Source: Polyangiaceae bacterium
GTDB taxonomy: Bacteria > Myxococcota_A > Polyangia > Polyangiales > Polyangiaceae
Assembly (NCBI GenBank): GCA_020846005.1
Contig: JADLEQ010000081.1
Location: 8,783-72,782, forward strand
Direction of reading: 5' to 3'
DNA length: 64,000 bases
Both the position numbers and the translations under genes were made by a program. Below, piece after piece: positions 1-64,000 of the stretch (position 1 is the first letter of the stretch; every line of letters begins with the position of its first letter). The notes beneath the pieces are model-generated. The model was given only the letters and a program-made list of their open reading frames with translations. It was not told the origin of the DNA and ran no database searches.

Positions 1-2135
1 AGCGCGACGTACCCGAGCGCCAAGAGCTGGTCGAGCTGCGCGCCGCGCGGCGGTACGAACGAGGTGCGCCCCTCCGGTGGCGTGATCCGCTGGCCGAACC
101 ACACCGTCGCGAGCGCCTCGCGGGCCTGGATCCGGCGCGCACCGAGCCCGCGCGGCAACCACACGACGTGCGCGCCGCAGCGCACCCCGCGGCGCTCGAG
201 CGCCGCGACGTCCGCTTCGCCGAGCGCGTCGAGCTGCGCGCGCGCCGCGCGGGCGCTCACGGTCCCGAGTCCGCCGGCGAGCTGGAAGGCCACGCCACGG
301 GCGGCCGGAGACAACGCGTCTTCGTCGACCCGGAGCCGGCCGAGGAGGTCGGCCGCGGCGTCGAGGGCGAACGCGCGGAGGCGCCGCTCGAGCCGCGCGC
401 GCGCCCCCGGGGGCCAAGGGCGCTCCACCGACACGGCGGCGCCGGGGCTCCAGATCTCGTGACCCCGCGTCAGGCGACCGAGCCGCACGTCTTCGATGGA
501 GATGGTGCCCGAGCCGTCGAGCCGGAAGTGTTCGTGGGGCGCGTCGACCAGCGCCTCGACCGTCGCGTCGGCCGGCGTCGGCGCCTCTCGCGCCGGCGCG
601 AGGGCGGCTCGCAGCGGGGCGAGCGCCGCGAAGGGGCTGCTCGGGTCGACCCGCACCGGGGCGGGCTGCGGCGCCCGGACGGTCGTGGTCCGCCCAGGCC
701 GCGTGCGCCGCGCCGCGCGCTTCGCGACGAACCGCGCCACCAGGCGATCGTGCAGCGCGTCGCTCAGTCGGTCCTCCACGGCGCGGGTCCGCTCCTGCCA
801 GTGGCGCGGATCCGCGAGCCAGCGCTCGCGGTGCGCGACATACGTGAACGTGCGGATCGCGGCCATCCGATCGATCAGCACGTCGAGGTCGCCCGCGGTG
901 TCGTCCAGCCGCGACACCTCGTGGTTGAGCCAGTCGGCCTCGAGCCGCGCGCGCGGGCCGCTCAGCTGATCGAAGATCGCCGCCACGAGCGCGACGTGCA
1001 CCTCCGGCAGCCGTTGCCGGAAGTCTGGGATGCTGCACGCCGCCCAGAGGAGCCGCACGGCGTCGGGCGAGCGAGCCCGGGCGCGCACCTCGGGGCGCTC
1101 GGCGAGCGCCGCGAGCGCCCCGAGATCCGAGGCCCGCTCCGGGAGCCGGAGCGCGGCGAGCTTGGGCGGCGCACGCAGGCTCGCGAGGAGCGCGTCGACG
1201 GAGGACGGGTCGAGCTCCGAGGAGCGCCAATACGCGCGCCGCTCGGGCGGAAACCGGTGCTCCTGCAGCGCGACGATCGCCGATGGGGGCAGCGGTGCCA
1301 GCGGCGCGAGCGTGCCGAACGTGCCGTCCCGCTGGTGGCGGCCGGCGCGCCCCGCGATCTGCGCGATCTCGGCCAGCGTCAGATCGCGCGCCCCGTGCCC
1401 GTCGAACTTCCGGAGATCCGCGAGGGCGACGTGGTCCACGTCGAGGTTGAGCCCCATCCCGATGGCGTCGGTCGCGACCAGCGCGTCGACCTCACCCGAC
1501 TGGTACAGCGCCACCTGCGCGTTGCGCGCGCGGGGGCTGAGCGCGCCGAGCACGACCGCGGCGCCGCCGCGGCGCGCGCGGATCCGCTCGGCCAGCTCGT
1601 AGACTCGCTCGGCGGAGAACGCCACGACCACGCTGCGCGGCGGCAGCGCGCCGAGCGAGGGCGTCTCGGCCCAGCTCAGGCGGGAGAGCCGCGGAAAGCT
1701 GCGCACCTCGGCGGCGGGGGCGAGCAGCGACAGCAGCGGACGGACCGTGTCCGCCCCGAGACACCACGTCTCGAGCCGCCCCCGCGCGTGGAGCAGGCGA
1801 TCCGTGAAGACATGCCCCCGCTCTGGGTGCGACAGGAGCTGAACCTCGTCCACCGCCACGAAGTCCACGTCGAGGTGCGTGGGCATCGCCTCGACGGTGC
1901 ACACCCAGTAGCGGGGGCGCGGCGGCACCCGGCGCTCCTCCCCGGTGACGAGCGCCACCGCCTGCTCGCCAACGCGCACGCTCAGGCGGTCGTAGATCTC
2001 GCGCGCGAGCAGCCGGAGCGGGACGCCCACCATGCCGCTCTCGTACGAGAGCATTCGCTCCACCGCGCGGTGCGTCTTGCCCGTGTTGGTGGGACCGAGG
2101 ACGGCCACGAGCGGCGCGCCCGGGGCGGACGACAT
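1..2135 (-). CDS. Suv3/SUPV3L1-like superfamily-2 helicase (partial; the 3' end runs off the window start)
   Basis: Absent from the ORF track because there is no in-window stop. My reverse-strand translation from ATG at 2135 gives MSSAPGAPLVAVLGPTNTGKTHRAVERMLSYESGMVGVPLRLLAREIYDRL (Walker A). It continues with VAVDEVQLL (DExQ box), ATDAIGMGLNLDV and AQIAGRAGRHQ (motif VI). The frame stays open to position 1. Confidence 0.75.
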   Translation of the reverse strand, partial: MSSAPGAPLVAVLGPTNTGKTHRAVERMLSYESGMVGVPLRLLAREIYDRLSVRVGEQAVALVTGEERRVPPRPRYWVCTVEAMPTHLDVDFVAVDEVQLLSHPERGHVFTDRLLHARGRLETWCLGADTVRPLLSLLAPAAEVRSFPRLSRLSWAETPSLGALPPRSVVVAFSAERVYELAERIRARRGGAAVVLGALSPRARNAQVALYQSGEVDALVATDAIGMGLNLDVDHVALADLRKFDGHGARDLTLAEIAQIAGRAGRHQRDGTFGTLAPLAPLPPSAIVALQEHRFPPERRAYWRSSELDPSSVDALLASLRAPPKLAALRLPERASDLGALAALAERPEVRARARSPDAVRLLWAACSIPDFRQRLPEVHVALVAAIFDQLSGPRARLEADWLNHEVSRLDDTAGDLDVLIDRMAAIRTFTYVAHRERWLADPRHWQERTRAVEDRLSDALHDRLVARFVAKRAARRTRPGRTTTVRAPQPAPVRVDPSSPFAALAPLRAALAPAREAPTPADATVEALVDAPHEHFRLDGSGTISIEDVRLGRLTRGHEIWSPGAAVSVERPWPPGARARLERRLRAFALDAAADLLGRLRVDEDALSPAARGVAFQLAGGLGTVSARAARAQLDALGEADVAALERRGVRCGAHVVWLPRGLGARRIQAREALATVWFGQRITPPEGRTSFVPPRGAQLDQLLALGYVA

Positions 2136-2205
2136 GCGTGCGTCGTAGCACCAGCGGGCGGCGGCGCCCTCACGTCACGCCCGCTGGGCGGGGCTCCGGC
2201 CCCGA

Positions 2206-3474
<1,269 letters not shown>

Positions 3475-3678
3475 GTTCTCTCCGGATCATGCGCGCGGTT
3501 CATGCGCGGGGTCGTCTGCGGGCTGGATCTGTAGGCTGCGCCTGTCGGGCCGAGCGCGAGGCGCGCGGCCTCCCTCCTTGGTACCACGAGTCCGTCTCCC
3601 TTCGCAGCCTCGCGGCGGGCTGGTATCCTCCGGCTTCGTGCGCGTTCCATGCCGCTCGCGCCGGGAGTCGAGCGCGGG

Positions 3679-3999
3679 ATGAAGGTCGGCGCCGGGGCGA
3701 GGCGCCTGCTCGGCGCCCTGGGGCTCGTGGCGCTGGCGGCCCTGGCCGTGTCGGTCGCGGCGGGGGGGGGCCCGCGCCGGCGGTCGGCGGTCGATCTGTG
3801 TCGCGAGATCCGCCCGGGTTCGCAGCTCCTCGAGGTCGTCGCGGGGGCGAGGGCGGCGGGGCTGGATGTCGTGGACGGCGACGGCGCGCCGCCCGGGACG
3901 GTGCTCCTCTGGACCGGGGAGGCGCCGTGGCGGCGCTTCTGTGTCGTGCGCCACCGGGGCGGCCAGGTGACGGCCGCGGAGGAGGCCGGGGACCCGTGA
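3679..3999 (+). CDS. Hypothetical small secreted or membrane-anchored protein
   Basis: Internal ATG of ORF 3649..3999 (MKVGAGARRLLGALGLVALAALAVSVAAGG is a signal/TM-like N-terminus). GC3 is very high in this frame. I recognise no family. Confidence 0.45.
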   Translation: MKVGAGARRLLGALGLVALAALAVSVAAGGGPRRRSAVDLCREIRPGSQLLEVVAGARAAGLDVVDGDGAPPGTVLLWTGEAPWRRFCVVRHRGGQVTAAEEAGDP

Positions 4000-4005
4000 C
4001 CGGGT

Positions 4006-4266
4006 TCAGGCGTCCCAGGGGTCGGGGTCATCGGCGGCGAGGCACGGGAGCCCGGGGGGCCGTCGGCTCGTCGGGCGTCGTGACGCGGCGAGCTCTCGGA
4101 TCGCCGCCTCGAGTCGCGCCTCGACCGCGGGGTCGTCGAGCTCCGGGAGGATGGTCTCCGGCACGAGCCGGGCCCGGAGGATCAGGCGGGAGAGGACGAA
4201 GCTCCGGTCGGTGCCGTTGTAGGCGGCCAGGAACTCCGAGACGAGCTGGTGGGCGCGGCCTCTCAT
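4006..4266 (-). CDS. Hypothetical small protein (86 aa)
   Basis: C-terminal part of the long ORF 4006..6138. Only the last 86 aa (MRGRAHQLVSEFLAAYNGTDRSFVLSRLILRARLVPETILPELDDPAVEARLEAAIRELA...) look protein-like. The upstream part is Arg/Pro-rich shadow sequence. Confidence 0.35.
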   Translation of the reverse strand: MRGRAHQLVSEFLAAYNGTDRSFVLSRLILRARLVPETILPELDDPAVEARLEAAIRELAASRRPTSRRPPGLPCLAADDPDPWDA

Positions 4267-4416
4267 GGGTGCTCTCGGTCGAGGCATATGGACTCGGCCG
4301 GTGGCGGGCGAGTGGGGAGCCCGCGGCGCCCGAGTGAACTCTCGCCGGGGTCCGCCGCGCCGCGCGAGGCAAGCGCGGCTTGCGCGCCAGCGGAAGGTGG
4401 CTAGGTTCCCGCCCTC

Positions 4417-4656
4417 ATGAGCGTAGCCGTTGGCGTGCTGGTCGCCGTCGTGGCGTGGCAGGTGTGGATGACGGTCCGCGTGCTGCGGAGCGACCTCTTC
4501 GAGCGGGAGCAGCGCCTCTGGCAAGCGCGCCTCATCTGGCTGCTGCCGGTGGTGGGCGCCGCCTTCGTCTTCGCGCTGCTGAAGGACGAAGAAGAGTCGG
4601 CTCGCCGCTGGGGCGCCCTCGCGCGGGAGAAGCCCGCGGACGAGCGGCGGGGGTGA
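4417..4656 (+). CDS. Small two-TM membrane protein
   Basis: 79 aa with two hydrophobic helices (VAVGVLVAVVAWQVWMTV and LIWLLPVVGAAFVFALL). It ends 3 nt before the next CDS. Confidence 0.5.
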   Translation: MSVAVGVLVAVVAWQVWMTVRVLRSDLFEREQRLWQARLIWLLPVVGAAFVFALLKDEEESARRWGALAREKPADERRG

Positions 4657-4659
4657 GCC

Positions 4660-5811
4660 GTGCGGTGGGTGGCGCTCGGCGTCGTCGCTGTCGCCGCCTG
4701 CGCGCCAGCGCCACCCGCGGCCCCGGCGCGCGCGGCCGGCGGCGCGACCTCCCCGCTCGCCGCCCCGCCGAGCGACGCCTCGCCGCCCGCTGCGCCGAGT
4801 GAAGCGCGCGCCGCTTCGAGTCCTCCCGGGTCCCGGTGGCGGAAGGGCCAGCTCCACGTCCACTCCAGCGGGTCTTACGACGCCCACACGCCGGCGGCGG
4901 AGGTGCTGCGCTTCTACGCCGAGCGCGGCTACGACTTCGTCGCGATCACCGACCACAACCGCGTGACGCGCCCGCCGGAGGGCGCGGTGCCGCCGGGGCT
5001 CGTCTTCGTGTCCGGCGTCGAGCTCACGCAGAACTCGGAGGACTGCGAGCCTGCGCCGGCGCCCGGGTACCGGTGCCTCTTCCACACGACGGCGCTGTTC
5101 GTCGACCCGGAGCGCGACCCGGCGCGGGGCGAGCGGTTCACGCCGCGGTTCCGCCCCGCCCGGCGCGAGGCGTACGGCGCCCACCTCGCGCTCGCCGCTG
5201 GGCTGGGCGGCGTCGCCGTGGTGAACCACCCGGCGTTCCATTTCGCTGCGGACGCGCCGCTCCTGGCCGGCCTCGCCCGCGAGGGACTCCGCCTCGTCGA
5301 GCTCTTCAACGCGAGCCTCGACCAACAGCACCCCGCCGATCGCGACGCAGCCGAGGACCGCGCGGAGGCGCTGTGGGACGCGACGCTGTCGACGGGCGCG
5401 CGGGTGTACGGCCTCGCGACCGACGACGCGCACCATTTCTCGGACGCCGGGGAGCGCCGCCGCCAGGGCAAGTTCGCCTACGTCGGGGACCGGGCCTGGG
5501 TGATGGTCGAGGCCGCGAAGGAGCTCGGCGCGCTGCGGCAGGCGCTCCTCGACGGGCGCTTCCACGCGTCGACCGGCGTCGAGCTCACGCGAGACGAGCG
5601 GAGCCGTGAGCTCGTGCAGGTCGCCGTGCGGCCGGTCCCCGGGAGGTCTACGACGATCCGGTTCGTCGGCCGCGGCGGGCGCGTGCTCTCCGAGGTGGTC
5701 GCCGCCGAGGCGACCTACGCGCCGGTCGGCGACGAGCGCTACGTGCGCGTCGTCGTCGAGCGCGACGACGGCGCCAAGGCGTGGACACAGCCGCTGCTCC
5801 TCGGGGACTGA
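4660..5811 (+). CDS. PHP-domain (CehA/McbA-like) metal-dependent phosphoesterase, probable lipoprotein
   Basis: GTG start. The signal plus Cys is MRWVALGVVAVAAC. PHP-type motifs are present: GQLHVHSSGSYDAH, YDFVAITDHN, VVNHPAF and GLATDDAHH. Confidence 0.7.
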   Translation: MRWVALGVVAVAACAPAPPAAPARAAGGATSPLAAPPSDASPPAAPSEARAASSPPGSRWRKGQLHVHSSGSYDAHTPAAEVLRFYAERGYDFVAITDHNRVTRPPEGAVPPGLVFVSGVELTQNSEDCEPAPAPGYRCLFHTTALFVDPERDPARGERFTPRFRPARREAYGAHLALAAGLGGVAVVNHPAFHFAADAPLLAGLAREGLRLVELFNASLDQQHPADRDAAEDRAEALWDATLSTGARVYGLATDDAHHFSDAGERRRQGKFAYVGDRAWVMVEAAKELGALRQALLDGRFHASTGVELTRDERSRELVQVAVRPVPGRSTTIRFVGRGGRVLSEVVAAEATYAPVGDERYVRVVVERDDGAKAWTQPLLLGD

Positions 5812-5902
5812 GCCGCCGGCGCGCGCCGCCGAAGCCGACGAGGGCGCGCCGCGCTCGCCCCCGCCGTGGGCGCCGCGCCACCGCGCTCGCTCCGGTGCCG
5901 GC

Positions 5903-7690
5903 TCAGCGCCCGAGGCGTCTCCCCAGCCAGTAGGCGCCGCGGTAGTCGTTCGAGGGCAGCAGCCCGGCGCCGCTCCCGCCGCCGTTGGGCTGGTAGGGGT
6001 TGGTGCGCCAAGTGTAGTTGCTCGGGGGTCGGATGCGCATCGGGACGGGGACGGCCGCCACGAGCGCGCCGCCCCGGCCGGGCTCGGCGAGCAGGGGGAG
6101 GGGGGTACCGTCGAGGCCGACGCAGGCGAGCGCGGCAATCTCGGCGGTGTCGCAGTTCTCGCGGGCGGTGTCCCAGGCGGGAGCGGGGGACCACTCGTGC
6201 AGCGTCTCCAGGCCGCGCGCGAGGGCTGCGTCGTCCGGAGCGCCGACCGGCGGCGCCCACGCCGTCTCGCCGAGCCCGGCGGCCACGTGGACGAGATCGA
6301 AGAACGTCTGGCGCTGCTCCGCCGGCTGGCGATCGCGCTCCGGTCGCGCGTAGAGCGCGCCGGACACGGCCTCGCGGGCGACGTCGCGAGCGTCGTCCAG
6401 GCAAAGATAGCGCGTCGCGAGCAGCCCCGCGGTGAACGCCATGTTGTAGCTGGAGAAGTTCGAGTCCACGCCGAGATCCACGCCGAGCATCTCGTCTCGG
6501 GCCATCTCGTGGAGGCGGCGGGTCGCGACGAGGTCGTCGGCGAGCCACGCGTCGAGGCCCGGATCGTCCGCGATCCACGCGAGCGCGCCGACGATGCCGA
6601 GCGCCATGAGCGCGTTGAAGCCGTTCTTCACGCCGGCGAGGTACGCGCGGTCGATCGACTCGTGGTGCAAGATGCCGTGGTAGGTGCGGCGGCCATCCGC
6701 GTCCCAGATCTCGAGATCGTAGCCGCTCTCCCGGACGACGCGGAGCGAATCGGCGAGGGCGCGAGCGTCCGCCCGGAGGCGGTCCCGCGCGGAGGCGGCG
6801 AACGTGTCGTCGTCCCGGATCGCCTCCCACGCCGCCGCGAAGCCGAGCACCCAGCCGACGAGCATGTCGCGGCTGCAGGAGTCCTCCCAGATCTGGTCCG
6901 GGTACTCGCCGGACACGTCCTCGCGCCAGGTGCCGTTCGTCTTCTCGGCGGGGTACGGGGCGCCGCTCGCGTCCTCGAGCGGCTCGGTCGCCGCCTCGCC
7001 CGCGCCGGGGAGCGAACGCCGCGCGAAGCCGCGCGCGATGACGCCCGGCGTGCCGGTGATCGCCACGGCGAGGTGCAGCGCGTCGAGGTCGAGCGCGAGG
7101 TGCTGGCGGGCGCGCTCGACCTCGGCGCATTCCGCACCTTCGTCCCGCAGCACGGCGTAGCGCCAGGCGTCGGCCGCGACGCCGACGCCGGCGTAGAGCC
7201 CGGCGACCTTCTCGAAGCGCGTGACGAGCTCCGTCACCGGCCTCCCGGTCCCCGCGCTGGCGTCCCAGCCGTCACTGTCCCGGATGAACGTCTCGACGAG
7301 CGCGCGGTGGGCGGCGTCCTCGATCGAGACGCCGGCGTTCACGTCGACGCCGTGGGCGTTGATCGCGTGAAACGCGCGGTCGAAGCGCCGGGCCTCGGCG
7401 GCCAGCGTGGCGTCGTGCGCGGGCGCGCCCGGCCCCGCGATCACGGTCGAGCGCGCCGTCGGCGTCCCGCACGCGGGGGGGGGCGAGGTGCGCGCGACCC
7501 GGCAGGCGAGCGGGCCCGCGTCCTGCAGCCGGCCGTCGGCCGGCGGCGCGTCGACCGCGCCCGTGTCGTTCGCGCCAGCGTCCTTCGGCGCGCCGCCGGG
7601 CGCGCCCTCCGGGTCGCCGCAGGCGACCGCCAGCGCGAGCGCGAACGCGACGGCGGCGCCGAGCGCGGGGGTGGATCGAGGCGCGAGCAT
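5903..7690 (-). CDS. Hypothetical lipoprotein (595 aa)
   Basis: Internal ATG of ORF 5903..8332 gives MLAPRSTPALGAAVAFALALAVACGD (lipobox). The rest has balanced, helix-rich composition. The part of the ORF upstream of this ATG is shadow sequence. Confidence 0.7.
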   Translation of the reverse strand: MLAPRSTPALGAAVAFALALAVACGDPEGAPGGAPKDAGANDTGAVDAPPADGRLQDAGPLACRVARTSPPPACGTPTARSTVIAGPGAPAHDATLAAEARRFDRAFHAINAHGVDVNAGVSIEDAAHRALVETFIRDSDGWDASAGTGRPVTELVTRFEKVAGLYAGVGVAADAWRYAVLRDEGAECAEVERARQHLALDLDALHLAVAITGTPGVIARGFARRSLPGAGEAATEPLEDASGAPYPAEKTNGTWREDVSGEYPDQIWEDSCSRDMLVGWVLGFAAAWEAIRDDDTFAASARDRLRADARALADSLRVVRESGYDLEIWDADGRRTYHGILHHESIDRAYLAGVKNGFNALMALGIVGALAWIADDPGLDAWLADDLVATRRLHEMARDEMLGVDLGVDSNFSSYNMAFTAGLLATRYLCLDDARDVAREAVSGALYARPERDRQPAEQRQTFFDLVHVAAGLGETAWAPPVGAPDDAALARGLETLHEWSPAPAWDTARENCDTAEIAALACVGLDGTPLPLLAEPGRGGALVAAVPVPMRIRPPSNYTWRTNPYQPNGGGSGAGLLPSNDYRGAYWLGRRLGR

Positions 7691-7792
7691 GGGAGAGAGC
7701 GTACCCGAAGTCGTCCCGGCCGGTCCTGCCGGGCTCGGCGCCCGCTGCACGAAAGTGGGCCGGCGGCGGCGGGATCGCGTAGCCCCTCCGCG

Positions 7793-9409
7793 ATGGACGC
7801 TCCCCGGCGAGCTCATGGTCGGGTCCTCGTCGCGGCCGCGGCGCTGCTCGGCTGCGCCTGCGGGAGGGGCAGCGCGGGGGACGTCCCGGGGGCGGCCAAA
7901 GTCGCCCCCGAGAACGGCGGCGTCAGGGTCGCTGCCGAGGAGGACTGGAGCCAGGTGCCCGTGCCGGCCGAGGACGGGCCGAAGCTCGCGCCCGTGGTGA
8001 TGAAGGCGCCCATCTACGCGAAGCCGGACCAGCAGACGCAGCCCGTCGGCTACCTGCGCGCCGGCGCTCGCGTCGCGCGATCGGCGGAGCCGGTCTCCCG
8101 GCGGGACTGCCCCGACGGCTGGTACGCCATCCGTCCCTACGGGTTCGTGTGTGTCGGCCCCGAGGCCACGGTCAAGCTCGACCACCCCGTCGCTCGCGCG
8201 ATGACCCGGGAGCCGGATCGGTCGAAGGCGATGCCCTACCCGTACGCCTTCGTCCGCGCGATCGCCCCGAACTACATGCGCGTCCCGACGAAGGCCGAGC
8301 AGTTCCAGTACGAGATGCGCCTCGAGCGGCACCTACGGAACTGGGAGAAGCTCCGCGCGAAGTGGGATGACCTCGACGTGGGCGCGAACGACGTGCCCCT
8401 CGACGAGCGCGGGCACGGCGCCGACCAGATCCCGGAGCACGCCCTCCCGATGGACCAGAGCCAGCGGTTTGGCGGAGACGGCAAGGACGAGATCCCGTGG
8501 TGGCTCGTCGGCGAGCGGCGGATCCCGAACCTGTCGTCGTTCCGGGCGCCGCCGTACGCGGTGATCGCCAACCGGATCAAGCGCCACGCGGGGCTCGCGC
8601 TGATCGGGACCTTCGTCGCGGGGCCCGAGGCGCAGCACCGGCGGTTCGCGATCAGCGCGGACGCCCGGCTCGTGCCCGCCGACAAGCTCAAGGCCGACAG
8701 CGGCTCGCCGTTCCACGGCCACTCGATCCGGGAGTCCGGCCTCCCCGTCGCGTTCGCGCGCAGGGCCGGCGCGACGTGGTGGGAGCTGCGCGAGGGACGC
8801 CTTGCGCGCGGCGAGCGGCTCGGCTGGCGGGAGTTCATCGAGCTCACGGGCACCGTGAAGATGCTCGAGGGCGTCCGCATGGTGGAGGCGCGGAACGGCA
8901 AGTGGCTCCGCTCCGAGGACCTCAAGGTCGCGGCGAAGCCGAGCAAGGTGCCCTCGTGGGCGCGGGGGAAGCGCCGCTGGATCGAGATCGGGATCGTGAG
9001 CCAGACGCTCGTCCTCTGGGAGGGCGACCGCCCCGTGTACGCGACGCTCGTCTCCACCGGCAAGGACGGCCTGCCGGTCGAGGGCAAGAAGGGCTACACG
9101 ACGCCGCTCGGCACGTTCAACATCTACCAGAAGCACGTCACCACCACGATGGACAGCGAGGAGTCGGACCACGAGTTCGAGCTCCGCGACGTGCCGTGGG
9201 TGATGTACTTCAAGGGGGGCTACGCCCTCCACGCGGCGTACTGGCACGACGACTTCGGCCGGGTGCGCTCGCATGGGTGCGTGAACATCGCCCCCATCGA
9301 CGCGCGCGTGATCTTCGAGTTCTCGACGCCCCAGGTGCCCGCGCACTGGCACGCGGCGTACGTCGCCGAGGCGACGGAGCCCGGGACGATCGTCCACATC
9401 CGCCCGTGA
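7793..9409 (+). CDS. L,D-transpeptidase (YkuD domain) lipoprotein
   Basis: Internal ATG of ORF 5606..9409 gives [23 protein letters not shown] (lipobox). The C-terminal YkuD signature is [29 protein letters not shown]...GTFNIYQKH...[27 protein letters not shown]. Confidence 0.8.
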
Positions 9410-9512
9410 GCTGCGGCGCTCCCCAGGCAGCGCGCCTCGCCCCCGCCGAGCGCCGCCGGGGAGGGCCCGTCGCCCGGGCGAGGTCGAATCGCCCCGCGTT
9501 CGTCGCGCGGGC

Positions 9513-10769
9513 GTGCGAGAATCCGCCGCGATGAGTCGTCGCCCTCAGGTGCTCGGAGTCGTCCTCGCAGGGGGCATCGGCCAGCGGCTCTGGCCGCTCA
9601 CGCGCGAACGGGCGAAGCCCGCGGTGCCGTTCGGCGCCGTCTACCGGTTGGTCGACTTCGCGTTGTCCAACCTCGTGAACGGTGGCTGCCTGCGCATCGC
9701 GGTGCTGACGCAGTACAAGAGCCACAGCCTGGATCGCCACCTCGCGCAGAACTGGCGCATGGCCCCGCTGCTCGGCCACTACGTGATGAGCGTTCCCGCC
9801 CAGATGCGAAGCGGCAAGCGCTGGTTCGAGGGCTCGGCGGACGCCATCTTCCAGAACTTGAACCTCATCCGCGACGAGGATCCGGACTACATCTGCGTGT
9901 TCGGCGCCGATCACATCTACCGGATGGACCCGGAGCAGATGCTCGCCGCCCACATCGAGTCCGGCGCGGGGGTCACCGTGGCGGGGATCCGCGTGCCGCG
10001 CGCGGAGGCGAGCCGGTTCGGGATCCTCCAGCCCGGCGAGGGCCGCCTCATCACGGGTTTCCACGAGAAGCCGGCGGAGGCCGCGGGGCTGCCGGACGCT
10101 CCCGACCAGGCGCTCGCGTCCATGGGCAACTACGTCTTCACGACGAGGACGCTCATCGACGCCGTGCGGGCGGACGCCGAGCGCACGGACAGCCAGCACG
10201 ACATGGGCGGGGACGTCGTGACGCGGCTGGTGGAGAAGGGCGACGCAGCCTGGTACGACTTCGCCGAGAACCGCATCCCGGGCGCCACCGAGCGCGACGC
10301 CGGGTACTGGCGGGACGTGGGCACGCTCGACGCCTACTACGAGGCGCAGATGGACCTCATCAGCGTGCACCCCATCTTCAACCTCTACAACCGACAGTGG
10401 CCGATCCACACCGCCACGCGAGATCTGCCGCCGGCGAAGTTCGTCTTCGACGAGGAGGGGCGGCGCGGGTACGCGGTCGACTCCATGGTGGCCGCCGGCG
10501 TGATCGTCTCTGGCGCGACCGTCCGCCGGAGCGTCGTGTCGCCGGGCGTGATCGTGCACGCGAGGGCGGTCGTCGAGGACAGCGTGCTGCTCGACGACGT
10601 CGACGTAGGGGGCGGGGCGGTCGTGCGCCGCGCCATCCTCGACAAGGGCGTGCGCATCCCGCCGGGCGCGCGTATCGGTGTGGACGTCGAGCAGGATCGC
10701 GCGCGCGGCCTCACCGTGAGCGAGGAGGGGGTCGTCGTCGTCGGCAAGGGGGACGAGGTGCGCGCGTGA
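9513..10769 (+). CDS. glgC: Glucose-1-phosphate adenylyltransferase
   Basis: [46 protein letters not shown], followed by a left-handed beta-helix C-terminus. The start may instead be the ATG at 9531 (MSRRPQ). Confidence 0.92.
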
Positions 10770-12034
10770 CGGCGCCGGGCGCCGAGGCGCTGCGGGTCGC
10801 GCTCGTCACCCGGGAGTATCCGCCCGAGGTGTATGGCGGCGCCGGAGTGCACGTCGAGCATTTGGCGGCGGAACTCCGCGCGTGGGTGGATCTCCGGGTC
10901 CACTGCTTCGGCGCGCCGCGTGAGGGGGCGAACGTGCGCGCGCATCGGGTCGAGCTGGTGGATTCGGGCGTCTCGGCGCTCGAGGGCCCGGCGCCCCACC
11001 TCGCCGCGCTCCGCACGGTCGCCCACGACGTCGCCATCGCGGCCTGCCTCCACGGCGCGGAGATCGTCCACTCGCACACCTGGTACGCCAACCTCGCGGG
11101 GCACCTGGCGAAGCTCGTGCACGGCGCGCGCCACGTGATGACCTCGCACAGTCTGGAGCCGCTCCGCCCCTGGAAGCGCGAGCAGCTCGCCGGAGGATAT
11201 GAGCTCTCGTCGTTCTGCGAGCGGGTCGCCATCGAGGCCGCGGACGCCGTCATCGCGGTGTCCGAGGGCATGCGGGCGGACATCCTGCGCGCGTACCCCC
11301 AGGTGGATCCGGGGCGCGTCGTGGTGATCCACAACGGCGTGGACCCGAGCGTCTTCTCCCCCGATCCGGGCCGCGAGGTGCTCGCCGCGCACGGGCTCGA
11401 GCCCGGCTATGCGCTGTTCGTCGGGCGCGTGACGCGGCAGAAGGGCATCCTCCACTTGGTGCACGCGGCGCGGCACCTGCCGACCTCGGCGCACCTCGTG
11501 CTCTGCGCAGGGGATCCCGACACCCCTGCGATGGCCGCGGAGCTGCGGCGCGCGCTCGCCGCGGCCCAGGGCGGCGCGCGGCTCACGGTGATCGAGGGGA
11601 TGCTGCCGCGGGCGGCGCTCGTCCAGCTCGTGTCGCACGCCGCGGTGTTCGTCTGCCCGAGCGTGTACGAGCCGTTCGGGATCGTGAACCTCGAGGCGAT
11701 GGGGTGCGGCGTCCCGGTAGTCGCGTCGCGGGTAGGGGGGATCCCGGAGGTCGTCGCGCACGGCGAGACGGGCTGGCTGGTGGACCTCGAGGCGGACGGC
11801 ACCGCCAGCGGCGAGCCCCGCGATCCGGAGGCGTTCGCACGCGGGCTCGCCGCCGCCATCGCGCGCGTGCTCGCCGATCCGGCGGGGGCGCGAGAGCTCG
11901 GTCGGCAGGGGCGCCGCCGCGTGGAGGAGCGGTTCACCTGGGCGGCCGTGGCGCGCGAGACGGCCGCGCTCTACCGGCGCGTCGCCGCCGAGCGGGGTGG
12001 CGCTCTGCGCGCCCCCGCTCGCGCGGACCCGTGA
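10766..12034 (+). CDS. glgA: Glycogen synthase (GT4-type, ADP-glucose dependent)
   Basis: GTG at 10766 overlaps the glgC stop (GTGA). The sequence is [37 protein letters not shown]...[11 protein letters not shown]...[33 protein letters not shown] (GT-B E-x7-E region). Confidence 0.85.
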
Positions 12035-12061
12035 GCGGAGACCGAAGCGGCTCCGCGCCTC

Positions 12062-13351
12062 TCAGTCCGAGTCGAACGGGATGATCTCGGTGTGCTCGAG
12101 GCCGGGGATCGCGGCCTGGAGCTCGCTCTGGAGCTCGCTCGCCGTGGCGACGACGGTGACGACGAGATCGCGCTCGGGGATGCGGGCGTGCACGGCCTCG
12201 TTGCAGGCCGCGAGCGTGACGGCGCGCACCTCGTCGAGGTAGCGGGAGTGGTATCCGGCCGGCAGGTCGTAGACGATCTCGTCGAGCTGGTGGGACGCGC
12301 GCTTGCCCGCCGTGTCGACGGAGAAGGCGTGCGACCGGACCAGGTAGCTCTTCGCCTGCGCGAGCTCCTCCGGGGTGATGCCGTCCCGTCGCCACGCCTC
12401 GAGCAGCTCCAGCTCCAGCCGAATGCAGGCCGCGGCGTCCGACGCCTTGGGGAAGGTCCACATCGTGAACGCCTGCCGGTGCCGATCGATGGGCAGGCCG
12501 GAGTAGGCGCCGTACGACCAGCCCCGCTTGCTCCGCACCTCACGGGTCAGCCTCGCGCTGAAGGTGCCGCCGAAGATGGTGTTGGCGACGTGGAGCGCTA
12601 CGTGATCGGGATCGTGGGGGTGGGTGCCGAGCCCACCGATCAAGATCTGCGTCTGCGTGCGCTCGGGCTTGTCCACGAGGATCAGGCGGCGGCCGGGGCG
12701 GGCCGTGGGCTCGGTGACGTCATCGGCGAGCCTGGGGCCGAGCCGGAGCGCGGTCGCGATCCGGTTCGCGATCTCCTGGGCGCGGGCTTCCGACAGATCG
12801 CCGGCGAACGCGAAGGCGAGGTTGCTGCTCGCGAACGTCCGCTCGAGGTGTGCGCGCGCGCTGGCCCGATCGAGGCGCGCGAGCGTCGCCGGCGTCCCAG
12901 CCGTGGGCCGCCCATACGGGTGGCCCTCGAACACCTTGCGGCGGAACCAGCGGCGGACGAGGCCGCGATCGTCGTCTCGCGCCTCGACCAGCTCGGCGAT
13001 CGTCTCGCGGCGGATGCGATCCAGCTCGGCCTCCGCCAGACCGGGCCGCGCCACCACGTCGATGACGAGATCGACGAGCGCGTCGAGGGACCGGGAGAGC
13101 ACGGTGCCGGAGAGCGTGGTCGTCGAAGGCGAGACCTCGGCGGAGAGCGCGGCGCCCAGCCGATCGATGCGGGCGTCGAGCTCCAGGGCGTCGAGTCCGC
13201 CGCCGGTGCGCCGCATGAGCTTCGTGGCGAGGCGCGCGAGGCCCTCGTGCCCCGGAGGGTCCGTGGCGGCGCCGCTGAAGCTCGAGATGGCGAACGTCAC
13301 GAGCGGCAGCGCCGCGCTCGACTCGACCACCACGTGCGTGGGGGCGCTCAC
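12062..13351 (-). CDS. M16 (pitrilysin) family peptidase, non-catalytic-type subunit
   Basis: 429 aa with M16-like fold signatures but no HxxEH motif. The GTG start overlaps the upstream M16 gene stop (GTGA at 13348-13351). Confidence 0.8.
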   Translation of the reverse strand: MSAPTHVVVESSAALPLVTFAISSFSGAATDPPGHEGLARLATKLMRRTGGGLDALELDARIDRLGAALSAEVSPSTTTLSGTVLSRSLDALVDLVIDVVARPGLAEAELDRIRRETIAELVEARDDDRGLVRRWFRRKVFEGHPYGRPTAGTPATLARLDRASARAHLERTFASSNLAFAFAGDLSEARAQEIANRIATALRLGPRLADDVTEPTARPGRRLILVDKPERTQTQILIGGLGTHPHDPDHVALHVANTIFGGTFSARLTREVRSKRGWSYGAYSGLPIDRHRQAFTMWTFPKASDAAACIRLELELLEAWRRDGITPEELAQAKSYLVRSHAFSVDTAGKRASHQLDEIVYDLPAGYHSRYLDEVRAVTLAACNEAVHARIPERDLVVTVVATASELQSELQAAIPGLEHTEIIPFDSD

Positions 13352-14772
13352 GCGGCCGCCTCGCCATCGCCCGTCGTGGCGTCGCCCGGAGTCCCCTCCG
13401 GGCGGACGATCACGACGGTGCGGGCGTCCGCGCGGAGGTAGCGGCGCGCGACGCGCAGCAGATCGCTCGGGCCGAGCGCAGCGAGCGCCTCCAGGCGCTC
13501 GAACGCGCCAGCCGGCCGCCGGAGCACCGTCTCGTAGAACCCGACGGTCGACGCCTTGCCCTCCGCCGTCTCCAGGCCCGACAGCAGCGCGAGCTCGAGG
13601 CGCGCGCGGCCGCGCTCCAGCTCGTCCGGCAGGACCGGCTCGGCGCGGACGCGCTCGAGCTCGCGGTCGAGCGCGTCGACCAGCTCTTCGGCCGTGTGGC
13701 CCGGGCGGGCCGCGACGCTCACCTCGATGAGGCTCGGATCGCGGAACGGCCCGACGAAGACGCGCACGTCCGTCGCGATCTCGAGCTCGCGCACCAGGCG
13801 CGCGTGGAGGCGGCTCGCGCGGCCGCCGGTCAACACCTCGGCGAGCAGGCTCACCGCGGGGTGGTCGAAATCGCCCATCGCCGGGCCGTGCCAGCCGACC
13901 GAGATCTTCTCGGTGGGGGTGGGCCGGCGGAGCTCACGCGTGCGGACGTCCGTCTGCGGGGGCTCGGGGTGCACGTCCTCGATGGGCAGCTCCGCGGGCG
14001 GCAACCCGCCGTAGGCGCGGCTCACCAGCTCGACGAGCGCGCGCGGCGTCACGTCCCCGGCCGCGACCACGATCGCGTCGTTCGGGGCGTAGTACGTGCG
14101 GTAGAACGCGCGGCAGTCCTCGGCGGTGAAGCCCTCGATGTCCGCCATCCAGCCGATGGTCGGGATGCCGTAGCCGTGGCACGTGAAGGCCGTCGACCAC
14201 AGCACCTCGTTCGCCGTGCCCTCGACGTCGTCCTCGACGCGGTAGCGGCGCTCGTTCGCCACGACCTCCTTCTCGCTCGCCACGATCTCGGGCGAGAGCA
14301 CGAGCCGGCTCATGCGCTCGGACTCGAGCCCCACGACCAGCGGGAGCGACTCGGCGGGGACGTTGATCGTGTACGAGGTCCAGTCGAGCCAGGTCGAGGC
14401 GTTGTTCTCGGCGCCGATCTCCTCCAGCCGGCGATCGAACTCCCCCTCCGGGAGCGTCTCCGTCTCGCGGAACATCAAGTGCTCGAAGAGGTGGGCGATA
14501 CCGGTCTTCCCGGGGCGCTCGTGGCGCGAGCCGACCCGGAACCAGGTGTGGTAGGCGACCACGGGTGCGGAGTGGTCCTCGATGAGCGCCACCTCGAGGC
14601 CGTTGGCGAGGCGATACCTCTCGACCTCCAGCGCCGGACCGAAGGCCACGGGCGGGAGGCGCTCCACCTGGCCCCAGTGTGTCGCGGCAGCGTTCAGCTC
14701 GGCCAGCCAGGCGGGCGCGGGCGGGTGCATCGGTCGTTCCATAACGCGCGCCCGGCTCGGCGAGAAGGCCAC
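13348..14772 (-). CDS. M16 (pitrilysin) family zinc peptidase, catalytic-type subunit
   Basis: GIAHLFEHLMFRETE contains the inverted zinc motif HxxEH, with NASTWLDWT downstream. The true start may be one of the internal ATGs (MERPMHP). Confidence 0.85.
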   Translation of the reverse strand: MAFSPSRARVMERPMHPPAPAWLAELNAAATHWGQVERLPPVAFGPALEVERYRLANGLEVALIEDHSAPVVAYHTWFRVGSRHERPGKTGIAHLFEHLMFRETETLPEGEFDRRLEEIGAENNASTWLDWTSYTINVPAESLPLVVGLESERMSRLVLSPEIVASEKEVVANERRYRVEDDVEGTANEVLWSTAFTCHGYGIPTIGWMADIEGFTAEDCRAFYRTYYAPNDAIVVAAGDVTPRALVELVSRAYGGLPPAELPIEDVHPEPPQTDVRTRELRRPTPTEKISVGWHGPAMGDFDHPAVSLLAEVLTGGRASRLHARLVRELEIATDVRVFVGPFRDPSLIEVSVAARPGHTAEELVDALDRELERVRAEPVLPDELERGRARLELALLSGLETAEGKASTVGFYETVLRRPAGAFERLEALAALGPSDLLRVARRYLRADARTVVIVRPEGTPGDATTGDGEAAA

Positions 14773-14791
14773 GGTCGCGGCGCCAGGCGGT

Positions 14792-16597
14792 TCACTGGTC
14801 GATCTTCAGGATGGCGAGGAAGGCGTCCTGCGGGACCTCGACGCTGCCGACGTTCTTCATCCGGCGCTTGCCCTCCTTCTGTTTCTCGAGGAGCTTCCGC
14901 TTGCGGCTGATGTCGCCGCCGTAGCACTTGGCGGTCACGTCCTTGCGCAGGGCCTTCACCGTCTCCCGGCTGATCACCTTGGAGCCGATCGCGGCCTGGA
15001 TCGCCACGTCGTACTGCTGTCGGGGCACGAGCTCCTTCAGCTTGGAGGCGAGAGCGCGGCCGCGGGTGTAGGCGGCCTCCTTGTGGACGATCACGCTGAG
15101 CGCGTCGAGCGGCTCGCCGTTCAGGAGCATGTCGAGCTTCACCAGGGCGTCGGCCCGGTAGCCCACCAGCTCGTAGTCCATGCTGGCGTAGCCGCGGGAG
15201 ACGCTCTTCAGCCGGTCGTGGAAGTCGAGGATGACCTCGGCGAGTGGGAGCTCGTAGGTGACGACCACGTGGTCGGGCGTGGCGAAGTGGATCCCGAGCT
15301 GTACGCCCCGACGCTCCTCGCACAGCGAGACGACCGCCCCGACGTGCTCGGCGGGTACGTGGATCGTGACCTTCATGATGGGCTCCTCGATCGTCTCGAG
15401 GACCGCCGACCCGGGCATCTTGGAGGGGTTGTCGACCAGCACCACCTCGCCCGACTTCGTGTGGGCGCGGTAGACCACGCTCGGGGCCGTCGTGATGAGA
15501 TCGATGTCGAACTCCCGCTCGAGGCGCTCCTGGATGATTTCCATGTGGAGGAGCCCGAGGAAGCCGCAGCGGAAGCCGAACCCGAGGGCGTCCGAGGTGT
15601 CCGGCTCGAAGGTGAACGAGGAGTCGTTCAGGTGGAGCTTCTTCAGCGCGTCGCGCAGGCTCTCGTACTCCGCCGAGTCCGTCGGGAAGAGCCCGGCGTA
15701 GACCATCGGCTTGACCTCCTTGAAGCCAGAGAGGGGCGCGGCGGCGGGGCGGCTCGCGTGGGTGACGGTGTCGCCGATCTTGGTGTCGACCAGGCTCTTG
15801 ATGTTGCAGGCGACGAACCCGACCTCGCCCGGCCCGAGGTCCGGCAAGGCGGTGGCGTGCGGCGTGAAGCACCCGATCTCGGTGACCTCGTAGACCCCGC
15901 CCGTGGCCATGAGGCGGATGGTGTCGCCGCGCCGGAGTGTCCCCGTCATCACGCGCAGCATGATGACGGCGCCCCGGTAGCTGTCGTACCAGGAGTCGAA
16001 GAGCAGCGCCTCGAGCGGCGCCTCGGGCTCTCCGGTCGGGGGCGGGATCCGCTCCACCACCGCCTCCAGCAGGTCGTGGACGCCCTGGCCCGTCTTGCCG
16101 CTGGCCAGGATCGCGCCGGAGCAGTCGAGCCCGATGACGCCCTCGACCATGGCGGCGGCGCGGTCCACGTCGGCGCTGGGCAGATCGATCTTGTTGAGGA
16201 CCGGGATGATGGAGAGGTCGTTGTCGAGCGCCAGGTAGACGTTGGCGACCGTCTGAGCCTGGACCCCCTGGGTCGCGTCCACCACGAGCAGCGCGCCCTC
16301 GCACGCGGCCAGGCTGCGGCTCACCTCGTAGCTGAAGTCGACGTGTCCCGGCGTGTCGATGAGCTGGAGCTGGTACTCGATGCCGTCCCGCGCCCGGAAC
16401 CGGAGGCGGACGCTCTGCGCCTTGATGGTGATGCCTCGCTCTCGTTCGAGCTCCAGCTTGTCGAGGAACTGGCTGACCTTCTCCCGCGCGGTGATGGCGC
16501 CCGTCTCGTCCAGGATCCGGTCGGCGAGCGTGCTCTTGCCGTGGTCGACGTGGGCGATGATCGAGAAATTGCGGATCCGGGAGGGGTCGGTCGCCAT
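14792..16597 (-). CDS. lepA: Translation elongation factor 4
   Basis: [41 protein letters not shown] and NKIDLPSA, plus the LepA C-terminal domain ...[25 protein letters not shown]. Confidence 0.97.
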
Positions 16598-16701
16598 CGG
16601 GCCGGCACTCCTAGCACCCTGTGCGAGGGTTCACGGGGAAGGGGGGACGCGCCCGCTGGGCGGACCGCGGCGCGCGGCACGCGAGGGCGCGCGCGGGGGG
16701 C

Positions 16702-16974
16702 TCAGGCGGGCTTCTCGGCCTCCGCGGGCCCGGACCGGCGCTCCTCCACGGCTGGCTTCCGCTCCGTGTCGGCCTGCCTGCGGGGGCGCGCAGCGGCCGG
16801 CTCGACCAGGCTCATCTGGCCGGGCAGCATGTGCTCGTACTTCTTCAGGACGAGGTCGATCCCCTCGCGGATGTAGACCGCGACGGGCACCTTCGTACGC
16901 CCGTGCAGGGTGTGGAGCTTCTCGTTCTGATCGGGCTCGATGTAGACGGTCGTGGAGATCTTCTTGCGAGACAT
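16702..16974 (-). CDS. Ribbon-helix-helix (CopG/Arc-like) small protein upstream of lepA
   Basis: 90 aa. MSRKKISTTVYIEPDQNEKLHTLHGRTKVPVAVYIREGIDLVLKKY fits a beta-strand, helix, helix pattern. The C-terminal tail looks disordered. Confidence 0.6.
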   Translation of the reverse strand: MSRKKISTTVYIEPDQNEKLHTLHGRTKVPVAVYIREGIDLVLKKYEHMLPGQMSLVEPAAARPRRQADTERKPAVEERRSGPAEAEKPA

Positions 16975-16998
16975 CGGCGGCCCGGGTTGCGAGCCACT

Positions 16999-17027
16999 AC
17001 CATAGATTCCAATACGTATGGTGTCAA
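16999..17027 (-). promoter_or_regulatory. Sigma70-like promoter candidate for the RHH-lepA unit, with a palindrome in the spacer
   Basis: The reverse strand reads TTGACA (17027-17022), a 17-nt spacer, then TATGGT (17004-16999), about 25 nt upstream of the ATG at 16974. The spacer holds the perfect 8-bp palindrome ATACGTAT (17012-17019), flanked by CCATA/TATGG arms. It lies in a locally AT-richer island of about 90 bp (about 16995-17085), which is unusual for this sequence. Confidence 0.35.
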
Positions 17028-17210
17028 ACGGAATGCGCCCGAACGACCGCCGAAAAGCATAACGATATCAATGTGTTGGTGCCACGCGCCCGGCGCCGGT
17101 CCCCGCCCTTGGCGAGGGCGCGGCGGCGCGCTCGGCCCGCTTGCCGCCGGGCGAAGGGCGCCGTAGCATCGCCCGGCTCTCAGAGGGTCGTCGAACCGAG
17201 GTCTCCGCTC

Positions 17211-17981
17211 ATGGTCAGCTTTCGTCCCCCCATCCCAGCCGCCGCGCTCCTCGCGGGGCTCGCCGCGGCGGCGTGCGGCGGCTCGGTGTCTACGGCCGGC
17301 CCGGCCACGCCCGAGGCGGGAGGCGTCACCCGACGCGACACGGCCATCGTCCACGAGGCGTGCGACCTGAAGGCCGCCGGCGGCGAGCTCCTCGACGCGA
17401 ACGGCGACGGGAAGGCCGACGTGACGATCGTCCGCAAGGGCGGCAGCGAGGTCTGCCGGGCGGTGGACCTCAACTTCGACGGCAAGATCGACGTGTTCGT
17501 CTACGTCGACGAGCAGGGGAAGGTTCGCCGGAGGGAGTCGGACTACGATCGGGACGGCCGCGTCGACGAGATCGCGGTCTTCCAGGCCGGCGCGCTCGCG
17601 GAGCTGCACCGGGCGTCGACGCTCCGCGGCAAGCTCGACACCTGGCAGTACTACCGCGGCGGGAAGCTGGCACGGACGGAGCGCGACTCGGACGGCGACG
17701 GCATCATCGATCAGTGGTGGGAGTACCCCGGCGTACCGGAGTGCCCGATGATCCACACCGACACCAACGGCGACGGCCGGCCGGATCCGGGCTCCACGGT
17801 CGACTACTGCAAGGAGACCGGCTACGTGCCGCCGGAGCGCCAAGGCTCGCAGAAGACGACGGGCCCGAGCTTCGAGCGTGCGGGTGGCGACACCCCCACC
17901 GAGGTGGACGACAAGCCAGCCGGCGGTGACGGCGAGAAGCCCGCTGGCGGGGACGAGAAGCAGCCGGAGGGAGACAAGTGA
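17211..17981 (+). CDS. Lipoprotein with repeated DxDxDG-type (calcium-loop-like) motifs
   Basis: Internal ATG of ORF 16353..17981 gives MVSFRPPIPAAALLAGLAAAACGG (lipobox). The repeats are DANGDGKADV, DLNFDGKIDV, DYDRDGRVDE, DSDGDGIIDQ and DTNGDGRPD. Confidence 0.7.
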   Translation: MVSFRPPIPAAALLAGLAAAACGGSVSTAGPATPEAGGVTRRDTAIVHEACDLKAAGGELLDANGDGKADVTIVRKGGSEVCRAVDLNFDGKIDVFVYVDEQGKVRRRESDYDRDGRVDEIAVFQAGALAELHRASTLRGKLDTWQYYRGGKLARTERDSDGDGIIDQWWEYPGVPECPMIHTDTNGDGRPDPGSTVDYCKETGYVPPERQGSQKTTGPSFERAGGDTPTEVDDKPAGGDGEKPAGGDEKQPEGDK

Positions 17982-18751
17982 TGGGTCTGTGGAAGGTGGC
18001 GGGCCTCGGCCCGCTCGCGATCGCCGGCCTCGCGGTCTGGGCGTGCGGTTCGGAGGCGCCCGCGCCGAGGGCGCCCGCGCAGGCGGGGACGGCCGTCAGC
18101 AAGTACGATGGCGGCGCCGACTCGACCCGGTGCGACTACCGCGGCCGGAACGACCGCGAGGTCGTGGAGGGGCGCGGCCCCGGCGCCACGGCGATGAGTA
18201 TCCGCAAGGTGTACGCTACGGTCGGCCAGGGCGAGGACGCCCGGAAGATCCTGGTGTGCCGTGAGGTGGACACGAACCTGGACGGCGTGATGGACATCGT
18301 CCGGACCTACAACGACAAGGGCGAGGTCGCCGCCGAGCAGGCGGACACCACCTACGACGGCGTGATCGACACCTGGCTGGTGTTCTCCAAGGGGCGCATC
18401 ATCAAGCGCCAGGCCGATCTCGACGGCGACGGTCGCCCGGACGAGACCGGCTTCTACGTCGACGGCAAGCTGAACCGTGTCCAGCGCGATACCAACCGCG
18501 ATGGCAAGCCGGACGTGTGGGAGATCTACGACGAAGGCCGCCTCGAGCGCATGGGCGTCGATCTCGACCGCGACGGACACGTCGATCGGTGGGACCGCGA
18601 CCAGGTCGCCCTCCGCCGGCTCGACGAGGAGGAGAAGGCGCGCGAGCGCGAGGAGGAGCGCAAGCGCGAGGAGGAGGAGCGCAAGCGCGCGAGCGACGCG
18701 GCGGACGGCGGAGTCGTCACAGACGCCCGGGTGAGCGCCCGCAAGCGCTGA
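17978..18751 (+). CDS. Paralogous lipoprotein with DxDxDG-type repeats and a charged KRE-rich tail
   Basis: ATGA overlap with the previous CDS. The lipobox is LAIAGLAVWACGS. The repeats are DTNLDGVMDI, DTTYDGVIDT, DLDGDGRPDE, DTNRDGKPDV and DLDRDGHVDR. The tail is EEEKAREREEERKREEEERKR. Confidence 0.7.
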   Translation: MMGLWKVAGLGPLAIAGLAVWACGSEAPAPRAPAQAGTAVSKYDGGADSTRCDYRGRNDREVVEGRGPGATAMSIRKVYATVGQGEDARKILVCREVDTNLDGVMDIVRTYNDKGEVAAEQADTTYDGVIDTWLVFSKGRIIKRQADLDGDGRPDETGFYVDGKLNRVQRDTNRDGKPDVWEIYDEGRLERMGVDLDRDGHVDRWDRDQVALRRLDEEEKAREREEERKREEEERKRASDAADGGVVTDARVSARKR

Positions 18752-18781
18752 GGGCACGCGGCGTTCGCCGCGCGCTGGTCG

Positions 18782-19690
18782 ATGGCCGCCGAACGACTGC
18801 AGAAGGTGCTGGCCCGCGCGGGCATCGCCTCACGGCGCGCGGCCGAGGAGCTGATCCGCGCCGGCCGCGTCCGGGTCGAGGGGCGCAAGGTCACGGAGCT
18901 CGGCCTGCAGGTCGATCCGGAGGCCAAGGTCGAGGTGGACGGCCGCCGCGTCCAACGGGAGCCGCTCGTGTACGTCCTCCTCCACAAGCCGCGTGGGGTG
19001 ATGACGACCCTGAGCGATCCAGAGGGTCGCCCCACGATCCGCGAGCTCCTTCGCGGGGTCGGCGCGCGGATCGTGCCCGTCGGGCGCCTCGACTTCAACA
19101 CGAGCGGCGCCCTGCTCTGCACCAACGACGGCGAGCTCGCGGCCAAGCTCATGCACCCCCGCACCCAGGCGCCCAAGGTGTACGTCGCCAAGGTGGCGGG
19201 GGTCGTCGACGATCGCGCGCGCGAACGCCTCTCGGAGAGCATCTGGATCGACGGGCGCCCCACCGCGCCCGCCGAGGTGCGAGTGCTCCGGGTCGAGGGG
19301 CAGAAGACCTGGATCCAGGTGACGCTCCGGGAGGGTCGCAACCGGCAGGTTCGCCGCCTGGGCGAGCAAGCCGGCCTGCCCGTGATGCGACTCGCGCGGG
19401 TGTCCCACGCCGGGATCGACACCGAGGGCCTGCGCCCCGGGCAGTGGCGGCACCTCGACGAGAAGGAGCTCCTCGCGCTCCGGGAGCGGTATGGCGTGCC
19501 GCGCCGCGTGAAGCTGCGACCGCCCGCGCCGACGCCGGCCGCGCCGGAGCGCTCCCGGCGCGTCACCGCGGCGAAGGCGCCGCAGGCGAAGGCGCCACAG
19601 GCGAAGCCGCTCACGGCCCGGGCGCGGTCCGGAGGTCGGCCGAGTCCGGCGGGGCCGACCAGTCCGCGAGGAAGAACCCGCCGGCCCTGA
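18782..19690 (+). CDS. rluB: 23S rRNA pseudouridine synthase (RsuA/RluB family)
   Basis: S4 domain: RLQKVLARAGIASRRAAEELIRAGRVRVEG. Catalytic motif: PVGRLDFNTSGALLCTNDGEL. The basic C-terminal tail is typical of RluB. Confidence 0.9.
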   Translation: MAAERLQKVLARAGIASRRAAEELIRAGRVRVEGRKVTELGLQVDPEAKVEVDGRRVQREPLVYVLLHKPRGVMTTLSDPEGRPTIRELLRGVGARIVPVGRLDFNTSGALLCTNDGELAAKLMHPRTQAPKVYVAKVAGVVDDRARERLSESIWIDGRPTAPAEVRVLRVEGQKTWIQVTLREGRNRQVRRLGEQAGLPVMRLARVSHAGIDTEGLRPGQWRHLDEKELLALRERYGVPRRVKLRPPAPTPAAPERSRRVTAAKAPQAKAPQAKPLTARARSGGRPSPAGPTSPRGRTRRP

Positions 19691-22322
19691 CGCCGGCCGA
19701 GCCGAGGACGTGCCTCCCGGCGGCGGGCCCCAGCGCGTCGTCGTAGACGAGGAAGTCCGGCAGGTGGGTGGGGAGCGAGGCCGCGCGCCAGATGCCCGCG
19801 GCGTCGACCGCGGTGACGACGACGAGGTACCGCGACGGCGCGCGCGGGTTCGGCTGGACGAAGATCGCGCCCGTCCCCGGGCCGTCGAGCCGCGCGCCGC
19901 CCACCGCGAGGTGGTCGCCTGCCCAGCGGAGCGCCAGGCGGTCGGCGACGCTCGCGAGCAACGAGTGATCTCCCGGCGTTCCGACGGCGACGATCCCGCT
20001 CCGGGACTCGAGCTCCGGCGGGAGGTCCACGTCCCGCAGCACCGGGAGCGTCACCCGCGCGCCGCGCGGCCACCTCGCGAGCGTCTCGGCCAGCTCGCGG
20101 TTCGCGCGCGCGGTGGCCGCGCTGCCGGATCCCCACGCGACGGTGAGCGCGCCGAGCCACGCGTCGCCGATCGGCCCCTCGAGCGCGGCGCGCTTTCTCG
20201 TCGCGACGTCCGGCCGCCCGAGCGCCCACGCTCCGGCGCGCCGCGCGAGCGCGATCTCCGGGAGCGTCGCCTCGAGCTCGGTGCCGTCGACGACGACTCG
20301 CGCCGCGCCCCCGCCGACGAGCGCCGCGGGCGGCTCGAGCTCCAGCGCGTCCACGCCCACCGTCGCGACCTCGATCCGTCCCGGGCCGGTGATCCGGGCG
20401 TCGACGCGGGCCATCCCGCCGCCTGGCGCGAGCGCGGTGAGCCGCACCCAGTGGAGCGCGCCGTAGCGGAGGGCGTCCGTCGCCAGCGTCACGCGCCGGG
20501 GCGCCGCAGCGCGCTGGTGCCGGGTGAGCCACGGCCAGCCCGCGGCGTCGTCCCACGCGTTCAGCCAGACGGAGTGGCCGGTGTCGGGCCACGAGTCGGT
20601 GATCGGCGCGCCCAGCGCGCGGTAGCGGTCCACGAGCACGCGGGAGTTCTCCAGCGGGAGGTCCTGCAGCCCATGGGCCACGAACAGCGGGACGTGCCGC
20701 CCCGACTCTGCCCAGCTCGCGGGCGACCACGAGTGCAGGCGCGCTCGCTCCCACGGGCGCAGCTCCACTCCCTGCGTGTCGCGCCGCACGAACCAGCTCT
20801 GGTAGCCGCAGAGCGGCGACGCCGCGGCGAACGTGCCGGGGTACCGCAGCGCCAGGTGGGCGGCTCCCGTTCCCCCCATGCTCACCCCCGCGACGCTGAC
20901 GCGATCGCGATCGATCGGGTAGGTCGACATCGCCCAGTCGAGCGCCGCCATCGCCGCCGCCTCGCCCGGGCCGCGGTAGAAGGCGTTGCCGTGGGCGGAG
21001 GGCGCCACGACGAAGCCATCCACCGCCGGGTGCGGGCCCTCGTCCGTGGAGTCGAGGAACGCGCGCAGGACGCTCTCGGGCGTCCCGTCGTAGCCGTGGA
21101 GGAGCAGCACGAGCGGGCGAGGCGCGCGTCGCTCCGGCGTGTGCCCTCGCGGCACGTGCACGACGACCGGATCGGGAGCGCCGTCCACCGGAGAGGGGAG
21201 CGCCAGCCGGCGGAGGCCCGGGGCGTGGAGCCAGCTCGGCCCGCCGCGCTGCGCGGCCGTCGCTGCGGCGAGGGCGGCGGTCGCCCGCCGGAGCTCGACC
21301 GCGGTCCGTGAGAGGACGAGCTCGCTCCGCCGCCACGCGAGCGTGGCCCGCGTGGCGGCGTTCGCCTCGGCCGGGGCGCCGCGCTCGGCGGCGAGCGCCG
21401 CGTCGTGCGCCCGGATCGCCGCGCCCGAGACGGCGAGCTCGGCGCTCGTGGTGCGCCCGCCGGCGCGGAGCTCCACGCGGAGCGCGCGCGGTTCGTCCCC
21501 CAGCGTGGCGGCGTCGAGGACGGGGAGGGTGGCGACGACGGGGTGGACGCCGCCCAGCTCGGACGGCGCGCGCCCGAGCCGCACGCGGAAGACCTCCCGG
21601 CCGCCGATCGAGCCGGACGCCGCGAGCGCCGGCGAGTCCAGCGCGCCCGCAGCGTGGAGGACGCCGAGGACGGGCACGACGACGCCGGCCTCGTACGCGA
21701 CCGACAGGCGCGTCGTCGTCAGGGCGGGCGCCCAACGCTCTGCGGAGCTCACCCCGGCGGCGCTGCCCGTCGACGTGGTGAGCCCCGCCGGCACCGACGA
21801 CACCGCGCGATCGACGACGCGCACGCCCAACGCCCACTCGCGCCGCTCCGTCCGCCGCGCGAGCACCCGCAGGCGGTGCGTCCCGGCCGCGAGCGCGAGC
21901 GGCGCCGCGCTCCAAGCCGCGGCGCGGGCGCCCGTGAGGACCCGGTCGGCGATCAAGCGCTCGCCCAGCTCGACGCGGGCGGCCGTCTCGCCGGCGAGCA
22001 GCAGCCAGGCGTCGGCGCGCGCGGGCACTCGCAGCTCGAGCTCCAGCGTGAGCTCGGCGCCGACCGGCGCTCCGGGGCGGGCGGCGTCGAGGTCGAGCAG
22101 CGCGGGGGCGCCGACCTCCGCCGCCTCGGGTGCGCGCGCCACCAGGATGCGGCTCGGTCCGGCGCGGTCGCGGCCCACCGCGCGCCACACGCCCAGCGTC
22201 CCCGAGGCGCTCGGGACGACCCACGGCGCGGGGGCAACGCCCGCGCCTCGCGCCGGGGGCGCGAGCGTCGCGGCGGCCGTCGCGAGCGCGCCTCCCGCGC
22301 GCCGCCAGCGCGCGCGCGTCAT
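19611..22322 (-). CDS. Large secreted alpha/beta-hydrolase (prolyl oligopeptidase/esterase-like) protein
   Basis: 903 aa with a signal-like N-terminus. The central hydrolase core is PLVLLLHGYDGTPES...VSVAGVSMGGTGAAHLALRYPGTFAAASPLCGY...VAHGLQDLP (nucleophile elbow GxSxG). Confidence 0.75.
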   Translation of the reverse strand: MTRARWRRAGGALATAAATLAPPARGAGVAPAPWVVPSASGTLGVWRAVGRDRAGPSRILVARAPEAAEVGAPALLDLDAARPGAPVGAELTLELELRVPARADAWLLLAGETAARVELGERLIADRVLTGARAAAWSAAPLALAAGTHRLRVLARRTERREWALGVRVVDRAVSSVPAGLTTSTGSAAGVSSAERWAPALTTTRLSVAYEAGVVVPVLGVLHAAGALDSPALAASGSIGGREVFRVRLGRAPSELGGVHPVVATLPVLDAATLGDEPRALRVELRAGGRTTSAELAVSGAAIRAHDAALAAERGAPAEANAATRATLAWRRSELVLSRTAVELRRATAALAAATAAQRGGPSWLHAPGLRRLALPSPVDGAPDPVVVHVPRGHTPERRAPRPLVLLLHGYDGTPESVLRAFLDSTDEGPHPAVDGFVVAPSAHGNAFYRGPGEAAAMAALDWAMSTYPIDRDRVSVAGVSMGGTGAAHLALRYPGTFAAASPLCGYQSWFVRRDTQGVELRPWERARLHSWSPASWAESGRHVPLFVAHGLQDLPLENSRVLVDRYRALGAPITDSWPDTGHSVWLNAWDDAAGWPWLTRHQRAAAPRRVTLATDALRYGALHWVRLTALAPGGGMARVDARITGPGRIEVATVGVDALELEPPAALVGGGAARVVVDGTELEATLPEIALARRAGAWALGRPDVATRKRAALEGPIGDAWLGALTVAWGSGSAATARANRELAETLARWPRGARVTLPVLRDVDLPPELESRSGIVAVGTPGDHSLLASVADRLALRWAGDHLAVGGARLDGPGTGAIFVQPNPRAPSRYLVVVTAVDAAGIWRAASLPTHLPDFLVYDDALGPAAGRHVLGSAGVRAGGFFLADWSAPPDSADLRTAPGP

Positions 22323-22819
22323 CCGCGCGCGTGCGCGAGCACCTTGAGCCCGTCCCGGAACATCACGGAGATCTTCGAGTCCTCCAGCACCTGGGCGACG
22401 AACCCTTCGCCGAACTTCGCGTGCAGGATGAGGTCATCCTGCGCGAAGCGCCGATCGGCGCCGTAGCGGGCGAACGCCTCGAGCGACTGCCCGGCGATCT
22501 TCGCTTCCCAGTCGCGAACCCGTGCGCCCTCGGCTCGCGCGCCGGCGGAGACCCGCGGGGCCGCGGGCGCGCGGCCGCCGCCGCGCCCGGGCGCCGGCGT
22601 CGCGGCGGCGCGCCCCCCGGGGCGCGCCGGCGGCGCACCGTGCGGCTTGCGGTAGTTGTGTTGGCTCCCGCACGTCATGCACTCGACGCGCCTCGGCGCG
22701 CCGTTCAGCATCGCGACGACCTTGTGCCACAGGTCGAGCCTGCAGCGTGTACACCACGAGTCGACCTCGCTACCCACCGCGATCGGTTTCAACTGGCTCC
22801 TCCTCGTCCGGCGGTTCAC
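22319..22819 (-). CDS. Zinc-ribbon protein with a C-terminal HxxFGxGxV (UvrD-C/Tudor-like, DUF3553-like) motif
   Basis: CTRCRLDLWH...ECMTCGSQHNY gives two CxxC pairs. This is followed by a low-complexity linker and then DLILHAKFGEGFVAQVLEDSKISVMFRDGLKVL. The stop overlaps the start of the downstream hydrolase gene (ATGA). Confidence 0.55.
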   Translation of the reverse strand: MNRRTRRSQLKPIAVGSEVDSWCTRCRLDLWHKVVAMLNGAPRRVECMTCGSQHNYRKPHGAPPARPGGRAAATPAPGRGGGRAPAAPRVSAGARAEGARVRDWEAKIAGQSLEAFARYGADRRFAQDDLILHAKFGEGFVAQVLEDSKISVMFRDGLKVLAHARG

Positions 22820-23279
22820 TCGCGGACCGCTCGCGCCGCACGCGCACGCGCGGCTTCACCTCGGGGCGCACCACGCCACGATCGTTCGGGACGAAGCGGA
22901 CCTCCATCTTCACCTCGAACGAGAGCATCGTCAGCGCCCGTGACAGCTCCTCGGCGAGGTTGGTGTGGTCGAGGAAGTCGCGCAGCTCCCTCGCGACGAC
23001 CCGGTAGAGACCGGTCTTCGTCTCGTCGACCTGCGAGACGAGCACGGCGAGCAGCTCCTTCGGGAGCTTGAGATCGCGCATGAGCTCCCGGACGTTCTCG
23101 GGCCCCTCGGCGATCCGCTCGTAGCCGTCCGCGAGCTTCTCGTAGCCCGTCTCCACGGCGCGCTTCACCCACGCGGACAGCAGCCGCTCCAGCCGGCGCC
23201 GCTCTCGGTCTTTCTCGTCGCCCGCGGGCTCCTCGGCAGCCAACGCTGCACCCCTACCTTGGCGCAGTGCGTCAGTCAA
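22770..23279 (-). CDS. Hypothetical charged helical protein
   Basis: 169 aa with balanced composition (ERLLSAWVKRAVETGYEKLADGYERIAEGPENVRELMRDLKLPKELLAVLVSQVDETK). Its 3' end overlaps the annotated start of the next gene by about 50 nt. Confidence 0.55.
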   Translation of the reverse strand: MTDALRQGRGAALAAEEPAGDEKDRERRRLERLLSAWVKRAVETGYEKLADGYERIAEGPENVRELMRDLKLPKELLAVLVSQVDETKTGLYRVVARELRDFLDHTNLAEELSRALTMLSFEVKMEVRFVPNDRGVVRPEVKPRVRVRRERSASEPPDEEEPVETDRGG

Positions 23280-23359
23280 CCCGGCGCCTCGGTCCGGCCA
23301 ACGCCCGGGCGGCGCGGGCCCGGTGGGCTCGGCGCGGTCGGGGTACTAGGAACGCGGCG

Positions 23360-24655
23360 ATGGATCTCGACACGTACCGAGCCCGGCGCGAGCGCGTGCT
23401 CGATGAGCTCAACCCGGGTGTCCTCGTGTTGTTCGGGGCGCGCTCCGCGACCCAGTACGGAAGCAGCGACGACGATCGGCCGGAGCCCGATGTCCGGTGG
23501 TTGACGGGCTTCGAGGAGCCGGACTGCGTGGTCGTGCTGCGGAGCGGCGCCGAGCGGCGGTTCACGCTCTTCCTCCGGCCGCGCGATCCCGAGCGCGAGA
23601 CGTGGGACGGTCCCCGCCTCGGCCCGGAGGGCGCGATCGAGCGCCTCGGGGCCGACGCCGCCTACCCGATCGGCGAGCTCGCCGCGAAGCTCCCCGCCGA
23701 GCTGGAGAACGTCCCGCGACTCTTCTACCGACTCGGCCGTGACCGCGTCGCGGACGACCAGGTGCTCGCGGCGCTCGATCGCGTCCGGGCGCGGGGACGT
23801 ACCGGGGTCCAGTGGCCCTGCGAGATCATCGAGCCCGCGCGGGTGGTGCACGAGCAGCGCCTGCGCAAGGCGCCCGAGGAGGTGGCGTTGATGCGTCGCG
23901 CTGCGGAGATCACCACGGTCGCGCACGTGGCTGCGATGGCGCGCTGCGCGCCGGGGCAGCACGAGTACGAGCTGGAGGCGGTGCTGCGGGAGCGCTTCCG
24001 CGCGAGCGGCTCCGAGCGCCCGGCCTATCCGCCCATCGTCGGCTCTGGGCCGAACGCCACGGTGCTGCACTACCGGCGCAACGATCGGCGGATGTCGGCG
24101 GGCGAGCTCGTGCTCATCGACGCCGGGTGCGAGCTCCACGGCTACGCCTCGGATGTCACGCGCACGTTCCCGGTCGACGGCCGGTTCACCACCGCCCAGC
24201 AGGCCATCTACGAGCTCGTGCTCGAGTCGCAGACGGCGGCCCTCGACGCCACGCGCCCCGGCGCGACGATCGACGAGGTCCACCGAGTGACGGTGGAGGT
24301 GCTCGCGCGGGGGATGTTGGCGCTCGGCCTCCTCCGCGGGTCGCTCGCGGAGGTCCTCGAGCAGGAGAGGTACAAGACCTTCTACATGCACCGGACCAGT
24401 CACTTCCTGGGGCTGGACGTGCATGACGTGGGCGCGTATTTCGTCGAGGGGCGGTCGCGCGCGCTCGAGCCGGGGATGACGATCACCATCGAGCCCGGCC
24501 TCTACGTGCCCGTCGGCGCGGACGTTCCGGAGCGCTTCCGTGGCATTGGCGTCCGCATCGAAGACGACGTGCTGGTGACCGAGCAGGGCGCCGAGGTGCT
24601 GACGCCCGCGGTGCCGAGGACGGTGGCGGACGTCGAGCGCGCGTGCCGGGGGTGA
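23360..24655 (+). CDS. pepP: Xaa-Pro aminopeptidase (M24B)
   Basis: Internal ATG of ORF 23267..24655 (MDLDTYRARRERVLDEL). The M24 metal-ligand motifs are present: LIDAGCELHGYASDVTRTFPV, HRTSHFLGLDVHD, TIEPGLY and GVRIEDDVLVT. Confidence 0.9.
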   Translation: MDLDTYRARRERVLDELNPGVLVLFGARSATQYGSSDDDRPEPDVRWLTGFEEPDCVVVLRSGAERRFTLFLRPRDPERETWDGPRLGPEGAIERLGADAAYPIGELAAKLPAELENVPRLFYRLGRDRVADDQVLAALDRVRARGRTGVQWPCEIIEPARVVHEQRLRKAPEEVALMRRAAEITTVAHVAAMARCAPGQHEYELEAVLRERFRASGSERPAYPPIVGSGPNATVLHYRRNDRRMSAGELVLIDAGCELHGYASDVTRTFPVDGRFTTAQQAIYELVLESQTAALDATRPGATIDEVHRVTVEVLARGMLALGLLRGSLAEVLEQERYKTFYMHRTSHFLGLDVHDVGAYFVEGRSRALEPGMTITIEPGLYVPVGADVPERFRGIGVRIEDDVLVTEQGAEVLTPAVPRTVADVERACRG

Positions 24656-25272
24656 CGGCGCAGGTGGCGTCGCCCTCGGGTCGTGCGTGGCGAGCCGCTG
24701 CTGCGGCGAGCGTGGCCGCGGCCGTGCTGTCCGCCCCGGCCCGCGCGCGCGCGGAGGCGTCGGGCGGGGAGCGGGGACGCTACGTTCATCTGTTCGGGAC
24801 CGCCGCGGTCGGGCGGGGCCTGCGCCTCAACAACCCGTACCGGCTCGAGACGGTGCTCGGGCGTGACGCCGAGTCCCTCTCGCTCTCCGCCTGGTACGCG
24901 GATGTCGGGCTGGGCGCGACGCTCGGCGATCCGGAGGGTTGGCAGCACGGGGTCGTCGTGCGTGAGTCGCACGCGCTCGACGGCGTCCCGCAGGACGTCG
25001 TGACCCCGGGCTACACGCTGCTCCGTAGGTTCCGCCCGAGGTACCAGGCGTTCGCGCGCGCTGGGGTGCCGGTGGTGGTCCGGCCCGATCTCTCGTGGGG
25101 GCTCGAGGCCGCCATCGGGGGCGTCTGGCTGGTGACGGCGGCGCTCGGGTGCACCGCCGAGGTGGTGGGGAGCGTCTTCTACGGCGCGGCGACCTGGGAT
25201 CGCGCGGCGACGGCGATCCCGATCGTGTCGCTCCAGCTCGGCGCATGGCTCGACGCGGAGCTGCTGCCGTGA
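24643..25272 (+). CDS. Hypothetical secreted protein (possibly beta-rich/outer-membrane)
   Basis: The signal-like N-terminus is AAAAASVAAAVLSAPARARAEA. GTG at 24652 would overlap the pepP stop (GTGA). I recognise no family. Confidence 0.5.
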   Translation: MPGVTAQVASPSGRAWRAAAAASVAAAVLSAPARARAEASGGERGRYVHLFGTAAVGRGLRLNNPYRLETVLGRDAESLSLSAWYADVGLGATLGDPEGWQHGVVVRESHALDGVPQDVVTPGYTLLRRFRPRYQAFARAGVPVVVRPDLSWGLEAAIGGVWLVTAALGCTAEVVGSVFYGAATWDRAATAIPIVSLQLGAWLDAELLP

Positions 25273-25676
25273 GGGCGGGGGCGCCGCCGGGGGGCCTGGG
25301 CCGCTGGGGGCGCGTGGCGCTCGTCGGCGTGCTGCTCGCGTTCTGCATGGGGCCCGTCCCGGGCGACGGGGGCGGCTGTGGTCAGCCGGCGGTGGAGCTC
25401 GATCCGGAGACCTTCTTCCGCGGGAAGGCGGCGATCGAGTGCGAGCGCTGCACGGAGTGCGGGCTCCTGACGGAGTCCTGCCGCGCCGCCTGCGAGCTGC
25501 GCGCGACGCGCCCGACCGCGTTCGACCCGGGGTGCTTCCCCCTGGTGCACGACGGCGAGGTGTGCCTCCGCGCGCTCTACTACGCGCCGTGCGACGAGCT
25601 GAGCGCGTTCGTGCGCGACGTGGCTCCGCTCGTCCCGACGGAGTGCGACTTCTGCCCGCCGGGGGGGCGCCGGTGA
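25269..25676 (+). CDS. Small Cys-rich lipoprotein
   Basis: GTG at 25269 overlaps the previous stop (GTGA). The lipobox-like sequence is VALVGVLLAFCMG. The 135-aa protein has 12 Cys, including CERCTECG and CDFCPPGG. Confidence 0.5.
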   Translation: MRAGAPPGGLGRWGRVALVGVLLAFCMGPVPGDGGGCGQPAVELDPETFFRGKAAIECERCTECGLLTESCRAACELRATRPTAFDPGCFPLVHDGEVCLRALYYAPCDELSAFVRDVAPLVPTECDFCPPGGRR

Positions 25677-26641
25677 AGCTCCCGGGAGCGCTGGCCGCGG
25701 TGGCGGCGTTGCTCGGCGTCGCGGGTTGTTGGCGGACGCTCGGCGTGGACGCGGCGGACTATGATCTCTACCGCCGCACGCGCACCGCGCCGACGGAGGA
25801 GGAGCGCCTCGCCGCGGCGGAGCAGTACCTTCGCGAGCGTCCGCGCGGCGAGTACGCGCCGGAGGTGCGCGCCGCGATCGGCCGCGACGAGCCCGGGTTC
25901 TGGGAGCGCTCGCACGGCACCCGGCGCGGGCTCGAGACGTACCTCGAGACGTTGCCGTACGGTCCCCACGCGGAAGAGGCGGCCGAGCGCCTCGCCGAGC
26001 TCGATCTCCGGCGCCGCTATGCGCGGCGACGCGCCGCGGATCTCGACGAGGCCGCGCTCGAGCTCACCGAGCGCCTGGAGGACGCCGCGGAGTCGCGGCG
26101 CGCCTTCCTGCGCGAGGTCACGGCCTGGTCGGTGCGGCTCGCGTCCATCCGAAGCTGGGGGGCGAGGACGGCCGAGCTCGATCGAAGCTTCCTCCACGCG
26201 TGGAGGATCGCGGAGCCCGCCGCGCGGTGCCGCGACGCCACCTGCACCAAGTCCCTCTCGCTCGTGTACGCCGTCCCGGACGGAGGGCGGCTGCGCGCGC
26301 ACCGGGCGGTCTTCGACGTGCAGCTCGAGCTCGAGCGAGGCCTGCTCGCCCGAGGGCGCCTCACGGGCCCCGAGCTGTGGACGCGACTGGCCGAGGCGGT
26401 CGAGGTCGCTCGCGTCCCGCCCGGGGACGCGCAGGCACGCGCCGAGGCCATCGGGCGGAGCGTCGACGTGGTGAAGAACGCGATCGAGGCGCACCTGCCC
26501 GCGGCCCGTTGCGAGCGAGAGGCGGTGGGGATGCGGGTCCTCGTGCGGAGCTGCGACGGCGTGTCATTGACGATGGTGGCCGCCGAGAGCCCGGAGGAGG
26601 AGGACCGCCTCGAGGTGGCGCCCGTCGCGGTTCCCCACTAG
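25673..26641 (+). CDS. Hypothetical lipoprotein (helical, charged)
   Basis: GTG at 25673 overlaps the previous stop (GTGA). The lipobox is VKLPGALAAVAALLGVAGC. 322 aa. Confidence 0.6.
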   Translation: MKLPGALAAVAALLGVAGCWRTLGVDAADYDLYRRTRTAPTEEERLAAAEQYLRERPRGEYAPEVRAAIGRDEPGFWERSHGTRRGLETYLETLPYGPHAEEAAERLAELDLRRRYARRRAADLDEAALELTERLEDAAESRRAFLREVTAWSVRLASIRSWGARTAELDRSFLHAWRIAEPAARCRDATCTKSLSLVYAVPDGGRLRAHRAVFDVQLELERGLLARGRLTGPELWTRLAEAVEVARVPPGDAQARAEAIGRSVDVVKNAIEAHLPAARCEREAVGMRVLVRSCDGVSLTMVAAESPEEEDRLEVAPVAVPH

Positions 26642-26654
26642 ACGAGCCTCCGCC

Positions 26655-27524
26655 GTGAGCTTCGAGCCGCTGATCCCGTACGTACAGATCCCCGATCTGG
26701 TGCTCGTGCCACGCGGCGCGCTCGGGGACTTCCCGCCGGCGCCGCTCGCCATCAAGCCGTTCGGGACGCTGGTCGCGATCGGGGTGTACCTGGGGTCGTG
26801 GCTGGTGCTGCGGCATGGGAGGCGCGTCGGGCTGCACGAGCAGGCGCTGGCCTCGTTCATGGTCTTCGTCGGCGGGGGCGGCTTCCTCTTCGGGCACGTG
26901 CTCGACGTGGTCTTCTACTTCCCGGAGCGGATCCTCGCGGACCCGCTCTCCCTCGTGCGGGTCTGGGACGGTCTCTCCAGCTTCGGGGGGTTCACCGGGG
27001 CGCTGATCGGCGCCCTCGCCTGGCGGGCGAAGTACCGGGTGCCGATGCTCCCGTACGCGGACGCCGTGGCGAGCGGGTTCCCGGTCGGGTGGTGTCTCGG
27101 GCGGCTGGGGTGCTCGGTCGCGCACGATCACCCCGGGCTGCGCAGCGAGGCCTGGTACGCCGTCCAATACCCGGGCGGGGGCCGCGTCGACCTGGGCCTG
27201 GCGGAGCTCGCGCTCTGCCTGCCGATCGCGATCGCGGCGCTCGCGCTGCGCCGCCAACATCGACCCTGGGGGTTCTTCCTCGGCGTGACGTGCACCGCCT
27301 ACGCGCCGCTCCGGTTCTGCCTCGACTTCCTCCGCGCGCGGGACACCCCGGTCGTCGACGCGCGCTACCTCGGCCTGACGCCCGCGCAGTGGGGCAGCAT
27401 GGGCCTGCTCGCGGTCGGGCTCGTGTGCCTGACACGCGCGCTCCGTGGCGCGGGCGATCCGGCGGCGCTGCGGGCGCCCGCGCCGCCGGAGGGCTTCCCC
27501 GCTCGGGCTGCGCGGTCGGGCTGA
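26655..27524 (+). CDS. lgt: Prolipoprotein diacylglyceryl transferase family protein
   Basis: Polytopic membrane protein. FGTLVAIGVYLGSWL, WDGLSSFGGFTGALIGA and PVGWCLGRLGCSVAHDHPG (a variant of the Lgt GR-x-G-N/C motif). GTG start. Confidence 0.72.
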   Translation: MSFEPLIPYVQIPDLVLVPRGALGDFPPAPLAIKPFGTLVAIGVYLGSWLVLRHGRRVGLHEQALASFMVFVGGGGFLFGHVLDVVFYFPERILADPLSLVRVWDGLSSFGGFTGALIGALAWRAKYRVPMLPYADAVASGFPVGWCLGRLGCSVAHDHPGLRSEAWYAVQYPGGGRVDLGLAELALCLPIAIAALALRRQHRPWGFFLGVTCTAYAPLRFCLDFLRARDTPVVDARYLGLTPAQWGSMGLLAVGLVCLTRALRGAGDPAALRAPAPPEGFPARAARSG

Positions 27525-27567
27525 CCGCGCGGCGCGGCCCGCCGCCTCGAGCTCGAAGAGGCGCGCG

Positions 27568-28494
27568 TCAGCCCCGCAGGCGGAGCGCCCCGGGGAGCAG
27601 GCTCGCGCGCAACGGCAACCGGCCCGGGGTCTCACCGTCCATGTCGATCAGCACCTCCGCTCCCGCGTGCAGCGGGCGCGCCTCGACGCTCGCGGCGCGC
27701 GTCGACGTGACCTTGCGCGCCGCGAGGTGCGTGCCCTGATAGATCTTGGGCGAGATCGCGAGGCCCTCGGCGCGCCCTAGGTCACCCAGCGCCACGATGT
27801 CGAACCGCCCGTCGTCCGGGAGCGCGTCGGGGGCGATGAACATCCCCCCGCCGAAGTACTTGCCGTTCGCGATGGCGACGTTGAGCACCGGCCCCTCGTG
27901 GAAGAGCTGGCCGTCGCAGCGCACCTCGACCGGGGCGTTGCGGTAGACGAGCGTCGCGCGGAGCGCGCCGACGAAGAACGCCGCTCGCCCGCCGATCCAC
28001 TTGGGTCCGGCGTTGACGATCCGGTCGGTGAGGCCGCCCAGCCCGAAGCTCGTGATGTTCAGGAACGCGCGCCTGCGCGGCGCCCCGTCGTCCGCGGTGA
28101 GGTCGAGGACGCCCAGATCGATCGGCCGCGGCGCCGCCGTGAGGAGGCGCGTGATGGCGGCGTCCACGTCGTCCTCGATACCGAAGGTCTTGCGGAAGTC
28201 GCCGCCGGTGCCGGCGGGTAGCAGCGCCAGGTCGGGGCCTCGGCGGGGCTGCCCGTCGTCGTCGACGTACGCCTGGCACGCCTCGTTCAGGGTGCCGTCG
28301 CCCCCGACGACCGCGACGCAGTCCGCTCCGTCGTCTCGCGCCTCGGCGACGCGCCGGCTCGCGTCGCCCGGGCCCCGGGTCTCCAGGACCTGGAAACGCA
28401 CGCCTGCCTCGTCGAGGCGGCGGCGGATGTCCGGGAGGCGCCGGAGGGCGGCGCCGCTCCCGGCTCGTGGGTTCAACACGACCGCGACGCGCAT
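27568..28494 (-). CDS. Lipid kinase, diacylglycerol-kinase catalytic domain (YegS/BmrU family)
   Basis: Internal ATG gives MRVAVVLNPRAGSG...CVAVVGGDGTLNEA...LALLPAGTGGDFRKTFG. Confidence 0.85.
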   Translation of the reverse strand: MRVAVVLNPRAGSGAALRRLPDIRRRLDEAGVRFQVLETRGPGDASRRVAEARDDGADCVAVVGGDGTLNEACQAYVDDDGQPRRGPDLALLPAGTGGDFRKTFGIEDDVDAAITRLLTAAPRPIDLGVLDLTADDGAPRRRAFLNITSFGLGGLTDRIVNAGPKWIGGRAAFFVGALRATLVYRNAPVEVRCDGQLFHEGPVLNVAIANGKYFGGGMFIAPDALPDDGRFDIVALGDLGRAEGLAISPKIYQGTHLAARKVTSTRAASVEARPLHAGAEVLIDMDGETPGRLPLRASLLPGALRLRG

Positions 28495-28566
28495 GGGGCG
28501 GCACTCTACACCGAGCGGGGTCGCCGGCTGGCGCGTCGTCCGGGTCGCGGGTAGCCGCCAGGTCGC

Positions 28567-28712
28567 GGCAGGGCGGCGCGGCAGGGCGGCGCGGCAGGGC
28601 GGCGGCAGGGAAGCGCGGCGCGGCGGGGAGGAGCGGCGGGGAGGAGCGGCGGGGAGGCGCGGCGGGGAGGAGCGGCGGGGAGGAGCGGCGGGGAGGAGCG
28701 GCGGGGAGGCGG
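28567..28712 (+). repeat. G-rich tandem array with 13-bp period (about 11 units)
   Basis: GCAGGGCGGCGCG occurs about 3 times, then GGGGAGGAGCGGC/GGGGAGGCGCGGC about 7 times, read directly at 28567-28712. The array lies in the divergent intergenic region between the lipid kinase and the RRM gene. Confidence 0.85.
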
Positions 28713-28868
28713 GACCCGCCACTGCGGGCGCGACACGGGCCGAGGCGGGGCGAGCCGGCGTCGCTCGAGGCAGGCCGAGGAGGGGCGTGCGCGGCGCGCG
28801 CTTGACTCGCCTGGCGTGCCGGCTATCGTCGAGCTGCGCAGCTTTCGCCGGATTACGGCTGGTACCAC

Positions 28869-29708
28869 ATGGCGGTGCAAGACGATCGCAAGCTGTTCGT
28901 GGCCGGGTTGCCCGATTCGATCACCGACGAGGTGCTGAGGAGTCTCTTCGAGGCGACCGGCGCGGTCGTCGAGAGCGTCTCCCTCCCGCGGGACAAGAGC
29001 AGCGGCCGCCTGCGTGGCTTCGCGTTCGTGACGCTCGGCGACGCGACCCAGGCGGAGGAGGCGCGCCAGTCCCTCGACGGCTCGATCCAGTCGGGCCACT
29101 CGATCTCCGTTCGCCGGTTCCAGCAGGAGCCGCCGCGCCGCGAGCCGGGCGGCGCGCCGCGCGATCGTGCCGGGCCGCGCGGAGACGATCGTGGCGGCGA
29201 TCGCACGCTCTACGTCGGGAACCTCCCGTACGACGCCGGGCCGACGGAGCTCACCGCGCTCCTGGCGGAGCTGGGCGCACCCGCTCCGGCGCGGGTGCAC
29301 CTGCCGATGACCCCCGAGGGTCGTCCGCGCGGCTTCGGCTTCGTGACGATGCCGAGCGCCGAGGCCGCGCAGGAGGCGCTCGCGCAGCTCGGCGGCGCGG
29401 CGTTGGGTGGGCGCAGGCTGATGGTGAACATCGCCCACCCACGCGGCGAGCGGCCGGCGCCGAGCGGGTTCGGCCCGCCGGCGGACGCGCCGGCGCCCTT
29501 CGACCGCGCGCCGCGCCGCGACTGGGGCCCGCCACCCGCGGGCGCGCCGCCGAGCGACGCCGCCCCGCCCCCCGAGGAAGACGACCGCGGCGGCCGCACC
29601 GGCGCTCCCGGCAAGAAGAAGAAGCGCACGAGCGAGGGCGCCCGCCGGGGCCGTGGAGCGCGCGACGACGACTGGCGCCGCCGCGGTTCGGACTGGGACG
29701 ACGACTGA
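28869..29708 (+). CDS. RNA-binding protein with two RRM domains and Arg/Gly/Asp-rich linker and tail
   Basis: RRM1: KLFVAGLPDSI (RNP-2) ... RGFAFVTL (RNP-1). RRM2: TLYVGNLPYDA (RNP-2) ... RGFGFVTM (RNP-1). The linker is PRDRAGPRGDDRGGDR and the tail is RGRGARDDDWRRRGSDWDDD. Confidence 0.85.
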   Translation: MAVQDDRKLFVAGLPDSITDEVLRSLFEATGAVVESVSLPRDKSSGRLRGFAFVTLGDATQAEEARQSLDGSIQSGHSISVRRFQQEPPRREPGGAPRDRAGPRGDDRGGDRTLYVGNLPYDAGPTELTALLAELGAPAPARVHLPMTPEGRPRGFGFVTMPSAEAAQEALAQLGGAALGGRRLMVNIAHPRGERPAPSGFGPPADAPAPFDRAPRRDWGPPPAGAPPSDAAPPPEEDDRGGRTGAPGKKKKRTSEGARRGRGARDDDWRRRGSDWDDD

Positions 29709-30962
<1,254 letters not shown>

Positions 30963-31006
30963 GGGGGCCCGCGCTCGCGCGGCGTCGCGCCGGGGGGCAC
31001 GGCTGA

Positions 31007-31879
31007 ATGTGGCTCAAGCGGTACCGGGACGTATTCCTCGTGGTGCTGCTCCTCGCGGTGCCGTTCTTCTTCCTGCGAGCGAGCGTCCGCCGGCCCGAGG
31101 AGCTCGACTCCGTGGATCGGGCGCTCCTCCGCGTCGCGGCGCCCATCCAGTACGCCTCGGGCGCGCTGGCGCGCGGGATCTCGAATCTCGTCGCCGATTA
31201 CGTCTACCTCGTCGACGTGAAGCGCAACAACGACCGGCTCGCCTACGAGAACTCCCGGCTCGCGCAGCGCGTCCGCGACCTCTCGGCGGCGGAGGCGGAG
31301 AACCGGCGGCTCCGCAAGCTCCTCGGGCTCCGAGACACCGTCCCGGACGAGCTGGTCAGCGGCGTCGTCACGACCAAGGAGACGACGGAGTGGTTCCGCG
31401 TGGCGCACATCGCGCTCGACGCGCCGACGGCGACGCTCCGGCCGCGCCTCCCCGTCGTGTCGGCGGAGGGCGTCGTCGGCACGATCCTCCGGATCTCGGG
31501 GGACTCCGTCGACGTTCAGCTCGCCGTGGACGCCGGGTTCGGCGTCGACGTCGTCGTCGAGCGGACGGGCGCGCGCGGGTTCGTGCGGGGCACGGGGGAT
31601 CGCGCGCGCTATGCCGTCCGCGTCGAGTTCATGCGGCGGGAGGACGAGGTCGCGGAGGGGGACATCCTCTTGACGAGCGGCGTCGGCTGCCGTTTCCCCA
31701 AGGGACTCCCCGTGGCCGTGGTGCGCAAGGTGGAGAAGAAGGACTTCGGGCTCTACCAGACGGTCGAGGCCGCCCCCGCCGTGGACTTCTCCCGGCTGGA
31801 GGAGGTCGTGATCGTCCTGACCGACGAGCAGAGCTGCGGGCAAGGGGGCGGGCGTCCGTCCGCCGCGCCGCGGAGGTGA
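31007..31879 (+). CDS. mreC: Rod shape-determining protein MreC
   Basis: N-terminal TM, then a coiled-coil (ENSRLAQRVRDLSAAEAENRRLRKLLGL), then the beta-rich C-terminal domain. Positioned directly after mreB. Confidence 0.85.
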   Translation: MWLKRYRDVFLVVLLLAVPFFFLRASVRRPEELDSVDRALLRVAAPIQYASGALARGISNLVADYVYLVDVKRNNDRLAYENSRLAQRVRDLSAAEAENRRLRKLLGLRDTVPDELVSGVVTTKETTEWFRVAHIALDAPTATLRPRLPVVSAEGVVGTILRISGDSVDVQLAVDAGFGVDVVVERTGARGFVRGTGDRARYAVRVEFMRREDEVAEGDILLTSGVGCRFPKGLPVAVVRKVEKKDFGLYQTVEAAPAVDFSRLEEVVIVLTDEQSCGQGGGRPSAAPRR

Positions 31880-31883
31880 AGGC

Positions 31884-32423
31884 GTGCGTACGGCCGCGCT
31901 CCTCGCTCTCGGTGTGCTCCTGGTGCTCGTGCAGGGCAACCTGTTCCGCGTGGTCGGCCCCGCGCTCGCGCCCTTCGGGCTGGACGCCGTCACCCCGAGC
32001 CTCGTGCTGCCGTTGGTGGTCTACCTCGGGGTGCACGAGCCGTCGGCGGTGCGCGGCGCCGCGATCGCGTTCGCGCTCGGTCACGGGCTCGGGCTGTTCG
32101 GCGCGGCGCCGAACTGGCTCTTCACGTTCGTCACGCTGGCGGTGTGGTCGCTCTCGCGCGTGGCGGGCGTGCGCCTCGGCGCCCAGACGGTGCTGACGCG
32201 CGTGTCGCTCGCGTTCATCTTCGCGCTGGTGGAGAGCGCCATGGTGCTCGTGCTGCTCGCGGTCTTCGGCACCGATGGGCGCCGGCCGCTCGAGCTCGCG
32301 CGCGGGGTGCTCCCGCACGCGGTGGCGACGGCCGTGTTCGCGCCGCCGATCTTCCGCCTGGTGCAGCGCCTGCACCAGAGCGGGCTGGCGGCGGCGCAGC
32401 TCCCGGCGGAGGCGGGTCGATGA
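31884..32423 (+). CDS. mreD: Rod shape-determining protein MreD
   Basis: GTG start. The 179-aa protein is very hydrophobic and polytopic. It sits between mreC and mrdA, and its stop overlaps the mrdA ATG. Confidence 0.7.
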   Translation: MRTAALLALGVLLVLVQGNLFRVVGPALAPFGLDAVTPSLVLPLVVYLGVHEPSAVRGAAIAFALGHGLGLFGAAPNWLFTFVTLAVWSLSRVAGVRLGAQTVLTRVSLAFIFALVESAMVLVLLAVFGTDGRRPLELARGVLPHAVATAVFAPPIFRLVQRLHQSGLAAAQLPAEAGR

Positions 32424-34321
32424 CCACGCTCGTCCGGCGCTCCGACGTGGGCGAGTTCCGGCGAAGGTACCGGTGGATGGTGTTGGCCGTCCTGGTGACG
32501 TTCCTGATCATCATCGGCAGGCTGGTCCAGCTCCAGGTGTTGGAGGTCGATCTCCATCGCGCGACTGCGCGGGCGAACATCGTGCGGGAGGAGGGGCTGG
32601 CGACCGCGCGCGGGGTCGTGCGCGACGCGCGCGGGAGGGTGCTCGCGACCAACCGCCCCGCCTACAACGTCTACGTCGTCCCCGCGAAGCTCGACCTGGA
32701 GAAGACGTGGCCCCGGGTCGCCCAGCTCATGGCGCTCGGGGGGGCGGAGCGCGCCGAGCTCGAGCAACGGATCGCAGACGCCGCCGCGGGCCCCAGGCGG
32801 AACCAGCAGATCCTCCTGCGCATGGACGTGGATCGCGACGCCGTCGCCGCGCTCGAGACACACGAGACGGAGCTCGCCGGGATCGATGTGGTGTCGGAGC
32901 CCGTCCGCTCGTACCCCAACGGCGAGCTCGGCGCGCACCTGGTCGGCTACATGCGCGCGATGGACGCCGAGGCGCTGGCGCGCCTCGAGGGGCGCGGATA
33001 TCGCGCGGGGGACCAGATCGGCGCGGTGGGGGTCGAGCGGCGCTGGGAGAGCTACCTCCGCGGTCAGCGCGGCTTCAGCAAGGCGATCTACAAGCGGGGC
33101 CGGCGGGTGACCTCCGCGGAGCTCGAGGCTCGCTACCTCGAGCCCCCGACGCGCGTCGACGCCATCCCGGGGCGCGACGTCTCCCTGACGGTCGACCTCG
33201 AGCTCATGCGCTCGATCGACCGTGCGATGCGCGGGCAGCTCGCCGGCGCGGTGGTCGCGGTGGACGTGCGCACCGGGCGCCTCCTCGCGGCCCTGTCGAA
33301 GCCGTCCTACGACCCGAACGTCGTCTCCGGTGGCTCGGGCCGCCGACTCGTGGGCGAGACGATGCGGCGGCTGTACGCCGACCCGCTCAAGCCGACGCTG
33401 GACAAGACCATCTCCGCGGCCTACCCGCCGGGGTCGACCTACAAGCCGTTCAGCGCGCTGGTCGGGCTCGCGGATCGTCTGATCACACCCTCCACCCGGG
33501 TGCTCTGCCGGGGCGGCTGGGAATACGGGCGTAGGTATCACCGCTGCACGGGCGTGCACGGGAACGTGAACCTCCACGAGGCGATCGTGCGCTCGTGCAA
33601 CACCTACTTCTACGCGCTCGGCGCCGCGGCCAGCATCGATCGACTCGCGCAGGTCGGGATGGACTTCGGGTTCGGCGTGAAGACCGGGATCGGCGTGAAC
33701 CCCGAGGCGTCCGGCCGCATGCCGACCCGCGCGTGGTACACGCGGCGGTACCGGGGCTTCCTGGGCGGGTACACGCTGCTCGCGGCCATCGGCCAGGGGG
33801 CGAGCACCGTGACCGTGCTCCAGCTCGCGCTGGCCTACGCCGCCCTTGCGAACGGGGGCACCCTCTACCAGCCGCAGGTCGTCCGCAGCATCGAGACGAG
33901 CGACGGGACGGTCGTGCAGGAGTTCCCGCCACGCGTGCGGCGCGTCCTCGAGCTCGATCGCTCGAGCGTGGGGCGCATCCGGGCTGGGCTCGAGGGCGTG
34001 GTGACGGAGCGGGAGGGCACAGCGCACGCGGAGCGGCTCGAGGGGGTCGACCTCGCCGGCAAGACGGGCACCGCGCAGGTGAGCCACGTCACGCCACGCG
34101 GGGTGGATCCGGACAAAGTCTGGTACTTCAACCGCGATCACGCCTGGTTCGCGGGCTACGCTCCGGCTGCGTCGCCCGAGATCGCCATCGTCGTGCTCAT
34201 CGAGCACGGCGGAGGTGGCGGCAAGAACGCCGTCCCGGTGGCGATGCGGGTGGTGCGCGACTGGCAGGCGATCCGATTCGGGCCGGTGGAGGCGGATGGC
34301 GGCCGGGAGCGCAGGCCATGA
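32420..34321 (+). CDS. mrdA: Penicillin-binding protein 2 (elongasome transpeptidase)
   Basis: Internal ATG of ORF 32144..34321 (MTTLVRRSDVGEFRRRYRWMVLAVLVTFLIIIGRLV). The motifs are STYKPF (SxxK), SCN (SxN) and KTGTA (KTG). Confidence 0.92.
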   Translation: MTTLVRRSDVGEFRRRYRWMVLAVLVTFLIIIGRLVQLQVLEVDLHRATARANIVREEGLATARGVVRDARGRVLATNRPAYNVYVVPAKLDLEKTWPRVAQLMALGGAERAELEQRIADAAAGPRRNQQILLRMDVDRDAVAALETHETELAGIDVVSEPVRSYPNGELGAHLVGYMRAMDAEALARLEGRGYRAGDQIGAVGVERRWESYLRGQRGFSKAIYKRGRRVTSAELEARYLEPPTRVDAIPGRDVSLTVDLELMRSIDRAMRGQLAGAVVAVDVRTGRLLAALSKPSYDPNVVSGGSGRRLVGETMRRLYADPLKPTLDKTISAAYPPGSTYKPFSALVGLADRLITPSTRVLCRGGWEYGRRYHRCTGVHGNVNLHEAIVRSCNTYFYALGAAASIDRLAQVGMDFGFGVKTGIGVNPEASGRMPTRAWYTRRYRGFLGGYTLLAAIGQGASTVTVLQLALAYAALANGGTLYQPQVVRSIETSDGTVVQEFPPRVRRVLELDRSSVGRIRAGLEGVVTEREGTAHAERLEGVDLAGKTGTAQVSHVTPRGVDPDKVWYFNRDHAWFAGYAPAASPEIAIVVLIEHGGGGGKNAVPVAMRVVRDWQAIRFGPVEADGGRERRP

Positions 34322-35433
34322 CGGCGGGTGATCGGATCGGGCTCCGCGGCGGGCCGAGGGTCGACATGGCGCTGCTCGCCGCGATCGTGGCGATCACGGC
34401 GCTCGGCGTGGCGAACCTCTACAGCGCGGTGAGCACGTACGTCACCACCAAGCCCGCGCTGGCCGACTCTCACATCTCGCAGATCTACTGGATCGGCGCC
34501 GGGATCGCCGTCGGCGCGGGGATCGCCGCGGTCGACTACCGAGGGCTCGAGCGGTTCGCCTACGCCTTCTGGGTGGGCGGGATCGCCAGCCTCGGCATCG
34601 TGCTCGCGTTCGCGCCCGAGGTGCGCGGCTCACGCCGGTGGATCCCGGTCGGGGGGTTCACCTTCCAGCCGAGCGAGTTCATGAAGGTCCTCGTCATCCT
34701 GGCGCTCGCGAAGTGGCTCCACGAGGACCCGAAGACGGAGCCGCGTACCGCGGTCGACCTCGTGCCCCCGCTGCTCCTCACGGCCGTGCCCGTCGCCGCC
34801 GTCATGGCCCAGCCCGACCTCGGCACCTCGCTCATCTACGCCGTGTGCGCGGCGGCCATGCTGGCGATGACGCGCATCCATCGCTGGACGGTCGCGGCCG
34901 GTGCGGCGGTGCTGGCGGTGTCGCTGCCGGCGGCGTGGACCTGGCTTCTCCGGGACTACCAGCGGGATCGGATCACCAGCTTCCTCGATCCCGAGCGCTT
35001 CAAGAAGGGCGAGGGGTGGCACGCCTGGCAGTCTCGGACAGCCATCGGCAACGGGGGCCTCACCGGCGAGGGCTTCCTGCAGGGGACGCAGAACCAGTTC
35101 GGCTACCTGCCGGACCAGTTCAGCGACTTCCCGTTCGCGGTGTTCGCCGAGGAGTGGGGCCTCGTCGGCTCGGTCGTGTTGCTGGGGCTCTACGCCTTCG
35201 TGTGCATCTGGTCGATCCACGTGGCGTCGCAGGCCAAGGATCGCTTCGGCGCCGCCGTGTCCATCGGCGTCGGGGCGATGGTGTTCGCCCACGTGGTCTT
35301 CAACGTTGGGATGGCGGTCGGGTTGCTGCCGGTCGTCGGGGTGACGCTGCCGCTGTTCTCGTACGGTGGCTCGAGCGTGCTCACCATGTTCGCCGGCTTC
35401 GGCCTATTGATGAGCGTCTCGATGCGGCGGTGA
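34318..35433 (+). CDS. rodA: SEDS-family peptidoglycan polymerase RodA
   Basis: ATGA overlap with mrdA. QPSEFMKVLVILALA, FSDFPFAVFAEEWGLVG and LPLFSYGGSSVL are SEDS signatures. Confidence 0.92.
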   Translation: MTAGDRIGLRGGPRVDMALLAAIVAITALGVANLYSAVSTYVTTKPALADSHISQIYWIGAGIAVGAGIAAVDYRGLERFAYAFWVGGIASLGIVLAFAPEVRGSRRWIPVGGFTFQPSEFMKVLVILALAKWLHEDPKTEPRTAVDLVPPLLLTAVPVAAVMAQPDLGTSLIYAVCAAAMLAMTRIHRWTVAAGAAVLAVSLPAAWTWLLRDYQRDRITSFLDPERFKKGEGWHAWQSRTAIGNGGLTGEGFLQGTQNQFGYLPDQFSDFPFAVFAEEWGLVGSVVLLGLYAFVCIWSIHVASQAKDRFGAAVSIGVGAMVFAHVVFNVGMAVGLLPVVGVTLPLFSYGGSSVLTMFAGFGLLMSVSMRR

Positions 35434-37305
35434 CGGAGTCTTGCGCACCCACACCTCCAGATGCGACGGCCCGCGGCCGAAGCGAGTCGGCCAGGTCGAG
35501 TCGAGCTGGTAGTCCTGGGGGAGGAGGCGGTCGAGGACGTGTTGGGCGAACCGCTCGGCGGGGCCGTCGATCAGCCAGATCCAGTACATCAGCCGCCAGA
35601 AGTCGCGCTCGCGCGGGTTGACGATCACGACCGCCGGCGGCGCGCGCTCCAGCGCGGCGAGATCGGCGTCGAGCAAGCGCGGCGCGTACTGATCGACGAA
35701 CACGATCGCGCCGCGGAGCGGCGGCCGGGGACGACCGATGAGCGCGGCGAGCTGCACGTCGTCCGGGACCACGAGTACGGTGCCCGCCGGGCCCGCGAGC
35801 TCTCGGGCGCGCTCGGCGGCGCGGAGCAGCTCCGTTGCGCGCGGCGCGACGCGGAGGCCGTCCCAGTCGCAGCCGGCCTCGACCCGGACGCGCGCCTCAG
35901 CGAGCCGGCCGAACCGGGTGCCGAACAGCCCGAGGCTCGCAGCGAGCGCCACCGGCGCGATCCAGCGCCCGAGCGCAGCGCGATCGAGCACCAGCGCCAG
36001 CGCGAGGAACGTCACCGGGATGATGGGATTGTTGTCGTAGAAGGGGCGGAACAGCGGGAAGGACAGGTTGTGGGTGAACGTCGTGGCGAGCGCGAGCGTC
36101 ACCAGCACGGCGAACGCCGCCGCGGTGGGCGGCGCGGCGGTGTCGGCCTCGCGGCGCGGGGGCGCGCCGGCCACTACGAGCACGAGCGCCGCGAAGAGCC
36201 CGGCGCCCGCGATCGACTTCGCCCGATCGAACCAGAACACGATCGCTCCCGACGGAGCCTCGGCGGCGGCCGCGAGCCAGGCGGCGGCCACGGCGAACGG
36301 CAGCGCGGGCGCGAGCGCGCCGAGGAGCGTCGCGAGCGGGCGCTCTTCGAGCGCGCCGGGCGGCAGGTCGAGCGCGAGCGTACCGCGGAGGCGGGCCACG
36401 CGCGCGAGCAGCCAGCCCACGAGCGGCGCGAAGACCAGGGCCGACGGTGACGCCTCGTGCACGAACCCGTATCGGAGCAGGTTCGACGCGAGCGCGCGCG
36501 TCCCGCCCTTCAGCGCGGGGCCGTCGCCGAACACGGCCTGGTGGAACGCGCTCCAGGTCGAGCCGAGGACCGTCAGCAGCCCGACGAGCAGGGCGAGGCC
36601 GACGCAGGCGCCGAGGACGAAGGGCAGGAGGGCGCGGGCCCGTCGGGCGGGCTCTCCCGGCGATCGGATCGACGCGGCCAGCCACGCGCTGCACACCGCC
36701 GCCCAGCCGAGCAGCAGGCCCGTCGCCGTGCTCTGCTTGAAGGCCAGCGTGAGCGCGGCGAGGAGCCCGGCGACGGCCCAGGCCGTACGCCTCGCGCGGG
36801 CGGTCGCGCCGAGCCAGGCGTGGACCCCCGCCGCGATCGAGCCCCAGGCGCACGCCTGCGCGGTGTGGTCGTACGCGAGCTCCTTCGGGATGAGGGTGAT
36901 CGTCGCCAGCGACGCCCCAGCCACCGCGAGGGCGGTCCGCCTCCCGGCGAACGGCGCCGCCGTGAAGTACGCCGCGACGGCCATCGCGGCGTGACACACC
37001 GAGGCGAGGACGAGCTCCTGGAGGAGCCGCGCGGTGCCCGTGAGCCGCTGCACGGCGGCCAGGATCGCGAAGCTCCCCGGCGGTATCGGGAGGACGAAGT
37101 CCACGTAGATGCGCTCACCCGCCGCGATGCGCCGGGCGATCGGCCCCGTCCACCCCGTGAACTCGGCGTCCGCGAGCTGATAGTTGGTCAGCCGGGGGAC
37201 GGCGACGAGCGCGAACGCCACGTACGCGCCGGCGAGCAGCGCGCCGCCGATCAGCGCGGCGCGGCCGGGCGTCCAAGCGGTCCCAGCCGGGCGCGGGGCG
37301 GACAC
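35404..37305 (-). CDS. Polytopic membrane protein, GT-C (ArnT/PMT-like) glycosyltransferase-like
   Basis: 633 aa with about 12 or more TM segments. The first periplasmic loop has an acidic motif and IPPGSF (like the PMT_2 hPPL motif). The C-terminal domain is soluble. Its 3' end overlaps the rodA 3' end by 30 nt (convergent). Confidence 0.55.
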   Translation of the reverse strand: MSAPRPAGTAWTPGRAALIGGALLAGAYVAFALVAVPRLTNYQLADAEFTGWTGPIARRIAAGERIYVDFVLPIPPGSFAILAAVQRLTGTARLLQELVLASVCHAAMAVAAYFTAAPFAGRRTALAVAGASLATITLIPKELAYDHTAQACAWGSIAAGVHAWLGATARARRTAWAVAGLLAALTLAFKQSTATGLLLGWAAVCSAWLAASIRSPGEPARRARALLPFVLGACVGLALLVGLLTVLGSTWSAFHQAVFGDGPALKGGTRALASNLLRYGFVHEASPSALVFAPLVGWLLARVARLRGTLALDLPPGALEERPLATLLGALAPALPFAVAAAWLAAAAEAPSGAIVFWFDRAKSIAGAGLFAALVLVVAGAPPRREADTAAPPTAAAFAVLVTLALATTFTHNLSFPLFRPFYDNNPIIPVTFLALALVLDRAALGRWIAPVALAASLGLFGTRFGRLAEARVRVEAGCDWDGLRVAPRATELLRAAERARELAGPAGTVLVVPDDVQLAALIGRPRPPLRGAIVFVDQYAPRLLDADLAALERAPPAVVIVNPRERDFWRLMYWIWLIDGPAERFAQHVLDRLLPQDYQLDSTWPTRFGRGPSHLEVWVRKTPSPPHRDAHQ

Positions 37306-37502
37306 CCGCCCCTTCTAGTCCACGCGCGGCGCCGGGGGAGCCACCTCGACGCCTCCGGCCAGAGTCGAATTGTTCGGGATCGCTGCTCACTTTCGGCCAG
37401 GCGCCCTCGCGACCGGCCACCGCTCGCAATAATTCCTCGCGCGGGCGGCGTCTCGCGGTAGACTCCCGAGCGTCAGGGCCGCGGAGGCCCCAGGAGGTTC
37501 GC

Positions 37503-37985
37503 TTGCGCAGCATCTCTTCCCGGTTCGTCACGGTGGGCGCGTTCCTCGTCGCCGCGGTCTGGCTCGCTCCTGGTTGCGCTTCGAGCGAAGAGGAGCCGGT
37601 GTTCGGCAACAACACGGGCGGCGCGGGCGGCGGCGGTGGCGGCAGCGACGCCGGTGACGGCGGCGGCGCGGGGGGCACGAGCGGCACCGGCGGCACGGCC
37701 GCCACGGGCGGGATGAGCGGCTTCGGCGGCACGAGCGGCACCGGCGGCACGGCCGCCACGGGCGGGACGAGCGGCTTCGGCGGGACGAGCGGCACCGGCG
37801 GGACGAGCGGCACCGGCGGCACCAGCGGCACCAGCGGCACCTCCGGCACGGGTGGTTCGACGGGGACGTGCAACGCGGCCTTCTGCCCCAACACGGGCTT
37901 CGGGACACCTTGCTGCGTCACCGCGAACGGCCCGTGCGGCACGGACACGGGCGCCGGCTGCCAGGCGAACACGCAGGACTTCTGA
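37503..37985 (+). CDS. Gly/Thr/Ser-repeat lipoprotein with a small C-terminal Cys-rich module
   Basis: TTG start, preceded by AGGAGG 5 nt upstream (37492-37497). The lipobox is FLVAAVWLAPGCAS. It contains GTSGTGG-type repeats, including a 54-bp unit duplicated with 1 mismatch (37674-37781). The C-terminus is CNAAFCPNTGFGTPCCVTANGPCGTDTGAGC. Confidence 0.55.
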   Translation: MRSISSRFVTVGAFLVAAVWLAPGCASSEEEPVFGNNTGGAGGGGGGSDAGDGGGAGGTSGTGGTAATGGMSGFGGTSGTGGTAATGGTSGFGGTSGTGGTSGTGGTSGTSGTSGTGGSTGTCNAAFCPNTGFGTPCCVTANGPCGTDTGAGCQANTQDF

Positions 37986-38048
37986 AACCTCAGGCAGCGC
38001 GCGCCGAGCGAGCGCCCGGGAGGCAGGCGCCACGCGGCGGCAGCGCGC

Positions 38049-41000
38049 TCAGTCGAGCGCGAAGAGATCCTCGAGGTCCTCTCGGGAGAGCTTCTTCGCG
38101 CCCGAGGCGTCTTCGCCCAGCACGCTCGCGACGAGGTCCTTCTTCTTCTGCTTGAGCTCGAGGATCTTCTCCTCGATCGTCCCCGCCGCGACGAGGCGGT
38201 AGACGGTGACGACCTTCTTCTGGCCGATGCGGTGCGCGCGGTCGCTCGCCTGGTCCTCGACGGCGGGGTTCCACCACGGATCGAAGTGGATCACCGTGTC
38301 GGCCGCGGTGAGGTTCAGGCCGGAGCCGCCGGCCTTCAGGCTGATGAGGAACACCGGGATGGTCGGGTCCGTCTGGAACCGCTCGATGCGCTCGGGGCGA
38401 TCCAAGGTGGAGCCATCCAGGTACTCGTAACGCACGTGGTCCTCGTCGAGCGCGCCCTGGACTAGCTTGAGCATGCTGACGAACTGGCTGAAGACGAGCA
38501 CCTTGTGCCCGCCCTCCTCGACCTCGTTCACGAGCTCACGGAGCGCGGAGAGCTTGCCGCTGTCCTCGGGCCCGAACTCTCGCGGTAGCCCGAGCAGGCG
38601 CGGGTCGCAGGCGGCCTGGCGGAGCTTGGTGAGGCCCGCCAGGATGTGGAGCTGGCTCTTGGCGACGCCCTGGCGCTCGACCTCGCCGAGCACCTGCGCG
38701 CGCACCTCGCGGAGCACCTGCAGGTACACGGCGCGCTGATCCGGTGCCAGGTCGACGATCTTGTCGACCTCGATCTTCGGGGGGAGATCCTTGGCGACCT
38801 CCGTCTTCGTGCGGCGGAGGATGAACGGGTGGATGGTCGCGCGCAGCCGGGCCGCCTGCTTGCTGTCGCCCTGGTCGATGGGGCGCGCGAAGCGCTCCTC
38901 GAACTTGGCGAGCGGCCCGAGGAGGCCGGGGCTCACGAACTCGAAGATGCTCCAGATCTCCGACAGGCGATTCTCAATGGGCGTCCCGGTGAGCGCGAGT
39001 CGACGTCGCGCGACGAGCTGCCGGGCTGCTTGCGCCGTCGCCGAGACGGGGTTCTTGATGTTCTGCGCCTCGTCGAGGATCGCGTAGTCGAGCTCGAGCT
39101 TGCTCAGGAGCTCGATGTCCCGCCGGAGCAGCGCGTAGCTGGTGATCACGACGTCGGCCGTCGTGAGCTCGTCCTTCTGCCCCTTGCGGCCGGCACCGTG
39201 CCAGAGCGCGGTGCTCAGCGTCGGCGCGAAGCGGTGGATCTCTCGGACCCAGTTGCTGACCACGCTCGTTGGCGCGACGATGAGCGCGCGGACGTCCTTC
39301 TGCTCCTGCTTCAGCGAGAGCAGGAGCGCGAGCGTCTGGATCGTCTTGCCGAGCCCCATGTCATCGGCGAGGACGCCGCCTGACGCGATCTCGTCGAGGA
39401 AGCGCAGCCAGGAGAGCCCCTGCTCCTGGTAGGGGCGGAGGGTCGCCTTGAGCGCCCGCGGCTTCTTTGCGGCCTTGATCTCGTCGATGTTCGCGAGCTT
39501 CTCGAACATGGCCTTGGCGCTCGCCGCGACCGTCGCGCTGGTCGCGTGCTGGAGCAGCTCCTGCACCCTCCCCGCCTGCGAGAGCGGGAGCTTGCCCGTC
39601 TTCCCGGCCGCCGCGACGAGCTCGATCTCGCGATCGATCATCGCCTGGACCTTGGTCGAGTCGATCTGGGCGTAGGTGTTGTCGCTGAGGCGCACGAACT
39701 TCTTGCCGTCGCGGAGGCAGCGCTCGAGCTCGTCCCGGTCGACGCCGATGCCGTCTGCCTCGTAGCTGACCTTGACCGCCAGCCAGTCGACGCCGCTCGA
39801 GACCCGGGCGTTCATGATGACGGCGCTCCGCCGGAGGCGGGTGCCGACGAGATCCTCCGGGACGTAGAGCTCCCACGTCCCGGGCAGGGCGCTCACGCCC
39901 TCCGACCAGAAGCGGATCGCCGCCTCCGCCTCGGCGACGAAGAACTCGCCGCTCTCGTCCGGGTCGAGCCCCTGCGCCAGCAGGATGCCGACCGCCTCCT
40001 GCTGGGCGACGATGTCCGTCCGGATGCAGCTCGTCCGCTTCTGCCCCTCTGCCGGCGGTCGGATCAGGACGGGGGGGGAGATGCCATCGGCGCGCACCTC
40101 GACCTCGACGTCACCGTAGCTCGCGCGCAGGGCCACCTCCGCGCGGGTGAGGTCGCCGGAGGCGCGGAGGCGGAAGCGCGGCGGGAGGTCGACCACGTCG
40201 GCGACCTGCGAGAGCTCGGGGAGGTCGGCGCCGACCTCGCCAGCGACCCGCGGGAGGCCCTGCATGATCATGTGGATCAGCTCGGAGGTGGGCTCGGCGA
40301 TGGTGGGGTTCCTGAGCAGGCGGCGGAGCGCCGCAGGGGAGACCCGGTGGTCGAGGGGGCGCGCGATCCCCTCGGTGGTGTCGACGTGCCAGCCGGGCGC
40401 GCCCTCGAACCAGCCGCCGTTCCCGAGCTGGAACCGCCGGCCGTCCGCGCCGCGCTCGAAGGTCGCCTTCACGACGATCGTCTCGCTGCCCACCATCTCG
40501 AGATCGAAGCGAGGGCGGAGGGTCTCGTCGGCGAAGCGGAGCTGCATCAGCGCAGGCTCGAGGAGGACGCGCCGGCCGTTCAGCTTGGGGAACAACTCGG
40601 CCGCGTCCTCGCCGCGGATGTCGACCGCCGGGTGGCGCGGGTTGCCGCTCTCGAAGCGGACCAGCACGCGCAGGGCGTCCCGATCGGGTGTGGGCGCGAG
40701 CGCCTGCCAGCCGAGCGCGGCGCTCGGGAGCATGGGGACGCGGGCGTCGGTGTCGAGCACGGTGACCGTCAATCCGCCCTGGCGGACGTGCATCCTGAAC
40801 TCGAGGTTCAACGCGCGGGCGGCGGCGTCCGGCATCCAGGCGCCGATGCCCGTGGTGCGGAGCAGGGCGTCGGTGGGCGGCGGCGGCGGAAGCCCGACGG
40901 CCACGGTGTGGACCGGCGCGGGGTTGCGCCGGCGGCGCTCCCTGCGGCGGCCGCCCTTCGTGTCGGCGAGGGCCGGCGCCGGGGGCGGGGGCGGGGGCGG

Positions 41001-41378
41001 AGGGGCGTCGCGGCGCGGGTTCGCCGCGCGCGCCTGGTTGCGGACGGTGATGAGCAGCGCGGCGACGTGCTTGCAGTGTTGGTTCGACTTCTGGAATGCC
41101 GGGCACGTGCAGGTCGAGGTGATGCCCTCGCCGCCGAGGTAGATCGCCACGTCGTAGGGGTCCGGGTCGGAGCCCTTCACTCGGCCGTGGGCGGCGCCGT
41201 CGTCGAGTCGCACGTCCTCCACGACGCGCCGCTTCTCGTAGTCGAGGCCGCGGAGGAACGTGCGCGCGCCGAGCAGCCGCCGCAGCCCACGATCGGAGAG
41301 CGTGGAGAGGGCGTCGGCGAGCGACGAGGCGGCGGCGGGATCTGCGGGGGAAGGGGAGGGAGAGTCGTTGGAGAGCAT
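38049..41378 (-). CDS. SNF2-family DNA-dependent ATPase with an N-terminal SWIM zinc finger
   Basis: Internal ATG gives MLSNDSPSP. The SWIM finger is CTCPAFQKSNQHCKH. The SNF2_N region has LRPYQEQGLSWLRFL, LADDMGLGKTIQTLALL and LDEAQNIKN. The helicase C region has VLVFSQFVSML, SLKAGGSGLNLTAADTVIHFDPWWNPAVEDQASDRAHRIGQ. Confidence 0.9.
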   Translation of the reverse strand: MLSNDSPSPSPADPAAASSLADALSTLSDRGLRRLLGARTFLRGLDYEKRRVVEDVRLDDGAAHGRVKGSDPDPYDVAIYLGGEGITSTCTCPAFQKSNQHCKHVAALLITVRNQARAANPRRDAPPPPPPPPAPALADTKGGRRRERRRRNPAPVHTVAVGLPPPPPTDALLRTTGIGAWMPDAAARALNLEFRMHVRQGGLTVTVLDTDARVPMLPSAALGWQALAPTPDRDALRVLVRFESGNPRHPAVDIRGEDAAELFPKLNGRRVLLEPALMQLRFADETLRPRFDLEMVGSETIVVKATFERGADGRRFQLGNGGWFEGAPGWHVDTTEGIARPLDHRVSPAALRRLLRNPTIAEPTSELIHMIMQGLPRVAGEVGADLPELSQVADVVDLPPRFRLRASGDLTRAEVALRASYGDVEVEVRADGISPPVLIRPPAEGQKRTSCIRTDIVAQQEAVGILLAQGLDPDESGEFFVAEAEAAIRFWSEGVSALPGTWELYVPEDLVGTRLRRSAVIMNARVSSGVDWLAVKVSYEADGIGVDRDELERCLRDGKKFVRLSDNTYAQIDSTKVQAMIDREIELVAAAGKTGKLPLSQAGRVQELLQHATSATVAASAKAMFEKLANIDEIKAAKKPRALKATLRPYQEQGLSWLRFLDEIASGGVLADDMGLGKTIQTLALLLSLKQEQKDVRALIVAPTSVVSNWVREIHRFAPTLSTALWHGAGRKGQKDELTTADVVITSYALLRRDIELLSKLELDYAILDEAQNIKNPVSATAQAARQLVARRRLALTGTPIENRLSEIWSIFEFVSPGLLGPLAKFEERFARPIDQGDSKQAARLRATIHPFILRRTKTEVAKDLPPKIEVDKIVDLAPDQRAVYLQVLREVRAQVLGEVERQGVAKSQLHILAGLTKLRQAACDPRLLGLPREFGPEDSGKLSALRELVNEVEEGGHKVLVFSQFVSMLKLVQGALDEDHVRYEYLDGSTLDRPERIERFQTDPTIPVFLISLKAGGSGLNLTAADTVIHFDPWWNPAVEDQASDRAHRIGQKKVVTVYRLVAAGTIEEKILELKQKKKDLVASVLGEDASGAKKLSREDLEDLFALD

Positions 41379-43426
41379 CAGAGGAATGTCGACAGATGGA
41401 GGGACACGAGCGCGGCGCCGAGGGCGGCGACGAGAGACAACGGGGCGATCGACGCCGGCGCGGCCGTGCGAGGCGACGCCGGGGCGGCGAGCGACGCTCG
41501 GGCAGACGCGAGCGCGGCGTTGGCGGCGCCGGCGGTCGCCAGCACCAGCGCGCACAGCGACGCCGCGATCGCGAACGCGGCGAGCGCCGGGGCGGCGCGC
41601 GCGGCGTCCTGCCGGGCGGCGAGCAACGCGCCGAAGAGCACCACGGGGGCGCCGAGCGTCAGCGCCACCACGGGCCACAGCCACGAGCGTGACGCGACGG
41701 TGAGCGTGTCGAGGCAGGCGCGGTAGCTCGGCACGAACGCCTCGCGCGGGCCCGGCGCGCTCTCCACCTGCCGCGTGATCTCACCGCGCGCCACGCGCCC
41801 CGCCCGGGTCGCGGAGCGCAGGGCGAGCCCGAGGACGGCGACGACGAGCGCCGTGCCGAGCAGCGCGCTCGGGGGCGTGAGCGCCGTCGGCGCGGGGCTC
41901 GCGCCGACGAGGGCCGCACCGACGAGCAGGCCCGCCGCGCTCGCGCTGAGCGCGAGGTGGGTGCGGGCGGCGCCCGCGGCGAGCCCCTCCCCCGGGAGGG
42001 TGCCAGCGGCCGGATCCCCACGGCGCACGGCGCGGTCGAGCTCGCGGGCGGTGTCGAGCGTCCGAAACGCTCCTGCCGTGGCGAGGGACAGCGGCGCGGC
42101 GGCGAGCCCGGCGGCGAGCCCGAGGAGGAGCGGCTGCGACGGGGCGGCGGCTCCCCCGAGCGCGCCCGTCGCGGCCGCGAGCGCGCCGACGAGCGCCAGG
42201 AGCGCGCCGGTGGTGGCGAGCGTCGCGCCGGCGCTGCCGGGGCCGGCGGGTTCGCCGTCTCCGGTCGTCGACTCCGCGAGTTCCCGCGCGAGCGGCCCGT
42301 GCGGGCGCGCGAGCGCGCGGAGCGCCCAGGAGAGGGCGGGCGGAGCGAGGGCGCCGATCGATGCGGCCGCGACCAGCGTGGGGGCGGAGTCCCGCGCGAG
42401 CCAGAAGCTGGCCGCCGCGCCGCCCGAGAAGGCGACCGCCGCGCCGACGAGCTGCGAGCGACCCACCGGCGCGAGGACGCTCTCCCCCTCGCGTGAACCC
42501 ACCGCGAACGCCGCGCTGGCCGTCGCCACGAGGCCGAACGCGCGCGCGAGGAGCGGCAGCGTGACGAGCGGGCCCACCGTCGCGAGGCCGCTCGCCGGCC
42601 CGGCGCCCCAACCCACGACTCCGAGCGTCACCGCGACCGCGGCCAGCGTGTGCTCCGCCGATCTCGCCGCCACATCGAGCGCAGCCGCCGACCCGGCGCT
42701 CACGAGCGCAGGATCGCGTGAGTCGGCTGCACCGAGCAGCGCTCGCCCCCGGTGGGTGCCCGCGGCGGCTCCGGCTCCGAACGAGCCCGCGACGTGGTGC
42801 ACGACCAACGACGCCGCGAGCGCGCCGAGCCCAAGCTCGGGGAGATGCGCGAGGAGCCCGGCCGGCGGCGCGCCGCTCGTGGTGATCCACGGGATACCGA
42901 CGACGACGAGCGCACCGGCGCAGGCCAGCCCGTCCGCGCCGAGCGCCGCTGCGGCCGACGCGCGCATCGCCAGGGTGAGGGCGCCGCCGCCGCCCGCCGG
43001 CAACACGACGACGACCCGCGGCGCGGCCGCGAGGCACGCGCGCGCGGCGAGGTGCGCGCTGGCGAGCACCGCGGCCGCCCCCGTCAGGACGGCCAGCACG
43101 GCGAACGGGACCGCCGCGCGGGGACCGGTCGCGGCCCTCGCCGCGCCCACCGCGACCGCGAGCCCGAAGGCGAGCAGCGCCGCGCGCCGGTGGGCGCCGC
43201 TCAGGACCTCGCCGGTCGCGGCGTCGAGGGCGCGCGCAGCGCGGACGCGCTCGGCCGCGCCGGCTGGGCGCCCGCGCACCCAGACGAGGAGACCGGCGGC
43301 CGCGGCGAGCGCGGCGACGCACAAGATGGAGAGGAGCCCTAGCTCGGTCACGGGTCGATCGGGGTCGGCCGCCGTCCATGCCTCGCGCCCCGCTGCTGGG
43401 GACGCCTGCCAAGGCGAGCGGGTCAC
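41378..43426 (-). CDS. Polytopic Ala-rich membrane protein resembling a catalytically degenerate membrane pyrophosphatase (H_PPase family)
   Basis: 682 aa with high GC3 in this frame and many hydrophobic segments. Blocks line up by eye with M-PPase conserved blocks, but the acidic residues are replaced (see findings). The stop overlaps the SNF2 ATG (TGATG). The start is uncertain. Confidence 0.5.
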   Translation of the reverse strand: MTRSPWQASPAAGREAWTAADPDRPVTELGLLSILCVAALAAAAGLLVWVRGRPAGAAERVRAARALDAATGEVLSGAHRRAALLAFGLAVAVGAARAATGPRAAVPFAVLAVLTGAAAVLASAHLAARACLAAAPRVVVVLPAGGGGALTLAMRASAAAALGADGLACAGALVVVGIPWITTSGAPPAGLLAHLPELGLGALAASLVVHHVAGSFGAGAAAGTHRGRALLGAADSRDPALVSAGSAAALDVAARSAEHTLAAVAVTLGVVGWGAGPASGLATVGPLVTLPLLARAFGLVATASAAFAVGSREGESVLAPVGRSQLVGAAVAFSGGAAASFWLARDSAPTLVAAASIGALAPPALSWALRALARPHGPLARELAESTTGDGEPAGPGSAGATLATTGALLALVGALAAATGALGGAAAPSQPLLLGLAAGLAAAPLSLATAGAFRTLDTARELDRAVRRGDPAAGTLPGEGLAAGAARTHLALSASAAGLLVGAALVGASPAPTALTPPSALLGTALVVAVLGLALRSATRAGRVARGEITRQVESAPGPREAFVPSYRACLDTLTVASRSWLWPVVALTLGAPVVLFGALLAARQDAARAAPALAAFAIAASLCALVLATAGAANAALASARASLAAPASPRTAAPASIAPLSLVAALGAALVSLHLSTFL

Positions 43427-43573
43427 GACACCCGAATCCCGCGCCGGAGACCCCGACGGAGCTTCGGAGCGCGCTCCCCGCTGGAGCGGCGCAACCGCGT
43501 ACGGACTCCCACCTAGCAGCGACTCGACCGCCCCGCAAGCCCGGATGCCGGCCCCCGCTGCCCGGACCTCCGC

Positions 43574-44698
43574 TCAGGGACTGCAGGCCCCGAGCCACGC
43601 CGGGGCGCTGAAGCCGCGGCACGTCTCGCCCGGCGGGCAGCCACCACCGCCCGGTGGCCCGCCGACGGTTCCGCTGGTGGGTGCGCCCGTCTCCGACAGC
43701 TTGCAGAGCCAGCGACAGTAGCCGGAGTCGAACCCGCTCGGGTAGACGCAATGCTGCGAGTCGCCGCAGTCGTTGAGGTAGACGCAAGGGCGACCGAGCG
43801 TGCTGCCCGCGTCGACCTCGTAGTTCGGCGCGCTGCACTCGATCTTGCCGCCGCTACGAAGATGGCAGTCCGTCTCGAGGCCGGCGGGGCAGTCGCCCGC
43901 CCAGGGCGTGCACGGCGGCGCGTACGTGCACACCAGGAGCTTCGCCGCGCCCTGGGCGTACTGCAGCGTCAGCTCGCAGGATCCCGACGCGCCACACAGC
44001 TCGACCTGGCGCTCCGCGCAGCAGGGGCGGGTGCACTTGCCGAGGGTGCAGCGAAGCCCCGGCGCGCACTCGGCGTGGGTCGCGCACGACGAGCCGCGCG
44101 GCAGCGCCCCTGCGCCCAGGGTGACACACGCCGTGGACCACGGGCCGCCGTCCACCGCGGCGAGGCTGCACGTGAGACCGCCGTCGCAGTCCTGCGCCTC
44201 GAGATCGCACTCGCCGCCGGTCACGTTGGTCACGCTGCCCGGCGGACACACGCCACCGCCATCCGGGGCCGCGCCTCCCGCCCCGCTGGCCCCAGCCGCG
44301 CCAGCGGCGCCGCCGGAAGGCGCGGCGTCGGCGCCGCCCGCGCCACCCGTCGCCGCGGCGGCGGCGCCCGCGGCGCCGCTCGTGCCGCCGCCGCCCGCTC
44401 CGCCGAGCGCTCCTGCGCCGCCCGCGCCGCCTGCGGCGCCGGAGTCCGAGCAGTCGCAGGGCAGGTAGCCCGCGCCGTCCGGCGCGCAACGCTTCGTGCC
44501 GTCCCCGCCGCCGGGGCAGGTGCAGGCGAGCTCCAGGCCAGGGCGGCAGGTGCGATCGTCGCCGTCCCCGCTCGAGGTGCAGCCCGCGCCGAGCGCGGCG
44601 AGCGCTGCCATCGCGCGGAGCCCGAGCGCCCAGCGGCGCCACGCCGCGCTCCGGAGCGCTCGCGGGTGCTGGGGGCTCCGGTGCCGCATCGAGCGCAT
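43574..44698 (-). CDS. Cys-rich secreted lipoprotein with a Gly/Ala-rich linker
   Basis: Internal ATG gives MRSMRHRSP...AMAALAALGAGCTSS (lipobox). A GAAGGAGGAG...-type linker follows. The rest is Cys-dense, with repeated C-x-x-x-x-E/D-C-x-x-G-L/H-x-C motifs. Confidence 0.65.
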   Translation of the reverse strand: MRSMRHRSPQHPRALRSAAWRRWALGLRAMAALAALGAGCTSSGDGDDRTCRPGLELACTCPGGGDGTKRCAPDGAGYLPCDCSDSGAAGGAGGAGALGGAGGGGTSGAAGAAAAATGGAGGADAAPSGGAAGAAGASGAGGAAPDGGGVCPPGSVTNVTGGECDLEAQDCDGGLTCSLAAVDGGPWSTACVTLGAGALPRGSSCATHAECAPGLRCTLGKCTRPCCAERQVELCGASGSCELTLQYAQGAAKLLVCTYAPPCTPWAGDCPAGLETDCHLRSGGKIECSAPNYEVDAGSTLGRPCVYLNDCGDSQHCVYPSGFDSGYCRWLCKLSETGAPTSGTVGGPPGGGGCPPGETCRGFSAPAWLGACSP

Positions 44699-44830
44699 GC
44701 TACCACGCCGCGTTGCACCGGGAGCAGGGCGTCGCCGCCCGAGGCTGCGGCCAGCGGCGGCGGACTGCGCGGCCGCCGCAGTGCGGCCGTGTTGCCGTGT
44801 CGCCGTGTGGCCGCGTCGCTGGGCAGCTGG

Positions 44831-45055
44831 GTCGCCCTGTCGCCGGGCGCCCTGTCGCCGGGTCGCGCTGTCGCCGGGCTCACCGTCGCCGGGTCGCGCT
44901 GTCGCCGGGCTCACCGTCGCCGGGTCGCGCTGTCGCCGGGCTCACCGTCGCCGGGTCGCGCTGTCGCCGGGTGGCAGTGTCGCCGGGTGGCACTGTCGCC
45001 GGGTGGCACTGTCGCCGGGGGCACTGTCGCCGGGCGGCAGTGTCGCCGGGTCGCC
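44831..45055. repeat. Array of about 14 GTCGCCGGG cores at alternating 15/16-bp spacing
   Basis: Read directly. A 31-bp unit TCGCGCTGTCGCCGGGCTCACCGTCGCCGGG occurs 3 times, followed by 16-bp units TGGCACTGTCGCCGGG about 5 times. The array lies between the Cys-rich lipoprotein gene start and the 3' end of tRNA-Leu. Confidence 0.9.
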
Positions 45056-45099
45056 CCGTGGCCGAGGTCACGACCACCCGGCGCTGCGCCGCGGTAGGG

Positions 45100-45182
45100 T
45101 ACCGAAGGTGGGACTCGAACCCACACGTCCTTGCGGACAGCGGATTTTGAATCCGCCGCGTCTGCCGTTCCGCCACTTCGGC
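45100..45182 (-). tRNA. tRNA-Leu (anticodon CAA)
   Basis: The reverse strand reads GCCGAAGTGGCGGAACGGCAGACGCGGCGGATTCAAAATCCGCTGTCCGCAAGGACGTGTGGGTTCGAGTCCCACCTTCGGTA. It has a 7-bp acceptor stem (G1-U72 wobble), anticodon loop TTCAAAA, the long variable arm typical of Leu, and a GGTTCGAGTCC T-arm. CCA is not encoded (followed by CCC). Confidence 0.9.
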
Positions 45183-45258
45183 GTGGCGGCGGTGCGTAGC
45201 AGAGGGCGGCGCGGACGTCACCCGCCCGCGGCGGAGTCCGCGCGTACGGCGGCGCAGC

Positions 45259-46065
45259 TCACGAGCGGACGCGCGCCGTCGCGATCACGGTGTCGAGCAC
45301 GTAGAGCTCCCGGCGGCGGTCGCCGGCCGACAGGTACGGCGCGCGGGTGAACGGCCCCGGCTCCAGCCCGAGCGGCTCGAGCACCCCCTCGACGAGCGCC
45401 GTCGCGCCGATCTCCCACGTCGGCCCGTCGATCGGCAGGCGCTCGAGCGGGTCGTGCGTTCTGCCCCCGTCGTACCAGTGGGGCCGGTACGGCAGCGGGA
45501 CGGATACCACCAGGGAGCCTCCGGGGGCGAGGCCGTGGCGCGCGCGCTCAAGCAGCGTCCGTGGTCGGGCGGTGCGGTCGATCACGTTGAGGAGCGAGAT
45601 GACGTCGTACGGCGAGCCCGGCACGCCGTCGCTCGCGACGCCGGGCGCGTGCGTCACCCACCCGCGCCGCGCGAGGCGAAGTCGCATCGATCGCGCGGCC
45701 TCGGTGACCACCACCTCGTCGAAGCCCGGCGCCAGGTGGGCGGTCACCCCGCCGTCCCCGGCGCCGATGTCGAGGAGCCGCCCCCGGCGGGCGTCCCCGA
45801 GCAGGCGCTGCCACTGCTCGGTTCCCAGCAGGAAGAGCGGGTACGTGCCGAGCAGGCCGTTGACCTCGAAGTCGGAGAGCCAGGGGCGGAGGAGCGCGTG
45901 GAGCGCGCCGCGCAGGCGCCCCGCGCGTGTCCGCCCGAGCGTGGCGAGGAACACCTCGGCGGCGGGGTCCGGCTCGAGCTCCACGAACCGAGGCCGCAGC
46001 GCCGGCGGCAGCCGCTCGCGCCTGCAGGAATAGACGAGCGGCGGGCGCTTCGGGGGCGCGGACAT
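45259..46065 (-). CDS. METTL9/DREV-like class I SAM-dependent methyltransferase
   Basis: Internal ATG of ORF 45259..47256 (MSAPPKRPPLVYS). FEVNGLLGTYPLFLLGTEQWQRLL, RLLDIGAGDGGVT (motif I), YDVISLLNVIDRTARPRTLL and PYLSAGDRRRELYVLD resemble animal METTL9 along the full length (my recollection of that family). Confidence 0.8.
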   Translation of the reverse strand: MSAPPKRPPLVYSCRRERLPPALRPRFVELEPDPAAEVFLATLGRTRAGRLRGALHALLRPWLSDFEVNGLLGTYPLFLLGTEQWQRLLGDARRGRLLDIGAGDGGVTAHLAPGFDEVVVTEAARSMRLRLARRGWVTHAPGVASDGVPGSPYDVISLLNVIDRTARPRTLLERARHGLAPGGSLVVSVPLPYRPHWYDGGRTHDPLERLPIDGPTWEIGATALVEGVLEPLGLEPGPFTRAPYLSAGDRRRELYVLDTVIATARVRS

Positions 46066-46076
46066 CGGGAGGCCGC

Positions 46077-47672
46077 TCAGCCGCGGGGGCGCCGCTCCCG
46101 CAGCTTCCACGCGAGGTGGGTCGCGACGGTCATGATCGAGAGCTGCGGGTTCACGCCGAGGCTCGTCGGCAAGATGCTCCCGTCGACCACGAAGAGATCC
46201 TTCACGTCCCACGCCGCGCCGTCCGGGCCGACCACGGAGGCCTTCGGGTCCACGCCCATCCGGCAGGTGCCCAGCGGGTGCTGGGAGCCGCTCTCCAGAT
46301 CCCGGCCGCGGACGCGCTCGAGGTCCAGCGTCCGCATCCGATCCGCGTCCACGCCGCCGAGCCCGAGCACGGGGAGGAAGACCTCCTCTGCACCCGCGGC
46401 GAAGAAGATCTCCGCCATGCGCCGCATCAGCACGGGCACCGCGGCCTTGTCGCGGGGCGCCATCCGGTACGTCATCGCGCGCCGGCCGAACACCTCGAAC
46501 ACGTGCCCGCCGCCCTGGTCGTGCACCATGCCCCCGAAGATCGCCAGGTGCGGGATGTCGCGCGCCCGGGCCACGTGCTCCCGCCCGACCCCGGGCATGG
46601 TCGCGGCCAGCACCCCGGGAGGCACGAACAGCCCGGTGAGCGTCACGTTGTCGGCCTCGTAGGCCTCGCTGTACGCGCTCTGGAGCGCGCCCTGCCAGCC
46701 CCGGATCGGGTCGCGGAAGCGCGCCATCACGCGGAACGCGGGGTGGACCGTCATGTTGCGACCCACCTGACCCGAGCGGCGGCCGATCCCCGAGCGCCCG
46801 AGCAAGACGGGCGAGCCGTAGGCGCCGCCGCTGACGACCGTGCGTCGCGCCCGCACGCGGAAGACACCGCCCGGCGGCCGCTCGGGGCCGCGCAGCAGGT
46901 GGCCCCAGCACCCGTCCACGCGTGCCCCGCGGACCACGAGCGACTCGACGCGGCAGTCGGACAGCACCTGTGCCCCCGCGGCGAGCGCGCGCGGGAGATA
47001 CGTCTGATCGACAGAGAGCTTCGCCTGCTCCGGGCAACCGAAATTGCAGCGGCCGCAGCCGCGACAATCGACCGTGTTTCGCCGGATGGGGTGCACCTCG
47101 ACGCCGAGGCGGCGCGCACCATCGACGAACCGCGTCGTCGAGCGCGAGCGCATCGACTCCGGCACCTCCTCCACGTGCACGGCGCGCTCCACATCCAGGT
47201 GGGCGGCATCGAGGCGCGCCTCCGTGTAGTCGTGGAGGCCCATCTCGCCGGACCACTCGCGGAGCACGCGGCCGGGGATGCGGAAGCAGACACCGCCCGT
47301 GAGCACGCTCGAGCCGCCCACCGCGCGCCCCATCATCACGTTGATCGCCGGGGTGTCACCCAGCGGGAGCGCGAACGCGAGCCCGGCGTCGATCCACAGC
47401 CGGCGCAGGCTCTCGCTCGGCCGGAGCTGCGCTTGCTCGGCCGGCGGTACGTGCTCGCCCTCCTCGACCACCACCACGCGCTCGCCGGCCTCGGCGAGGT
47501 GACACGCCACGACCGCGCCGCCGGCGCCCGAGCCGATCACCAGGGTGTCGGCCTCGAGCTCGAGATCGCCGCTCACGTCGCGGCCGTGGACGATGCCCGA
47601 GTGCAGCTCCGCCACGCGCGCCTTGCGCGCCGCCGGCTCGAGCCCCCAGAGCTCTGCCTCGGGCGCGCTCAC
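46077..47672 (-). CDS. GMC-family FAD-dependent oxidoreductase
   Basis: GTG at 47672 overlaps the upstream stop (GTGA). The FAD-binding motif is DTLVIGSGAGGAVVACHLAEAGERVVVVEEG. The C-terminal GMC signature is HPLGTCRMG...VVDGSILPTSLGVNPQLSIMTVA. Confidence 0.85.
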   Translation of the reverse strand: MSAPEAELWGLEPAARKARVAELHSGIVHGRDVSGDLELEADTLVIGSGAGGAVVACHLAEAGERVVVVEEGEHVPPAEQAQLRPSESLRRLWIDAGLAFALPLGDTPAINVMMGRAVGGSSVLTGGVCFRIPGRVLREWSGEMGLHDYTEARLDAAHLDVERAVHVEEVPESMRSRSTTRFVDGARRLGVEVHPIRRNTVDCRGCGRCNFGCPEQAKLSVDQTYLPRALAAGAQVLSDCRVESLVVRGARVDGCWGHLLRGPERPPGGVFRVRARRTVVSGGAYGSPVLLGRSGIGRRSGQVGRNMTVHPAFRVMARFRDPIRGWQGALQSAYSEAYEADNVTLTGLFVPPGVLAATMPGVGREHVARARDIPHLAIFGGMVHDQGGGHVFEVFGRRAMTYRMAPRDKAAVPVLMRRMAEIFFAAGAEEVFLPVLGLGGVDADRMRTLDLERVRGRDLESGSQHPLGTCRMGVDPKASVVGPDGAAWDVKDLFVVDGSILPTSLGVNPQLSIMTVATHLAWKLRERRPRG

Positions 47673-48292
47673 GCGACCCCCTCGGCGCCCGCGGCGGGGC
47701 CGAGCGCCGCGGGGCTGGGGAGGCCCAGACACTCGGCGTCGAACCCGACCTCGGCGGCGGCGTCCGGGTGTTCGTAGTAGAGGATGCAGAGCAGCGCCTT
47801 CACCGCGAGTACGGGGCCGCCGAGCGCGCTCGCCTCCAACGCCGCCAGCGCCCGGACTCGCTCACGAAAGGGGAGCGACGCGAGGGAGCCGAGGCGCCCG
47901 ACGAACAGCGGCGCGATCCAGACGATGACGAGCGTCGCGGCGGCCATCGTCCAGCGCATCTGCGCGCCGGCGTGCGCGAGCACGTCCTCGACCTCGGCCA
48001 CCACCCAGTCGACGCGCGCCGCTGGAGGCGGCCCCGCCGCCGTGGCGAAGATGGCCTCGGTGAGCGAGCGGAGCCGCGCCATGATCCGCGGAGACACCAC
48101 GGGGGAGCCGTCCGCGCGGCGGAGCGGGGGGCGTGGCTCGGGGGCGGCGCGAGCGAGCGCTCTCGGGGCGGTCACGGCGCGCCATGGTCCCGCGAACGCG
48201 CCGAACGCACAAGCGGGTTCCATCGAGCGGCGGGTGACGGCGCTCGCTGGCCGGGTGCCCGGCGTGAGCCCTCGCCGACCGATGCCGGCCAC
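47669..48292 (-). CDS. Small accessory protein of the GMC oxidoreductase (hypothetical)
   Basis: Translationally coupled to the GMC gene. The convincing part starts at the internal ATG at 48082 (MARLRSLTEAIFATAAG...TMAAATLVIVWIAPLFVG, one TM). The first 70 codons have lower GC3, so the start is uncertain. Confidence 0.5.
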   Translation of the reverse strand: MAGIGRRGLTPGTRPASAVTRRSMEPACAFGAFAGPWRAVTAPRALARAAPEPRPPLRRADGSPVVSPRIMARLRSLTEAIFATAAGPPPAARVDWVVAEVEDVLAHAGAQMRWTMAAATLVIVWIAPLFVGRLGSLASLPFRERVRALAALEASALGGPVLAVKALLCILYYEHPDAAAEVGFDAECLGLPSPAALGPAAGAEGVA

Positions 48293-48317
48293 CCCGTCCT
48301 CGCGGCGCGGCGCACGT

Positions 48318-49460
48318 TCACGTGCGCTCGCGTCCGATCCGGAGAAAGCTCGCGAGATCTGGGTTGCTGGCGTCGAGCTTCCAGATCCATGCGTCGAGGT
48401 AGTAGTGCGTGATCTGCGGCACGCTGAGGAGCGCGACCCAGGCGGAGAGCGCGGCGCCCTGCACGTTGGGCGTGGCGACGGAGAACAGGGAGGGCAAGTA
48501 GACGCGCCACACGACGCCGTCCCACAGCGACTCTTCCACGATGGCGACGGCGAGCAGCACCGCGTAGAACGCGAGCCAGCGTCGGCGGGCGAAGATGGCG
48601 CGCACGAGCGGTGGCGTCACCTCGGGGTGCGCATCGAAGCGATGCCGGCTCCGGTGCCACACGATGGCGAGGAACTGCGGGCCGTGGAACAGGTTGAGGA
48701 ACGCCGCGGACACGAACGGGTGGGTCGCGAGGCTGATCCCCACGACCCAGCTCACCCAGCTGCAGACCATCCACAGGCACTTGCCGACGTTGAGGCGCTC
48801 GCCCTGCGCGACGAGCTGACCCTGACGGAAGACCCAGGCCGCGGCGATGCCCGCCATCCCGAGCTGGAGGTCCCGGTGGAACGCCGGATCGATGCGGAAG
48901 ATGAACGACTCGCCAGCGTTGAACCAGTCGAACTGGCGCTGCGGCGAGGCGTGCCAGAGCAGGACGGAGCCGAGCGCGCTCGCCCAGAGCGCCCACCGAT
49001 CCAGGTAGTAGTCGAACCGCCGGTGCTCGCCAGCGCGCGCCTTGTAGAGCGCGATGAAGCCCCACTGCTGCTGGACGAAGTGGAAGATCGCGACGTACGC
49101 GAGCAGGCTCCAGAACAGGGAGGCCGAGTGGGCGTGGATGCGATACGCCACGAGGAAGCTCACGATGGGTGTGAGCAGGAGGAGGGCGCGGCGGCGCCTC
49201 ATCACCTCCCGATCGAGGTAGGTGAGGTAGATCGTCGCCCAGACGTGCGTCACGTCGAAGGCGACGACCACGAGCAGGAACGCCCAGAGCGGGAGGGCGC
49301 CCTTCGCGGAGTCGTGCAGCGTGAGCAGGGACGCGAGCGCCGCTGCGAGTGGGAGCACGAGCTGCAGCACGTCGAACCGAGCGGACACGAGCCAGCGGTC
49401 GTCGGCGGCGGGCAGCGCCGGGGGCGCGCGGGCGGCGTCGTCGTGCGTGGCGGTCGTCAT
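48318..49460 (-). CDS. Polytopic membrane protein with multiple conserved-looking His residues (possible membrane metalloenzyme)
   Basis: 380 aa with about 9-10 TM segments. The His-bearing motifs are DVTHVW, YRIHAHS, AIFHFVQQQWG, LLWH, NLFHGPQFLAIVWHRSRHRF and ITHYYLDAWIWK. It is the first gene of the minus-strand operon that ends with the methyltransferase. Confidence 0.7.
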   Translation of the reverse strand: MTTATHDDAARAPPALPAADDRWLVSARFDVLQLVLPLAAALASLLTLHDSAKGALPLWAFLLVVVAFDVTHVWATIYLTYLDREVMRRRRALLLLTPIVSFLVAYRIHAHSASLFWSLLAYVAIFHFVQQQWGFIALYKARAGEHRRFDYYLDRWALWASALGSVLLWHASPQRQFDWFNAGESFIFRIDPAFHRDLQLGMAGIAAAWVFRQGQLVAQGERLNVGKCLWMVCSWVSWVVGISLATHPFVSAAFLNLFHGPQFLAIVWHRSRHRFDAHPEVTPPLVRAIFARRRWLAFYAVLLAVAIVEESLWDGVVWRVYLPSLFSVATPNVQGAALSAWVALLSVPQITHYYLDAWIWKLDASNPDLASFLRIGRERT

Positions 49461-49727
49461 CGGGGCGGCAACGTACCGTGCCCCGAGCGCCTCCGGCCAG
49501 CCCAGGATCGACTGGCCGGAATTCGCGGCCTCGGGCGACGCTTCGACGCGCCGCGGGGGAGCTCACCGCGACGCGCCGCGAGGCCGGCGAAGCGAGCGGG
49601 GCCGGCGAAGCGTGGCATCCGGTGCCGAGAACCGCGCGACAAGTCACCCTCCGTCGACCACTCCGTCGTCGTCGCGCCCCATTCAGATGCTACTATGGGC
49701 CGGTCGTTCAGTCGGAGGGTAGCTCGT

Positions 49728-50930
49728 ATGAAGACATCCATCGTTGGGCTCCTCGGGTGCGTCCTCCCGCTGGTGACCGCGTGCAGCGCCGCGGATGACG
49801 GCGCCAAGTCCGGCGGAGGGTTCGGCGGCAGCGCGGCTGGCGGCGGCGGGGCGGGCGGGAGCGCCGGCGGCGGAGGCTCGGGCGGCACGGCCGCGACGGG
49901 CGCGGGGGGTACGGGCGGCGGGCTGGTGGTCGACTCCGGCAGCGGCGCGACCGGCGGCGGCACCGGCGCCGACGCCGCCTGCCAGGCCACGGGCGCCACC
50001 GCGCAGAGCCAGCCGGTTCCGGCGGACATCATCTGGGCCGTCGACCAGTCGGGCTCGATGGACCAAGAGGCGCAGTACGTCCAGCAGAAGATCAACGAGT
50101 TCGCGAACGCGATCACCACGAGCGGGATCGACTACCGGGTCGTGATGATCGCCTCCACGACCTCGGGCGAGAAGATCTGCGTCCCGCCGCCGCTCGCCGG
50201 TCCCGGCTGCGGGAACGGGCCGCGGTTCCGCCTCGTCGACGTGAAGGTGGACAGCGAGGACGCGCTCGACCGCATCGTCTACGAGTACCCGAAGTACTCG
50301 GACTTCCTCCGACCGAACTCAGTCAAGCACTTCGTCGTCGTGACGGACGACAACGCGCGCTCGCCCGCGCAGTTCACCTCGGCGGCGGCGTTCACCGCAG
50401 CGCTCACGGGGCTGCAGCCCCCTGGGATGTTCGCGCAGTGGATCTTCCACGGCATCTACGCCTTCGGCGTGATCCCGATCACCGGCTGCCTCGGCGTGTT
50501 CGGCAGCGGCGCCATGGCGGGCACGGTGTACGCACAGCTCATCCAGCAGACGGGCGGCGCGCAAGGGCAGATCTGCAGCGGCGACTGGACCCAGGTCTTC
50601 CAGGCGATCCAGCAGTCGGTGGTCGAGTCGGCGGTGTCGTGCGAGTACGTCATCCCGCCGCCTCCGCCCGGGGAGACGCTCGACGCCAACAAGGTGAACG
50701 TCGACTACTACCCGCAGGGGTCGGGCAGCCCGGGGAGCGTGCAGCCGGTGCTCCGCGTCAGCGGGATCGGCGATTGCAAGCCAGGCCAGGGCCTCTGGTA
50801 CTACGACGACAACGCGGCGCCGACGCGGATCCTCCTCTGCCCGCAGACCTGCGACGCGGTGCAGTCGAACCCGGCCGCGCAGATCGACGTGCTCTTCGGC
50901 TGCGAGAGCGTGTTCGCCCCGCCGGAATGA
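49728..50930 (+). CDS. Lipoprotein with a Gly-rich linker and a von Willebrand factor A-like domain
   Basis: Internal ATG of ORF 47784..50930 gives MKTSIVGLLGCVLPLVTACSA (lipobox). The linker is GGSAAGGGGAGGSAGGGGSGG. The MIDAS-like DxSxS motif is IIWAVDQSGSMDQEAQYV, with VVVTDDNA downstream. Confidence 0.7.
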   Translation: MKTSIVGLLGCVLPLVTACSAADDGAKSGGGFGGSAAGGGGAGGSAGGGGSGGTAATGAGGTGGGLVVDSGSGATGGGTGADAACQATGATAQSQPVPADIIWAVDQSGSMDQEAQYVQQKINEFANAITTSGIDYRVVMIASTTSGEKICVPPPLAGPGCGNGPRFRLVDVKVDSEDALDRIVYEYPKYSDFLRPNSVKHFVVVTDDNARSPAQFTSAAAFTAALTGLQPPGMFAQWIFHGIYAFGVIPITGCLGVFGSGAMAGTVYAQLIQQTGGAQGQICSGDWTQVFQAIQQSVVESAVSCEYVIPPPPPGETLDANKVNVDYYPQGSGSPGSVQPVLRVSGIGDCKPGQGLWYYDDNAAPTRILLCPQTCDAVQSNPAAQIDVLFGCESVFAPPE

Positions 50931-50990
50931 CGCCCGCCGCTCCGTAGGAGCGGCGCGGGGAGCAGGCGACGCCGCTCCCCGCCGAGCCGC

Positions 50991-53900
50991 TCAGGCGGCC
51001 CGGCGCCGACGCGCGGCGCCGAGGCCCGCCGCGAGCGCGAGCACGAGGAGCGCGCCGGCCGACGAACGGGGCGCGCCCGGCACCCTGCACGAGCAGCCCT
51101 GCTTCTCCGGGACGAAGATCTGGCTCGGGTCGATGGAGCCGTCGGTCGTACCGCCGTCCGCCGCGCCGGTGCCGCCCGTCCCGGAGGAGCCGGCGCTGCC
51201 GGAGGCGCCAGACGAACCGGCGCTCCCCGCGGCGCCCGAGGCGCCGCCGGTGCCGCCGCTCGCGCCCGTGCCCGCCGCGCCCGACGTGCCCGCCGCGCCC
51301 GAGGCGCCCGCCGCGCCCGCGCCCCCTTCGGTGCCGCCGTCCGCTATCGGCACGCACGACCCGCCGACGCACTGGCCGCCGGTGCACGGCGTGCCGTCCG
51401 TCACCGCGGCGCCCGCGCCGCATGCGCCGGTCGTCGCCTCGCACACGCCAGGGTCGTGGCACTCGTCCGACGCGACGCATGTCGTGCCGGCTCCCTCACA
51501 CACGTCCGCGTTGCAGGCGTCGCCCTGGGTGCACGGATTCGCGTCGTCGCACGACGCGCCGTTGTCCGGCGTGCGCGTGCAGCCCGTGATCGGATCGCAG
51601 GCGTCCACCGTGCACGGGTTCGTGTCGGCGCAGTCCGGGGCGTCTCCGCCCAGGCACACGCCACTCGCGCACGAGTCGACCAGCGTGCATGCGTTGCCGT
51701 CGCTGCACGCCGTGCCGTTCGTCAGAGGTGTGTTCGTGCAGGTCTGCGAGGCCGGGATGCAGCCGTCGACCGTGCACGGGTTGTTGTCGTTGCAGTCGAG
51801 CCCGCTCGTGAGGGTGCAGACGCCGGCCACACAGTTGTCCCCGCTCGAGCACGGGTTGCCGTCGTCACAGACCGCGCCGTCGATGACCGCGACGAACGCG
51901 CAGCCGGTGGTCGGATCGCAGGAGTCCGTGGTGCACGGGTTCTGGTCGTCGCAGGTCGTCACGTCGGAGCCGACGCACGCGCCCGCCACGCACGCGTCCG
52001 TCCGGGTGCACACGGACGAGTCGTTGCAGCCCGTGCCGTCCGCTGAGTTCGTGTACTCGCAGCCGCTCACGCTGTTGCACGAGTCCTGGGTGCACGGGTT
52101 CAGGTCGTCGCAGCTCAGGTCGGGCGCGTCCTCGCAGACGCCGTTCTGGCACGTCTCGCCACCGTTGCACGCGTTGCCATCGCTGCAGGAGCTCCCGTTC
52201 GCGCGTGGCGTGCTCGTGCACTGGCCGTTCAGCGTGTTGCAGGAGTCGATCGTGCAGGGGTTCGTGTCGTTGCAGTCCACCGCGGTGCCCGGCTCGCAGG
52301 CGCCGGCGGCGTTGCAGAGCTCGAGGCCGTTGCACGCGTTGCCGTCGCTGCACTCCGTGCCGCTCCCGACCGGGACGTTGGTGCATCCCGTCGTGGGGCT
52401 GCACGAGTCGGCGGTGCAGGGGTTGCCGTCGTCGCAGTTCAAGCCCAAGCCCGCCTGGCAGACGCCGGCGCCGTTGCACGCCTCCGCGCCGTTGCACAGG
52501 TTGCCGTCGCTGCACGACGCGCCCGCGGCCAGCGGGGTGTTCGCGCACCCCGAGCCAGACGAGCAGGTGTCGACGGTGCACGGGTTCGAGTCGTCGCAGT
52601 TCGGGCCGCCGCTGCCGGCGCAGACGCCCGCAGTGCACTGGTCGTTCGAGCTGCAGGCGTTGCCGTCATTGCACGAGGTGCCGTTCGCGACCGGCGTGTA
52701 GACGCAGCCGGAGCCCGGGGCGCACGAGTCCGTGGTGCAGGGCTCGGCGTCGTCGCAGGTGAGGGCCGTCCCGGGCTGGCAGCTCCCCGAGGCGTTGCAG
52801 GTCTCGGCGCCGTTGCACGCGTCCGAGTCCGCGCACGGCGTCCCGGCCGCCTTGTAGCCGTTGGCCGGGCAGTCGAGCAGGGTGCCGTTGCACGCCTCGG
52901 CGACGTCGCACGCGCCGGCGGCGGCGCGGCACGGCGTGCCGGCGGGCTCGGCGGGGTGCGCGCACGTCGCCGAGGTGCCGTTGCACTCGTCGCTCGAGCA
53001 CGTCTTGCCGTCGTCGGTGCACGGCGTCCCTGCGGCCTTGAAGGCGTTGGTGGGGCAGGCGAGCGCGGTGCCGTCGCACGACTCCGCCACGTCGCACTCG
53101 CCGGCGACCGGGCGGCAGGGAGTGCCCGCCGTCACTGGCGGGTGGCCGCAGGCCTTCGCGCTGCCGTCGCACTCGTCGCGCGAGCACCCCTGGCCGTCGT
53201 CTGGGCACGCGGTCCCCGCGGTGGCGACCGCGTCGGAGGGGCACGTGGTGGCGGTGCCGCTGCACGTCTCGGCGAGGTCGCAGTCCCCGCTCTTGGCGCG
53301 GCACGTCGTGCCCGACGGGAGCCTCGTGCAGAAGCCGACGTTCCCGCTCACGTTGCACGCCTGGCAGTCGGTCGTGCCGCCTGCGCAGGCCGTGTTGCAG
53401 CAGACGCCGTCGACGCAGGTGCCGCAGGAGCACTGGGAGGTCGCGGTGCAGGAGTCCCCGAGCGCCGCGAGCCGGCTGACGTACCGTGACTTCACGCGGA
53501 GCGCCTGGATGTCGGGGGTCGCGTCGAAGCCGAGGTACGTGAGCAGGAACTGGCTCCGGTTGTCCGCGACGAGATCGTAGGGGAACTCGTTCCCCTGGTC
53601 ACTGACGAGCGCGCCCAGATCCTGCACCGCCCCGGTGGACGCCGTGATCCAGGCGCCCCACACGTCGACACGGTCCCAGCCGTTGCGCCGGTCCGCCCAC
53701 ACGACGCCGTAGCGGCAGCCGTCGTACGCGACGGCCGCAGAGTCGGTGTTCCCACCGGTGCCCGCCACGACCTCGATCTGGGAGCCGACCACCGCGTTGG
53801 CGGCGCTGACGCGGCGCGCGAGCACGGAGGTGCCCGTGTCCCAGGCGACGAGGAATTCCGTACCGTTCGACGCCACGTCCGGCGAGTACCCGGCCGTCGC

Positions 53901-56471
53901 GGTCACCGCGTTGGCTCCGCTCACGACGCCCGCCGTGGTGACCGTCGCCGAGAAGATCCCCGTGGTGGTGGTGCTGGTGCTGGGGTCCCAATCGTAGAGG
54001 TACCAGGCCGCCAGGTAGAGCGTGCCGTTGAAGGCGACGGCCACGGACTCGCAGTTGTCTCCCGTGCCCAGCGTCAGCGCGGCGCCGACGGCGTTGCCGG
54101 TGGTCGACGAGACCCGCTGCGCCCGGATGGCGGGTGTCCCCGGGCCGCTCAGGGGGTACTCGGACCACGCGACCAGGAAGTCCGTTCCGCCCCCTGCGAC
54201 CGTCGGTTGGTACTCGTTCATCAGGGGATCGGCCACCACGAGCTTGGCCGTGGAGTCCGTGACGGCGCCCGCGGAGGTGACGCGCGCCGCGTAGATGTCG
54301 CCGTTCGTGCCCGAGTAGTAGTCCTGCCACACCACCAAGTAGGTGTTCCCGGCCCACGCGACGCTGGGGAACTGCTGGTTGCCCAGTCGACTGGTGATTG
54401 GGATCCCGGCCGGGTCGAGCACCGTCCCCGTCGGGCCCACGCGCACGGCGCGGATGTCGAGGCCGGTCGTCGCCGAGCTCCGTGGGTCGGTCCACACCAC
54501 GAGGTAGTTCGCGCCGTCGAACGCCGCGGTGGCCTCGAACTGCGTGATCGCCGACTTCGAGATCAGGATGCCGCTCGGGTCCGAGACGGTGCCCGTGCCG
54601 GTGACGCGCGTGCCGAAGACGTCCGTCGCCGTGGCGTCCACCCGGTTGTCGTTCCAGGCGGCGAACGTCGCGCCGCTCGACGTGGACGCCAGCCGCACCA
54701 CCGACTGGTCCTTCTCGGCGGCGCTCAACGTCACGACCGACCCGGTCGTCGCGCCGCCGGTCGTGTACCGGATCGCCTTGAGGTCGAGCCCGGTGGGTGA
54801 GGCGGAGGCGTTCTCCCCCCACGCCACCCAGAAGCGCGTCCCATCGAAGGAGATCGAGGGGTCGTCCTCCCACGCAGCCCCGGAGGTGATCGGGTCGCCC
54901 GTTCCGTCCAGCGACGCGCCCAAGGTCGAGTACCGGCCCGCGTAGATGTTCGTCTCGCCGCTCGCGGTGCCGTCGTATTGCGACCAGGCGACCGTGTAGT
55001 TGCCGCCGCCCGCGGCCACCGACGTGAGGTAGATCGGTGTACCGGGGGTACCGACCGCGCTGGTCCCCTCCGTCCAGCCGTTCGCGTTCACCCGGGCGAA
55101 CACGCCGTCGTTCTGGTAGGTGTACGAGACGCCCCACTGCGTCCCGTTCGCGGTGACGCTGGGGGCCGTCCGCCATCCCGCCAGCGAGGCGTCGATCGCG
55201 AACCCGGAGGCCTCCCACACGCCGCCCGTCGGCGTCACGCGCGCCCCCCACACGGCGAATTCGCCGGCGACCGAATCGCGCGAGTCGAGCCAGGCGACGA
55301 GGAAGTTCGTGCCGTTGTACGCGACCCGCGGAGTGTAGCGGTAGTTGACCGCGGTCCCGACGGTGAACCGGTTGCCGTCCATGGAGCCGTCCGGGTTCAC
55401 CAGCTGGGCCTCGATCGAGTACGTCGTCTGGTTGAGGAAGACGACCAGGTACTTCCCGCCCCCGTAGGCGATCCACGGGCTGGAGTACGAGCCACCCAGG
55501 GTCGCGATCGGGATCCCCGCCGCGTCGAGCACGGCGCCGGTCGCGTCGACGCGCGCGCCGTAGATCGCGGTGCTCGCGCCGTTGCGGTTGTCCTCCCAGA
55601 CCGTGAGGAACCCGGCGCCGTCGGTGGCGACAGCCGTCTGGTATTGTGAGTTGACGGCGCCACCGGAGATCGGCGTGTCCGTCCCGATCTCGGGGCCGAT
55701 CACCGGATCGAGGACGGCGGGGTACGCCGCGCCCTCGACGACCGCCGCGGGGACCCGGATCGCGATCGCCTCGCCGTCCCACGTCGGCACGACGGCGGTT
55801 CGCGCTCCTGCCGCGTCGACGAACGTGGCCATGCCGTAGCGCACGCCGAGGCGGGTGGCCTCGTCCCGAAAGTGGAGCCCGCCCCGGCTCGCCCCCGTGT
55901 ACGCGAGGCCGCTCGCGCGCACGCGCACGACCAGGTCGCCAGTGCCCGCGGGCCGGGTCGCCAGGTGCCACGACTGCTCGACGCCCTGCTCACCGTTGGC
56001 GAAGCGCTCGGTGATCGCGCCGCGCGGCAGCTCGAGCAGCGCCTTGCGCGCCGTCGGCGCGCCCGTCGGCGCCGCCGCCGCGGGCTCTCCGCGACCGAGG
56101 CCGACCGTCTCGAGCGTGAGCGCCTCGCCGACGACGGTCGGCCTGGGGGCGGCCCTCCCGCTGGCCGCCGTCCCGGAGTAGACGGGCCGGACGGCGAACG
56201 CGCCGGACGCCGAGACCTCTACCGAGTGCGACGCGTACCCGGCGACGAACTTGCCGCCGCGCGCCTCGAAGGCCAGCGAGAGGTCGCGGACGATGGCGCC
56301 CACGTCGAACGCCGGCTCCGCGGTCGCGGGCGCCTCGAGCGGAGGGGGCTCGGCGGGCGCCGCGGCCGGCGTGACAGGCTCCGGCGGGGCGCCGGCGGCG
56401 GGCCCCTCCGGTGCGGAGCACGCGGCGACCACGGCAGAGAACAAGGCAAGCGCGACGAGTCTTCCCGACAT
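50991..56471 (-). CDS. Giant (about 1826 aa) cell-surface lipoprotein with propeller-like repeats, Cys-rich repeats, a Gly/Ala/Ser linker and a MYXO-CTERM-type tail
   Basis: The likely start is the internal ATG giving MSGRLVALALFSAVVAAC (lipobox). About 14 repeats of about 50 aa follow the pattern xVAxxGxxFLVAWxDxR....YGARV..xGxV.D. There are about 10 Cys-rich units such as CDDSNPCTVDTCSSGSGCANTPLAAGASCSDGNLCNGAEAC (Dictyostelium/slime-mold-repeat-like). The C-terminus is QGCSCRVPGAPRSSAGALLVLALAAGLGAARRRRAA. Confidence 0.85.
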   Translation of the reverse strand: MSGRLVALALFSAVVAACSAPEGPAAGAPPEPVTPAAAPAEPPPLEAPATAEPAFDVGAIVRDLSLAFEARGGKFVAGYASHSVEVSASGAFAVRPVYSGTAASGRAAPRPTVVGEALTLETVGLGRGEPAAAAPTGAPTARKALLELPRGAITERFANGEQGVEQSWHLATRPAGTGDLVVRVRASGLAYTGASRGGLHFRDEATRLGVRYGMATFVDAAGARTAVVPTWDGEAIAIRVPAAVVEGAAYPAVLDPVIGPEIGTDTPISGGAVNSQYQTAVATDGAGFLTVWEDNRNGASTAIYGARVDATGAVLDAAGIPIATLGGSYSSPWIAYGGGKYLVVFLNQTTYSIEAQLVNPDGSMDGNRFTVGTAVNYRYTPRVAYNGTNFLVAWLDSRDSVAGEFAVWGARVTPTGGVWEASGFAIDASLAGWRTAPSVTANGTQWGVSYTYQNDGVFARVNANGWTEGTSAVGTPGTPIYLTSVAAGGGNYTVAWSQYDGTASGETNIYAGRYSTLGASLDGTGDPITSGAAWEDDPSISFDGTRFWVAWGENASASPTGLDLKAIRYTTGGATTGSVVTLSAAEKDQSVVRLASTSSGATFAAWNDNRVDATATDVFGTRVTGTGTVSDPSGILISKSAITQFEATAAFDGANYLVVWTDPRSSATTGLDIRAVRVGPTGTVLDPAGIPITSRLGNQQFPSVAWAGNTYLVVWQDYYSGTNGDIYAARVTSAGAVTDSTAKLVVADPLMNEYQPTVAGGGTDFLVAWSEYPLSGPGTPAIRAQRVSSTTGNAVGAALTLGTGDNCESVAVAFNGTLYLAAWYLYDWDPSTSTTTTGIFSATVTTAGVVSGANAVTATAGYSPDVASNGTEFLVAWDTGTSVLARRVSAANAVVGSQIEVVAGTGGNTDSAAVAYDGCRYGVVWADRRNGWDRVDVWGAWITASTGAVQDLGALVSDQGNEFPYDLVADNRSQFLLTYLGFDATPDIQALRVKSRYVSRLAALGDSCTATSQCSCGTCVDGVCCNTACAGGTTDCQACNVSGNVGFCTRLPSGTTCRAKSGDCDLAETCSGTATTCPSDAVATAGTACPDDGQGCSRDECDGSAKACGHPPVTAGTPCRPVAGECDVAESCDGTALACPTNAFKAAGTPCTDDGKTCSSDECNGTSATCAHPAEPAGTPCRAAAGACDVAEACNGTLLDCPANGYKAAGTPCADSDACNGAETCNASGSCQPGTALTCDDAEPCTTDSCAPGSGCVYTPVANGTSCNDGNACSSNDQCTAGVCAGSGGPNCDDSNPCTVDTCSSGSGCANTPLAAGASCSDGNLCNGAEACNGAGVCQAGLGLNCDDGNPCTADSCSPTTGCTNVPVGSGTECSDGNACNGLELCNAAGACEPGTAVDCNDTNPCTIDSCNTLNGQCTSTPRANGSSCSDGNACNGGETCQNGVCEDAPDLSCDDLNPCTQDSCNSVSGCEYTNSADGTGCNDSSVCTRTDACVAGACVGSDVTTCDDQNPCTTDSCDPTTGCAFVAVIDGAVCDDGNPCSSGDNCVAGVCTLTSGLDCNDNNPCTVDGCIPASQTCTNTPLTNGTACSDGNACTLVDSCASGVCLGGDAPDCADTNPCTVDACDPITGCTRTPDNGASCDDANPCTQGDACNADVCEGAGTTCVASDECHDPGVCEATTGACGAGAAVTDGTPCTGGQCVGGSCVPIADGGTEGGAGAAGASGAAGTSGAAGTGASGGTGGASGAAGSAGSSGASGSAGSSGTGGTGAADGGTTDGSIDPSQIFVPEKQGCSCRVPGAPRSSAGALLVLALAAGLGAARRRRAA

Positions 56472-56606
56472 CAAGGTCTCCGTGACGAGGCAGGCTGGGA
56501 TCGAACGGGCGCCGTCTCGCGACGGCGGGTGGTTGGACGACACGATCCGGTCCGGAGCGCGACCGCGGAGGCGGCGTGGGTGGGCCGCCCTGCGGAGCGC
56601 CCCAGG

Positions 56607-57710
56607 CTAGAAGGCGCCGTACACCCCCAGGGAACCTGGGCCCGCGTAGGGGCGGACGAACGACTGCTGGGCGGCCGGCGTCTCTCCGCCGTCGCCGAGG
56701 AGCATCAGCACGACGCCGGCGCCGATGCCGACCGCGCCGACGCCGAAGCCGACGAGGCTGAGCGTCTGCGCGCTGCCGGCGTCGTCGTACAGCTTCTGCG
56801 ACTCGCGCGCGGCGGGATCCGTCTTCAGGCACGGGTCGCCGCACTCCGCGAGCTTGGCGTCGGCGTCGCTCCGGCTCCCCGAGGAGGACAGCCCGAAGAT
56901 CGTCCCCGCGGCGAGCCCCAGCGCGCCCACGCCGAAGGCGACGTACGCCGTCACGGGGATCCCCCCGCTCGCCGCGCCGCCCGCGCCGGAGTCCTTCGTG
57001 GCCGGCTCGCCTCCGCCGCTCGCCGGCTCTCCGTCGGGCTTCGTCGCCGGCTCCTCTCCCGGCGGCTCGGCGGGCCCGGTGATCGCAGGCGGCGGCGCGC
57101 CCGCCTCGAGCGCGACCTCGACCGTCTCCTTCTGGCTCTCCTTCACGCTCACCTTGATGACCTTGCTCGCGTACCCGTTGGCGGTCGCGGCCACCTCGTG
57201 CTCGCCCGGGTCGACCGGCAGCGACACGCCGACCAGGTTCGGGTTGATCGCCTTGCCGTCGAGCACGACCTTGAGCCCCGCGGGTTTGTCGGCGCCGGTG
57301 ATCTTGATGCGCAGCCCGGGGATCCTGGGCTCGAGCGCCGCGAGCTCTTCCGCCGCGGACGCCTGCGCCTTGTGGAACGCGGCGGGGGCGCCGGCCGGCA
57401 GCGTCTCGCGGACCAGCTTCTGGTACGTCTCGCGCGCCTTCACCAGCTTGCTCTGCTTCTCGAGCGCGCGGGCGAGGAACAGCAGGTGCGTCGGCGCGTG
57501 CACGAGGGCCTCGGCGCGCGTGAAGAGCTCGGACGCCTCCGCCCACTTGCCGGCCTGGAACGCCTCGAGCCCCTCGGTTGCCGCGGCGCGGGCGCCGGCG
57601 CGCTCCTCGTCCGTCTGAGCGAAGACGGTGGCGGACCACAAGCTGGCGAGCAGCAGGGCGCCGCGGGCACCCAGCCGGCGCGGCATCGAGGAGAGAGTCG
57701 GCGCGGACAT
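56607..57710 (-). CDS. Secreted/membrane protein with an N-terminal TPR-like helix pair, a PEGA-like beta domain and C-terminal TM segments
   Basis: Internal ATG (MSAPTLSSMPRRLGARGALLLASLWSATVFAQ is a signal). VVLDGKAINPNLVGVSLPVDPGEHEVAATANGYASKVIKVSV is PEGA-like. Two Gly-rich TM segments lie near the C-terminus. It is directly upstream of the giant gene, on the same strand. Confidence 0.65.
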   Translation of the reverse strand: MSAPTLSSMPRRLGARGALLLASLWSATVFAQTDEERAGARAAATEGLEAFQAGKWAEASELFTRAEALVHAPTHLLFLARALEKQSKLVKARETYQKLVRETLPAGAPAAFHKAQASAAEELAALEPRIPGLRIKITGADKPAGLKVVLDGKAINPNLVGVSLPVDPGEHEVAATANGYASKVIKVSVKESQKETVEVALEAGAPPPAITGPAEPPGEEPATKPDGEPASGGGEPATKDSGAGGAASGGIPVTAYVAFGVGALGLAAGTIFGLSSSGSRSDADAKLAECGDPCLKTDPAARESQKLYDDAGSAQTLSLVGFGVGAVGIGAGVVLMLLGDGGETPAAQQSFVRPYAGPGSLGVYGAF

Positions 57711-57927
57711 CGGGCGCACTGTACTCCCACAGCGAGCGTCCCGAAATCGTGCCCCCGTCCCCGGCGTCTCGGGCCCCGAACCCGCGTCCGGGAGCTGCGC
57801 GCGGCTGCCCGCTCGCTCGCGGCCGTCTCGCCCGGCCCGCGAGACGGGGGCGCCCCGGCCGCCTGGGGAGGTTGCGGTCCGACCGGGCCCGGCCCTACGT
57901 TCCGGCCCCGGAAGGACAGGAGGAATC

Positions 57928-58515
57928 ATGGAATTCGAAGTCGCCCCGCTCCCCTACGCCAAGAACGCCCTCGAGCCGTTCATGAAGGCGGAGACCCTCG
58001 AGTTCCACTTCGAGAAGCACCACAAGGGCTACATGACGAACCTGAAGGGCCTGCTCGAGGGGAAGCCCGAGGCGTCGAGGCCCCTGGTCGAGGTCATCCG
58101 CGGGTCCTCGGGCGGGGTGTTCAACAACGCCGCGCAGGTCTGGAACCACACCTTCTTCTGGGACGGCCTCCGGCCCGGCGGGGGCGGGGAACCGGCGGGC
58201 GAGGTGGGCGACCTCCTGCGTCGGGACTTCGGCTCGTACGGCGCGTTCCGCGAGGCGTTCGTCAAGGCGGGCCTCGGCCGGTTCGGCTCGGGCTACGCGT
58301 GGCTCGTCCTCTCCGAGGGGAAGGCGAAGCTCATCGACACCCCGAACGCCGAGACGCCGCTCACCACCTCCGACGTGCCGCTCTTCACCGTCGACGTGTG
58401 GGAGCACGCCTACTACCTCGACCACCGGAACCTGCGGAAGGCGTTCCTCGAGACGGTGCTCGACCACCTCGTGAACTGGGAGTTCGTCGCGAAGAACCTG
58501 AGGTCCGCCGGCTGA
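57928..58515 (+). CDS. sodB: Fe/Mn superoxide dismutase (Fe-type features)
   Basis: GGAGG lies 6 nt upstream of the ATG. MEFEVAPLPYAKNALEPFMKAETLEFHFEKHHKGY, AQVWNHTFFW and DVWEHAYYLDHRN. Confidence 0.93.
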   Translation: MEFEVAPLPYAKNALEPFMKAETLEFHFEKHHKGYMTNLKGLLEGKPEASRPLVEVIRGSSGGVFNNAAQVWNHTFFWDGLRPGGGGEPAGEVGDLLRRDFGSYGAFREAFVKAGLGRFGSGYAWLVLSEGKAKLIDTPNAETPLTTSDVPLFTVDVWEHAYYLDHRNLRKAFLETVLDHLVNWEFVAKNLRSAG

Positions 58516-58632
58516 GCGCCCGCGCGAGCGGCCCGGCGCCGCGCCGGCGGACGCGCCCGGGCGAGGCCCGGTCGATTTCGTGCTTTCGTCAGCGCGTCCG
58601 TTTCTGCTAGACCGCCCGGCGGTCAGCACGAG

Positions 58633-59297
58633 ATGGCACAACCGACCGGTTTCCTCTCCACCACGGTAGGTCAGAAGGCGCTCATGGCGCTGAGCGGCCT
58701 CGCGCTGGTGGGCTTCGTGATCGCCCACATGCTGGGCAACCTCCAGGTGTTCCTGGGCCCCGAGGCGCTCAACGCCTACGCGCGCAGCCTGCGGGCGGTG
58801 CCCGCGCTGCTTTGGGCGGCTCGCGCCGTGCTGCTGCTGAGCGTGGTGGCGCACGTGAGCACGGCGATCCGGCTGGTTCAGCGCGCTGCGGCGGCCCGGC
58901 CGCAGGGCTACCGCCAGGCGCACCACGCGGCGACGACGTACGCCGCGCGGACGATGAAGATCTCCGGCCCGCTCCTCGCGCTGTTCATCGCCTATCACCT
59001 CGCGCACCTCACCTTCCCGGGCGTCGCCATGGGCGGCTACATCCACAGCCCGACGGACGTGTACGCGAACGTCGTCGCCGGCTTCTCGATCCCGTGGGTC
59101 GCCGGCATCTACGTCGTGGCGCAGGTCCTGCTCGCGCTCCACCTCTACCACGGCATCTGGAGCATGTTGCAGTCGCTCGGCGCCTCTCACCCCCGCATCG
59201 TCCAGCCGCGTCGTGCGCTCGCCCAGGGGCTCGCGCTCCTCGTGCTGGCCGGCAATCTCTCGATCCCGATCGGGGTCCAGCTCGGAGTGGTGCGCTG

Positions 59298-59298
<1 letters not shown>
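58633..59298 (+). CDS. sdhC: Succinate dehydrogenase/fumarate reductase dihaem cytochrome b subunit (single-anchor, type B)
   Basis: 221 aa with 5 TM segments. His residues sit in the TM helices ([31 protein letters not shown]). It is followed directly by sdhA, and no sdhD is present. Confidence 0.85.
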
Positions 59299-61228
<1,930 letters not shown>

Positions 61229-61229
<1 letters not shown>

Positions 61230-62029
61230 TGTCCGACAAGCTCAATCTGGTGCTCAACGTCTGGCGGCAGAAGGGGCCGAAAGACGCCGGCCGGTTCGTC
61301 CGATACGAGGTGAAGGACATCAGCACGCACATGTCGTTCCTCGAGATGCTCGACGTGCTGAACGAGCGCCTCCTCGCGCAGGGGGAGGAGCCGATCGCCT
61401 TCGACCACGACTGCCGGGAGGGGATCTGCGGCGCTTGCGGCGTGGTGATCGACGGATCGCCCCACGGCCCGTCCAAGCGGACGACGACGTGCCAGCTCCA
61501 CATGCGCTCGTTCCGTAGCGGCCAAGAGCTCACGGTGGAGCCGTGGCGCGCGGCGGCGTTCCCCGTGCTGCGCGATCTCGTCGTCGATCGGAGCGCGCTC
61601 GATCGGATCATCCAGGCGGGCGGCTACGTGGGGGTGAGGTCGGGGAGCCCGCGCGACGCGAACTCGATCCCGGTGCGCAAGGAGGACGCCGATCTCGCGA
61701 TGGATGCGGCGGCCTGCATCGGGTGCGGTGCGTGCGTAGCGGCGTGTCCCAACGCGAGCGCGAGCCTGTTCACCGCGGCCAAGATCTCGCACCTCGCGCT
61801 CTTGCCGCAGGGGCAGCCGGAGCGCCGCGAGCGCGCCATCGCGATGGTGGCTCGGATGGACGGCGAGGGCTTCGGCCACTGCACGAACCATGGGGAGTGC
61901 GAGTCGTCGTGCCCCAAGGGCATCTCGGTGGACAACATCGCCCGCATGAACCGCGAGTTCCTCGCGGCCGCCGCGGCGAGCCGGCGGCCTCTCGGCGCCG
62001 AGGCGAAGGACGACGACGGCGGGGCGTGA
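61229..62029 (+). CDS. sdhB: Succinate dehydrogenase iron-sulfur subunit
   Basis: The ATG overlaps the sdhA stop (TGATG). The Cys clusters are [22 protein letters not shown] and [12 protein letters not shown]. Confidence 0.93.
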
Positions 62030-62094
62030 GCGCCGCGGGCGGCGCCGGTCCCGCGGGGCGTGCGCTCCGCCGACCGGCGCCTCGGGCCCGGCGC

Positions 62095-62559
62095 CTACTC
62101 CGGCCGGACGGGCAGGATCGGCGCCCAACGCAGGCGATCGAGCAGGTCGTCGTCGACCAGCATGCCACGATCGCTGAAGTAGAGCGCGTTGTCCGCGGCT
62201 GCCTCGCGGAGCTCCGCGACGAAGAGGATGCCTTGGCCCTGCTCGTTGAACCCGAGCTGGACGATGGCGTTCTCGAGCCACTTGCCGCCGCCCTCGAACT
62301 CGAGCGTCTTCGGCAACGTGTAGTAGCCCTCCGCGGGCAGGCGCTTCAGCGTCTTCGCCCAGCTCGGCGAGCGGAGCGGCGTGGTCGGCTCGCCCCAGAA
62401 CCAGCGGTTCTTGCGGTTGGAGCCCGGCCGCACCACGAACTTGAGGCCGCCGTTGGACGGCTGACCGATGTAGACGAGCACCCCGGCGGGGAACGTATCC
62501 TCGTGACCGGGATAGGGCTGGGTGGTGCGATAGAGACCAGGGTCGGGCAGATCGAGCAT
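62095..62559 (-). CDS. Hypothetical soluble protein
   Basis: Internal ATG (MLDLPDPGLYRTTQPYPGHEDTFPAGVLVYIGQPSNGGLKFVVRPGSNRKNRWFWGE...). The composition is balanced and I recognise no family. Confidence 0.55.
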   Translation of the reverse strand: MLDLPDPGLYRTTQPYPGHEDTFPAGVLVYIGQPSNGGLKFVVRPGSNRKNRWFWGEPTTPLRSPSWAKTLKRLPAEGYYTLPKTLEFEGGGKWLENAIVQLGFNEQGQGILFVAELREAAADNALYFSDRGMLVDDDLLDRLRWAPILPVRPE

Positions 62560-62752
62560 GGTGGCTACTTTTCCCTCGGGGTTTCGGCCGGGCACGGTAG
62601 CGCAGCACGCGCCGGGTGCCCAGGTCCACCGTCCCTCCCGAGCGACCGGCGCGGGGGCCCACCCCGCCCGGGGCGCCCGGGCCGGGCGGGGCGCCGGGCC
62701 GGCCGGACGTGCGCCCCCATCGCGGGCGCCTTGGGCTAAGAGCGGCGGAGCG

Positions 62753-63709
62753 ATGTCGAGTCCGGTCCGGTTGGTGGGCGATCGCTACGAGCTCGCGGAG
62801 GTCGTCGGGCGCGGCGGGCACAGCGTCGTCTACCGCGGCGTCGATCGCCACGGGGGAGGCCAGGTCGCGATCAAGGTGCTGATCGACCGGGTCGCAGGCG
62901 ATCCGGAGTTCGGGGTCCGGCTCGTACGCGAGCAGCGCGCCGCGTCGGCGCTGGAGGGCACCGCGGCGGTGCGCGTGCACGGCGTGGCGAGCACCACCGA
63001 GGGCGCGCTCTGCCTGGTGATGGAGCTGTTGACGGGGCTCGATCTCGACGACCACCTCGCCGTGCTCGAGCGGGATGGGCGGCGGATGAGCGTGGAGGCC
63101 GTCGTCGAGTGCTTGACGCCCATCGTCGAGACGCTCGAGCGCGCGCACGCGCTGGGCATCGTCCACCGCGATCTCAAGCCCGGGAACGTGTTCCTGCTCG
63201 ACGAGGGCGCCGGCGGTGGGGTGCGCCTGCTCGATTTCGGGCTCGCGAAGGTCCCGAGCGCGCGCCCCCTCACTCGCGACGGCGTGATCCTCGGCTCGCC
63301 GAGCTACATAGCGCCCGAGGTGTGGCGCGGGAACCTGTCGGCCGCGGACCACAGGGTGGACGCGTACTCGCTCGCGGCGATCGTCTTCCGTGCGCTGGGC
63401 GGGCGGGTGCCGTTCGAGGCGCCGACCCCGCGCGAGAAGCTCGAGCTGGTGACGAAGGCGCCGCGCCCGAGCCTCCACGCCCTGCGGCCTGACTTGCCGC
63501 CGGACATCGATCGCTGGGTCGCCCAGGCGCTGGCGATCGATCCGGACTCGCGTTTTTACCGGGTGCGGGCGATGTGGGGCGCGCTCCTCGCAGCGCTGGG
63601 GTGGGCGTCTGAGACCGCCGCGCCGAGACGCACCGGCGCCGACGGAGGGCGTCGTGCCTCGTGGGATGCCGCTGCGCGCTCGTTCGCGCAGGGAAGATGG
63701 AAAGGGTGA
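62753..63709 (+). CDS. Ser/Thr protein kinase (Hanks-type), kinase domain only
   Basis: Internal ATG of ORF 62558..63709. The motifs are GRGGHSVVYRG (Gly loop), VAIKVL (VAIK), HRDLKPGNVFL (HRD), DFGLAK (DFG) and SPSYIAPE (APE). Confidence 0.88.
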   Translation: MSSPVRLVGDRYELAEVVGRGGHSVVYRGVDRHGGGQVAIKVLIDRVAGDPEFGVRLVREQRAASALEGTAAVRVHGVASTTEGALCLVMELLTGLDLDDHLAVLERDGRRMSVEAVVECLTPIVETLERAHALGIVHRDLKPGNVFLLDEGAGGGVRLLDFGLAKVPSARPLTRDGVILGSPSYIAPEVWRGNLSAADHRVDAYSLAAIVFRALGGRVPFEAPTPREKLELVTKAPRPSLHALRPDLPPDIDRWVAQALAIDPDSRFYRVRAMWGALLAALGWASETAAPRRTGADGGRRASWDAAARSFAQGRWKG

Positions 63710-63714
63710 ACAGC

Positions 63715-64000
63715 ATGGCCATCGAGACCTCGACCCCGAAGAAGGCGCCCGCGAGGCAGGCGCCCGCGAAGCAGGCGCCGGCGAAGCAGGCGTCCGCGAA
63801 GCAAGCGCCGGCGAAGCAGGCGTCCGCGAAGCAGGCGCCGGCGAAGCAGGCGTCCGCGAAGCAGTCGCCCGCGAAGCAGTCGCCCGCGAAGCAGTCGCCC
63901 GCGAAACAGGCGCCCGCGAAGCAGTCGCCCGCGAAGCAGGCCGCGACCGGCCGAGACGCGGCGCGCGTCGCGCGCCCGGTCGCCGAGGGAGAGCGGGCGC
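63715..64000 (+). CDS. Lys/Ala/Pro/Gln pentapeptide-repeat (AKQAP) basic protein, histone-H1/AlgP-like (partial; runs off the window end)
   Basis: Absent from the ORF track because there is no in-window stop. ATG at 63715 (or the in-frame GTG at 63706, overlapping the kinase stop as GTGA). The sequence is MAIETSTPKKAPARQAPAKQAPAKQASAKQAPAKQASAKQ... Confidence 0.6.
   Translation, partial: MAIETSTPKKAPARQAPAKQAPAKQASAKQAPAKQASAKQAPAKQASAKQSPAKQSPAKQSPAKQAPAKQSPAKQAATGRDAARVARPVAEGERA
63751..63945 (+). repeat. 15-bp in-frame tandem repeat (GCGAAGCAGGCGCCG variants, about 13 copies)
   Basis: Read directly. It encodes the AKQ[AS]P pentapeptide units of the partial CDS. Confidence 0.9.

Follow-up and report, generated by a model that had tools for sequence, protein, structure and literature searches.

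Protein histidine methylation has, to our knowledge, been worked out almost wholly in animals, in which the enzyme METTL9 methylates histidines in metal-binding proteins. A 64,000-nucleotide stretch of a Polyangiaceae bacterium genome (the window; G+C ~74%) contains a gene whose product resembles this enzyme, which raises the question of whether a bacterium encodes a genuine METTL9 and, if so, whether the same chemistry would be directed at the same targets. METTL9 is described only in eukaryotes in the literature searched, with no mention of a bacterial member: a 2025 study of METTL9 orthologues sampled eukaryotic supergroups only (PMC12269839), the words bacteria, prokaryote and archaea are all absent from a 2026 METTL9 review (PMC13027442), and pairing METTL9 or DREV with myxobacterial terms returned no paper naming METTL9 or DREV among the best 15 literature matches.

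The minus-strand open reading frame proposed in an earlier sequence-only reading of the window translates into 268 amino acids followed by a stop codon (Table 1), with an ATG start codon placed 11 nt past the stop of an upstream GMC oxidoreductase gene and the N-terminal sequence MSAPPKRPPLVYSCRRERL. The GC3 of this gene (0.94) is similar to that of its neighbours.

Table 1 Coordinates of the methyltransferase gene, its neighbours in the window and DUF2891 genes at related loci.
Feature	Coordinates	Strand	Remarks
METTL9-like (DREV family) SAM-dependent methyltransferase	45259..46065	-	268 aa + stop codon
GMC-family FAD oxidoreductase	46077..47672	-	Pfam GMC_oxred_N + GMC_oxred_C; longest ORF to 47732
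Small hydrophobic protein hyp207, partner of GMC oxidoreductase	47669..48175	-	conserved part ~140-168 aa; no Pfam match
380-aa membrane protein, uncharacterised family	48318..49460	-	five invariant histidines; outside conserved unit
tRNA-Leu(CAA)	45098..45182	-	76 nt downstream of methyltransferase stop codon
Tandem array	44786..45069		16-nt unit, ~17 copies
SNF2-family helicase	38049..41378	-	large gene, downstream
Fe/Mn superoxide dismutase	57928..58506	+	
Conserved 146-aa gene	62089..62511	-	uncharacterised function
DUF2891 gene, locus L001	8783-9796		
DUF2891 gene, locus L003	8795-9802		
DUF2891 gene, locus L056	2511-3569		
DUF2891 genes, loci L061, L068, L072	~8863-9808		

The METTL9 homology proposed in the sequence-only reading was borne out. 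The Pfam DREV profile (PF05219, curated cut-off 26 bits) matches residues 12–261 of the protein with an E-value of 2e-37 and 129.2 bits, covering nearly the whole profile (positions 2–260 of 265), while the best generic methyltransferase model in Pfam reaches 48 bits and is confined to residues 86–193. No specific NCBIfam model was found for the protein, local matches being far below threshold; the top match, to the OvoA C-terminal 4-mercaptohistidine N1-methyltransferase domain, scores 36 bits against a cut-off of 170 (E-value 5e-9) over 40 residues only. A phmmer search of PDB sequences gave human METTL9 as the best match (7Y9C, 9VPQ and 8GZE; E-value ~5e-35) with an alignment running the length of the protein (query residues 11–261), followed by the METTL9 of Ostreococcus tauri (8BVI, E-value 1e-25). 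The four sequence blocks from which METTL9 had originally been recognised all occur in the protein, and the human counterparts given for them are right, except that the first, which in human METTL9 reads SINGLLGRGSMF, was off by two residues.

The predicted fold agrees with this assignment. An AlphaFold2 model built with 24 bacterial homologues as input (pLDDT 91.7, pTM 0.90) retrieved METTL9 structures as all of its top 10 Foldseek matches (TM 0.86–0.89, rmsd 2.0–3.1 Å, 31–34% identity), with human METTL9 at TM 0.87–0.89 and rmsd 2.0–2.4 Å over ~265 columns (33–34% identity) and 8BVI at TM 0.86. The seven-β-strand fold and the METTL9-specific N-terminal helices, extended β6 and β7 strands and L15 loop are all present in the predicted model. 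The closest folds after METTL9 are OvoM and OvsM (TM ~0.55, 16–18% identity), which, with the OvoA C-terminal domain, are class I SAM enzymes that methylate the imidazole pi nitrogen; all of these lack the METTL9 extensions. By sequence, profile and predicted fold, the window protein is a genuine full-length member of the METTL9/DREV family.

Residue conservation was scored in human METTL9 numbering across the window protein and 117 further bacterial homologues (118 in total), with residue roles taken from mutagenesis and crystal structures of human METTL9 (PMC10308197) and from the orthologue study (PMC12269839). The SAM ligands D151, G153, E174, N210 and Y295 correspond to D99 and G101 (motif I), E122 (Post I), N160 and Y244 of the window protein and are kept in 115–118 of the 118 homologues (D151, G153 and Y295 in all, E174 in 116 and N210 in 115). 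The catalytic D213–R214 pair (D163–R164) is invariant, and the Y306 wall (Y255) is found in 111/118. The pocket for the histidine two residues upstream of the target, His(i-2), which comprises Y295, M126, C297 and L308 in the human enzyme and Y244, L77, S246 and L257 in the window protein, is also conserved: L308 is kept in 117/118, the M126 position is Leu or Met across the bacterial clade, and the C297 position is Ser in 110/118, matching the Ostreococcus enzyme. N118 and D300, matched by N69 and D249, are kept in 111/118 and 112/118, respectively. Judging from the alignment, the SAM site, the catalytic Asp–Arg pair and both histidine pockets are intact in the window protein and throughout the bacterial clade. 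Compared with human and mouse METTL9 (protein-L-histidine N-pros-methyltransferase; PDB 7Y9C, 7YF2-4, 8GZE/F), the window protein has the same core and METTL9-specific extensions, with identical SAM ligands and D213–R214, a conserved Y306 wall and His(i-2) pocket, and D300 retained. It differs in being bacterial and operon-borne, in lacking the N-terminal leader of ~50 residues found in animal METTL9, and in its residues at positions C297, R114, T115, R123, G124, V241, H245, E249 and W255.

These replacements are characteristic of the bacterial clade as a whole. R114 is replaced by Asp in 114/118 homologues, R123 by Thr or Met in 108/118, G124 by Tyr in 112/118 and E249 by Tyr, Phe or His, with further changes at T115 (Phe/Tyr), V241 (Pro/Ala/Val), H245 (Arg) and W255 (Thr); in the window protein, the clade-specific residues are D65, F66, T74, Y75, P190 and Y198, of which D65, T74, Y75 and Y198 stand in place of human R114, R123, G124 and E249, respectively. 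The clamp that in METTL9 holds the middle residue and the backbone (R114–N118–R123, with D300) is thus not matched, N118 and D300 being kept and R114 and R123 replaced. Nor are the L15-loop contacts E249, Y247 (Phe or His in the bacterial proteins), H245 and W255 kept, whereas the length of the loop and its Pro/Gly framework are. In human METTL9, the small middle residue sits in a pocket made by R114, N118 and R123, and peptide binding is lost in the R123A and E249A mutants (PMC10308197); R123 and E249 belong to a set of six residues at which alanine substitution has this effect, and neither is conserved in the bacterial clade, while Arg-Gly at 123–124 and E249 are retained in most eukaryotic representatives. 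METTL9 orthologues keep the HxH requirement while their tolerance for flanks and middle residue shifts, and the Ostreococcus tauri enzyme, of the same family and fold as the window protein, is a eukaryotic orthologue with narrower HxH specificity (PMC12269839). The Ostreococcus enzyme keeps R123 and G124 (as R93 and G94; PMC12269839), whereas in the bacterial clade both of these, and E249 as well, are replaced; the R114 position varies in both, being Leu in Ostreococcus and Asp in the window protein. The bacterial proteins are, on their residue patterns, a distinct METTL9 subfamily whose chemistry is very probably that of METTL9 and whose target motif probably differs from that of the animal enzyme: since the readers of the middle residue and flanks (R114, R123, G124 and E249) are replaced, and the replacements are conserved within the clade, a different target motif and substrate set are to be expected. 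Plain equivalence to the animal enzyme does not survive the clade-wide loss of R114, R123 and E249 from the peptide groove.

On the best reading, the gene encodes a cytosolic SAM-dependent METTL9/DREV methyltransferase comprising the catalytic core only. By analogy with the human crystal structures, SAM would be held by motif I, Post I, N160 and Y244. In human METTL9, a hydrogen bond from D213 to N3 of the target imidazole directs methylation to N1 (PMC10308197, PMC12269839). The invariant D163 would act in the same way, leaving N1 (pi) to attack the SAM methyl group, while R164 and Y255 would enclose the substrate imidazole ring and a second histidine, two residues upstream of the target, would occupy the conserved Y244/L77/S246/L257 pocket. 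From the intact D163 pocket and second-His pocket, we infer that the most likely activity is methylation of protein histidines at N-pi within an HxH-like context. We consider it probable, with moderate confidence, that the enzyme is an N-pi methyltransferase of protein histidines whose target specificity has been altered.

The genomic context was examined for indications of partners. On the minus strand of the window, genes for the 380-aa membrane protein, hyp207, the GMC oxidoreductase and the methyltransferase precede tRNA-Leu(CAA), with the hyp207 stop codon overlapping the GMC start. The methyltransferase had been described in the sequence-only reading as the last gene of an operon with redox and membrane proteins. 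This holds in part: the hyp207–GMC–methyltransferase order recurs in related genomes, with the GMC gene upstream on the same strand in 17/80 loci and hyp207 accompanying it in 15 of these 17, but elsewhere a PhoX-like or divergent superoxide dismutase gene lies upstream. The gene called nearest upstream is PhoX-like in 19 of the 80 loci, a divergent Fe/Mn superoxide dismutase in 16 and GMC in 9, with others in the remainder; a superoxide dismutase gene occurs somewhere in 39, and a 2-hydroxyacid dehydrogenase gene is commonly found downstream of the methyltransferase (18–22 loci). tRNA-Leu(CAA) is downstream in 12 of 25 loci checked. A universal operon partner was rejected, as the immediate neighbours vary and none is constant across the 80 loci. 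The locus is stable on the chromosome and its synteny is conserved, in keeping with vertical inheritance; no fixed functional partner is indicated.

The GMC/methyltransferase junction is bridged by a 205-nt contig (45937–46141) of RNA-labelled origin, and contigs from RNA-labelled runs also cover the 3′ end of the methyltransferase gene; being few, short, free of strand information and open to DNA carry-over, they hint at expression and co-transcription. We infer that the GMC and methyltransferase genes are probably co-transcribed. A promoter and terminator scan between the genes gave nothing useful. Metagenomes from wastewater and activated sludge commonly contain this organism.

Several further features of the window were observed. 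Many related genomes have the superoxide dismutase gene and the conserved 146-aa gene (Table 1) within ~2 kb of the methyltransferase; here the two are 12–16 kb away, indicating local rearrangement in this genome. A tandem array, with higher-order periods of 31 and 47 nt and matches of up to 90%, separates tRNA-Leu(CAA) from the upstream end of a gene for a Cys-rich secreted protein. The SNF2-family helicase gene was recognised by eye in its translation, from the helicase motifs and what looks like a Cys/His-rich N-terminal region.

In the sequence-only reading it was suggested, as speculation, that a His-rich membrane protein with an HAH triplet (YRIHAHS) provides a substrate in cis. The triplet is present, but the 380-aa membrane protein is only mildly enriched in histidine (15 residues, 3.9%). 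In an alignment of 108 sequences, consisting of this protein and 107 homologues from Myxococcota and Planctomycetota, the first His of the triplet is kept in 94/108 and the second in 57/108, and the middle residue is Leu in 35, Ser in 17 and Ala in 16. Human METTL9 needs a small middle residue in HxH, and Leu is not expected to be accepted. The membrane protein is encoded in 0/80 related loci, and in the whole window HxH with a small middle residue occurs three times, about the chance number estimated from composition. Absence from the 80 loci, poor HAH conservation and a chance number of triplets leave the substrate in cis unsupported, and the membrane protein, whose commonest middle residue is Leu and whose family also occurs in Planctomycetota, was rejected as a candidate. 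As an observation in its own right, H72, H127, H170, H259 and H352 of this protein are invariant in the 108 sequences, which suggests a membrane metalloenzyme; it has no Pfam or NCBIfam match.

No HxH-rich proteins were found in the window or among conserved neighbours (~690 predicted neighbour proteins examined), and one tandem HxHxH was found across the related loci (in L021). A DUF2891 gene, missing from this window, is found downstream of the methyltransferase in 9 loci; at the loci given in Table 1, where the GMC pair is present too, it follows the methyltransferase directly. Its motif, YDWHSxVH[GS]HW / HSAVH[GS]HW, is an HxH with a small middle residue, and DUF2891 is the only recurrent neighbour family with such a motif. 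A DUF2891 protein of solved structure (8ieu) has the motif too, which makes it look like a feature of the family and not evidence of targeting; on this ground, and given the absence of the gene from the window, DUF2891 was also rejected as the substrate.

The distribution of the subfamily is sharply delimited. A word-indexed protein search gave 316 matches, the best 120 of which share 46–72% identity with the window protein, the named ones being Polyangiaceae metagenome-assembled genomes (MAGs). A scan of one genome per species, using a peptide pattern specific to the bacterial signature that could miss other lineages, detected relatives in 86 species-level genomes. All 80 among the matches listed are Myxococcota MAGs (titled Polyangiaceae, Sandaracinaceae, Polyangiales, Polyangia, Myxococcales, ‘delta proteobacterium’ and similar, the families named being Polyangiaceae and Sandaracinaceae), and their relatives at the syntenic locus share 38–54% identity with the window protein. 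Prokaryotic members were taken in the sequence-only reading to be rare and uncharacterised; they are in fact common within Myxococcota, but seemingly confined to that phylum and, in the literature searched, without a described bacterial member. An exhaustive profile search of 1.84 billion representatives returned 598 clusters at E ≤1e-30 and 1,428 at E ≤1e-10, and several hundred metagenomic proteins belong to the bacterial group. With relatives in 86 species-level genomes, a syntenic locus, a GC3 of 0.94 and contigs from RNA-labelled runs, the methyltransferase gene is a real resident gene under selection. Within the myxobacterial class Polyangia, the family has long been established on the chromosome. 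The window protein belongs to a large METTL9-like subfamily that is restricted to Polyangia and, as far as was found, undescribed.

Bacterial-type sequences make up 81 of the 141 family members kept for comparison, with a diversity about equal to that of the eukaryotic ones. Mean identity is 39% among eukaryote-type sequences, 37% among bacterial-type ones and 33% across the two types, and the similar within-type values make the bacterial group look about as old as the eukaryotic group. In a rough neighbour-joining (NJ) tree of the best 150 profile matches and vertebrate sequences, unrooted for want of an alignable outgroup, the eukaryote-type sequences form one clade (with vertebrates, Telonema, Rhodelphis and a foraminifer) and the bacterial-type sequences fall outside it, nested in no eukaryotic lineage; bootstrap support for the split is 40% with all taxa and 66% after removal of six unstable sequences. 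Two sequences with intermediate signature residues (the P0138 cluster and L081, or P0141) branch beside the eukaryotic clade. One is shared with a Euglena mutabilis transcriptome and the other is on a eukaryotic-looking 2.35-Mb contig with sparse genes; transfer from a bacterium to a protist, or contamination, may be the cause. A divergent METTL9-like subgroup (P0179, P0209, P0223, P0225 and others) was also noted; the P0209 gene (4007–4792 of a 6465-nt contig) adjoins a serine recombinase gene and a REP_ORF2-G2P replication gene, which suggests carriage on a mobile element. IMG/VR viral contigs contained no full-length relative, only partial matches to generic methyltransferases, and a viral vector for gene transfer was rejected on this basis.

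Other explanations of the gene differ in how far they fit these data. A METTL9 fold acting on a small molecule or short peptide natural product with an imidazole (candidates being a thiol derived from histidine, a dipeptide and a peptide of ribosomal origin) in place of folded proteins is the most serious of them, and is suggested by the clade-wide replacement of the peptide-groove residues R123 and E249, essential in the human enzyme, and of R114. The next structural neighbours, OvoM and OvsM, N-pi-methylate free 5-thio- or 5-selenohistidine; the weak local NCBIfam match is to the related OvoA domain; and an oxidoreductase gene adjoins the methyltransferase in the window. Myxobacteria are, moreover, rich in specialised metabolism, and CARNMT1 methylates both carnosine and proteins. 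However, the long L15 loop and extra β-strands of the protein-substrate groove are retained at full length in the predicted model, at TM 0.87–0.89 to human METTL9, and both histidine pockets are conserved. No ovothiol-type sulfoxide synthase is encoded nearby, and neither sulfoxide synthase, NRPS nor RiPP genes flank the methyltransferase in the window or the 80 loci, where neighbours vary. We regard a small-molecule or peptide imidazole substrate as rather unlikely.

A generic class I SAM methyltransferase, UbiG/UbiE-like or another O- or C-methylase resembling METTL9 in its Rossmann core only, could be read from the names of some metagenome homologues (‘2-polyprenyl-3-methyl-5-hydroxy-6-metoxy-1,4-benzoquinol methylase’ or ‘SAM-dependent methyltransferase’) and from the additional Pfam matches to Methyltransf_23, _12 and _11. 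The generic models, however, reach at most 48 bits over residues 86–193 against 129 for DREV over residues 12–261, the alignment includes the family-specific N- and C-terminal elements together with D213, R214, Y295, D300 and Y306, and a wide gap in structural similarity separates METTL9 from all other methyltransferases, so that this very improbable reading is effectively refuted. It is equally hard to credit that the gene was recently acquired by horizontal transfer from a eukaryote, animal or other, or that the assembly is contaminated with eukaryotic DNA, as the earlier description of the family only in eukaryotes and the 33–34% full-length identity to human METTL9 might suggest. The GC3 of the gene equals that of its flanking genes, it sits among bacterial genes and a tRNA, 11 nt past the preceding cistron, and its relatives are syntenic in the 80 listed Myxococcota genomes; these are of bacterial type with their own signature residues and lie outside the eukaryotic clade, and no full-length viral relative was found in IMG/VR.

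The preferred reading, a bacterial protein-histidine N-pi methyltransferase, leaves the deeper origin of the family to be considered. Tentatively, eukaryotic METTL9 may have an ancient sister lineage in Polyangia, inherited vertically there and performing bacterial protein-histidine N-pi methylation with its own target motif, a scenario that we find possible without expecting it to hold. If it is true, the family would either have been passed to the eukaryotic stem by a donor resembling a myxobacterium, a route already proposed for sterol synthesis, or have moved in the opposite direction very early; histidine methylation would be a further trait common to Myxococcota and eukaryotes, and this enzyme would be the first bacterial protein-histidine methyltransferase.

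The sequence finding alone reveals neither substrate nor phenotype. What it provides is a large, conserved and taxonomically sharp bacterial clade in which the catalytic machinery is kept and the specificity groove is rebuilt, adding a data point to the debate on genes shared by Myxococcota and eukaryotes. The bacterial enzyme is a simple soluble model for motif reading by METTL9, and its presence opens up the testable possibility that methylation serves some bacteria as a means of tuning His-rich proteins, metal-binding or other.
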